From: Pseudomonadota bacterium
GTDB taxonomy: Bacteria; Pseudomonadota; Gammaproteobacteria; Acidiferrobacterales; Sulfurifustaceae
Assembly (NCBI GenBank): GCA_020354085.1
Contig: CP070641.1
Coordinates: 1,486,384 to 1,529,901 of the forward strand
Direction: 5' to 3'
Length of the DNA stretch: 43,518 nucleotides
In this document: positions 1 to 43,518 of the stretch, in pieces
Layout of the letters: each line of letters starts with the position of its first letter
How positions within the stretch are numbered: position 1 is the first letter of the stretch
Made by a program: the position numbers and the translations under genes
Notes under the pieces: generated by a model
The model's input: only the letters and a program-made list of their open reading frames with translations
What the model was told of the DNA's origin: nothing
Database searches by the model: none

Positions 1-89
1 CTGGGGAACTCGGCACAAGTGCCTACGAATTCCTCGTCTTCTTCCGACCACATTACTCGGTATGTATATTTGTCTATATCAAGAACCAT
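1..89 (-). CDS. hicB: HicB-family antitoxin, N-terminal fragment (continues beyond window edge)
   Basis: Not in ORF track because no stop lies in the window. The reverse strand from ATG at 89..87 reads MVLDIDKYTYRVMWSEEDEEFVGTCAEFP. The YxYRVxWSEEDxEFVGxCAEFP opening is typical of HicB antitoxins as I remember them. The start overlaps the hicA stop (79..81) by 11 nt, giving the usual hicA-then-hicB order. Confidence 0.6.
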   Translation of the reverse strand, partial: MVLDIDKYTYRVMWSEEDEEFVGTCAEFP

Positions 90-333
90 CGCCTACCTCT
101 AACTTCTCGATGGCAAGTAACACTTGCCTAACCTGGTATGGCTTAGCTTTTCCCTTTTGACCCTGGATGTTTACTCTCGGATCACCAGGCCAAGGCGTTT
201 TGAATATGCAATGACTTGTGCCTTGTTGCCGCGGTGGGCCAAAGTAGTGTTCACAGACTTTTTTGAGATCAGAGAATCGTATCCCCTTGGGATTGGATCT
301 CATATCCTTCAAGATCTTGGCTACGCCACTCAT
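79..333 (-). CDS. hicA: HicA-family mRNA interferase toxin
   Basis: 84 aa. The pattern ...RFSDLKKVCEHYFG...QGTSHCIFKTPW...PRVNIQG.KGKAKPYQVRQVLLAIEKL matches the HicA (YcfA-like) fold, with the G-[ST]-H catalytic His. It is followed by an overlapping hicB-like gene. Confidence 0.75.
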   Translation of the reverse strand: MSGVAKILKDMRSNPKGIRFSDLKKVCEHYFGPPRQQGTSHCIFKTPWPGDPRVNIQGQKGKAKPYQVRQVLLAIEKLEVGDGS

Positions 334-339
334 TTAGTA

Positions 340-361
340 ATAGTATCACTATTGATACTAT
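340..361. promoter_or_regulatory. Inverted repeat ATAGTATCA-N4-TGATACTAT just upstream of hicA (candidate operator)
   Basis: Perfect 9-bp arms (340..348 / 353..361) in an AT-rich stretch, 7 nt upstream of the hicA start codon at 333. TA operons are normally autoregulated through palindromic operators. Confidence 0.35.
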
Positions 362-548
362 AGTCAAGATCCTGAAATGCACATAACGCTGCGCATCAGC
401 GGCCAGACAATTCGCGTAGCGAACTGGATGGTCCGACTGCATGGGCTTGTTAGCTGATCAAGCCTGCTAAGTGGATCATTCAGCTTTGGTCCAGCACATA
501 TTGCCATGCGCTGACAGGAGGCGCTCGGATTATTGCAACCTATGCCTG

Positions 549-2102
549 TTAGGGGGCAATACAACTGAAGCTCGACGCATCGCGTGTATCCCCTTTGCCG
601 TCATATCTGGCGACTTCAGGATAGGCGCAAACCGGTCTTGAGCCAGTGGGTTGCATTTTTTGATTAAGCCAATACGCAGTAACTTTGTCGGGCGCCTCGC
701 CAGACTGTACCCACTTGTCGATCTCGGTCAGATAATTCACAAATGATGGTCCAGGACCGCCAAAGCAATGCTCTACGCCGGGCATCATAAACAGACGGGT
801 ATCTTTAGCCGCAGACTTATCGTATGCCAGGACATTTTCATAATATCCCACCATCGCCAGTCCAGATTGGGCATTGTCCGACCAGCCCGAGTAAAGAATC
901 ATCTTACCACCACGCTTGCGGAATGCCGATAAATCCGGATTGGTGGCATTCAATATTTCCGCAGCTCGCTTCGAATCTTTTTGGAACGTATCATAGTCGT
1001 GATTTTCATACGTCCAGTCCGGATCATTGTAAACAAAGTACCTCATGATCCCATTGCCGAAGCCGTAAAAAGCACTCGGTGAAACCGGCGCCTGGAAATC
1101 GCCGGTTTCCACGCCACCCTGGAACTCATTCATGTCGTCCTGGTATTTCAGGCCACCGGTCAACCAGCGCGACCAACCACCAGCTGATGTTTCGCCTCCA
1201 AAGGGGAAACCGTAATACAACGATTTGCCTGCCGAGTCTTTGGGGCCATCATAGACAACCTTGACGGCCTTCAGCTGTTGCTTGCTGAGACATTTGTCGG
1301 TTTTTTCACCTTTGCATAACAAAGTCGTCACATCGAACTTGCATTGCCGGGGATCATTGAGGATGCCGTCTTCGATTCCATCCTGCGAATCGCACATGGC
1401 AAGATACGACGACTCAATCAGTTCCTGCTCCCTGGGTCCAACCACTGCCTCCTGCAGATTATTGGGATCCGGATACATGGCCTGGTTGATCTGGCTTGCC
1501 TGCACAGCAATGCGAGTCCAGTCAATGGCATAAGCACCCGCAACAACGCCGTCAAAATCGTCGGGGTAACGTAGCGCCGACACGATGGCCTGACCACCAC
1601 CGCGAGAACAGCCAGTAAAGTAACTGTGGACAATGTCGTTCTTATAGTAGGCCTTAATTAATGCCTTGGCCGTGACTGCTGTCTGATGCACCGCCCGGTG
1701 GCCAAAGTCGATCAGGCGTTTCGGATTATCCAGCGCCCAGCTGGCATCCAGGGGATGTGCCTGATGGCCGGTGTCGGTGCCGACCGTGGCGTAACCGGAT
1801 TGCAGAGAGCTAAACATCAGTGACGTATTCATTACCGAACCAACGAAACCACCTCCACCGCCCATGACGAACCTGCCGTTCCATTTTTTGGGCAGGAGTA
1901 ATTCGAAATGGGTTTCCGGTCCAATTACTCCGGCAACTTTGCAGTGTGGCGCTGGTGCGGCTTCCTGGGTTACCGCGCTAATAGCTACATCCGGTAACGG
2001 AGGAAATGATTCTGTCTTGCATTCTGGCTGAGCCTGAAGCGATGAATGAAACAGCACAAGCCCAAGTAGTGTTGTAGTAATCAGAAAAATTGGTTTCCGC
2101 AT
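549..2102 (-). CDS. Secreted tannase/feruloyl esterase family alpha/beta hydrolase
   Basis: Start chosen at MRKPIFLITTTLLGLVLFHSSLQAQP (signal peptide) with AAGGAG upstream. It has the nucleophile elbow FTGCSRGGGQA, many conserved Cys residues and a length of ~517 aa, typical of the tannase/feruloyl esterase family. GC is lower than in the rest of the window. Confidence 0.85.
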   Translation of the reverse strand: MRKPIFLITTTLLGLVLFHSSLQAQPECKTESFPPLPDVAISAVTQEAAPAPHCKVAGVIGPETHFELLLPKKWNGRFVMGGGGGFVGSVMNTSLMFSSLQSGYATVGTDTGHQAHPLDASWALDNPKRLIDFGHRAVHQTAVTAKALIKAYYKNDIVHSYFTGCSRGGGQAIVSALRYPDDFDGVVAGAYAIDWTRIAVQASQINQAMYPDPNNLQEAVVGPREQELIESSYLAMCDSQDGIEDGILNDPRQCKFDVTTLLCKGEKTDKCLSKQQLKAVKVVYDGPKDSAGKSLYYGFPFGGETSAGGWSRWLTGGLKYQDDMNEFQGGVETGDFQAPVSPSAFYGFGNGIMRYFVYNDPDWTYENHDYDTFQKDSKRAAEILNATNPDLSAFRKRGGKMILYSGWSDNAQSGLAMVGYYENVLAYDKSAAKDTRLFMMPGVEHCFGGPGPSFVNYLTEIDKWVQSGEAPDKVTAYWLNQKMQPTGSRPVCAYPEVARYDGKGDTRDASSFSCIAP

Positions 2103-2150
2103 CTCTTGATTGTCTCCTTGATTGGGGCAGCTAACTATTAATTGGACGGC

Positions 2151-2217
2151 ATGGAAACCGGTAGTAACCGTTGCCATTAATAGCAACTGGATTCCAGTAG
2201 TGGCATCCGGTTTCCAT
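2151..2217. repeat. 11-bp inverted repeat ATGGAAACCGG ... CCGGTTTCCAT with 45-nt spacer at the GC-content junction
   Basis: The arms at 2151..2161 and 2207..2217 are exact reverse complements. The spacer holds a second small stem (GTTGC/GCAAC) and ATTAAT-type palindromes. The repeat lies between the tannase start and the stop of the 2228..2590 gene. Confidence 0.5.
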
Positions 2218-2227
2218 ATCTAGCAAC

Positions 2228-2590
2228 CTAGCGCTTGGCGATGCGATGCTCAAGCTGGAGCGCGCGGACCTTGTCGAGGGGCAGGCGCCAAAGCTTCTCG
2301 TTGGCCGACCACTGGCCACCGGCGGCACGGACTTTCTCCCGCAGGGCGCGTTCACGATAGAAGATGCGCACGCCAACGCGACGTGGACCACGCTCCACGG
2401 GGATCGCGGGCACAATAGGCGGAGGCGGCTGCCGCCAAGACATTTCCTCGATGATCAACTCGACCGTCTTGTAGCGCTTGGCAGTCTCGGAGTCGTAGCG
2501 ATATCGCACACAGACAAGCTGCCTTCCATATCGCTCGACAAGTCGCTGCGTCCCCTTCTGCCCCGGGCGGCGAACGGCTAACACATTCAT
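2228..2590 (-). CDS. Small basic hypothetical protein (C-terminal DUF5710-like motif, tentative)
   Basis: 120 aa, with a strong RBS (GAGGGAG) 5-6 nt before the ATG and high-GC codon usage. The N-terminal part LVCVRYRYD....KRYKTVELIIEE and the C-terminal part AAGGQWSANEKLWRLPLDKV resemble a small conserved family. The G-A/G-x-W-x(3)-K-x-W motif recalls DUF5710-type domains. Function unknown. Confidence 0.6.
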   Translation of the reverse strand: MNVLAVRRPGQKGTQRLVERYGRQLVCVRYRYDSETAKRYKTVELIIEEMSWRQPPPPIVPAIPVERGPRRVGVRIFYRERALREKVRAAGGQWSANEKLWRLPLDKVRALQLEHRIAKR

Positions 2591-2733
2591 GGCGCTCCCT
2601 CGCTCTTTGATGTTCCCTGAGAGCAGCTTACGCCCGCGCTCTCGCCTTGAGCAACATGCGCGCGTAGTAGCGCCTTGTCGCCCCTCTCCAATGCCCGTAA
2701 ATTTGACGAAACAGCGATTGGCCCGGAGGCCCG

Positions 2734-3816
2734 ATGCGCAGTTTCCAATGCACGTGCGGCAACACCGTGTACTTCGAGAACTCGCAGTGCGTGGTCTGCC
2801 AGCGCGCGCTGGGTTTTCTGCCGGGACGCCAAGTGATGAGCGCCATCGAGCCCAATGCCGACGGCACGCACCGTGCCTTGGCTGACGGCATGAACTACCG
2901 CCAGTGCCAGCACTACGCGAAAGAAAACGTATGCAACTGGATGGTCGCGCCCGATGACCCGAACGCGTACTGCCAGGCCTGCCGGCTCAACCAGATGATT
3001 CCGAATCTGTCCGAACCGCGTAACCGCGTGCTGTGGATGCGCATCGAGCGCGCCAAGCGGCGCTTGCTCTACACGCTCTACTCGCTCGGCCTGCCCGTGA
3101 TCGGGCGCGATGCCGATCCGGTTAACGGGCTCGCGTTCGAGTTTCTGGCCGACATGACAGACGGCTCGGAATTCACCGATATCTCCGGCGCGCAGCGCGT
3201 ACTCACCGGCCATCGCGGCGGGCTGATCACCATTAATATAGAAGAGGCCGACCCGAGTTCGCGCGAAAGCGTGCGCGAGCAGATGGGCGAGCAGTACCGC
3301 ACCCTGCTCGGCCATTTCCGGCACGAGGTGGCGCACCTGTACTGGGATCGCCTCGTGCGGGGCGCGCACTGGCACGAGCCGTTTCGCGAGCTGTTCGGCG
3401 ACGAACGCACCGATTACGACGTGGCGTTGAGCGCCTACTACGCGCAAGGCGCGCGCGCCGATTGGCAAGAGTCGTTCGTGAGTGCGTATGCCACCGCGCA
3501 TCCATGGGAGGATTGGGCGGAGACGTGGGCGCATTACCTTCACATGGTCGACACCCTCGACACCGCGCACGATTTCGGCTTCGCGCTGCAAGGCGCGGCG
3601 GTGCGCGCCCCGGAGGCAGCGTTCGCGCACGCCGCGGCGCAGACAACGCGCGTGGGGTTCGATGAATTACTTGCCGATTGGGTGCGGTTGACGCTCGCAC
3701 TCAACGCGCTCAACCGTTCGATGGGGCTGCGCGATGCCTACCCCTTTGCGCACTCCCCGCACACGGTGGAGAAGCTACGCTTCGTGCACCGCGTGATCAT
3801 GGGCGTAGCGGCCTAG
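2734..3816 (+). CDS. Zinc-ribbon domain + putative zinc metallopeptidase (zincin, HExxH)
   Basis: 360 aa, with GGAGG RBS. The N-terminal Zn ribbon is FQCTCGNTVYFENSQCVVCQ, and HEVAH lies in GHFRHEVAHLYWD. The architecture matches the zinc-ribbon/metallopeptidase family often found next to cpATP-grasp/alpha-E genes. Confidence 0.8.
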   Translation: MRSFQCTCGNTVYFENSQCVVCQRALGFLPGRQVMSAIEPNADGTHRALADGMNYRQCQHYAKENVCNWMVAPDDPNAYCQACRLNQMIPNLSEPRNRVLWMRIERAKRRLLYTLYSLGLPVIGRDADPVNGLAFEFLADMTDGSEFTDISGAQRVLTGHRGGLITINIEEADPSSRESVREQMGEQYRTLLGHFRHEVAHLYWDRLVRGAHWHEPFRELFGDERTDYDVALSAYYAQGARADWQESFVSAYATAHPWEDWAETWAHYLHMVDTLDTAHDFGFALQGAAVRAPEAAFAHAAAQTTRVGFDELLADWVRLTLALNALNRSMGLRDAYPFAHSPHTVEKLRFVHRVIMGVAA

Positions 3817-3820
3817 GCTG

Positions 3821-4555
3821 CTATTTTTCCCAGTCGAAGCGCGGCAGTCTATCGAAGGCCCGCCGCAGGCCCTCGTTCCAGCGCTTCTGCATCTCGCGAA
3901 ACATTGGCGTTTCGTAATCGAGCGTGACGTTGCGACGTAGCTCGAGCTCGTCACGCTGATAGATCGCCACTTCCACCGGCGGGCCGACCGAGATGTTTGC
4001 GCGCATGGTGGAGTCGATCGACACCAGGGCGCAGCGCGCGGCGTCTTCGAGCGAGGTGTTGGGGCGAATGATGCGATCGAGAATCGGCTTGCCGTACTTG
4101 GTCTCGCCGACTTGCAGGTACGGCTTGTCGTTCGAGGCCGAGATGTAATTGCCCTGCGGGTAGATCATATAGATATTCGGGTCTCGCCCGTGGATCTGTC
4201 CGCCCAGGATAAAGCTCGCCTCGGGGCTGATCTTGTCCTCCTTGAGCGGCTCGCGGTACTCGGCCTGCACCCGCTGGCTGATTTGCCCGATGTAGTGCGC
4301 GGCATCGAATAGGTAGTGAAAGGTATTCAAACTCTCCGGCGCCGAGGGGTCTTCGAGATCGCGCTGGATGGCGTTGAGCACCGCCTGCGTGGTGGCGAGG
4401 TTGCCGGAGGCAAGCAGCACAATCAGTCGCTCGCCGGACACGCCGAAGACGTGCATCTTGCGGTACGTGGAGATGTAGTCGACACCTGCGTTGGTGCGCG
4501 AATCGGCGGCGAACACCAAACCGGCGTCGACCTTGATGGCCAGGCAATACGTCAT
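3821..4555 (-). CDS. Anbu-type proteasome-like Ntn-hydrolase (peptidase T1 family, ancestral beta subunit)
   Basis: Start chosen at [24 protein letters not shown], where Thr immediately after Met is the expected N-terminal nucleophile. At 244 aa it has the typical Anbu length. It is divergent from the cpATP-grasp gene. Confidence 0.85.
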
Positions 4556-4670
4556 GCGCTCAATGATAGTCGCTTTTTGGGCGCGGCACTCTAGCACAAA
4601 CGCTCGGTGTTTTTGCCTTGCGCACGGATTGCTGGTATTACTGGACAGGCAAGAGCAACGACAACAACAC

Positions 4671-6125
4671 ATGGCAATTCGCTGGGGAAGCTACAAGGTC
4701 AAAGGCTACTATGACGAGCTGATTCGCGCGGCCGGCAAGCCGCGCCCGGCGGCCGCGCATGTGTGCGACTATCTGCGCACGCTCACAGACCGCGAAATCG
4801 ACGAGCGCCGCCAGGCGGCCGACGTCGCCATGCGCGTGATGGGCGTGACCTTCACCGTCTATTCCGAGGAAGGCGGCTCGATCGACCGCGCCTGGCCATT
4901 CGACATCATTCCGCGCGTCATCCCGGGCGAGGAGTGGCAGCGGGTCGAGGCCGGACTCAGGCAGCGGGTCAAGGCGCTCAACCTTTTCATCGATGATCTG
5001 TATCACGAGCAGAAGATCGTCAAGGACGGTGTCTTCCCGCGCGAGATCCTGGCCAGCTCCAAGAACTACCGCCCGCAGTGCGAGGGCGTGAGCCCACCGC
5101 GCGGGGTTTGGGCGCACATCTGCGGCTCGGACCTGATACGCGACAAGGACGGCACCATCTACGTGCTGGAGGACAACTTGCGCGTGCCGTCGGGCGTGTC
5201 CTACATGCTCGAGAACCGACTGGTGATGAAGCGCGTGTTCCCCGAGTTGTTCGAAGAACACAGCATCCGCCCGGTCGACGACTACCCTTCCCAGCTCTAC
5301 GACATGCTCTGCTCGGTGGCGCCACGCAGCGTGGCGCGGCCGGAGGTTGTGGTGCTGACTCCCGGCATTTACAACTCGGCCTACTTCGAGCACGCGTATC
5401 TTGCGCAGCAAATGGGCGCGGAGCTGGTCGAGGGCCGCGACCTCGTGGTCGAGAGCGACGATTGCGTGTACATGCGTACGGTCGAGGGGCTCACGCGCGT
5501 CGATGTCATTTATCGCCGCATCGATGACTTGTTCCTCGACCCCGAGGCGTTCAACCCCGACTCGCAGCTTGGCGTGCGGGGGCTGATGCGCGCCTGGAAG
5601 GCCGGCAAGGTCACGCTGGCCAACGCGCCCGGCGCCGGCGTGGCTGACGACAAGGTGGTGTACGCCTACGTACCGAAGGCAATCAAGTATTACCTGGGTG
5701 AAGAACCGCTGCTGCAGAACGTTCCGACCTATCTGTGCACCGACGCCAAGGAGCGCGAGCATGTCCTCGCCAATTTGGACAAGCTGGTGGTGAAACCGGC
5801 CAACGAGTCTGGCGGCTACGGCATGCTGATCGGGCCGCACGCAAGCGCCAAGGAGCGCGAGGAATTCGCCAGACTCATCCGCAAAGACCCGCGCAACTAC
5901 ATCGCGCAGCCGCTGGTGACGCTGTCGACCACGCCCACCTTGGTCGAGACGCACGTTGAGCCGCGCCACGTCGATCTGCGTCCGTTCATCCTCTCGGGCG
6001 AGTCGACTTACGTGACGACCGGGGGTCTGACGCGCGTCGCGTTGCGCAAGGGCTCGACGGTGGTCAACTCCTCGCAGGGCGGCGGCAGCAAGGATACCTG
6101 GATCGTGGACGAGGGGAGCCCTTGA
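4671..6125 (+). CDS. Circularly permuted ATP-grasp type 2 protein (COG2308-like amidoligase)
   Basis: 484 aa from [18 protein letters not shown]. The conserved blocks [49 protein letters not shown] and [19 protein letters not shown] are characteristic of this family. Confidence 0.9.
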
Positions 6126-7090
6126 TGCTGTCGCGGGTCGCGGAGAACCTCTACTGGGCGGCGCGTTACCTGGAGCGCTCCGAGAACACGGCGCGCATGA
6201 TCAACGTCAACGCCAACCTGTTGCTCGATTTGCCGCGCAACGTGCGGCCCGGGTGGGCGCCGTTGGTCGATATTTCCGGCAATCACGAGCTGTTTCGCCA
6301 GCAATACACCGACTCCGACGAACGCTCGGTGCTCAAGTTCATGGTGGGCGATACCGCCAACCCCAGCTCGATTCTGACCTCGCTAGCGCGCACCCGCGAG
6401 AACGCGCGCACTGTGCGTGACTATATTCCGCGCGAGGCCTGGGAGCAGATCAACGAGCTGCACTTCTTCGCCAAGAGCAATCTCACCAGCGTGCTCGGGC
6501 AGAAGCGCCGCTATGAATATCTGCGCGGGATTATCCTGGGCGTGCAACAGATCACGGGGCTGCTGGCCGGCACCATGTCACAGGACGAGGGTTACCAGTT
6601 TCTGCGCATGGGCCGCAATCTGGAGCGCGCCGACATGACCGCGCGCATCATCGACGTGCGCTCGGCCAATCTGCTGCCCGACAGCAGCCCGGAGCTCACG
6701 CCTTTCCAGAACATCCAATGGATGAGCGTGCTCAAATCGCTTTCGGGTTATCAGATGTACCGGCGCAGCGTGCAGACGCGCATCGCGCGGCCGGAGGTGC
6801 TGCGATTTCTGTTCAAGGAGCGGCTGTTCCCGCGCGCCTTCTATCACTGCGTGGCCGAGGTCGGCAGCTGCATGCGCTCGCTCCCTCGCCACGAAGCGGC
6901 GCTGGCGCACGTCGAACGCCTGCAAAACATCGTAATCGAGTCCGAGCCGGAGAACATGAAGCAAGCGAGCCTGCACGAGTTCATCGACGTGCTGGAGCTG
7001 GGGCTCATCGACATCAACGCCGCGATCAGTCAGACGTACTTCCTCGCCGCCGAGGCCGCGCCACCGGAGCAAAAGGCGCAACAGGCTTAG
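6125..7090 (+). CDS. Alpha-E domain protein (COG2307-like)
   Basis: The N-terminus [28 protein letters not shown] is the signature opening of alpha-E proteins. The ATG overlaps the ATP-grasp stop (TGATG), implying translational coupling. Confidence 0.9.
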   Translation: MLSRVAENLYWAARYLERSENTARMINVNANLLLDLPRNVRPGWAPLVDISGNHELFRQQYTDSDERSVLKFMVGDTANPSSILTSLARTRENARTVRDYIPREAWEQINELHFFAKSNLTSVLGQKRRYEYLRGIILGVQQITGLLAGTMSQDEGYQFLRMGRNLERADMTARIIDVRSANLLPDSSPELTPFQNIQWMSVLKSLSGYQMYRRSVQTRIARPEVLRFLFKERLFPRAFYHCVAEVGSCMRSLPRHEAALAHVERLQNIVIESEPENMKQASLHEFIDVLELGLIDINAAISQTYFLAAEAAPPEQKAQQA

Positions 7091-7101
7091 TGCGCGCGGC
7101 G

Positions 7102-7434
7102 TTACGTCAACGACGCCGAGTCGAACACTATTACGATATCGTGAATCGCGCTGTCTCGCGTCTTGAACAGTTGCGCGATGACAAGTGGTGCGCCGGGTTT
7201 CCGGTACTCCCAAAAAACCGCCACGGCGTCATCGTCCTCCACCGCACTCATGACACGATACGCGCACGTCACGGGCGGATCGTCCTGCAGGCTTTCGAGG
7301 TAGGCCGCCCGTGAGTCAAATTGACGCAGCGGCCCCGCAAATCGCAGGTCGGGCGCCAATAATGTCGCGAGGCGCTTGATGTCGCCTGCGCAAAACGCGT
7401 CGATATACGCCTCGGCCAGCGCGCGTGGTTTCAT
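7102..7434 (-). CDS. SnoaL-like / NTF2-fold protein
   Basis: 110 aa. The pattern AEAYIDAFCAGDIKRLATLLAPDLRFAGPL... is typical of SnoaL-like polyketide cyclase / NTF2 superfamily small proteins. Confidence 0.55.
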   Translation of the reverse strand: MKPRALAEAYIDAFCAGDIKRLATLLAPDLRFAGPLRQFDSRAAYLESLQDDPPVTCAYRVMSAVEDDDAVAVFWEYRKPGAPLVIAQLFKTRDSAIHDIVIVFDSASLT

Positions 7435-7515
7435 GGCGGCGGTTCGGACGTTACCGCATCACGCGTGACCGTCTGCGCACGGCTTGTGCTTCGCGAACCG
7501 GCGCGCAATGTCTTG

Positions 7516-8223
7516 TCAGCCCACGGCACCTGCACCCCTTTTCTCGTCATCCACGATCCGACCGTCATGCAGCTTGATGAGGCGACGCGAGAAATCCATC
7601 ACCAGCCTGTCGTGCGTGGAGAAGATGAAGGTCACGTGGTGCTCCTTGTTCATGTGCACCAGGAGCTGCATCAGATTTTCGGCAGTCTTGGAGTCGAGAT
7701 TGGCGGTTGGTTCGTCAGCCAGCACCAGCGACGGCTCCGAGACTATGGCGCGCGCCACCGCCACGCGCTGCTGCTGCCCACCGGACAGCTCGCCCGGCCG
7801 CCGACCCTCCAGGCCTTCGAGGCCGACCTCTTGCAGAATCTCGCGCGCCTTGGCGCCGCGTTCCGCCGGAGAGCGACCCTGCAACTGCATGACGAACTCG
7901 ACATTTTCTCGCGCGGTTAGCACCGGAATCAGATTGTATGCCTGGAAGACGAAACCGATCTTGTGCAACCGCAACCGCGCAAGACCCCCCTTGCCGAGTT
8001 GATCGACGCGTTCGCCAGCGACTGTGATCTCGCCCGTGGTCGGCTTGTCCAAACCACCGATGAGGTTGAGCAGCGTGCTCTTGCCCGAACCCGAGGGGCC
8101 GGAGAGACAGAGAAAATCCTTGCGCGGGATTTCGAGGTTGATGTCCGTGAGCGCCTGCACCGCCACCGCGTTCTGGCGGTAGACCTTGCTCACGTTGCGG
8201 AGTATTACAGTGTGTTCCGTCAT
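7516..8223 (-). CDS. ABC transporter ATP-binding protein (LolD/MacB/FtsE-like)
   Basis: Walker A GPSGSGKST, signature LSGGQQQRVAVARA, Walker B LVLADEPT and H-loop STHD. It is the last gene of a four-gene operon. Confidence 0.9.
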   Translation of the reverse strand: MTEHTVILRNVSKVYRQNAVAVQALTDINLEIPRKDFLCLSGPSGSGKSTLLNLIGGLDKPTTGEITVAGERVDQLGKGGLARLRLHKIGFVFQAYNLIPVLTARENVEFVMQLQGRSPAERGAKAREILQEVGLEGLEGRRPGELSGGQQQRVAVARAIVSEPSLVLADEPTANLDSKTAENLMQLLVHMNKEHHVTFIFSTHDRLVMDFSRRLIKLHDGRIVDDEKRGAGAVG

Positions 8224-8238
8224 GTGTTTACCATCCGC

Positions 8239-9465
8239 CTATACGCGTGTCAGCGCCTCGACCGGCACGTGGCGCGCGGCGCGCCACGCCGGATAGAGGC
8301 TCGCGACCAAACCCAACACGGCCACCAGTCCATTGGCCGCCGTGACGTCGGTTGCGGTCAGCGCCGGGTAGATAATTGGGCTCACGCCAAACATCTCGAA
8401 TCCTTCGGCAAAGGCCGAGAGGTCGAGTCCATTTTTGAGCGCACGCACAGTGGCCCAGGCCGCGACATTTCCGAGCGCGAGCGCGATGCCAAGAAGAATG
8501 ACCGACTCCGTCAACACCTGTCCGAGAATATTGCGCGGCGGCATACCGAGCGCCTGAAACAACCCGAACTCGCGCGTGCGCTCGAACACCGCCATGAGCA
8601 GCGTGTTGACGAGTCCGAACGACATGGCGGCGAACACAATCGCATACCAGACGATCAAAATGACGTTCACCACTTTCTCGGTCAGCGTGAGCAGTGGCTC
8701 GACCACGGACCACGGCTCGGTATCGAGCGTGGGCGCGGCGGCACGCAAGGCCGCGAGCGGCGCCTCTAGCCGGTTGCGGTCGTCTGCACGCACGACGATC
8801 TCCGATAGCGCGTCACCCATGCCGAGCATCTGCTGCGCGGTGGCGCGCCCAACAAATACGAATCCTGTTTCGATCGCCTGCGGTTCGCCGTCGAAGATGC
8901 CGACCACGCGGAAACCCCGGTCGGCGACGGTGTTGTTGACGTCTTGGCTCATCAGCACCACGCGCCGCCCGAGCTCGGTCTCCAATTGCTCGGCGAGCTT
9001 GCGCCCGAGTAGCAGTCCGGGTTCATCACTGGCTTCGAGATAGCGCCCGCTGGTAATGGCACTGCCGATGAACGAGACCTTCCGCTCCTGCTCCGGGTCG
9101 ATGCCGAGCAGCACGACACCGGCCGACTCGCGCTCACTTGCCACCACCGCCGGCACGCGCACCCGCCCCGCCCAGGCGCGAATCGACGGATGCGCGAGCG
9201 CCTCCGTCAACGGCGCATCCGGCGGGGACAGACGATGCTCGATGACCGGATCGTCGCGGTAAGCGGGCGCGTGCAACTGAATATGGCCGGTAAGGTTGTC
9301 GATCGATTTCTTGAGCTGGCTTTCGAGCGAGCCGCGCGACAGCGCCGCGAGCGCCACCATCGACCAGACACCGAGCGCGAGCGCGAACAGGATAGCGGCG
9401 GTGCGGCCGCGGTGGCGCCAGAGATTGCGCCAAGCGAGCGTGAGAAGCAGCGGAGTCTTTCGCAT
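8239..9465 (-). CDS. ABC transporter permease, FtsX/LolC-E-like
   Basis: Start taken at MRKTPLLLTLAWRNLWRHRGRT (ATG 9465), 4 nt after the upstream stop. It has an N-terminal TM helix, a large periplasmic domain and a C-terminal FtsX-type 3-TM bundle (ERTREFGLFQALG). Confidence 0.85.
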   Translation of the reverse strand: MRKTPLLLTLAWRNLWRHRGRTAAILFALALGVWSMVALAALSRGSLESQLKKSIDNLTGHIQLHAPAYRDDPVIEHRLSPPDAPLTEALAHPSIRAWAGRVRVPAVVASERESAGVVLLGIDPEQERKVSFIGSAITSGRYLEASDEPGLLLGRKLAEQLETELGRRVVLMSQDVNNTVADRGFRVVGIFDGEPQAIETGFVFVGRATAQQMLGMGDALSEIVVRADDRNRLEAPLAALRAAAPTLDTEPWSVVEPLLTLTEKVVNVILIVWYAIVFAAMSFGLVNTLLMAVFERTREFGLFQALGMPPRNILGQVLTESVILLGIALALGNVAAWATVRALKNGLDLSAFAEGFEMFGVSPIIYPALTATDVTAANGLVAVLGLVASLYPAWRAARHVPVEALTRV

Positions 9466-9469
9466 GTGC

Positions 9470-10696
9470 CTACACCGCGTGCATCGCCTCAACCGGCGCC
9501 AACCGCCGTATGCGCAGCGCCGGATAGAGCGCCGCCACCACGGTGAACAGGAAGATCACCGCGGGGCCCACCGCGATAGCGTTGAACGAGAGCTTGGCAT
9601 GAATGCGTCCCGGCAACCCGAACTGCGCATACAGCTCGGCCATGCCGGGGAACGTAAAACCCTCCAAATGAAAGTAGACCGCCAGCCCGCCGCCCACGAC
9701 CAAACCAATGCCGAGGCCGAGCAGCGCCAGCAAGACGGACTCAACCATCACCAAACTACCGATACGATACGGTGTCGCGCCCAGCGCCAGCATCACGCCG
9801 AATTCGCGCGTGCGCTCCAGTACCGACATCAAGAAGGTGTTGAGAATGCTGAAGGTCACGACAATGATCAAAATGATATAGGTGAACCAGTTCTGCACCA
9901 TGTCGGCCTCGATCGCCTGCTCGATACCCGGCAACAATTCTTGCCATTCGAGCACCACCAATTCTCTATCCGCCGGCAACAACGCGCGGGCGCGGGTCGC
10001 AGCCTTCGGCAGCTCGCGCAGCTCCATGCCACTCAGCACGATGGCGTGGGCATCGCTGCCCATGCTGAATACCTCTTGGAATGCGGCAAGCGGTAACTGC
10101 ACGAGGTGGCGATCGAGCTCCGGGTTGCCGCTGTCGAAAATTCCGACCACGGGAACGATAGTGGCTGCCACGGACCCGTCGCGACCAGATCCGAGCAGGG
10201 TGAGCTCGTCACCGACCTTGATCTTGAGATTGCGCGCAAGCGTCGCGCCGATCACCGCCTCGTACGCATCTGCCTCCCGCAGGTAGCGGCCCTGCGCCAA
10301 CCGCTTCGGGATGGTCGAAACCAGCGGCTCGTACTTCGGCTCCACGCCGCTGACCGGCACGCCGTAGGATCGGGAGCCGCTCGACGCGAGCGCGAACCCC
10401 TGCGCACGAGCTGCCACCGCGGGAAAACCGGCCGCGCGTAACTCGGCCGCAAGCGCGGCGGCCTCCGGCACGGTTGAGCGCATCTGCGGCTTGTCCAGGT
10501 AGCCGCTGCGCTGCACCTGTAATTGACCCGTATAAACACGCAGGCTGGTGTCGATCATCATGTCATAAGCGCCAAGCTGTAGCGTGATCATGAACACCAG
10601 CAGCGCGGCGGAAAAAGCAATCGCCGACGCCGTAAGCCAGGTGCGGCGCGCATGCCGCCACAGGTTACGCCAGGCAAAGCGCAGGGTGACGTTCAT
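9470..10696 (-). CDS. ABC transporter permease, FtsX/LolC-E-like (paralog)
   Basis: MNVTLRFAWRNLWRHARRT..., with the same topology as the neighbouring permease (ERTREFGVMLALG). Confidence 0.85.
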   Translation of the reverse strand: MNVTLRFAWRNLWRHARRTWLTASAIAFSAALLVFMITLQLGAYDMMIDTSLRVYTGQLQVQRSGYLDKPQMRSTVPEAAALAAELRAAGFPAVAARAQGFALASSGSRSYGVPVSGVEPKYEPLVSTIPKRLAQGRYLREADAYEAVIGATLARNLKIKVGDELTLLGSGRDGSVAATIVPVVGIFDSGNPELDRHLVQLPLAAFQEVFSMGSDAHAIVLSGMELRELPKAATRARALLPADRELVVLEWQELLPGIEQAIEADMVQNWFTYIILIIVVTFSILNTFLMSVLERTREFGVMLALGATPYRIGSLVMVESVLLALLGLGIGLVVGGGLAVYFHLEGFTFPGMAELYAQFGLPGRIHAKLSFNAIAVGPAVIFLFTVVAALYPALRIRRLAPVEAMHAV

Positions 10697-10703
10697 CTCA
10701 ACG

Positions 10704-11489
10704 TTATTCCCGCGGGTTGCTGAGGTTGGAAATGGTAAAGACGCTGGCCGGCAGATCGACGCCGAACTTCATCTCCCGCACCACGATCTCTGTCCACTCG
10801 CCGGGCTTGTCGACGCGCTGCATGCGCTGGCGCGTGACGATGACCTTCCCGCCCATTGGCTTGATCTCAAGGCTCGTTAGCTTCTTGACCAGCTCGCCGG
10901 CTTGATCGTAAAAGGCATGCTCGATTAGATTGTAGTCGTCGCGGACCTTGACGATCTCGCGACCCCAGACAACCGGTGCCGTTTCCTTGGGTGTTGATTC
11001 GATGGTCCAGACTTTGCGACCGTCCTGCGTCTCGGTGGCAAGCAGCTTATGCGTGTACTGCTCGATCAGGTCATCGGCCTTGGCCAGATCGTTGTTGGAA
11101 AAGTCCGACCCCATCCAACTCTGATTCATCATGCTCGATGGAATCTTGATGACGCGGTTGATCTTGGGCGTGTAGCTCCACATGTCGTTGTCGAGCAGCA
11201 ATGTTGCGTTGCCGGTGTCCTTGGCGGGGGCGACGACACGCACCAGCGATTCCTTGTTGCCGCGCGTCCACACGCGGATGGTCATGCGACGTTCCCAATC
11301 CGGACGATGGATTGCCATCTCGGAGACCGAATACGACGACACGTCGCGCCAGTACTCGATCGCGGCCTTGATGATGGCGGGTGCGTCGACGGCTTGAGGT
11401 TGCGCGCGCACCGGCAGGCTGACTGCCACCAGCGCCAGCGCGGCGGCACCCATCGTTCGTGCGCGAGCACTATTCGAGTAGGAAGTCAT
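10704..11489 (-). CDS. Outer-membrane lipoprotein-sorting (LolA-like) periplasmic protein
   Basis: Signal peptide ...AALALVAVSLPVRAQP. The mature part carries W.Y.P......IKIPSSMMNQSWMGSDFSNNDL, as I remember it from the LolA-like family. It is the first gene of the operon with the two FtsX permeases and the ATPase. The start could also be the internal MGAAAL. Confidence 0.75.
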   Translation of the reverse strand: MTSYSNSARARTMGAAALALVAVSLPVRAQPQAVDAPAIIKAAIEYWRDVSSYSVSEMAIHRPDWERRMTIRVWTRGNKESLVRVVAPAKDTGNATLLLDNDMWSYTPKINRVIKIPSSMMNQSWMGSDFSNNDLAKADDLIEQYTHKLLATETQDGRKVWTIESTPKETAPVVWGREIVKVRDDYNLIEHAFYDQAGELVKKLTSLEIKPMGGKVIVTRQRMQRVDKPGEWTEIVVREMKFGVDLPASVFTISNLSNPRE

Positions 11490-11604
11490 GCGCGCAGCCG
11501 TGTAGCACGCTCAATCATGGAACTGACTATGCCACAGTGCATCTCGCGCGCGAACCCGTGATTCCGATTCTTATCGGGCACGCACCGGTTCCGTGCAACG
11601 TCCG

Positions 11605-12615
11605 CTAATGGTTGCAGTACAACACGATCTTGCCGGTAACCTTTGATTGTTGCAGCAAGATATGGGCGCGCATTGCGTCGTCGAGCGGCAAGCGCATGCC
11701 GATGATGGGTCTGATCTTGCCGTGAAACAGCAGCCCAAACAGCATGGCCAGGTCCTCCTGCGCTAGCTTGCGGCTGCTGTACGGCGGCGCCATGACGCCG
11801 AATATCCAGCACACCTTGCGGCCGCTGGGGATCAGCATGAGCCACAGCAACAAGGCAAGGCTCGACGCAATCTTACCCATGCCCTCATGGAAGGCTACCG
11901 ATACGCCATACGGCACCAGCCGGCCGCCGCGCCGCAGACAGCGATAGGAGCGGCGCCAGTGCCAGCCGCCGATCGGATCGAAGACGGCATCCACGCCGTC
12001 GCCGGTAAGCTCACGAATGCGGGCAACGAAGTCTTCGTTTTGGTAGTCAATGGGGGTGGCGCCGAGGTCCTTGATGAGCTCGTGCTTGCCCTTCGATGCG
12101 GTCGCGTACATCTCAAGCCCGGCAAGCTTGCCCAATTGCAGGAGCGCCGTGCCGACCCCGCCTGCGCCGCCGTGAACGAGAATGCGCTCGCCCTTCTGAA
12201 CCCGCGCCACGCGGTGCAGCAGCTGATACGCGGTCACGTAATTCAATACCAAGGGGGCCGCGTCGACGGCTTCCGTGTTCGGCGGTACTGGCACGAGATG
12301 GTCGGCTGGCACACACACGTATTCAGCGTAACCACCGAAGCGCGTGAGCGCCGCGACCATGTCACCCAACCTGCGGTTTTCGACGCCTGGACCGAGCTTG
12401 TCGATGCGACCCACGACATCAAAACCCGGGCTGTACGGGAGCGGCGGTGCGCCCGGGTAACGCCCGGCGCGCATCATAAGATCGACGAACGCGACCCCGG
12501 CTGCCTGCACCTTGATACGCACCTGGCCCTCCGCGGGCTCGGGCAAAGGCGCCAACACAACTTGCAGCGCATCCGGATTACCGTGTCGCGTGATGACGAC
12601 CCGACGATACTTCAC
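11605..12615 (-). CDS. Medium-chain (zinc-type) dehydrogenase/reductase, quinone oxidoreductase-like
   Basis: GTG start at 12615, 7 nt after GGGAGG, giving MKYRRVVITRHGNPDALQVV. Rossmann motif VHGGAGGVGTALLQL. The longer ORF in the track has no RBS. Confidence 0.85.
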   Translation of the reverse strand: MKYRRVVITRHGNPDALQVVLAPLPEPAEGQVRIKVQAAGVAFVDLMMRAGRYPGAPPLPYSPGFDVVGRIDKLGPGVENRRLGDMVAALTRFGGYAEYVCVPADHLVPVPPNTEAVDAAPLVLNYVTAYQLLHRVARVQKGERILVHGGAGGVGTALLQLGKLAGLEMYATASKGKHELIKDLGATPIDYQNEDFVARIRELTGDGVDAVFDPIGGWHWRRSYRCLRRGGRLVPYGVSVAFHEGMGKIASSLALLLWLMLIPSGRKVCWIFGVMAPPYSSRKLAQEDLAMLFGLLFHGKIRPIIGMRLPLDDAMRAHILLQQSKVTGKIVLYCNH

Positions 12616-12777
12616 GTGCACACCTCCCTGGTAGCGCTCGTTATACCGACCCGATCGGCGCGCAGCGTAACTGTTCCCTCGCCTTTTGTCTTCTGGTCTA
12701 GAGAAATGCCTGCGCCACTGCGACGGAAGTCGCATGCGTTAGAATCCTAACCAAACTTGTGCTTCGGATGGACCTCG

Positions 12778-13725
12778 ATGCTGCGCATAGGTATCGACCT
12801 TGGGGGAACAAAAACTGAAGGCGTTCTGATGGATGCGGCCGGTCACATCGTGCATCGCGAACGGCGCGCCACCCCGGCGGACAAGGGTTATGAAGCGATA
12901 CTCGAGAACCTCGCCGGACTGGTTCGCGATCTCGACCGACGCGCGGGAAGGGCCTGCCACGTCGGCATCGGCACCCCGGGTGCGATCTCGACACGCACGG
13001 GTCTCCTGAAAAACTCCAACACCACGTGCCTGAACGGTAAGCCGATCAAACAGGATCTGGAACGGCTGCTGGCGCGCGAGGTGCGTATTGCCAACGACGC
13101 CAACTGCTTCGCGTTGTCGGAAGCGCTTGACGGGGCCGGGCGTGGTGAACCGGTGGTGTTCGGCGTCATTCTCGGCACCGGCGTGGGCGGCGGGATCGTC
13201 GTCAATGGCCAGATCGTCGAAGGCCTGCAACACATCGCCGGCGAATGGGGGCACAACGTGCTCGAAGCTGACGGCCCGGAGTGTTATTGCGGCAAACGCG
13301 GCTGCGTGGAGACTTTTCTCTCGGGACCCGGTCTGGTGCGTGACTATGTCACACATGGCGGTGAGTCCGGTTTGGATGCCATTTCCATCGTGGCGCGGGC
13401 AAACGCTCACGACCATATCGCGCAAGCAGCGTTGCAGCGCTACCTCGAACGCTTTGGCCGCGCGCTATCGGTGGTGGTTAACATCCTCGACCCGCACGTG
13501 ATTGTCCTGGGTGGCGGCATGTCGAACATAAAACACCTCTACCGCGATGGCCGCGATCATCTCGCGCGCGCGGTGTTTGCTGCACATGGACGTGCGAATG
13601 TCGCGTTAGACAGGATGTCAGGAGCGAGTAACGATGAGCTACGCACGCGCCTTGTTGCCAATGTCCACGGCGATTCTTCTGGCGTGCGCGGCGCGGCACA
13701 GCTCTGGCCGACGAGCGCGGGCTAG
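12778..13725 (+). CDS. ROK family sugar kinase (N-acetylglucosamine kinase / fructokinase-like)
   Basis: MLRIGIDLGGTKTE ATP-binding loop, ROK zinc motif CYCGKRGCVETFLSG and C-terminal HGDSSGVRGAA. There is a ~20-aa insertion before the last motif relative to my memory of NagK/Mak. Confidence 0.85.
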   Translation: MLRIGIDLGGTKTEGVLMDAAGHIVHRERRATPADKGYEAILENLAGLVRDLDRRAGRACHVGIGTPGAISTRTGLLKNSNTTCLNGKPIKQDLERLLAREVRIANDANCFALSEALDGAGRGEPVVFGVILGTGVGGGIVVNGQIVEGLQHIAGEWGHNVLEADGPECYCGKRGCVETFLSGPGLVRDYVTHGGESGLDAISIVARANAHDHIAQAALQRYLERFGRALSVVVNILDPHVIVLGGGMSNIKHLYRDGRDHLARAVFAAHGRANVALDRMSGASNDELRTRLVANVHGDSSGVRGAAQLWPTSAG

Positions 13726-13935
13726 CATCATCGCCCCGCCATCCCCTCACTCCCCTCTTTCTTGATTTCCGTCAGATAACCCGACGAATCGTCTGCGGCT
13801 ATTTGCCGCGGGCCGTTCGTCGGTCAAGGGTCAACGGCCGATGCGCCGGGACGTCTTAAGAGGTGAAAAGGCGAACCAGTGACCCCAACAACAGCGCAAG
13901 GGAGAAAAGACGTCAATTGTCTCAAGGAGGCAGTC

Positions 13936-14307
13936 ATGAAATACAAATCACTTATCGTCTTGATCGTCGGCGCAGCACTCGCCGCAAACGGCGGGTTGGT
14001 ATTGGGAGCCGATCAGGCGCGTGATCCGACACGCGCCCAGGACCAGACCCAGCTGCGCACGCAGGATCAGATCTACGGCTCACAGCTCATGACACAGGAA
14101 GAGCGCGCCGCACATCAGGCCAAGATGCGCGCGGCGAAGACCGAGCAGGAACGCGAGCAGATCCGCGCCGAACATCACAAGCAGATGCAGGAGCGCGCCA
14201 AGCAGCAGGGCGTGACGCTGCCCGATGAGCCGCCGGCGCGCGGCAGGGGTGGCGGACCGGGGCCTGGCCCCGGTGGCGGTATGGGTCCCGGCGGCGGTCG
14301 CCGCTGA
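13936..14307 (+). CDS. Small secreted low-complexity protein (Spy/CpxP/ZraP-like helical region, Gly/Pro-rich tail; tentative)
   Basis: AAGGAGG RBS and signal peptide MKYKSLIVLIVGAALAANG. A Q/E/R/K-rich helical segment (LMTQEERAAHQAKMRAAKTEQEREQIRAEHHKQMQERAKQQG) is followed by the tail GRGGGPGPGPGGGMGPGGGRR. Confidence 0.6.
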   Translation: MKYKSLIVLIVGAALAANGGLVLGADQARDPTRAQDQTQLRTQDQIYGSQLMTQEERAAHQAKMRAAKTEQEREQIRAEHHKQMQERAKQQGVTLPDEPPARGRGGGPGPGPGGGMGPGGGRR

Positions 14308-14323
14308 CAGCTCGCCCGAAGTA

Positions 14324-14371
14324 ACGCACCTCATGTCGCTTCAGCTATCGCGTGAGGTGCGTCAGCTTCTT
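14324..14371 (+). terminator. Candidate terminator hairpin after the small secreted protein gene
   Basis: 10-bp stem ACGCACCTCA / TGAGGTGCGT (14324..14333 / 14353..14362) followed by CAGCTTCTTTGC. The loop is long (19 nt), so this is a weak call. Confidence 0.3.
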
Positions 14372-14863
14372 TGCTCCATGATCGTACGCTTGCAAAGCGC
14401 TCAACGCTCAGCACAAGCGCATATGATGGCCGGAGATGCTTCTGCAATGCCGACTACCGACCCGCCACCCGGCCGCGGACCATGACGAAAGTCACCGCCC
14501 ATGTGCGGTGGCGGTTCCGCCATGAAACGCCAGATGGAAGCATCGGCATGAATTGCGGCGGGCACTTGTGCGTTGCGAGATTCCAGTCACGGTGGTGCGC
14601 CTCGTATGCCGATCGAATCTAGCCGTGTACCGAATCCGAACGATTCTTGATCTTCGTCAATACAGCGAAACTGCCGACTAGGGCAATCTGTCGCTAAGCG
14701 GCCGCTCCCCACAGCTATTGGGGCGTGATGAAGTCGCGCCGCGAAGGCGTGTTCACAGTACCGCTGTTGAATCGGCGCGGCACGTTAGAATCGGTGATTG
14801 GTGCTGAGCTAACATCCCGTCATGATTTTCGGCCGTGAGCCTGGCCGACACAAGGAGGAAGCC

Positions 14864-15370
14864 ATGAAAACGTTATTCATCTCGCTTGTCGTTGCCACCG
14901 CAGTTGCCGCCTGTAGCCCACCCGCGCCAAAGACGCCTGCGACGGGAGCGACCGCCGACAGTAACGTGATCGTGCGCTACTCGAAGGAAGCGAAGTTCGA
15001 GAACGTTCGCGATGACGTGGAGAATGCCATCAAGAACCGCGGACTCGTGATTGACCATACCTCGCACATCAGTAATATGCTCGAGCGTACGGGCAAAGAC
15101 CTCGGCACGCCGACCAAGATCTACAACGAGGGGCAGGCTTTCTCGTTCTGCTCCGCGGTGGTGTCGCGCAAGACGATGGAGGCCGATGCGCACAACATTG
15201 CCTACTGTCCCTACGCCGTGGTCGTGTACGCAACCGTGGCCGAGCCCAAGAACGTCTACGTCGCTTACACGCGCGCGCCGGCGACAGGTTCTGACGCGAA
15301 CAAGGCAGTTATCGCCGAGATGAACAATCTTCTTGATGGCATCGCCAAAGAAGGGTTGAACATCAAGTAG
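14864..15370 (+). CDS. DUF302 domain lipoprotein
   Basis: AAGGAGG RBS and lipobox VAAC in MKTLFISLVVATAVAAC. The mature domain follows a DUF302-like pattern (VENAIKNRGLVIDHTSHI..., ...YCPYAVVVY). Confidence 0.7.
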   Translation: MKTLFISLVVATAVAACSPPAPKTPATGATADSNVIVRYSKEAKFENVRDDVENAIKNRGLVIDHTSHISNMLERTGKDLGTPTKIYNEGQAFSFCSAVVSRKTMEADAHNIAYCPYAVVVYATVAEPKNVYVAYTRAPATGSDANKAVIAEMNNLLDGIAKEGLNIK

Positions 15371-15398
15371 TTTTTTGTGCGCCCCGGGGTTGGCGCCA

Positions 15399-15430
15399 CC
15401 GCGGCCCGTTTTGCGGGCCGCGGTTCTCGC
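15399..15430 (+). terminator. Rho-independent-type hairpin after the DUF302 gene
   Basis: CCGCGGCCCG-TTTTG-CGGGCCGCGG (10-bp GC stem) followed by a weak T tract, TTCTCGCTT. Confidence 0.45.
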
Positions 15431-15469
15431 TTATACTTTCCGCTCGCCCACTCCTAATAAGAACGCCCG

Positions 15470-17194
15470 ATGCGCGCCTCCCGCCTGTTGCTGTCCACCG
15501 TCCGCGAAACACCGGCGGAGGCCGAAACCATCTCGCACAAGCTCATGCTGCGCGCCGGCATGATCCGCAAGCTGGCCGCCGGGATCTACACCTGGTTGCC
15601 ACTTGGGCTGCGGGTGCTGCGTCGGGTCGAGGCGATCGTGCGCGAAGAAATGGACCGCGCTGGCGCTCAAGAGGTGCTGATGCCCGCCGTGCAGCCGGCG
15701 GAGTTGTGGCAGGAGTCCGGTCGCTGGGACGTATACGGACCGGAGTTGCTGCGCCTCCAAGACCGGCACCGTCGCGATTTCTGTTTTGGTCCGACGCACG
15801 AAGAAGTCATCACCGACCTCATTCGGCGCGAGATCAAGAGCTATCGCCAACTGCCGGCGAACTTCTACCAGATTCAGATGAAGTTCCGCGACGAGATCCG
15901 CCCGCGCTTTGGCGTGATGCGCGCCCGTGAGTTCCTGATGAAGGACGCCTATTCCTTCCACGTCGACCAGGCCTCGCTCAAGGAAACTTACGACGTGATG
16001 TACGACACCTACTCGCGTATCTTCCGGCGCGTGGGGCTCGCCTTTCGGCCGGTGGCGGCCGATACCGGCGCCATCGGCGGCAGCGCTTCGCACGAATTCC
16101 ACGTGCTCGCCGACTCCGGCGAGGACGCCATCGCTCTCTGCAACGCCTGCGACTACGCGGCCAATGTCGAGCTGGCCACCGCCCTGCCGCCGTTCGGCAA
16201 GCGCGCTGCCCCCACGGCGGCGATGGAGCCAGTCGCCACCCCGGGGCAGCACACGATCGAAGAAGTGAGCCGCTTTCTGAAAGTCGACCCGAAACGGACA
16301 CTCAAGACACTGCTCGTGCGCGGCACCGGCGGCGTGGTGGCGCTGGTACTACGCGGCGATCACGAGCTCAACCCGATCAAGGCCGAGAAACTCGCGCATG
16401 TCGCCAAGCCCCTTGAGTTTGTCACACCGGGAGAGGTCGAGGCCGTGGCGCACTGCGAACCCGGTTCCATCGGGCCGGCGGGTCTCGCGATCCAGGTGAT
16501 CGCCGATGAATCAGCCGCGCGCTTGGCGGACTTTGTCTGCGGCGCCAACAAGGACGGCCAACACCTGCGCAACGTCAACTGGGGGCGCGACTTGCCGGAG
16601 CCGGAAGTGGCCGATATCCGCAACGTCATCGCCGGCGATCCCTGCCCTGGCAACGAGGGCAAGTGCAACGGCACGCTCGAAATCCGGCGCGGCATCGAGG
16701 TCGGTCACATTTTTCAGCTCGGCACCAAGTACAGCGAGGCCATGCAGGCGACCGTGCTCGATGATGCCGGGCGCACGGTGGTCATGCCCATGGGCTGCTA
16801 CGGCATCGGCGTGTCACGCGTGGTGGCCGCCGCCATCGAACAAAATCACGACGACAACGGCATCATCTGGTCGGACGCCATCGCGCCTTTTCAAGTGGCC
16901 CTGGTGCCGATTGGTTATCACAAGTCACAGGCGGTGCGCACCGCCGCCGAAGAGCTTTACCACACGCTCACCGGGGCAGGCTTCGATGTGTTGTTCGACG
17001 ACCGCAATGAGCGGCCTGGGGTCATGTTCGCCGATCTCGACTTGATCGGCATCCCGCACCGGCTGGTGCTGGGCGACAAAGGGCTCGCCAAGGGCACAGC
17101 AGAATACAAGGGTCGGCGCGATGAGAAGGCGCGCGACATTGCGCTCGCCAACGTAACCACGGAGCTTTTTCAAGCCTTGCGTCTGATCGACTGA
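15470..17194 (+). CDS. proS: Proline--tRNA ligase
   Basis: 574 aa. [46 protein letters not shown] plus class II motifs and the bacterial-type editing (INS) domain. Confidence 0.97.
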
Positions 17195-17240
17195 GTCGCA
17201 ACCCGGGCTACACCAATCCCCACGACCGAGGAGACGAATC

Positions 17241-17759
17241 GTGCTTGCACTGCGAATATCGCCGATAACCAAAGTCCAAATTATTGTCGGCCTGTTGTTC
17301 GCTGGTTTGGCGGGATCGGCCTTGGCCGACGCCTTCGAGCGCGGCAGCGTCGGGGTGACGCTCGGTATCGGCACGGGGCAGGTCAACAACAACGACTACT
17401 ACACCGTTGGCTTAGGGGTTAACTACTACGTCTTGAATGGCCTGTCGCTCAGCCTCTATGGCGAGACACGACAGGGTATCGAGCCCACCATCAACAAGCT
17501 GAGCCCCGGGATCGGCTACGTGTTCTCCACGCGCGGACCGATCAAGCCCTACGTCGGTGCGTTCTACCGGCGGACCTATGTGGAGAACTTCGATGACTTC
17601 GATGCCTACGGCGGACGCGCCGGCGTCTATCTTGCCATGGGCGGCAATGCCTATCTCAGCATTGGCGGCGTGTACGAGAAGCTGCACGATTGCCAAGATA
17701 CGGCGACCATCAAGTGCTCGGACGCCTACGGCGAGATTGGTCTGACCTTCGCCTTCTAG
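17241..17759 (+). CDS. Small outer-membrane beta-barrel protein
   Basis: GTG start after GGAG, with a signal peptide ending ALADA. It has alternating-hydrophobic strands rich in G/Y and the typical C-terminal GLTFAF. Confidence 0.7.
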   Translation: MLALRISPITKVQIIVGLLFAGLAGSALADAFERGSVGVTLGIGTGQVNNNDYYTVGLGVNYYVLNGLSLSLYGETRQGIEPTINKLSPGIGYVFSTRGPIKPYVGAFYRRTYVENFDDFDAYGGRAGVYLAMGGNAYLSIGGVYEKLHDCQDTATIKCSDAYGEIGLTFAF

Positions 17760-17773
17760 TTGCGCGCGAAACG

Positions 17774-19996
17774 TCAGCTCGCGCGGCGGTGGACGCTCAG
17801 CACGTTCGGCAACTTGTCAATTAGGGCCAAGATACGGCTCAGCGTTTCGAGGTTGGGGATCTCGAGCGTAAAGGTCATGCGCGCGATGTGATCGTGTTTG
17901 TCGGTTTGGGTGTTGACCGCGACGACGTTCACCCGCTCGTTGGCCAATAGGCTCGTGATATCGCGCAACAGGCCCGAGCGATCATGCGCGGTGATCGCGA
18001 TTTCCACCGGGTAGGTACGATCCGGCTGCTCGCCCCAGTTTACTTCGATCAAGCGCTCGCCGTGCTCGTCTTGGTGTCTAAGCGCGTTCAAGCAATCCTG
18101 GCGGTGCACGGTAATGCCCTGAGCGCGCGTGATGAAACCGACGATGGCATCGCCCGGCACCGGGTTGCAGCACTTGGCCATGCGCGCCAGCAGATTGCCC
18201 ACACCCTGAACGCTTACCCCGGTCGGCCCGCGCGAGGTCGTTGCCGGCCGCGCTGTAGGCAACGCCGGCCGCTCGACCGGTGCGACCGGTGCGACCGGTG
18301 ATACCAACGCGTGCGCCGCGTTCATGATTTGCGTAGATTTCACCTCGCCGCGGCCGATGGCGGCGAACAAGTCTTCGGGCTTGGCAAAATCAAACTGCGC
18401 CGCAAGCTTTTCAAAGTTCACATCCGCCAGCCCCAAGCGGTGCAGCTCGCGGTCAAGAGTGGCGCGGCCCTCAGCGACGCTGGCCTCGTAGTTCTGCTGA
18501 CGAAAGTAATGCTGCACCTTCTGCCGCGCCTTGCTCGTAGCCAGATAGCCAAGATGAGGCGAGAGCCAGTCGCGCGACGGGCTGCCCTCCTTGACCGTCA
18601 GAACCTCCACGCGATCGCCGGTAGCGAGCACGTGGGTGAGCGGCACCATATGGCCGTTGACCTTGGCTCCCCGGCAACGATGGCCGACATTGGTGTGAAT
18701 GTAGTAGGCAAAGTCGAGCGGCGTGGCCCCCGCCGCCAAGTCGACAATATTGCCCTTCGGGGTGAACACGTAGACGCGCTCGCTGAACACCTCGGACTTG
18801 AACTGATCGACGAAGTCGGAGGCCTCCGCCACCTCGTCTTTCCATTCGAGCAGGCTGCGCAACCATGTGATCTTGTCGTCGAATCCCTTGTCCCCCTTGG
18901 CGCCTTCCTTGTATCGCCAGTGCGCGGCGACCCCAAGCTCCGATTCGCGGTGCATGTCGGCGGTGCGAATCTGCACTTCAACGGTCTTGCCTTCGGGTCC
19001 GATCACCGCGGTGTGGATTGAGCGATAGTTGTTTTCCTTTGGCGTGGCGATGTAGTCGTCGAATTCACCGGGAACGTGCTGCCAAAGCGAGTGCACAACG
19101 CCGAGCGCTGCGTAACAATCGCGTATCGACTGCGTGAGGACACGAACTGCGCGCACGTCAAAGATCTGTTCGAAGTCCTTGCCCTTGCGCCGCATCTTTC
19201 GCCAAATGCTATAGATGTGCTTGGCGCGGCCGCTGACCTCGGCCTCGACCTGCGCGGCCTTTAGCTCCTGCGCAAGACGTGCGACGAAGCTATCGATATA
19301 CGCCTCACGATCGACGCGCCGCTCGGCCAGCCAAGACGCAATCTCCTTGTAGGTCGTAGGCTCCAGATAACGGAACGCCAGATCTTCCAGCTCCCACTTC
19401 ATCTGCCAGATGCCGAGGCGATTGGCGAGCGGCGCAAAGATATCCATGGTCTCGCGCGCGATGCGCTGCTGCCGGTCAGGGGGCAAGGCACCGAGGGTAC
19501 GCATGTTGTGCAGCCGATCGGCCAGTTTGATCAACACCACCCGAACATCCTCGGCCATGGCGAGCAACATCTTGCGCAAGGATTCCGCCTGCGCGTGGTC
19601 CCTGTGCGCTGAGACGTCAGGCTGAAACTCCTGAATCACTTTCATCTTGGTAACGCCATCGACCAAGGCAGCGATGCGTGGACCGAACTCGACCTTGATA
19701 TCTTCAATGGTCGTGGGGGTGTCCTCCGCCACGTCATGCAATAGAGCCGCCGTGATCACCTCGGCGTCGAGCTTGAGTTCGGCAAGGATCTGCGCCACCG
19801 CCAGGGAGTGCAGTACGTAGGGTTCACCCGACGCCCGCGTCTGGCCGGTATGCGCATCGTGCGCACGCTCACAGGCGCGTCGCAACGTTTCGCGTTCGCT
19901 GGGGGAAAGATTCGCCCCCAGCGCCTGCAGCCACTGTTCGACGTCGACCGACGAACTGCCGGTCAGCCCGGGTTGTGGGGAAGTAACCTTGACCAT
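17774..19996 (-). CDS. RelA/SpoT family bifunctional (p)ppGpp synthetase/hydrolase
   Basis: 740 aa. HD-domain motifs GEPYVLHSLAVA, LLHDVAEDT and ADRLHNMRTL. Synthetase motifs HIYSIWRKM...FDVRAVRVL and YRSIHTAV...VEVQIRT..MH. TGS and ACT regions are present. Confidence 0.95.
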   Translation of the reverse strand: MVKVTSPQPGLTGSSSVDVEQWLQALGANLSPSERETLRRACERAHDAHTGQTRASGEPYVLHSLAVAQILAELKLDAEVITAALLHDVAEDTPTTIEDIKVEFGPRIAALVDGVTKMKVIQEFQPDVSAHRDHAQAESLRKMLLAMAEDVRVVLIKLADRLHNMRTLGALPPDRQQRIARETMDIFAPLANRLGIWQMKWELEDLAFRYLEPTTYKEIASWLAERRVDREAYIDSFVARLAQELKAAQVEAEVSGRAKHIYSIWRKMRRKGKDFEQIFDVRAVRVLTQSIRDCYAALGVVHSLWQHVPGEFDDYIATPKENNYRSIHTAVIGPEGKTVEVQIRTADMHRESELGVAAHWRYKEGAKGDKGFDDKITWLRSLLEWKDEVAEASDFVDQFKSEVFSERVYVFTPKGNIVDLAAGATPLDFAYYIHTNVGHRCRGAKVNGHMVPLTHVLATGDRVEVLTVKEGSPSRDWLSPHLGYLATSKARQKVQHYFRQQNYEASVAEGRATLDRELHRLGLADVNFEKLAAQFDFAKPEDLFAAIGRGEVKSTQIMNAAHALVSPVAPVAPVERPALPTARPATTSRGPTGVSVQGVGNLLARMAKCCNPVPGDAIVGFITRAQGITVHRQDCLNALRHQDEHGERLIEVNWGEQPDRTYPVEIAITAHDRSGLLRDITSLLANERVNVVAVNTQTDKHDHIARMTFTLEIPNLETLSRILALIDKLPNVLSVHRRAS

Positions 19997-20201
19997 TGTA
20001 GGCGTGTCACATGGGGTTGGGCGATCGCTATTTGAAGGCGACGGGGACTATCGCCAGCCCTCGCGCGAGTACTAACAGCTCATTTCGTTGTGTGCGTCGT
20101 CAGCTTACCGTCTGTCTTCGGGCGCCTCAAATACTCCCCGTGCCTTGCAAGCCAGCTAGAACCTGCTCTAATTTGATCAAAAGCGATGCCGCATCCCGCC
20201 C

Positions 20202-20789
20202 GTGCCCTCCCCGATGATCAATCAGTCCTACCGCGCCTGGCTTCTTGCCGTTTGCATCAGCGCTGCCACGCCCCTTGTTAGCCATGCCCAAGAGGTGGAT
20301 CCGGAGTTACGCCGCCTGTTGCAGATTGCGGCCGAGGCTTCGGATAGCTTTCCGGACCGGTTCGATGCGGAAGTGTGGCTGTTCGACATGTCCCGACGCC
20401 TGGATCGCAAGGTGCCTGACCCGAGTTTTCGTCTGGAGCTGCTCAAGCACGTGCACTACGAGGCGACGCGCGCAAAATTGACGCCCGAGCTGGTGCTCGC
20501 CGTCATCGAAGTCGAGAGTAACTTCGATCAATTCGCCATCTCGTCCGCCGGTGCCCGCGGCCTGATGCAGGTGATGCCCTTCTGGCTGAAGGAGATCGGC
20601 AAACCAGGAGACAGCCTGTTCCGCCTGCAGACCAACCTGCGCTATGGCTGCACCATTCTTAAGTACTACCTCGACAAGGAGCGCGGCAATCTGAACTTGG
20701 CGTTACGCCGTTATCACGGCAGCATGCGCGACCGCAGTTACCCAGCCAAGGTCGACCATCTCCTCAAGGTGCGCTGGTATCGCCAGTAG
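20202..20789 (+). CDS. Lytic transglycosylase (SLT domain) protein
   Basis: Signal peptide ...ISAATPLVSHAQE and SLT catalytic block VIEVESNFDQFAISSAGARGLMQVMP. The start is either GTG 20202 or ATG 20214. Confidence 0.85.
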   Translation: MPSPMINQSYRAWLLAVCISAATPLVSHAQEVDPELRRLLQIAAEASDSFPDRFDAEVWLFDMSRRLDRKVPDPSFRLELLKHVHYEATRAKLTPELVLAVIEVESNFDQFAISSAGARGLMQVMPFWLKEIGKPGDSLFRLQTNLRYGCTILKYYLDKERGNLNLALRRYHGSMRDRSYPAKVDHLLKVRWYRQ

Positions 20790-20817
20790 CTCCAGCAGTT
20801 CGTTGGAAAACGCGCTG

Positions 20818-21096
20818 CTAGCCTCGGACGCGGAAATCCGTGTGATGTTCAGGCTTGGATTCCTCGATCCGCACTTCTTCGACGCGGGCCGTCGGCGGGC
20901 CTTGCCACAACCAACGCTCAAGATCCCGTAACTGATGCTCGCTACCACAGGCCAGTAATTCCACCCGGCCATCTGCGAGATTGCGCACCCATCCGCTCAC
21001 ACCAAGGCCGCGCGCGGTTTTCTCCGTCGCCGCGCGGAAAAACACGCCCTGCACGCGGCCACTCACGAAGTAATGGCGGCAGACCTTTTCGTCCAC
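20818..21096 (-). CDS. acyP: Acylphosphatase
   Basis: 92 aa, with the VSGRVQGVFFRAAT and GWVRNLADGRVE signatures. Confidence 0.85.
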   Translation of the reverse strand: MDEKVCRHYFVSGRVQGVFFRAATEKTARGLGVSGWVRNLADGRVELLACGSEHQLRDLERWLWQGPPTARVEEVRIEESKPEHHTDFRVRG

Positions 21097-21108
21097 GGTG
21101 ACGATGCC

Positions 21109-21876
21109 TCAGGGAAACTCCACGCGCGCCGTTTGCCCGCCACGCAAGACGGCGTCCGTCGCACTGAAGGTGACCCCCACCTGGTACAGCGGATCCTTGC
21201 CGGCTTGTCCGGCGAGCGCTTCGCGCGCAATCGATTTAATCGTCCCCGGATAGCGTTTTCCCGCCACCGTGACGCTGACCGCCTGTCCCAGTTGCCGCTT
21301 GTCGAGCTCCGCACCGGGTACCTGAGTGATGGCGAGAAATTCTCCATGGGCGGCCAGCACCACCACCGGTCGGGACTCAAGCGCCGCCACCACGCTCTGA
21401 CCAGGTTGCGCCTGGACCGCAAGTATCGTCGCATCAAACGGGGCCAGGATGCGTGAGCGCGCAAGATTGTATTGCGCCCGCTTTAACGCCGCACGCGCTT
21501 CCATCAATGCGCCGTCGGCGCGCTTGATCTTAAGGCGCGTATTGTCGAGCTCAGTGGTCGACGCAAGCTGCCGATCGTAGATTTCCTTCATGTGCTTGAA
21601 GTCGCGCGTCGCTTCATCGTAGTCGGCGCTGGCGCGCGCGACACCGCCTTGCGCCCGCTCGACCGCGGCTTGGAACGGCGTAGCGTCCAGCGCCACCAAC
21701 ACGTCACCTTGCTTGGCGCGTGCGCCTGCCTCGACATTTACCGCGGTCACGACCCCCGATACCGGCAGGCCAATCTCGACGCGACGCGCGAACTGCACCG
21801 TGGCGTCGAAGCCGGCGCCGATCGCCGTCGACGGCACCAATGACCACGCCAATACGGCAATCGACCAGGGTCTCAT
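21109..21876 (-). CDS. Short periplasmic adaptor (HlyD/MFP family, barrel-sandwich + hairpin)
   Basis: 255 aa, with a signal peptide. It has a lipoyl-like half-motif GVVTAVNVEAGARAKQGDVLVALD, a coiled-coil hairpin and ILAPFDATILAV. The start overlaps the TolC-like stop (ATGA). Confidence 0.8.
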   Translation of the reverse strand: MRPWSIAVLAWSLVPSTAIGAGFDATVQFARRVEIGLPVSGVVTAVNVEAGARAKQGDVLVALDATPFQAAVERAQGGVARASADYDEATRDFKHMKEIYDRQLASTTELDNTRLKIKRADGALMEARAALKRAQYNLARSRILAPFDATILAVQAQPGQSVVAALESRPVVVLAAHGEFLAITQVPGAELDKRQLGQAVSVTVAGKRYPGTIKSIAREALAGQAGKDPLYQVGVTFSATDAVLRGGQTARVEFP

Positions 21877-23204
21877 GGTTTCTGCTCCTTCGTGGTTGCC
21901 GGTGCCAACTTTCCGGTCAGGGCCTCGATACGCGCCCAGGCCAGTGCGAGATCAAAGTCCGCGCGCGCTGCCAGAAACTGGGCTTCAGTCAAGCGCACCA
22001 GGGCATCGCCCAGATTGGCCTGGACTTCAAGCTCATAGAGCGTGCGCGTGCGCTCGAGCGCTGTATCGCGGAAAAGCAAGCGCTGCTGGGCGGCCGTACG
22101 CTGCACTCTAAGCGTTTCGATCTCTTGGACGAGATCGAGAACCGCCTGCTGTAGCTCGTGCTCGATCTCGCCTACCCGCGCTTCGCGCGCCGATTTATCG
22201 GCGACGGCGCGCGCCACATCGGCGTCGGTCTCACCGCCGTCCAGGATCGGTATACGCAGATTGATGCCGACACGCCACTCGTTGCGTCCCAAGCCGCGTG
22301 CCTGCTCATAATCCGCGTACTCGGCCTCGCCGGAAAGCACTGGTCGGCGGCGTGCGCGCGCCGCCTCAATACTGCGATCGGACGCCTCCAGCTCCCTGCG
22401 TGCCGCGACTGCCGTCGGGTTGTTCTCAAACACTTCTTGGAGCAGCGCCTTGTAGTCAGGCACCTCCCGATCCAAGGCTGCGAGCTTGGGCCGAATGAGT
22501 TCGCCTGGTACGTCATTGGGGCGATTGATCGCCACCGCCAGTTGCAGGCGCGTGGCGGCCTGGCGCTTGTCGCTCGCCGTGCGTGCGATCAACGTTTCGC
22601 GGTAGCGATTCTCCGCCTCCAGCAGTTCGACCTCGGAAAGCTGGCCGATTTCATGTCGCTGGCGCAGGCGATCGTAGGTCACGTACTTGTGCGCCATATC
22701 CTCGTTGTCGACGGCGTAGCGCAAGTCGGCCAACAACACGTCGAAGTATCGCCGCATGATCTCCAGTCTTCGCCGTTGACGGCGATCGACCAGCGCCAAT
22801 CCGCGCCCAGCGAGCTCTGCGCCCGCCGCTGCCTCCAGCGCGCTTTGGCGACCAAAGTCGTAGAGTTGCTTGGAAAGCAACACGCGTGCCCGACTGTCAT
22901 TGATGTCCGGGCCGCCGATCGCCGGTTGTGCGCGCTCTGGCGTTACGTCGGCGAACAATCGCGTGCCGGCACGGGATTCCGCCTCAAGAACCCTCGCGCG
23001 GGCGCGTGCGATCTCGGCCTCGGCCAGCGCGAGCTGGGGGTGCGGTTCATCGGCGAACGTCAGCGCGTGCTCGAGACTAAGCGGCTTTGGAAGTGGCGGC
23101 GGAACCGGTGCGGGCTGCGACGCCCAAGCGGTCGATATGACTATCCACAGCACGCCCGCGACCCGCACGCACCCTTTCAGCCATCTTCCCCCGGCGCTCC
23201 TCAT
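21873..23204 (-). CDS. TolC family outer-membrane channel protein
   Basis: 443 aa with a signal peptide. Two repeated OEP-type halves carry long coiled-coil segments (LSLEHALTFA..., ...LDLALAWARIEALTG). Confidence 0.85.
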   Translation of the reverse strand: MRSAGGRWLKGCVRVAGVLWIVISTAWASQPAPVPPPLPKPLSLEHALTFADEPHPQLALAEAEIARARARVLEAESRAGTRLFADVTPERAQPAIGGPDINDSRARVLLSKQLYDFGRQSALEAAAGAELAGRGLALVDRRQRRRLEIMRRYFDVLLADLRYAVDNEDMAHKYVTYDRLRQRHEIGQLSEVELLEAENRYRETLIARTASDKRQAATRLQLAVAINRPNDVPGELIRPKLAALDREVPDYKALLQEVFENNPTAVAARRELEASDRSIEAARARRRPVLSGEAEYADYEQARGLGRNEWRVGINLRIPILDGGETDADVARAVADKSAREARVGEIEHELQQAVLDLVQEIETLRVQRTAAQQRLLFRDTALERTRTLYELEVQANLGDALVRLTEAQFLAARADFDLALAWARIEALTGKLAPATTKEQKP

Positions 23205-23249
23205 GAGCGGTAGTGTAACGCCTGCTTGGCAGATTATGGGCGCGGCACG

Positions 23250-23813
23250 TCAGCGCGCGCTGCCGGCTGCAAGCCGCCGTTCGCGCTTGTAGACGGTGAA
23301 GTTCTTGTTCCTATAAACACCGTCGACGACAAACTCCCCGAGCCATATAAATTCTTCCGTCGTCATGTTGGCCCCGACGCTGCGCAACAAGGTCTCGCCG
23401 CCGCGGCCGACAAATACGAAGACCGGGGTGGCACGCACGTTGTAAGCCTTGAAGGCCAACTCCTTCACGGGCAATTCCTTGCCGGCAAAATCGGTGATGA
23501 CCGTATCGCCATTCTTGTCGAGGTGCAGCACGCGAAAGTGCTTGCGGTAGTAGTCCTGCACGTGCGGTTGACTCATGACGCTAGCTTTCATCTTCGCGCA
23601 CCACGGACAGTCTTCATCGTCGAACATCAAGAACAAGCCGGTCTTGCCTTGGCCGAGCGCGTCGTCGAGCTCTTCCTTAAGATTGCCGAAGCTTTGCTCG
23701 AAAAAATGCGTCATCGCATCGCGCGGTGTGGGCACGACGTCGGATGCCGCGTGCACGGCCACAGCGCCCAACCACAAAGCAGCCACTCCGACCGTGAACT
23801 TGTATTGCCCCAT
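23250..23813 (-). CDS. Periplasmic thioredoxin-fold protein (CPWC)
   Basis: Signal peptide, then GKTGLFLMFDDEDCPWCAKMK ... ATPVFVFV. This is typical of DsbD-partner/SoxW-like thioredoxin-fold proteins. Confidence 0.8.
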   Translation of the reverse strand: MGQYKFTVGVAALWLGAVAVHAASDVVPTPRDAMTHFFEQSFGNLKEELDDALGQGKTGLFLMFDDEDCPWCAKMKASVMSQPHVQDYYRKHFRVLHLDKNGDTVITDFAGKELPVKELAFKAYNVRATPVFVFVGRGGETLLRSVGANMTTEEFIWLGEFVVDGVYRNKNFTVYKRERRLAAGSAR

Positions 23814-23828
23814 CGTCTTAAGGCCAAC

Positions 23829-24344
23829 TCAGCCGGAGATAGGTTTCTGTCCGCGCAGCTTGGCCAGCATTTCTTCGAGTTGCTCCACGGTTACCGGCCC
23901 GACGCGATGCGCCGCAAGCTTGCCGTCCGGCGAGTAGAAGAGAAAGGTCGGAGTGCCGACGAACCGCCCGCCGCCTAGCATGCTGGCGACGGTGGGGTCA
24001 CCGATCAAATTGGGATACTCGAGCCCGTGGTCGCTAATGAACCGCAGCGCCTTGTCGCGCCCGCGCTCGGAGTCAACGGAAAGACCCAACACAGTCGCAT
24101 CGCGCTTCTTGTATTCATCGTAAAAGAAGGAGGTGTGGTGAATCTCGCGCCGGCAGATGGGGCAGTTCGACGACCACACCGCCACCACCGTCCACTTACC
24201 CTGCCCGATAAATTCATTGACGTTGCGGGTCTTGCCGTCTTGATCCTTGAGCACGACATTCGGGGTGCTCGCGCCTACCACTAACGGCATGGCCACCGAC
24301 GAGATGATCAGCCATCGAAAAATCCAAAACCTGAGTGTCGACAT
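23829..24344 (-). CDS. TlpA/ResA-like thiol:disulfide oxidoreductase (redoxin)
   Basis: Start at MSTLRFWIFRWLIISS after GGAGGAAGG. Membrane anchor, WTVVAVWSSNCPICRRE (CxxC) and GTPTFLFYSPDGK. Confidence 0.85.
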   Translation of the reverse strand: MSTLRFWIFRWLIISSVAMPLVVGASTPNVVLKDQDGKTRNVNEFIGQGKWTVVAVWSSNCPICRREIHHTSFFYDEYKKRDATVLGLSVDSERGRDKALRFISDHGLEYPNLIGDPTVASMLGGGRFVGTPTFLFYSPDGKLAAHRVGPVTVEQLEEMLAKLRGQKPISG

Positions 24345-24660
24345 CCTTCCTCCGAAGTCATCTGTACCGGCACGCCCGACGGCGAATTCTGCCACGAGCC
24401 TGCCTAATTTACCCCTTCGGCCCTCAGTGGCCTCCGTAGTCACGTGGTATCCATGGACGACGAAAGATTTCCTTGGCCGGGCGAGCCGTCCCTGCACGCG
24501 GCCGAGCGGGATAAACCCTCCGCCCGAGAGCCCAGGCAGGACGACGGGCAGCCAGGACAACCCCAGCGGATGGCGGATAGCAGGCCGGCCACCACCCTAC
24601 CCGTTCTCGCCAGAGGTTCGACGCGACGCGGCAGCAGCGTCAGAGGCTCGGCACTGAAAA

Positions 24661-24689
24661 TTGTAGGGGTTGGCGGCTATCGCTACAAT
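24661..24689 (+). promoter_or_regulatory. Candidate sigma-70 promoter (TTGTAG-N17-TACAAT) for the 24734 gene
   Basis: The hexamers at 24661..24666 and 24684..24689 have exact 17-nt spacing and lie ~45 nt upstream of the ATG. Confidence 0.45.
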
Positions 24690-24733
24690 TTGCCGATGAT
24701 TTCCGCCTACGCGCGTCTGCTCTCGAGGATTCA

Positions 24734-26383
24734 ATGGACTTGAAGCTGTCCGTACCGGCACTGTCCACGCGCGTGCTCGCCGAAGTCGAACTGAAACCCG
24801 CCAAGGTTAGGAAGTGGCTGGAAGACCTGCCGCTGCTAAACCTGGCCGAGACCGCACGCAAGCTGTTCTCGAACTTGACGGTCTACAACCGCATCGAGAT
24901 CGATCCGCGCGAGCGCTTGGAACTCCTCGAGAGTTATCGGCCGACAGTGCAACACGTGTCTGTCGAGCTACAACGCCAGTTCATCGGTTTACCGCTGCCG
25001 CTTTCGGACAAGCATAAATCCATTGCCGAGCAGGCCCGGCAGTTCCAAGTCGAACTGGCGTTCGGCTACAAGCGCATCGTGCAACAACAGGCCACGCTGC
25101 TCGCAAGCACCAGCGCCAGCGCCAACGGGAAGCCGAGTGCCGTCGAGCTGGCCTTGCCCATCCAGCGCGCGGTCCGCTACCTCACTTGCGTGCACGCCAC
25201 CTCCTACCAATCTTACTCTCCGTGCCCGGCCGGAACGTGGGAAGAGATTCACGAGCTCTACCGGCATACCGAAGCGCTCGGAGTGGTGGATACGACGGTG
25301 GAGGACGCGCTAAATTCGTCGGCGCCGCAAAGCAGTGTTGCGCATGCCTACAAGCAGGCACTGCTGCTCGATCTCGCCAATCCTTACCATCTACCGGCGC
25401 GCATGATCGAGAGTATTCATCAATACCTCGATCGCTACGCCTCGCTCGCCACGCTCGCGCCAGCGTCGACGGGTTTCGATCCAACCTGTCAATTCTTGAT
25501 CGATCTGTTCGGCCCGAGCGCGGGTATCGCGAATACCGGTGACACCTCGCTCGATGATCCGGCCCGCTATCGCCTGCTCAACACCGTGGAGTTGGCGCGC
25601 GCGATCCATGCGCAGTGGACCGCGCTGCAACGCGGTGAAACGCCGTCGGCCGATGGGTTGGCGGCGGATTTCTTCGGCAAGGGCGCACAGGATCTGCTGT
25701 ATCGCCTGGTGCATGCCTGGGGTCTGCACCCGCGCCGTGGCTTCCGGCGCACCGAGGGTGACGGGGGAACGGTGGATCTCGCCATCGGGCTGGACGCTGT
25801 CAACTACTGGCTGAACGGCGGCAAGCGTTTTGCCGTGAGCGCCAGCTACGTCGGGCCAACGCCGCAACGCACCACGCTCGGCTTGCATGAGCCCAAGCAC
25901 GACAACGCGCCCGTTGCGGATTTCGAACATTCCGGCTGGCAATTGCTCGATGAAGGTGCCGGCGGCCAAGCCTTGATCAAGAAGGGCTTGATCAAGACGC
26001 GCGTGCGTGTGGGCGACATCGTAGCGATGCGGCATGCGAACAGCGGCGAGCCATGGGAGATCGGCATCATTCGTTGGGTGCGCAGCGCCAGCTCCTCGCA
26101 CGCCGAGATCGGCACGCAGCGCATTGCTCCCCAGGGCGAGGCCTGCCTCATCAAGACCATGAATGAGCACGGGGAAGAAAGCGATTTCCTGCCGGCGGTC
26201 TTGCTACCGGAGCTGAAAGCGCTGAAAGTGCCGCCCTCACTGCTCACGCATCGCGGCGTATTCAAGGCCGACCGCGAGATCTACATGGACAACGGCTTGC
26301 AACTGCACAGGCTCGTCATCACCGATCCGGTCGAGGTCACGAGCACCTACGAGCGGTTTCAGTTCCGTATCGTCGAACGTTAG
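24734..26383 (+). CDS. Large conserved hypothetical protein with C-terminal PilZ-like beta-barrel (degenerate motifs)
   Basis: 549 aa, GAGGA RBS and good high-GC codon usage. The C-terminal WQLLDEGAGGQAL...VGDIVAMR....WEIGIIRWV.....EIGTQRIAP resembles the PilZ D-x-S-x-x-G strand pattern. A canonical closely spaced RxxxR is absent (RRGFRR lies ~75 aa upstream). Confidence 0.65.
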   Translation: MDLKLSVPALSTRVLAEVELKPAKVRKWLEDLPLLNLAETARKLFSNLTVYNRIEIDPRERLELLESYRPTVQHVSVELQRQFIGLPLPLSDKHKSIAEQARQFQVELAFGYKRIVQQQATLLASTSASANGKPSAVELALPIQRAVRYLTCVHATSYQSYSPCPAGTWEEIHELYRHTEALGVVDTTVEDALNSSAPQSSVAHAYKQALLLDLANPYHLPARMIESIHQYLDRYASLATLAPASTGFDPTCQFLIDLFGPSAGIANTGDTSLDDPARYRLLNTVELARAIHAQWTALQRGETPSADGLAADFFGKGAQDLLYRLVHAWGLHPRRGFRRTEGDGGTVDLAIGLDAVNYWLNGGKRFAVSASYVGPTPQRTTLGLHEPKHDNAPVADFEHSGWQLLDEGAGGQALIKKGLIKTRVRVGDIVAMRHANSGEPWEIGIIRWVRSASSSHAEIGTQRIAPQGEACLIKTMNEHGEESDFLPAVLLPELKALKVPPSLLTHRGVFKADREIYMDNGLQLHRLVITDPVEVTSTYERFQFRIVER

Positions 26384-27189
26384 CGGGCGCGCCTCGGGCG
26401 CGGCGTCCTGATCATCCCCCGCCACTCCGGCAGGGTCGCCGTCACGACCGCGCCCAGCAACACCACCATCCAGGACAAATAGATCCAAATCAGGAATACC
26501 GGCAGGGCCGCGAGCGCGCCATAGATCACGCGGTAGGTGGCAAAGGACAGCACGAACCAGGCGAAACCGCGCTTGGCGACCTCGAATAGCGCGGCGGCGA
26601 TGATGGCGCCGATCAGCGCGTCCCCCCAGCGCACGCGGTGATTCGGTATAACGACGTACATCAGGACAAAGGCCAACACCTCAAATACCGTAGGCGCGAG
26701 CGTCAGGATCAACGCGCGCACGCCGCTGGGCGCGGCAGGGCCGCTAACAAGCGGCAAGGAAAGCAGATACGACGTGACCGAAATGCTAAGGCCAATCAGG
26801 ATCGGTCCGAGCGTCAAGACCGCCCAGTAACCGAGAAAGCGGTGGACGCGCTTGCGCGGCTGCGCAACATGCCAGATATCGTTGAAGGCATGCTCGATGG
26901 TGGCCATGAGCATGAGCGCCGTGATGATCAGGAACAGCAGACCCCAGACCGTGAGCTGCCCGGCATTGGCGGCAAACTGTTGCAGGTACTGGCTAACGGC
27001 GTCGCCCGCGGCCGGCACGAAATTACCATAGATGAAGGTCTGCGCTGTCTCCATCCAAGCCGCAAATACCGGGAACAACGACAATACCGCGACGCTCACG
27101 GTCGTGAGCGGCACCAAGGCCAACAGCGTGGTAAAGGAAAGTTCGCCGCCGACACGCGTGCAGCGATCGGCGTGAAGACGATGGAACAC
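26380..27189 (-). CDS. YihY/BrkB family inner-membrane protein
   Basis: ...RLHADRCTRVGGELSFTTLLALVPL... followed by six TM segments. The ATG at 27399 in the ORF track overlaps the LysM gene and spans its terminator. I therefore placed the start at GTG 27189 (CTG 27243 is also possible). Confidence 0.75.
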   Translation of the reverse strand: MFHRLHADRCTRVGGELSFTTLLALVPLTTVSVAVLSLFPVFAAWMETAQTFIYGNFVPAAGDAVSQYLQQFAANAGQLTVWGLLFLIITALMLMATIEHAFNDIWHVAQPRKRVHRFLGYWAVLTLGPILIGLSISVTSYLLSLPLVSGPAAPSGVRALILTLAPTVFEVLAFVLMYVVIPNHRVRWGDALIGAIIAAALFEVAKRGFAWFVLSFATYRVIYGALAALPVFLIWIYLSWMVVLLGAVVTATLPEWRGMIRTPRPRRAR

Positions 27190-27241
27190 CAGCGCGCCAA
27201 AGTGCCCGAGGCGCGAGAGTCGCGTGAGTAATGTCTCGCCC

Positions 27242-27274
27242 AGAAAAGCGAAAGGGCCCGCGTGGGGCCCTTTC
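27242..27274 (-). terminator. Rho-independent terminator of the LysM lipoprotein gene
   Basis: The minus strand reads GAAAGGGCCC-CACGC-GGGCCCTTTC followed by GCTTTTCTG. Confidence 0.6.
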
Positions 27275-27292
27275 TTGCGATCCGTGGATCGT

Positions 27293-27730
27293 TTACTGGC
27301 CAAGATAGCGCTTGTCCGATTCTTCCACGACACCGAGCTGCCAAGCACCGCGCGTCTTGGCGTGCTTAACGGCGGCGTCGATCTCCGCACCGGAGGCACT
27401 GCGATTGATCGTGAACACCTGGCCCGGATGTATCAAATCGGCGTCCTTGATCTTGTCGCGGTTGGCTTTGTAGATAAGAGGCCACTGGTAGGGGTTGCCG
27501 TAAATCATCGGCTTGGACGAAATTCCCCACAGATGGTCGCCACGCACCACACTATAGGTATCGTCGGCTTTCTTCGCGACAACCGGATCGGGCTGCGGCT
27601 TCGGGCCCGGCTGCACTTCCGCAACCGGCTTCTCTTCCTTCGGAGGCTCCTTCGCGGGCTCGGTACTCGCACAACCGACCACCAGCGCTGCGCCGAAGGC
27701 AAGAATTAAGGCATTGTTCAACAGTTTCAT
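27293..27730 (-). CDS. LysM domain lipoprotein
   Basis: MKLLNNALILAFGAALVVGC lipobox, a Pro/Lys/Glu linker and the LysM motif YSVVRGDHLWGISSKPMIYGNPYQWPLIYKANRDKIKDADLIHPGQVFTI. Confidence 0.85.
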   Translation of the reverse strand: MKLLNNALILAFGAALVVGCASTEPAKEPPKEEKPVAEVQPGPKPQPDPVVAKKADDTYSVVRGDHLWGISSKPMIYGNPYQWPLIYKANRDKIKDADLIHPGQVFTINRSASGAEIDAAVKHAKTRGAWQLGVVEESDKRYLGQ

Positions 27731-27883
27731 TTTTAGGATTCTCCTCGTAGTTTTTGGGCGGGGGCGAGGGCTAGAAGTGGGCAAAACGTAGCATCTGGGC
27801 CGCCAAGATGTCAAGAAAAGCAGGGTATTATTCGCTTTCCGGGCCAAGGCGGCCGCCAAACGGCTTATCGATACCATTTCACA

Positions 27884-28228
27884 ATGATCACCATCTATCA
27901 CAACCCACACTGCACCAAATCGCGACAGACGCTCGCCCTGCTGCGCGAACACGGCGTCGAACCCGAAATTATTGACTACCTCAAGACGCCACCTTCAACG
28001 ACCGAACTCAAACGGCTAGTCAAATTCCTGGGCCTAACGCCGCGCGAGTTATTGCGTACCAAGGAACCCGAATACAAGGCGGCGCGGCTCGATCGCGCGA
28101 CCGCTAGTGACGAGGACATCGTACGGGCCATTGTGAAACATCCGAGACTGATGGAACGGCCAATCGTGGTCAAAGGGGGCAAGGCCGTGCTCGGCCGACC
28201 GCCCGAGAATGTCCTTAAGATCTTGTAA
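27884..28228 (+). CDS. arsC: ArsC-family arsenate reductase (glutaredoxin-coupled type)
   Basis: MITIYHNPHCTKSRQTLALLREHG...ERPIVV closely parallels the R773-type ArsC N-terminus (HNPxCxxSR). Confidence 0.8.
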   Translation: MITIYHNPHCTKSRQTLALLREHGVEPEIIDYLKTPPSTTELKRLVKFLGLTPRELLRTKEPEYKAARLDRATASDEDIVRAIVKHPRLMERPIVVKGGKAVLGRPPENVLKIL

Positions 28229-28840
<612 letters not shown>

Positions 28841-28858
28841 TGGCCAACGCCACTTGCC

Positions 28859-29602
28859 TTAGATCCCGAGACTACGCACGAAAGGAATCGTGAGGCGGCG
28901 CTGTTCGCGTAGTGAGCTCTGATCGAGACGCTCGAGCAGCGCAAACAGTGAGTGAACATCGCGCGGCTGTCGACTGAGAATATAGCGCGCAACTTCATCG
29001 GGCAACGTGAGTCCCCGGCGCATAGCCCGCACCCGCAGCGCTTCAAGCTTGCCGTCGTCGTCCAAAGCCTGAACATGATAGATGGGCCCCCACGCGAGCC
29101 GGCTCGCGAGGTCAGCAAGGCATAGACCGAGGTCACGTGGCGGTCGGCTGGCCGCGACCAGCAGCATTCCGCCTGCGGCGCGCAAGCGTTCAGTGAGCGC
29201 GAACAGCGCCCGCTCCCAGTCCTCACCGCCGGCCACGGCATCGAGGTTATCGAGACACACAAGCGCCGCGGTTTCGCGATCCTCCAACAACGCAGGTGAC
29301 AGCGGCGGACCCTGGTCGAGCGGCACGTACGCGGCACGACGCTGGCTCTCGTCCACGGCACGGCAGGCACCCTCCAGCAAGTGGCTGCGGCCACTACCTG
29401 ATTCACCCCACAAGTAGACGACAGGTTGCGCCGAATGACCGTCGCGCGCGAGTGCATTGAGCGCCACGCGCAGACTCTCGACCAATTCGCGGTTTCGCCC
29501 TGGGATGAAGTTTTCCAGCGACGACGCATCGCGAAGTCGGACATTGAGCGCGAGCTGCTGACTCACGGCCGCAGTACTTGAAGCAGACACGACGCCCGGC
29601 AA
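28859..29602 (-). CDS. hda: DnaA regulatory inactivator Hda
   Basis: QLALNVRLRDASSLENFIPGRN..., Walker A LWGESGSGRSHLL and the DnaA-like AAA+ box VII/sensor region. The start codon is uncertain (TTG 29602 or a nearby GTG). Confidence 0.85.
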   Translation of the reverse strand: MPGVVSASSTAAVSQQLALNVRLRDASSLENFIPGRNRELVESLRVALNALARDGHSAQPVVYLWGESGSGRSHLLEGACRAVDESQRRAAYVPLDQGPPLSPALLEDRETAALVCLDNLDAVAGGEDWERALFALTERLRAAGGMLLVAASRPPRDLGLCLADLASRLAWGPIYHVQALDDDGKLEALRVRAMRRGLTLPDEVARYILSRQPRDVHSLFALLERLDQSSLREQRRLTIPFVRSLGI

Positions 29603-29608
29603 AGCAGT

Positions 29609-30181
29609 CTAGGTGTGGCGATCAGAAGCATGCTTTTCGGGCTCGACCTGCTTCATGATGATCCACTTCCACAAGTAGTGGGCACCACTCGACACCGTTG
29701 TGACCATGACACCATAGACGAGCAACGTGCGCACCATCGGATAGGCCACCCCAATCGCCTCCTCGCCCAGGATCAACACGACTAACGCGATTTGCACCAG
29801 GGTGTTGAGCTTGCTGAGGCGGCTCGGCTGCATCGCCACGGGTCCGACCAGCGACGTATAGGTCAGATAGCCACCAACGATCAAAAGGTCGCGGAAGGCC
29901 ACCGTCAGCATCAGCCAGAAAGGCACGTGATCGAGCAAGGTCAGCATGACATAAGCGCTCAGCAACAGCAGCTTGTCCGCGATCGGATCTAGAATGGAAC
30001 CGAGACGGCTGATATAGCCGTAGCGCTTGGCGATAAACCCGTCGAGCGCATCCGAAAGGCCAGCGAGGAAAAATACGACCAGCGCCATGCGGTAGTCCTG
30101 GTCCTTTAGCGTAAGGATCAGCAGCGGCGCGGCGGCGATCCGCGCCATGGTAAGCAAGTTCGGTAGTTGTGAAAGGTTCAT
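29609..30181 (-). CDS. CDP-alcohol phosphatidyltransferase family protein
   Basis: Start at [15 protein letters not shown]. Signature [27 protein letters not shown]. 190 aa with multiple TM segments. Confidence 0.85.
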
Positions 30182-30307
30182 GCGGGCACCCAAACCATCG
30201 GGCGTACGGCTGCGGGGCACGCTATCGGCCACCGCCCGGCAAGTCAAGGTTTGCGCGGCACCGCGCCCAGACCTACTATTAAGCGCCATCACAGCAAGCC
30301 CCGCGCC

Positions 30308-31351
30308 GTGGAAAAACCGAAAGTTCCCCTCAGCTACCGCGATGCGGGCGTCGACATCGACGCCGGCGACGCCTTGGTCGAAGCAATCAAGCCTATCGCC
30401 CGCGCCACCCAACGCCCCGGCGTGCTCGCCGGCATCGGCGGATTCGGGGCGATGTTCGAAATTCCGCCCGGCCAGTACCGCGAACCGGTTCTGGTATCGA
30501 GCACCGATGGTGTAGGCACCAAGCTCAAACTCGCCATCGAACTCAATCGCCATGACACCATCGGCATCGACCTGGTCGCCATGTGCGTAAACGACATTGT
30601 CGTGCAGGGCGCCGAGCCGCTGTTCTTCCTGGACTATTTCGCCACCGGCAAGCTCGACACCGCCACCGCCGCACAGGTTATTGCGGGAATCGGACGCGGC
30701 TGCGAACAGGCCGGTTGCGCCTTGGTCGGCGGCGAGACTGCCGAGATGCCCGGTATGTACGCGCCCGGTGACTACGACCTCGCCGGCTTCACGGTCGGCG
30801 TGGTGGAAAAATCGAAGATCATCGACGGATCAAAGGTCGAGGCCAACGATGTCCTCATCGGTATCACCGCGAGCGGCCCGCACTCCAATGGCTACTCACT
30901 CGTGCGGCGCATCCTCGGCGTCACCGGCGCCGAACTCACGAAGGCATTTGACGGCGCGACGCTTGGCGAGGCCCTGCTCGCGCCGACGCGCATCTATGTC
31001 AAACCCTTGCTTGCCCTCATGCGCAGCGTCCCCGTGCATGCCGCGGCACACATCACCGGTGGCGGCCTGCCCGGCAACATGCCGCGCGTGCTACCGGAAA
31101 ACACCCGTGCAGTAATCGAGAGTCGTACCTGGCAGCGCCCCGCGATCTTCGACTGGTTGCAGAACGGCGGAAACGTCGAAGATCAGGAAATGTACCGCAC
31201 TTTCAATTGCGGCATCGGTATGGTGGTGGTTGTCGCGCCCGGAGATGCGGAACGCACCATTGAACTACTTAAGCAGCACGGCGAAACGGCGCATGTCATC
31301 GGCCACATCGAACCCCATCGCGGTGAGGCGGAGGTCGCCATCCGGAAATGA
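30308..31351 (+). CDS. purM: Phosphoribosylformylglycinamidine cyclo-ligase
   Basis: A GTG start gives [25 protein letters not shown]. Conserved DGVGTKL and GGETAEMPG blocks. 347 aa. Confidence 0.95.
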
Positions 31352-32004
31352 CCGACCGGCGGGCCGGCATCGTTGTCCTGATCTCCGGTCGTGGCAGCAA
31401 TCTGCAGGCGATCATCGACGCCGTACGTGGCGGCGACATCCCGGCCGACGTGCGCGCAGTAATTAGTAATAATCCTGACGCCGCCGGACTCGCATATGCC
31501 AAGGCGGCAAGCATCCCGACCGAGATCATCGATCACCGTACGTACTCAGACCGGGCGAGTTTCGATCGAGCGCTCATGCATACTATCGACCGCTATTCGC
31601 CGAGCGCCGTAGTCTTGGCCGGATTCATGCGCATCCTGACTCCGGCTTTCATCGAACACTACCGGGGCCGACTCCTTAATGTTCACCCCTCGCTCCTGCC
31701 GGCCTTCGCGGGGCTCAATACCCATGCCCGCGCGCTCGCCGCCGGCGTCCAGGAACACGGGGCAACCGTGCACTTCGTCACGCCGGAGGTCGACTCCGGT
31801 CCGATCATCGTGCAGGCGCGCGTACCCGTTTTCCCCGACGACGATGCAAAGGGGCTTGCGGCGCGCGTGCTTGCCGTGGAGCATCGCATCCTGCCGCTTG
31901 CCATTCGCTGGTTCGTCGAAGGTCGACTCACCGTGCAGGATGGCCGGGTCCTGGTTGACGGCGGAATCGACCCACGGCAGGGTTTGCGGCCTCCCACGGC
32001 GTAA
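31348..32004 (+). CDS. purN: Phosphoribosylglycinamide formyltransferase
   Basis: [27 protein letters not shown] and [17 protein letters not shown]. The ATG overlaps the purM stop. Confidence 0.95.
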
Positions 32005-32081
32005 CCGCGTGCAAGTGCGGCGGATGTTAGACGAAAAAACAATAAGTTAGCTGCCAAAACGGCAACTTTCGCTGAGTGGAT

Positions 32082-32109
32082 GGAATAATCCCCCGAATCG
32101 GATCGTCTA
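32082..32109 (+). promoter_or_regulatory. Candidate ECF-type promoter GGAAT-N17-CGTCTAG upstream of the ECF sigma gene
   Basis: GGAAT at 32082..32086 and CGTC at 32104..32107, with a 17-nt spacer, ~60 nt upstream of the ATG at 32168. ECF sigma operons are usually autoregulated from GGAAC/CGT-type promoters. Confidence 0.4.
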
Positions 32110-32167
32110 GTACGAAGGTCATACACTAGTAGTCCACCGCTGTTTCCAAGGCGACCAAACCAGCTCG

Positions 32168-32728
32168 ATGGATTTCTTCAACATTTTTCAACGTTCGCGT
32201 AGCAGCCTCAGGCAGCTCGAACAGCACCGTCAGCGGCTCTACCGCATCGCGTACTCGTGGACGCACAGCGCCGCGCTTGCCGATGATCTCGTGCAAGAGA
32301 CGCTGACCAAGGCGCTACAAAAGCACGGGCAGCTGCGGGATACCGGCGCGGGTGAGGCTTGGCTCTATACGATTCTTTCGAACTGTCTGCGCGACCACTA
32401 CCGTCGCCAGCGCGAAGCCGACGATATCGATGAGCTATGTTTGGTCGACGAAGCGGGCCCGGAACAGGTCTCCAGCCAGCAACAAATCGTCAACCAAGTG
32501 CGCACGGCGATTGCCCGGTTACCGATGGGCCAGCGTCAGGTCGTGACGCTGGTGGATCTGGAAGGGTTCAGCTACAGCGAAGTTGCCAATATCTTGGTGG
32601 TGCCCGTGGGGACGGTCATGAGCCGCCTGTGCCGCGCGCGTGCTGCCCTCAAGGAGATTCTTTCGGCAGTTCGCCAAAACGATGCAGAGCCGGCCGCGCC
32701 TAGCGCGAGAATCCGGAGGATCAAGTGA
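32168..32728 (+). CDS. ECF-type RNA polymerase sigma factor (sigma-70 family)
   Basis: Region 2 LYRIAYSWTHSAALADDLVQETLTKAL and region 4 QRQVVTLVDLEGFSYSEVANILVVPVGTVMSRLCRARAAL. Confidence 0.9.
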   Translation: MDFFNIFQRSRSSLRQLEQHRQRLYRIAYSWTHSAALADDLVQETLTKALQKHGQLRDTGAGEAWLYTILSNCLRDHYRRQREADDIDELCLVDEAGPEQVSSQQQIVNQVRTAIARLPMGQRQVVTLVDLEGFSYSEVANILVVPVGTVMSRLCRARAALKEILSAVRQNDAEPAAPSARIRRIK

Positions 32729-33540
32729 TGAAGGACAATCAATTTTCGCAGGAATTTTTGAACGCGTTCGTGGACGATCAGTTGACGGCCGAAGAGAAGT
32801 CTCGTGCCTATCCGCAAATCAGCCAGGACGAGTCACTCAATCGTGCCGTTTGTGAGCTGCGCAAGACGCGTGATCTCGTGCAACTTGCCTATCGTGATGT
32901 CCCAACGCCGCCGTCGCGCGGTCTTCCGCAGCCGCGCACCGGACTTCTCGGTTTGAGCCTCGCCGCCGGCATCGCGCTGGGTATCGGCATTTCGCTCGGC
33001 TGGTTTCTGCACGAACCGAAGATGCCGACCGTGACTACAGTCGCCCATCAACCGCTACGACCGGCAGGAGTGTCCGTCGTCGCCGCGCCAGCAGGAGCGT
33101 TACCGAGTGCGCCGCGCGAGGTGGCGACGCCGGTGACGGCGGGGGCTACCCAGGCCGTAGCGCCAATGAGTCAAACTGCCAAGGTGCTCATGCACCTAAG
33201 CCAGGGCGAAACATCACGGCTCGACCAGGCGCTGACCGAAATCGAACAACTCGTGCAGTACTACCGCACAAGCGGTCAGACGGCGCGCGTCGAAGTGGTT
33301 ATTAACAGTGAAGGCTTGAATCTCGTGCGTAGCGACGTGTCGCCATTCCCGGAACGCGTCCAACGTTTGCAACGCGAATACGACAATCTCGCGTTTGTTG
33401 CCTGTCAGAACACGATCGACCGGCTCAAACGCGAAAAGGGTATCACCGCGCAGTTGCTGCCCGGTGTGTCCGTGATCGACTCTGGGGTAGTGCAGCTCAT
33501 GCGCCGCCAACACCAAGGTTGGTCCTACATTCAGGTCTAG
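32725..33540 (+). CDS. Membrane anti-sigma factor with periplasmic DsrE/DsrF-like (COG1416-type) domain
   Basis: The start overlaps the sigma stop (GTGATGA). The N-terminal anti-sigma-like helices are FLNAFVDDQLTAEEKSRAY...CELRKTRDLVQLAY, followed by one TM helix (LLGLSLAAGIALGIGISLGWFL) and a P/A/V-rich linker. The C-terminal ~115 aa (KVLMHLSQGE...VEVVINSEGLNLV...FVACQNT...VIDSGVVQLMRRQHQGWSYIQV) are colinear with the next gene and with DsrE-like proteins. Confidence 0.75.
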   Translation: MMKDNQFSQEFLNAFVDDQLTAEEKSRAYPQISQDESLNRAVCELRKTRDLVQLAYRDVPTPPSRGLPQPRTGLLGLSLAAGIALGIGISLGWFLHEPKMPTVTTVAHQPLRPAGVSVVAAPAGALPSAPREVATPVTAGATQAVAPMSQTAKVLMHLSQGETSRLDQALTEIEQLVQYYRTSGQTARVEVVINSEGLNLVRSDVSPFPERVQRLQREYDNLAFVACQNTIDRLKREKGITAQLLPGVSVIDSGVVQLMRRQHQGWSYIQV

Positions 33541-33604
33541 TAGCAACACCCATTGGAAGTTGTAACTGGTAGAAGCTCATAGGAGCAAGGATCAGGAGAA
33601 ACCG

Positions 33605-34105
33605 ATGCGTAAGACTATCTCAATAACTCTCATGAGTCTGATCGCCGCGCTAGCGCTCGGCTGCAAGCAGGAGCCCGCGCCGAAGCCGGCTGCGCACCCT
33701 GCTAAGACCGAATCTGGGGCTAAGAGCGAACCCGGTACGTACGAAAAGCAAAAGGTTGTGTACCACATCAACTACAACGATGAGAAGGAACTCAAAGGCG
33801 CGATGCGTAATGTGCAAAACCACATTAACGCGGTCGGCAAAGAGAATCTGGATCTGAAGGTAGTCATGCACGGTAACGGCGTCGACTTGCTGAAACAAGC
33901 CAACGACAATCCGGATATGCAGTCGACCGTGATCAACCTCAAGAAGCAGGGTATTGGCTTCCAAGTCTGCGCAAACACCCTGAAGGGCAAGAAGATCAAC
34001 TATAAGAACGACCTGTTCGACGTATCCGAGTCGGACATCGTGCCGAGCGGTGTAGCGGAGATCGCTGCGCTCCAGCAGAAGGGCTACTCCTACGTGAAGC
34101 CGTAA
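33605..34105 (+). CDS. DsrE/DsrF-like (COG1416-type) lipoprotein
   Basis: Lipobox LALGC, then KVVYHINYNDEKELKGAMRNVQNHI...LKVVMHGNGVDLL...FQVCANTLKGKKI...IVPSGVAEIAALQQKGYSYVKP, the pattern I associate with the COG1416 branch of the DsrE superfamily. Confidence 0.8.
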   Translation: MRKTISITLMSLIAALALGCKQEPAPKPAAHPAKTESGAKSEPGTYEKQKVVYHINYNDEKELKGAMRNVQNHINAVGKENLDLKVVMHGNGVDLLKQANDNPDMQSTVINLKKQGIGFQVCANTLKGKKINYKNDLFDVSESDIVPSGVAEIAALQQKGYSYVKP

Positions 34106-34183
34106 TCACGCAACAGACAACGTCTTAAGTCCCAAGAGGACTGAAAAACAAAAGCAAAAACTAGACTGATTGCCTCTCTCCTC

Positions 34184-34211
34184 AGCCCGCGCAGTACGCG
34201 GGCTTTTTTTT
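34184..34211 (+). terminator. Rho-independent terminator of the sigma/anti-sigma/DsrE-like operon
   Basis: AGCCCGCG-CAGTA-CGCGGGCT followed by TTTTTTTT. Confidence 0.8.
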
Positions 34212-34238
34212 GCGCCCTGCATGGATGCAGTAGTGCCG

Positions 34239-34508
34239 CGAGAGCACAGGGATGTGCGGAGCGGCGGTGCAGGGACACACACATGCCGGGCCAGCGAACG
34301 GATGCGCGCCTGGCGCCGGCGCGACCTCCACGAATGGCGAAAGCCGGTCTCTCTCGGCATCCTCGGCAACCGCTCCTTGCGTCGCGCTACCTCCTCCCTC
34401 CCTGGAGTCGTGCCTCCCGTGCTGTACAGGGACGTACGAATACCGCGAGACGCAGGAAGCTGGGAGCGGTCAACACTTGTGCATGCCTGTACCTCCCGAG
34501 AGCACAGG
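34239..34508 (+). repeat. Dispersed direct repeats in a long spacer: CGAGAGCACAGG x2 and CAGGGA x4
   Basis: The 12-mer occurs at 34239..34250 and 34497..34508. CAGGGA occurs at 34247, 34270, 34427 and 34516. No convincing ORF lies in this interval. Confidence 0.5.
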
Positions 34509-34724
34509 CGACTACCAGGGATGCTGGGGGCTAGGGCGATCCCAGAAGGAAATCCTAAGGAAGTACCGCTGCTGGCCCGCCGAGTGGATTTCTTTCTCTA
34601 GCCCCCGAACGGCAACCGTCCTTCTAGAAGGCTGGCTTGCGGTGGCGTGTTGCGTACATCCGCCTTCGACGACTATCCTTTGCGCCCACCACAAATCAGC
34701 CCAGCCTCAAATACTTCAACGGCC

Positions 34725-36044
34725 ATGCAAGAGCTGCTCGGTTTACTGCCGACCCGTGATTCCATCGGGACGTTCATAGCCGCCCCGGATACGTGGCGCC
34801 AGGTGGCAATTATCGCGGGTGGCGCCATCGTAGCCTGGTCGCTGTCGTTCGTTGTTCACCGTCGCGCGGCCTCAGCCCTACAACCTGGCGCAATGGCCGA
34901 TGGTGTACACCGCACGGCGGTGCGCACTGGCCTGCTTGCACTTACGCCGATCCTGTTGTGGCTTTGGTTACTGGCGGCGTCGGCAATTTTGCGCCGTTAT
35001 GGTCTGGATACTCAGATACTGCGTCCCGCGATGCTCTTGGTGGGAGCGCTCGCCCTGATCCGCATGGGCGTGTTCGTGCTGCGCCACTCCTTGAGCCCCG
35101 GCAGTCAGCTCAAGGCCTACGAGGGTACCTTTACGTTGACGATCTGGGCGCTGGCGGCCATTCACATCCTGGGCCTGATGCCCTTCGTACAACAAACCCT
35201 AGACGAGTATTCGTTCACGGTCGGTCAAGTAACGATATCGATTTATACGATACTGAGCTTCGCGTTTTCGGTCGTACTACTGCTGCTCATCGCGTTGTGG
35301 CTCGCCAACGTCGTGCAATGGCGACTGCGCCGCAGCCAAGTGCTGGACGAAAGCCTCAAGATCGCGCTGTCCAAGATTAGCAAGTTTGCTTTGCTGACAA
35401 TCGCCGTGATCGCGGCGATGCTGGCGGCCGGCATCGACCTCACGGCGTTCGCGGTCTTCGGTGGTGCGCTCGGTGTTGGTATCGGCCTTGGTTTGCAACG
35501 CATCGTAAGCAACTTCGTGAGCGGCATTATCCTGGCCTTTGAGGGGTCCATTCGACCGGGCGATGTTATTTCGATCGGTAATACCTTCGGCACCGTGCAG
35601 GCCTTGCACGCGCGCCACATCGTCGTGCGCACACGCGACGGGCTGGACATCCTGGTACCAAACGAAAATCTGCTGACGCAGGACATCACCAATTGGTCGT
35701 ATGGCGATCGCAACGTGCGCATCAAGCTGCCCGTGCAGATCAGTTACGATGATGATCCGGAAATGGCGATTGCCGTCCTGATCGAGGCCGCCCTCACCCA
35801 TCAACGCGTACTGAAAGACCCACCGCCGACCGGCGTGCTAGTTGCTTTCGGGGAAAGTGGCATCGACATGGAGGCGCGCTTCTGGGTCAAAGACCCGGAG
35901 CACGGCGTTGGCAACGTGCGATCGGAAGTCAATCGCGCCATCTGGCAGGCGCTCAAACGCGCGGGCATCAGCATCCCCTACCCGCAACGCGATCTGCACA
36001 TCAAGGGGCCAGTTCCGGCAGGCGTCCCTCGCGCCGATAAGTAA
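34725..36044 (+). CDS. Mechanosensitive ion channel family protein (MscS-like)
   Basis: Start at [10 protein letters not shown] (ATG 34725). Multiple N-terminal TM helices, then the MscS core [40 protein letters not shown].....[15 protein letters not shown]. Confidence 0.9.
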
Positions 36045-36438
36045 GGTAGTCGCGCAGTACTTGCGCGTGATCGAAGGCCAATTCGGCAGGTAGCGCGTCG
36101 AGGGCGAACACGCCAACCGCACGCGCGTCGTCATGTGCGACGGGCGTGCCCGACGCCTCAGCCACGTACACGACGGTCACCGTATGGCCGCGTGGATCGC
36201 GCGCCGGATCGGAGTAGACGCCCAGCAAAGCCGTGAGACGTACGTCGAGCGAGACCTCCTCGCGTGCCTCGCGTACGGCGGCCTGCTCGACGCGTTCGCC
36301 GATGTCCACAAATCCGCCCGGGATTGCCCATCCACGCGGCGGGTTTCGGCGTTCGATGAGAACGATCGGACGCCCCGGGCGATCACTGATCTCGATGATC
36401 GTATCCGCGGCGAGCAGCGGTGTGGTGGGCCGGGACAT
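36001..36438 (-). CDS. NUDIX hydrolase
   Basis: Start at [12 protein letters not shown]. Nudix box [24 protein letters not shown]. The 3' end overlaps the mscS-like 3' end by 44 nt (convergent). Confidence 0.85.
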
Positions 36439-36563
36439 GGGAAATATCCCCGAATTTAAGCAGGTAGGTGGCGAAAAACCGAGCGGCAAGCTTGTAATTG
36501 CGCCCGCCGGCCGCACAAAGTTGATTATACTTGTTAGGCCAACGAAACAGAGGGGAGGTCTGC

Positions 36564-37766
36564 GTGAACCTGATGGAAGGTTTCGTCTCATTGCCGTGGT
36601 GGGGATATGTCTTGGTCACACTGGCCCTTACGCATATCACCATCGCTTCCGTTACCATCTTTTTGCATCGCCACCAGGCCCATCGCGCGCTCGACCTGCA
36701 CCCGGTGGTCTCGCATTTTTTCCGTTTTTGGCTGTGGCTCACGACCGGCATGGTCACCAAGGAGTGGGCCGCGATTCACCGCAAGCACCACGCCAAGGTC
36801 GAGACCGCCGACGATCCGCATAGCCCCAAGGTGTTCGGCATTCGCAAGGTCTTGCTTGAGGGCTCGGAACTGTACCGCGCCGAGGCCAAGAACCGTGAGA
36901 CGCTGGAAAAATATGGTCACGGTACGCCCGATGACTGGATCGAGCGCCATGTGTACACGCGCCATTCCGGTAAGGGCATCGCAATGATGTTGCTTGTCAA
37001 TCTGCTGCTGTTTGGCCCGATCGGCATCACCATCTGGGCCGTGCAGATGATCTGGATTCCAATTTTTGCCGCCGGTGTGATCAACGGTATTGGACACTAT
37101 TGGGGATACCGTAATTACGAAGTCACGGACGCCTCTACCAACATCGTGCCGTGGGGCATTTTGATCGGCGGTGAGGAATTGCACAACAACCATCACACCT
37201 TCGCCAGCTCGGCAAAGTTGTCGTCGAAGTGGTGGGAGTTCGACATCGGCTGGGCATATATACGCACGCTCGCAAGTCTCGGTCTGGCGCGGATCAAGAA
37301 GATCCCCCCGCAATTGACCCTCGACAGTGCCAAGCAGCACATCGATCTCGAGACCGTTCGCGCCGTCATTCAGGGACGCTTCAAGGTCATGGCAGAGTTC
37401 GCGCGCGTGGTCATGCGCAGTGTGCACCGCGAGGAGATGAAAAAAGCCGATCGCAGCGACCGCGAGACGTGGCGCTTACTCAAACGCGCGCGTCGTCTCA
37501 TGGTGCGCGAGCGCGCCTTACTCGATGACGTGTCGCGTCGTTGGCTCGCCAAGGCGCTGGCACATAATCCCACGCTCGATACCGTGTACGCGATGAAGGA
37601 GAAGCTCGCGCACATCTGGAAACGCTCGGCCACGACGCAAGATCAGCTGATACAGGCGCTTCAGGATTGGTGCCATGAGGCCGAGGCCACCGGCATCGAA
37701 GCGCTGCGCCGTTTCGCGCAGCGCCTGCGTAGCTACTCGCTAGCGCCAAATCTGGCTGCCGCCTGA
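36564..37766 (+). CDS. Membrane fatty-acid (acyl-lipid/acyl-CoA delta-9 type) desaturase, DesA-like, with long C-terminal extension
   Basis: GTG start 5 nt after GGGGAGG. Histidine boxes HRHQAH, HRKHH and HNNHH. After the last box there are ~170 further residues. Confidence 0.9.
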
Positions 37767-37785
37767 TCTGCGCGCCCGGTCCTGT

Positions 37786-37822
37786 AAAAAAGAAAACCCG
37801 CCTAAGGCGGGTTTTCTTTTTT
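37786..37822. terminator. Bidirectional rho-independent terminator
   Basis: AAAAAA-GAAAACCCGCC-TAA-GGCGGGTTTTC-TTTTTT lies between the convergent desaturase and HNH genes. Confidence 0.8.
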
Positions 37823-37851
37823 CGACTCAACCTAGGACGCGCCGCGACAGA

Positions 37852-38457
37852 CTAATTTACGCGTGCCTGGCGCAGCCGTGCATGCAGCGGGCTGTGGCGC
37901 GGGAAGTGCGCCAGCAAGAACTCCATCTGGTCAGCCAACACGCGCTTCCCTTGCAGGTAGATGTACTCGGCATGGGTCGGCGTGAAAGGCACCGCCAGTA
38001 GCTCCAGCCCGGCGTCCTCAGGGATACGGCCAGCCTTATGGTTGTTGCAGCGCTTGCATGCCGTTACCACGTTGGTCCAGGAATCCGTGCCACCCTTGCT
38101 GAGCGGCACGATGTGGTCGCGCGAAAGCAGCCGGGTGGGAAACTGCTCGCCGCAGTACAGGCACAGGCGCGCATCGCGGGCGAACAGCGCGGGATTATTG
38201 AGCGGCGGAACATAGTGCGCGCGCGCCTTGGCCAGCGCATGGCTGTCGCCATGGGTGGCAATGATTGAGTTGATCTCCAATACGGAGCGCTTGCCGGTGA
38301 TGGCGTTGTAGCCGCCATGAATCTCGTACAGGGTGCGGCCGCACGCGTAGGCAACTTGTCCCAAGTAGTAGATGCGCACCGCCTCGCGGAAGTCGATCCA
38401 CTCCAGGGGCATTCCCGAGGCGTCGGTGCGTAAGACCTGCTGGCTTAACGAATACAC
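37852..38457 (-). CDS. HNH endonuclease family protein
   Basis: GTG start. HNH core CLYCG....LSRDHIVPLSKGGTDSWTNVVTACKRCNNHK. The N-terminal ~100 aa resemble the common accessory domain of small COG1403-type HNH proteins. Confidence 0.85.
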   Translation of the reverse strand: MYSLSQQVLRTDASGMPLEWIDFREAVRIYYLGQVAYACGRTLYEIHGGYNAITGKRSVLEINSIIATHGDSHALAKARAHYVPPLNNPALFARDARLCLYCGEQFPTRLLSRDHIVPLSKGGTDSWTNVVTACKRCNNHKAGRIPEDAGLELLAVPFTPTHAEYIYLQGKRVLADQMEFLLAHFPRHSPLHARLRQARVN

Positions 38458-38644
38458 GACAATTCCTGCTTCAGCCGCTCACAAAAGTGGCGCTATTTAT
38501 GTCAGAAAGTCAGCAACTTGTACATAGCCAGCAGACCGGCCTGTCAGCCGCAATCATTTCCGCGCCATCGGCCTTGAAGGGACTCACGCGAAACGTCCCG
38601 CGCAGTCCCGCGGGGATATAACGCTCACCCTCTGGACCCGCAGA

Positions 38645-38668
38645 TTTCTGTGAAAAAACTCACAGAAA
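38645..38668. promoter_or_regulatory. Perfect CRP-type palindrome TTTCTGTGA-N6-TCACAGAAA
   Basis: The core TGTGA-AAAAAC-TCACA at 38649..38664 matches the CRP/Vfr consensus TGTGA-N6-TCACA. The arms are exact reverse complements over 9 bp. It lies in a 606-bp spacer next to a Crp-family regulator gene. Confidence 0.6.
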
Positions 38669-39063
38669 CCCAGCACGCCGCGTGGCATGTTGCCTCGGTC
38701 CCAACCACGGTGAAACATACTTCTCGATGGTGGGCGCACAAAGCCGTGCATCGGAGAAACGGTTTGGACCAAACACAGGACACCGGCTACAAGAGGCAAT
38801 ACGACCACCCGATGCGATTCGAGGCCGCCCCCAACACTCGACAGTATCTCTGGCCCCTTGCCGCCAGCGCCATCTTCATTGATTTTTGTGGTGTTGACGA
38901 CCGCCAACCGCACCTCGGTTGGTCGCGCGGCGGCGTTTGCAATCGCTCCCGCTCAATTTTTAAAGCAACATCGGGCAAGCAGACGTTCGGTGCCTAGCTC
39001 TCGCCAACGGCTATGCAGCAACCCTTACCGTCGCTAGTCCGGTTACGCAATAAGGAGATCTGT

Positions 39064-39732
39064 ATGTACAACGTTGCGAAGTTTCTGCACCGGGTACCTC
39101 TGTTCAGCGGGCTTAACGAAGCCGAACTCGAGACCCTGGCGCGCAGCGGTTCGCACAAGTCGATCGCTAAAAACGAGCTTCTGATGCACCAAGGCGCGCC
39201 GGGGGCAAGTCTGTACGTAGTGCTTACCGGATCGGTCAAAGTTGTACTCACCCAAGGTGACGGCAAGGAAATTACTCTGTCCTTGCGCCATCCTGGCGAT
39301 TTCGTCGGTGAGATGGCGCTGATCGACGACGAACCGCGCTCGGCCAACGTCATCGCCGTCGAGGCCACTGAGTGTTTCGTGCTGTCGCGGCGCGATTTCC
39401 AACGTTGCCTAACAGGCAACATGAGTCTGGCCATCAATCTGATCAAGGGGCTGTGCCGCCGGCTACGCGAGACCGATCGCAAAGTTGCCGATCTGGCACT
39501 GCGCGATGTATCCGATCGTGTCATGCACACATTGCGTGATCTCGCCCGCACCGAGGCTGACCGAACCGTCATTCCCAAAAAACTTTCGCAGCAAGACATC
39601 GCCAACATGGTCGGCGCCTCGCGCGAAATGGTCAATCGCGTGCTGCGCGAATTGACTCAAGCCGGTCGGATCGAGATGTGCGACGGCCAGATCGTTATTT
39701 TGGACACGGCGGCCACACGGGAATTGGTATAG
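39064..39732 (+). CDS. Crp/Fnr family transcriptional regulator, cyclic-nucleotide-binding (CRP/Vfr-like)
   Basis: AAGGAG RBS. The cNMP domain carries GEMAL......PRSANV (equivalent to the CRP E72/R82/S83 contacts). There is no N-terminal Cys cluster, so it is not FNR. HTH recognition helix SREMVNRVLREL (the R-E-x-x-x-R pattern of CRP). Confidence 0.9.
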   Translation: MYNVAKFLHRVPLFSGLNEAELETLARSGSHKSIAKNELLMHQGAPGASLYVVLTGSVKVVLTQGDGKEITLSLRHPGDFVGEMALIDDEPRSANVIAVEATECFVLSRRDFQRCLTGNMSLAINLIKGLCRRLRETDRKVADLALRDVSDRVMHTLRDLARTEADRTVIPKKLSQQDIANMVGASREMVNRVLRELTQAGRIEMCDGQIVILDTAATRELV

Positions 39733-39756
39733 CGGTGCTACGTTAGACGCAGGACG

Positions 39757-39788
39757 AAAAAGCCCGGCATGTGCCGGGCTTCTTGTTT
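39757..39788. terminator. Bidirectional rho-independent terminator
   Basis: GAAAAA-AGCCCGG-CATGTG-CCGGGCT-TCTTGTTT lies between the convergent crp-like gene and rpmG. Confidence 0.75.
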
Positions 39789-39808
39789 GAACGGTGTTGC
39801 GAAGGTAA

Positions 39809-39976
39809 TTATTTGATCTTCGCTTCCTTGAACATCACATGCTTGCGTGCCTTCGGATCGTATTTCTTGAATTCGAGCTTGTCCGGCGTGGTGCGCTTGT
39901 TCTTGGTCGTGGTGTAGTAAAAGCCGGTGCCGGCGCTCGACACCAATTTGACCTTTTCACGGATTGCCTTGGCCAT
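39809..39976 (-). CDS. rpmG: 50S ribosomal protein L33
   Basis: Not in ORF track (55 aa). The reverse strand reads [55 protein letters not shown]. It lies immediately downstream of rpmB. Confidence 0.95.
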
Positions 39977-39986
39977 GTCCTACCCC

Positions 39987-40223
39987 TTAAATCTTTTCGC
40001 CGCGGGCACGCAGATCGGCAAGCACCGCATCTATGCCCTTCTTGTCGATAGTGCGCAGGGCGCTGGTCGACAGGCGCAGCGTCACCCAACGCTTTTCGCT
40101 CTCCACCCACAGCCGGCGGTACTTGAGGTTGGGCAGAAAACGACGGCGGGTCCTGTTGTTGGCGTGCGAGACGTTATTGCCCGTGCGCGCACGCTTCCCG
40201 GTAACCTGACAGACTCTGGACAT
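39987..40223 (-). CDS. rpmB: 50S ribosomal protein L28
   Basis: [33 protein letters not shown]..., 78 aa. Confidence 0.97.
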
Positions 40224-40348
40224 CGAACTTCTCCCTGAAAAACTAGCTTTTGGGGCGGAAAAAGGGCGGCCTTTATATCAAAAAGCCGGGGTCGTGGGTA
40301 GCCCTGACCCGGCAAAAGAAAGCGCGGAAATGGTGGCTGGCTCAGGAC

Positions 40349-41023
40349 TTATAACAGCCCACGCTCGCTAAAAGACACGATTTCCCCGTCTCCCACCACC
40401 AAGTGATCCAAAAGCCGAATCTCTACGAGATCCAGGGTTTCGCGTACCCGGGTGGTGAGCAGCTCGTCCGCCCGGCTGGGCTCGGCCACTCCGGAGGGGT
40501 GGTTATGAGCCAGGATCACTGCCGCGGCATTAAGCGCCAGCGCCCGCTTGACGATCTCGCGCGGATACACGGCCGTACCATTGAGCGTCCCACGAAACAA
40601 CTCTTCGAAGGCCAGCACTCGATGGCGGTTGTCGAGAAACAGACAGCAGAACACCTCATACGGACGGTCACGCAAACAGGCCTGAAGATAGACGCGGGTA
40701 TCGTGTGGCGAGGTCAAGGTCGATCCGCGAGCGAGCTTCTCCCCGAGGTAGCGCCGCCCCATCTCCAGCGCCGCCTGGAGCTGGGCGTACTTGGCCGCTC
40801 CCAGACCCGGCGCCTCACATACCAATTTAGAATCAGCCGCCAGCAATTCACGCAAGCCGCCGAAGTGTGCAAGCAGCTCGCGCGCGACGTCAACTGCCGT
40901 CTTGCCGGCCACGCCGGTGCGCAAAAAAATTGCCAGTAACTCGGCGTCCGATAGTGCCTGGGCCCCGCGCGCGATGAGCTTTTCGCGCGGGCGCTCGGTT
41001 TGCGGCCAGTCGGTGATCGGCAT
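40349..41023 (-). CDS. radC: RadC-like JAB domain protein (UPF0758)
   Basis: Start at [16 protein letters not shown] after GGGAGGG. HhH region [14 protein letters not shown] and JAMM motif [17 protein letters not shown]. Confidence 0.9.
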
Positions 41024-41076
41024 AGCACCCTCCCTGTGCTTGGACGGACTTGTTCCCGGCAAGTACACTTTCATAC

Positions 41077-42327
41077 ATGGCAACGCTGGTCAACAAACGC
41101 ATCCTGCTGGGCATCACTGGCGGCATCGCCGCCTACAAGAGTCCGGACCTGGTCCGGCGCCTGCGCGAGGGCGGCGCCGAGGTCCGCTGTGTCCTGACGC
41201 GTGCGGCGGCGGAATTCATCACGCCGCTCACCTTGCACGCGGTCAGCGACCAACCGGTGTATCAGAATCTGTTTGGCGAACAACCGACCAGCGAGGTAGT
41301 CAGCGGCGGCGAGGCCAAGGCGATGGAACATATCGAGCTTGCGCGCTGGGCGGACGCCGTGGTCGTCGCGCCGGCGAGCGCGGACTTCATCGCACGTCTC
41401 GCGCAGGGCCGTGCCGATGACCTGCTCACCACCCTATGCCTGGCGGCCGATGCGCCGGTCGCCATCGCACCGGCCATGAATCAACAGATGTGGCAAAACC
41501 CTGCGACACAAAGCAACGTCGAGACGCTGCGCCGCAATGGGTTGCACCTGTTCGGCCCGGGCGACGGCTCGCAGGCCTGTGGCGAAGTCGGACCGGGGCG
41601 CATGCTGGAGCCAGTCGATATCGCGCGTCTTACTGCTGGGCTCTTCGAAAGCGGCGAACTCGAAGGTCTCGGCGTTGTGATTACCGCCGGCCCGACGTGG
41701 GAAGCGATCGATCCGGTACGCGGTATCACCAACAAAAGCTCGGGGAAGATGGGCTATGCCATTGCTGCGGCGGCTGCCGAGGCCGGCGCGCGCGTGACGC
41801 TGATATCGGGTCCGACCGCGCTCGCCGATCCCGACCGCGTGAAGGTAGTCCGAGTAGCGAGCGCACAAGAAATGTACGACGCCGTGCACACGCAGGTGCA
41901 CGGCGCGCAGGTATTCATCGCCGCCGCCGCGGTCGCGGACTATCGACCGGTTGCACCCGCGACCACGAAGATCAAAAAGAAATCGGAACATCTGACACTC
42001 GAATTGGTACGCACCCCCGACATTCTAGCGAGCGTCGCCGCGCTCACGCCCGCGCCGTTCGCAGTGGGGTTCGCAGCCGAGACCGAAAACGTCGAGGCCA
42101 ACGCGCGCACCAAGCTCGCAGCGAAGAAAGTCGATCTGATAGCGGGCAATCTGGTCGGCGTACCGGATCGCGGTTTCGAGGCCGAAGACAACGGACTGCT
42201 CCTGGTCGAGGCTACCGGCGTGACCGAACTGCCGATTCAGCCGAAAACCAAGCTCGCGCGTGCCTTGATCCATCACGTCGCGCAGCGTCTTGCTGCGCGC
42301 CGCGGGCAAACACGCGAGCGCGCCTAG
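41077..42327 (+). CDS. coaBC: Bifunctional phosphopantothenoylcysteine decarboxylase / phosphopantothenate--cysteine ligase
   Basis: [21 protein letters not shown] flavoprotein N-domain and C-terminal ligase domain ([22 protein letters not shown]). It is divergent from radC, as in many gammaproteobacteria. Confidence 0.95.
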
Positions 42328-42354
42328 ACAAAGAACAAGTACACGGGAGGTTTC

Positions 42355-42828
42355 ATGACCGGCGTGAACGGCAAACGCAAAGTTCAAGTAAAGGTGCTCG
42401 ACAAACGCGTAGGTGACGAATTTCCGCTGCCACGCTACGCGACTGACGGCGCCGCCGGCATGGACCTGCATGCCTGCCTGGAAGAGCATCTGCACATCGC
42501 GCCCGGGGAGGCGCACCTCGTGCCCACCGGCATCGCCATCCACATGGAAGACACCAACATGGCCGCGGTACTACTGCCGCGCTCGGGCCTCGGCCACAAG
42601 CACGGTATCGTGCTCGGTAATCTGGTCGGATTAATTGACTCCGACTACCAGGGTCAGGTGTTCGTTTCGGTGTGGAACCGCGGCGAGCATTCTTTCACCA
42701 TCGAGCCCGGTGATCGCATCGCGCAAATGGTGTTCGTCCCCGTGATACAGGCGGAGTTCGAGGTGGTCGACAAGTTCACCGAGAGCCAACGTGGCGCCGG
42801 CGGTTTCGGCAGCTCCGGGCGCAAATAG
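42355..42828 (+). CDS. dut: dUTP diphosphatase
   Basis: GGGAGG RBS. Motifs [32 protein letters not shown] and [10 protein letters not shown]. Confidence 0.95.
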
Positions 42829-42933
42829 CCCTGATCGCCAGGTTTCAGCGCGGGCCGGCGGGTAGGCGGGGCCGGCTCGATGCATTACACTCGCGCCTCC
42901 CCGCAATAACGCCAATCAAGTAACTGCCACATC

Positions 42934-43518
42934 ATGCCCAGTACCAACGCCCCTGCCCTGCCTCCAGAAATCTTCAAGGCCTATGATATCCGCGGGATTG
43001 TCGGCAAATCGCTGACACCGGCCATCGTCGAGCGCATCGGCCACGCCATCGGCTCCGAGGCCAAAGCGCGCGGGCGGGACACGATTGTCGTCGGGCGCGA
43101 TGGACGGCTCTCGGGACCGGAGCTGGTGGCGGCGCTCAGCCGCGGCATCAACCAGGCCGGCTGCAATGTGATCGACATCGGCTGCGTACCGACACCGGTC
43201 ACCTATTTTGCGACCCAACACCTTGGCACCGAATCGGGTATCAGCGTCACGGGCTCGCACAACCCGCCCGACTATAACGGCCTCAAGATCATGCTGGCCG
43301 GAGAAACACTTTCGGGCGCCGCGATCCAAGCGCTGCGGCAACGGCTGCTCGACAATAACCTCAGCCACGGCCACGGCAAGGTAACGCAACAAGACGTACG
43401 CGATGCCTACCTCAAGCGCATCACCTCCGACATCAAGCTCGCCCGCAAGATGAGGGTCGCCATCGACTGCGGCAACGGCGTCGCAGGTGAAATGGCGCCG
43501 CAGTTGATGCGCGCGCTT
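42934..43518 (+). CDS. algC: Phosphomannomutase/phosphoglucomutase, N-terminal 195 codons (continues beyond window)
   Basis: Not in ORF track because no stop lies in the window. From ATG 42934: MPSTNAPALPPEIFKAYDIRGIVGKSLTP...GISVTGSHNPPDYNGLKIM (active-site Ser loop TGSHNP). It sits downstream of dut, as in Pseudomonas. Confidence 0.9.
   Translation, partial: MPSTNAPALPPEIFKAYDIRGIVGKSLTPAIVERIGHAIGSEAKARGRDTIVVGRDGRLSGPELVAALSRGINQAGCNVIDIGCVPTPVTYFATQHLGTESGISVTGSHNPPDYNGLKIMLAGETLSGAAIQALRQRLLDNNLSHGHGKVTQQDVRDAYLKRITSDIKLARKMRVAIDCGNGVAGEMAPQLMRAL

Follow-up and report, generated by a model that had tools for sequence, protein, structure and literature searches.

Read from its sequence, region 32082..34212 of the window (the whole 43.5-kb stretch of DNA analysed here) holds three genes of an Acidiferrobacteraceae-like sulfur oxidiser in one autoregulated operon, in which an ECF-type promoter is followed by the genes for an ECF sigma factor, its anti-sigma factor and a secreted DsrE-like protein, and then by an intrinsic terminator (Table 1). 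What is new here is probably a conserved three-gene switch, found in sulfur oxidisers, whose anti-sigma factor carries a periplasmic DsrE-like domain as its probable sensor. On a modest balance of probability we favour the fuller picture: that this domain senses sulfur species through its cysteine Cys226, and so controls both the sigma factor and the secreted DsrE-like protein. The first-pass annotation knew of no characterised anti-sigma factor with such a sensor domain, and our literature search likewise found none with a DsrE-like domain; the main text of the ECF reclassification paper mentions neither DsrE nor sulfur.

Table 1. Features of the predicted sigma/anti-sigma/DsrE-like operon (window coordinates)
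Feature	Position	Strand	Details
ECF-type promoter, predicted autoregulated	32082..32107	+	-35 GGAATAA 32082-32088, 15-nt spacer, -10 CGTC 32104-32107
ECF sigma factor gene	32168..32728	+	186 aa
Single-pass anti-sigma gene	32725..33540	+	271 aa from GTG 32725; 270 aa from ATG 32728
Cytoplasmic class-I-type anti-sigma domain	32728..32898	+	residues 1-57, three helices
Transmembrane helix	32941..33012	+	residues about 72-95
Pro/Ala/Val-rich disordered periplasmic linker	33013..33174	+	about 55 aa
Periplasmic MTH1491-type DsrE-like domain of anti-sigma	33175..33537	+	residues 150-270
Intergenic spacer, 64 nt	33541..33604	+	RBS AGGAG at 33594-33598
Secreted DsrE-like protein gene	33605..34105	+	166 aa
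Intrinsic terminator, end of operon	34184..34212	+	stem-loop 34184..34204 plus tail

The earlier description of a compact unit, with overlapping sigma and anti-sigma genes, a 64-nt gap and a strong closing terminator, agrees with the ORF calls and with the terminator hairpin (an 8-bp stem that includes 7 G-C pairs, a loop of 5 and a T8 tail). The GTG start of the anti-sigma gene overlaps the sigma stop codon via GTGA, the shorter form from the ATG being the version in the protein database; a 4-nt overlap of the two genes is present in 72 of 77 loci, and the anti-sigma gene lies directly 3′ of the sigma gene in all 74 loci having upstream sequence. The AGGAG sequence is placed 6 nt ahead of the ATG of the DsrE-like gene, and a scan of the intergenic spacer found neither promoter nor terminator. 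Neither Rfam families nor tRNA genes were detected in the window.

The product of the first gene matches Pfam Sigma70_r2 (58 bits) and Sigma70_r4_2 (56 bits), as well as the NCBIfam sigma70-ECF family TIGR02937 (90.6 bits; cut-off 42.9), which confirms its original reading as an ECF sigma factor; it consists of regions 2 and 4 only, as do ECF (group 4) sigma-70 factors of ~180-200 aa, and no NCBIfam equivalog reached its own cut-off. It is 40% identical to RpoE6 of Sinorhizobium meliloti (E 4e-27), a value as high as that for any plasmid-borne ECF. With ECF26 sequence membership judged by proxy, as identity to the bona fide member RpoE6, the sigma factor appears ECF26-like: inside or adjoining that group.

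The candidate autoregulated promoter noticed in the first-pass annotation, GGAAT-N17-CGTC, ends 60 nt ahead of the sigma ATG, is the single match to that motif in the window, and is borne out by its conservation: GGAATAA-N15-CGTC stands upstream of the sigma gene in 71 of 72 related loci, with both boxes kept and the spacer freely variable. Across 721 kb the motif is almost confined to this site and to a divergent DsrE gene. In the betaproteobacterial loci the free DsrE gene lies divergently, behind a back-to-back promoter copy of its own in 18 of 18 cases, which makes it a predicted direct target; it is predicted to be co-transcribed with the sigma gene in the window operon, but to be driven by its own promoter in the betaproteobacterial loci. 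The sigma factor is thus predicted to recognise GGAATAA-N15-CGTC, driving its own operon and the gene for the secreted DsrE-like protein. The window promoter fits the ECF26 consensus (-35 GGAATA, -10 GT; PMC6180224), and its architecture is identical to that of the mapped rpoE4 and rpoE1 promoters of S. meliloti, the rpoE4 promoter having been mapped by 5′-RACE (PMC6180224).

The second gene product is, by homology and gene position, an anti-sigma factor, as had been proposed, and its N-terminal domain is of a non-zinc, class-I type. A profile of its N-terminus aligns with S. meliloti EcfR6 over residues 2-54 (hhalign Prob 88%, E 3e-6), and the AF2 model has N-terminal helices at 8-15, 21-33 and 35-56 with pLDDT >90; a search of PDB sequences with the same profile gave no anti-sigma match. 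The H-x3-C-x2-C zinc motif of the ZAS subfamily is absent: judged from the helix boundaries its positions read E35, R39 and C42, with Cys42 (codon 32851-32853) alone present and invariant in 75 of 75 proteins. The protein has no signal peptide and a single, Gly-rich transmembrane helix, its only hydropathy peak above 1.6 (AF2 helix 76-94), so that hydropathy and AF2 both support the suggested topology, with the C-terminal domain predicted to be periplasmic. The Pro/Ala-rich juxtamembrane linker is disordered in the AF2 model (stretch 95-146, pLDDT about 50), is shorter than the ~75 aa estimated at first, and varies in length among homologs, its alignment columns being gappy and unconserved.

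Beyond the linker, the alpha/beta domain of the anti-sigma (AF2 pLDDT >90) and the mature part of the third gene product both resemble MTH1491 (PDB 1L1S), which we take to be a COG1416 member. For the anti-sigma domain, phmmer matches 1L1S at E 5e-10, the family profile does so at E 2.6e-14, and Foldseek on the model returns 1L1S (TM 0.84) and DsrE (2HY5_A, E 6e-5); the free protein matches 1L1S at E 2.8e-10, and its model (pLDDT 88) at TM 0.91; a joint profile of both families reaches 1L1S at E 2.3e-26. Thus the placement of both domains in the COG1416-type branch of the DsrE-like superfamily, made initially from sequence blocks, stands on profile as well as predicted-fold matches. The Pfam DsrE family (PF02635) recognises the free protein clearly (42.3 bits; cut-off 22.7), but the anti-sigma domain scores only 17.9-20.7 bits and has no NCBIfam match; its DsrE-like assignment therefore rests on the PDB sequence, profile and fold searches. 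Both domains match MTH1491 and ST0148 (2PD2), their best sequence and fold matches, over the whole ~110 aa, and have in common with them the cysteine of the C-x-N-[ST] block and a G-[WY]-x-Y motif at the C-terminus. The block-by-block likeness of the two domains noted earlier is reproduced by BLASTP (24% identity over 123 aa, E 6e-7); the two families are 20-30% identical, and across both of them a Gly, a Cys and a Tyr alone are invariant.

In the anti-sigma that cysteine is Cys226 of the A-C-Q-N-T block (codon 33403-33405), which all 75 of the 75 proteins share; in the free protein it is the conserved Cys122 (33968-33970, V-C-A-N-T). The claim of a single cysteine per DsrE-like domain, in the C-[QA]-N-T block, stands, but the anti-sigma has a second invariant cysteine, Cys42, in its cytoplasmic part. 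In the AF2 models Cys226 and its free-protein counterpart sit between a beta-strand and a following helix, as does the TusD-type cysteine. The relation to DsrE and TusD is one of fold only: the sequence profiles of the DsrE-like domains do not reach either protein, and hhalign of the anti-sigma domain against E. coli TusD is not significant (E 0.33), its sole local alignment placing Cys226 on Cys78.

The free protein comprises a signal peptide, a linker of about 28 aa and an MTH1491-type domain. In the window the signal peptide ends AALALG-C20, a lipobox (Cys20, 33662-33664), and to this extent its description as a lipoprotein holds; signal peptides are conserved in its orthologs, but the lipobox occurs in a subset only, most having A-x-A signal-peptidase-I sites and lacking the cysteine, so that lipidation is not a family trait. 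An analogy to outer-membrane-lipoprotein sensors of the RcsF/NlpE type was dropped for this reason. Free DsrE proteins form a family that far exceeds the anti-sigma family in size; the free protein also occurs alone, in genomes without the sigma/anti-sigma system and beside unrelated genes.

The anti-sigma family itself forms about 400 clusters at 50% identity (E<=1e-30), and its named hosts are almost only sulfur-oxidising Gamma- and Betaproteobacteria: Sulfurifustis, Sulfuricaulis, Acidiferrobacter, Sulfuricella, Sulfurirhabdus, Sulfurimicrobium and Parasulfuritortus (PMC6397845). In the Acidiferrobacter clade the sigma/anti-sigma pair has no adjacent free DsrE gene. The neighbouring genes are housekeeping ones (purMN, NUDIX and MscS; pentose-phosphate and glycogen genes in the Betaproteobacteria), and neither sulfur-oxidation genes nor dsrF/H-like genes lie next to the operon in any clade examined. 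SVA_2502-2506 are not among the proteins listed in the supplement to the thiosulfate-growth proteome of S. variabilis.

Among the closest known systems are the S. meliloti ECF26 pairs RpoE4-EcfR4, RpoE1-EcfR1 and RpoE6-EcfR6, which share with the window operon the order of sigma and anti-sigma genes, the layout of anti-sigma domain, transmembrane helix and periplasmic domain, and the GGAATAA-N15-CGTC promoter architecture. EcfR-type proteins act as anti-sigmas, as a defective ecfR1 allele makes RpoE1 targets constitutive (PMC6180224). Thiosulfate, taurine and sulfite are signals to which RpoE1 and RpoE4 react (PMC3511301); the sensing step of these sulfite-responsive sigmas is still called hypothetical (PMC6180224). 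The periplasmic domain of the S. meliloti EcfR proteins, however, is described as RsiW-like (PMC6180224), where that of the window protein is MTH1491-type and DsrE-like; EcfR6 has no Pfam DsrE match, and the S. meliloti target is the sorT sulfite dehydrogenase rather than a secreted DsrE-like protein. The sigma factor thus falls in or beside an ECF group with a characterised signal, but in that group the anti-sigma is built differently. A host range confined almost wholly to sulfur oxidisers, together with a promoter type in common with the sulfite-responsive S. meliloti sigmas, strengthens the idea that the DsrE-like domain of the anti-sigma senses a sulfur species, as we infer.

We propose that the co-translated, single-pass anti-sigma would hold the ECF26-like sigma factor, with its periplasmic DsrE-like domain acting as the sensor. 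Cys226 might be modified or bound by a sulfur species, reduced or reactive (polysulfide/persulfide, thiosulfate, tetrathionate or sulfite), in a chemistry that we model on the cysteines of the DsrE family, which carry persulfide or thiosulfonate, although DsrE and TusD are distant relatives. The altered domain or oligomeric state could then open the disordered linker to proteolysis, or inactivate the anti-sigma in another way, and the freed sigma factor would induce the secreted DsrE-like protein to handle the same compound. Since sensor domain and regulated protein have the same fold, the sensor would be a tethered relative of the protein under its control. Regulated proteolysis is assumed here by analogy to E. 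coli RpoE-RseA-RseB and B. subtilis SigW-RsiW, which have the same single-pass layout of cytoplasmic anti-sigma domain and extracytoplasmic domain, and in which the sigma factor is freed in this way, RseB being a periplasmic partner; their sensor domains and signals differ from those of the window system. In a bolder and distinctly unlikely extension, the secreted protein might pass sulfane sulfur or thiosulfonate from cysteine to cysteine to the anti-sigma domain, so that carrier loading, not free ligand, would set sigma activity, and a second, cytoplasmic input through the triad of sigma Cys73 and Cys155 and anti-sigma Cys42 could combine periplasmic with cytoplasmic sulfur status; such a relay, if true, would be the sulfur-transfer counterpart of a phosphorelay.

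Alternatively, the periplasmic domain of the anti-sigma might form a hetero-oligomer with the secreted DsrE-like protein, such that the unloaded secreted protein stabilises the anti-sigma, and its loading or withdrawal leads to degradation of the anti-sigma and to more secreted protein; RseB on RseA and CpxP on CpxA are precedents for stabilisation by a partner. We consider this feedback unlikely but credible: the domains have a common fold, with the same Gly, Cys and Tyr invariant in both, the secreted protein is a conserved predicted sigma target in two gene arrangements, and proteins of the DsrE fold form oligomers (hexamers in DsrEFH and TusBCD, and in 8UJA a cage made from an ST0148-like trimer), but the Acidiferrobacter pair, beside which no free DsrE gene lies, and the low identity of the paralogs argue against it. 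The three cytoplasmic cysteines hint at another input. Sigma Cys73 (region 2) and Cys155 (region 4.2; 73 species representatives) and anti-sigma Cys42 are invariant or nearly so in 73-75 species, and are lacking in RpoE6/EcfR6, which have Leu, Met and Ala at those positions; they might form a redox or persulfide site like that of RsrA-SigR, with the DsrE-like domain a tethered enzyme or carrier. RsrA-SigR likewise exerts cysteine-based control of an ECF sigma, with an invariant cysteine in helix 3 of the anti-sigma, but RsrA is soluble and zinc-binding, with the full H-x3-C-x2-C motif, where the window protein has one cysteine of the motif left and its main candidate sensor is periplasmic. Although external sulfite did not induce the S. 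meliloti system, and its authors assumed that intracellular generation of sulfite was necessary (PMC3511301), we regard a cytoplasmic thiol or metal switch as quite improbable here: the zinc motif is missing, the periplasmic Cys226 is just as invariant, and sensors are usually laid out as a domain on a long, flexible tether.

The DsrE-like domain might instead sense a non-sulfur signal, such as a metal, the periplasmic thiol-disulfide balance or a general stress on the envelope or on protein folding, the link to sulfur oxidisers reflecting phylogeny only. The housekeeping neighbours, the lack of an assigned function in the MTH1491 branch, and the presence of the free protein in genomes without the system would fit this reading; we nevertheless judge it very improbable, because the family covers two proteobacterial classes with named hosts nearly all sulfur oxidisers, the promoter type is common to sulfite-responsive ECF26 sigmas, and the cysteine is the only invariant polar residue common to the paralogs. 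To the notion that the second gene encodes no anti-sigma, but a membrane-anchored DsrE-like protein that merely sits in a sigma operon, we give hardly any credence: Pfam and NCBIfam give no significant anti-sigma match for the window protein itself, but against this stand the EcfR6 alignment, the invariable translational coupling to the sigma gene, the canonical order of anti-sigma domain, transmembrane helix and extracytoplasmic domain, and the fact that the best weak Pfam matches among members are to zf-HC2 (5 of 20, best 0.0012) and RseA_N (3 of 20, best 0.005).

The DsrEFH/TusBCD and DsrE3A proteins have the fold in common with the window domains (Foldseek 2HY5_A, 2D1P_A), and a single functional cysteine after a beta-strand, at a helix start. 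DsrEFH and TusBCD, however, are cytoplasmic heterohexamers with F/H or B/C subunits that deliver sulfur to DsrC/TusE, none of which is seen here, and both window domains are predicted to be exported. MTH1491 and ST0148 are stand-alone cytoplasmic archaeal proteins of uncharacterised function, where the window domains are exported and one is fused to an anti-sigma.

Extracytoplasmic sensing of reduced sulfur by chemolithotrophic sulfur oxidisers is poorly understood; the sulfide and persulfide sensors SqrR, CstR, FisR and BigR are cytoplasmic regulators. The family to which the operon belongs provides a simple, conserved test case, with one candidate sensor cysteine, one promoter motif and essentially one target gene, and cultured hosts exist in Sulfurifustis variabilis and Sulfuricella. 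If the signal is confirmed, its parts could be made into a compact biosensor, orthogonal in kind, that detects reduced sulfur species. The predicted signal peptides and topology indicate that members of the MTH1491 branch can be exported, and the switch proposed here would give that branch of DsrE-like proteins its first functional context.

Both DsrE-like domains of the unit, namely the C-terminal domain of the anti-sigma factor and the secreted (free) protein encoded by the third gene, belong to the MTH1491-type, DsrE-like fold, since each matches MTH1491 (PDB 1L1S) in sequence and in fold and the two align with one another. The free protein passes the Pfam DsrE cut-off (42 bits versus 22.7), matches MTH1491 at E 2.8e-10, and its AF2 model (pLDDT 88) overlays 1L1S at a TM of 0.91 and an rmsd of 1.7 Å; its subsequent fold matches are ST0148, DsrE/DsrF-family structures, DsrEFH and TusBCD. 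The profile search proposed in the first-pass annotation was therefore clear for the free protein, but the anti-sigma domain, at 18-21 bits, falls slightly below the same cut-off. Taken alone, this domain matches 1L1S at E 5e-10, a profile of 75 anti-sigma sequences does so at E 2.6e-14, and a profile joining both paralog families at E 2.3e-26. Residues 150-270 of the AF2 model form a confident alpha/beta domain (pLDDT >90) whose best fold matches are 1L1S (TM 0.84), ST0148, DsrE of DsrEFH (E 6e-5) and YchN, so that the proposed structural comparison was positive for both domains; their claimed mutual similarity was also borne out by direct alignment (24% identity, E 6e-7). Sequence searches with the joint profile did not reach DsrE/TusD proper, which was reachable by structure alone, and our literature search turned up no paper on the function of the MTH1491/COG1416 branch.

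Features of the unit and of related loci (L064 and L027) used for comparison
Feature	Position	Strand	Remarks
ECF-type promoter GGAAT-N17-CGTC	window 32082..32107	+	sole site in window, one mismatch allowed
ECF sigma gene	window 32168..32728	+	ORF, 186 aa
Sigma Cys73 codon	window 32384-32386
Sigma Cys155 codon	window 32630-32632
Anti-sigma gene	window 32725..33540	+	GTG start; GTGA shared with sigma stop
Anti-sigma Cys42 codon	window 32851-32853
DsrE-like gene	window 33605..34105	+	166 aa; AGGAG 6 nt upstream of ATG
Intrinsic terminator	window 34184..34212	+	canonical; 8-bp stem, 7 G-C pairs, T8 tail
Outer-membrane porin-like gene	L064 1309-2730	-	473 aa; weak Porin_O_P match; directly downstream of divergent DsrE-like gene
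Beta-type system	L027 sigma 1787-2320, anti-sigma 2320-3066		divergent DsrE-like gene, then partial porin-like match
Gamma-type system	L027 sigma 3441-3995, anti-sigma 4001-4720, DsrE 4846-5208

The three-gene unit first observed is confirmed, and the architecture proposed for it is supported by independent tests. An ORF check places all three genes on the same strand at the positions claimed, and the terminator predicted at the operon end is present. Read from an ATG at 32728, the anti-sigma gene yields the 270-aa version that appears in the protein database, and residues are numbered here from that ATG. Neither a terminator nor a sigma-70-like promoter or ECF-type motif was detected in the 64-nt spacer between the anti-sigma and DsrE-like genes, so that, most simply, a single transcript would span all three genes. 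Beyond the terminator, ~435 nt (window 34213-34646) lead to an MscS-like channel gene, and this interval holds no convincing ORF, Rfam match or sigma-70-like promoter.

The first gene, annotated as an ECF sigma factor, does match Sigma70_r2 (58 bits), Sigma70_r4_2 (56 bits) and TIGR02937 (90.6 bits). The second, which had been claimed as its anti-sigma factor, gives no anti-sigma Pfam match on its own; among 20 diverse N-terminal segments, zf-HC2 (five segments, best E 0.0012) and RseA_N (three, best E 0.005) were the most frequent matches, all weak. The decisive test was comparison with rpoE6-ecfR6 of S. meliloti pSymA, a bona fide relative: the N-terminal family profile aligned with EcfR6 over residues 2-54 (probability 88%, E 3e-6), and the window sigma factor shares 40% identity with RpoE6 (E 4e-27). 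Upstream sequence is available for 74 related loci, and in every one of them the sigma gene directly precedes the anti-sigma gene; the 4-nt overlap recurs in 72 of 77 loci. By profile match and gene linkage, then, we assign the second gene to the anti-sigma factors. Its AF2 model has N-terminal helices at 8-15, 21-33 and 35-56 (pLDDT >90), a transmembrane helix at 76-94 and a disordered, Pro/Ala/Val-rich stretch at 95-146 before the DsrE-like domain, and hydropathy finds this one membrane segment only. A single segment, with no signal peptide, points to a cytoplasmic N-terminus and a periplasmic DsrE-like domain. The first-pass annotation knew of no characterised anti-sigma factor with such a sensor, and our literature search likewise found no anti-sigma factor with a DsrE-like domain described.

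Anti-sigma relatives number 636 in a large protein database at 90% clustering, the best 120 of the 636 all being full length, and 407 representatives were found at E<=1e-30 in a 50%-identity library, where almost all of the best 150 are 230-300 aa long and matched in both N- and C-terminal parts. Among species-representative genomes, the gammaproteobacterial hosts are Acidiferrobacterales (Sulfurifustis, Sulfuricaulis, Acidiferrobacter) and Candidatus Muproteobacteria MAGs; the betaproteobacterial hosts are Sulfuricella, Sulfurirhabdus, Sulfurimicrobium, Parasulfuritortus and Gallionellaceae and Hydrogenophilales MAGs. The cultured host genera are neutrophilic sulfur-oxidising chemolithoautotrophs (PMC6397845). 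Across 75 species-level anti-sigma sequences, with identity down to ~30%, the invariant cysteines are Cys42 in cytoplasmic helix 3 and Cys226 in the periplasmic A-C-x-x-T block; jointly across both paralog families, only one Gly, the cysteine at the Cys226 position and a C-terminal Tyr are invariant.

A signal peptide at the N-terminus and the cysteine of the C-x-N-[ST] motif are present in nearly all orthologs of the free protein. Cleavage sites are of the A-x-A type in most orthologs, and a subset only, including the window copy (…ALALG-C20), has a lipobox. The lipobox first annotated is thus present in this copy and predicted export is a conserved trait, but lipidation is not. The free-protein family (5,225 clusters) is about eight times the size of the anti-sigma family, and members ~70% identical (over ~77% of the window-copy length) occur in genomes without the sigma pair or promoter, which argues that the free protein has its own function; it seems that a homologous domain was recruited into the anti-sigma factor to serve as sensor. 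In close orthologs (alignment A4), His54, His73 and His89 are invariant beside Cys122 (166-aa numbering). Of these four residues, the anti-sigma domain and MTH1491 retain the first His and the Cys alone, so the secreted paralog may carry a His/Cys site absent from the sensor paralog.

The promoter claimed upstream of the unit is conserved: GGAATAA-N15-CGTC boxes lie 40-105 nt upstream of the sigma start in 71 of 72 related loci, while the 15-nt spacer sequence varies freely among the 71, giving a clear phylogenetic footprint. A scan of both strands of 721 kb of loci returned 90 matches. Apart from two within genes (L015, L017), these either precede sigma or, in loci of the beta type, lie ~35 nt away on the other strand and face the divergent DsrE-like gene. 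This second promoter is found in all 18 beta-type loci, with A/G permitted at base seven. Co-transcription in gamma-type loci, where the DsrE-like gene follows the pair, and a promoter copy of its own in beta-type loci are good comparative evidence that the secreted protein would be a direct sigma target.

Gene content around the pair varies. In 13 Sulfuricella-like/beta-clade loci the divergent DsrE-like gene is followed by a gene for a porin-like protein of 473 aa (weak Porin_O_P match, 30 bits), and the two probably share one sigma-dependent transcript. A gammaproteobacterial MAG (L027, 1..5300) has a beta-type and a gamma-type paralogous system side by side, the partial porin match being 35% identical over 137 aa to the Sulfuricella-like porin. 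In the Acidiferrobacter clade (L042-L057) the free DsrE gene is not adjacent to the pair, and the anti-sigma gene is followed by a secreted seven-bladed beta-propeller ("Lactonase" PF10282; e.g. L049 4695-5864) whose signal peptide has an RR motif. The betaproteobacterial module sits amid the oxidative pentose-phosphate/glycogen genes pgl, pgi, gnd, zwf and glgA (L064 4918-7326; L077 1287-2759, 4799-7232).

Elsewhere in the window, a conserved ~400-aa ORF (36531-37766, +) matches FA_desaturase N-terminally and the DDE_Tnp_ISL3 transposase C-terminally in Pfam, an odd pairing that recurs syntenically in several genomes (L001 7869-9059, L003, L005). A proteasome-subunit-like gene (3821-4672, -) and an Alpha-E domain gene (6122-7090, +) are near neighbours within 3821-7090, an arrangement that we take to resemble bacterial proteasome-homolog (Anbu-type) neighbourhoods.

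The promoter architecture is that of the 5′-RACE-mapped S. meliloti rpoE4 (GGAATAA-N15-CGTC) and rpoE1 operon (GGAATAA-N15-TGTC) promoters, and fits the ECF26 consensus of -35 GGAATA and -10 GT (PMC6180224). Thiosulfate and taurine, probably via sulfite, activate both RpoE1 and RpoE4, which drive the SorT sulfite dehydrogenase (PMC3511301); the cognate anti-sigma factors combine an anti-sigma domain and a TM helix with a periplasmic domain described as RsiW-like, and their activation mechanism is described as hypothetical (PMC6180224). EcfR6 has no Pfam DsrE match; the periplasmic module here is MTH1491-type. The ECF group placement called for at first pass is provisionally ECF26-like by promoter and RpoE6 similarity, and the unit appears best described as an ECF26-like pair with an MTH1491-type DsrE-like periplasmic module.

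What the computation shows is the architecture with its topology logic, an autoregulated promoter with its predicted target, and the invariance of the periplasmic cysteine; the sulfur signal is inferred, with good circumstantial support. Cysteines of the DsrE family carry persulfide (DsrE, TusD) or thiosulfonate (DsrE3A). We propose that Cys226 binds or reacts with sulfur species in the periplasm, that this event would inactivate the anti-sigma factor, probably by making the flexible linker accessible to proteases in the manner of RseA/RsiW, and that the sigma factor so freed would induce the secreted DsrE-like protein. Alternatively, the tethered domain might sense the secreted paralog itself in an RseB-/CpxP-like feedback, which we consider unlikely.

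The true switch could instead be a cytoplasmic thiol or metal site, a still less likely reading. In its favour, sigma Cys73 (region 2) and Cys155 (region 4.2) are invariant and, taken with anti-sigma Cys42, show little or no variation over 73-75 species, the three positions being Leu, Met and Ala in RpoE6/EcfR6; together the three cysteines may form a family-specific thiol/metal site common to the sigma factor and the anti-sigma domain. That the signal has nothing to do with sulfur is in our view similarly unlikely. Several points tell against a confident sulfur assignment: in none of the clades is the unit flanked by sulfur-oxidation genes, the nearest solved relatives (the MTH1491 branch) have no assigned function, and equivalence of Cys226 to TusD Cys78 lacks statistical support (E 0.33), although the sole local alignment found superposes both cysteines. 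Our preferred reading remains a periplasmic sulfur signal at Cys226. The sigma/anti-sigma pair is of an already known, ECF26-like type, and it is the putative sensor module that is new; the unit occurs widely among sulfur oxidisers and lends itself to direct testing in hosts that are in culture.
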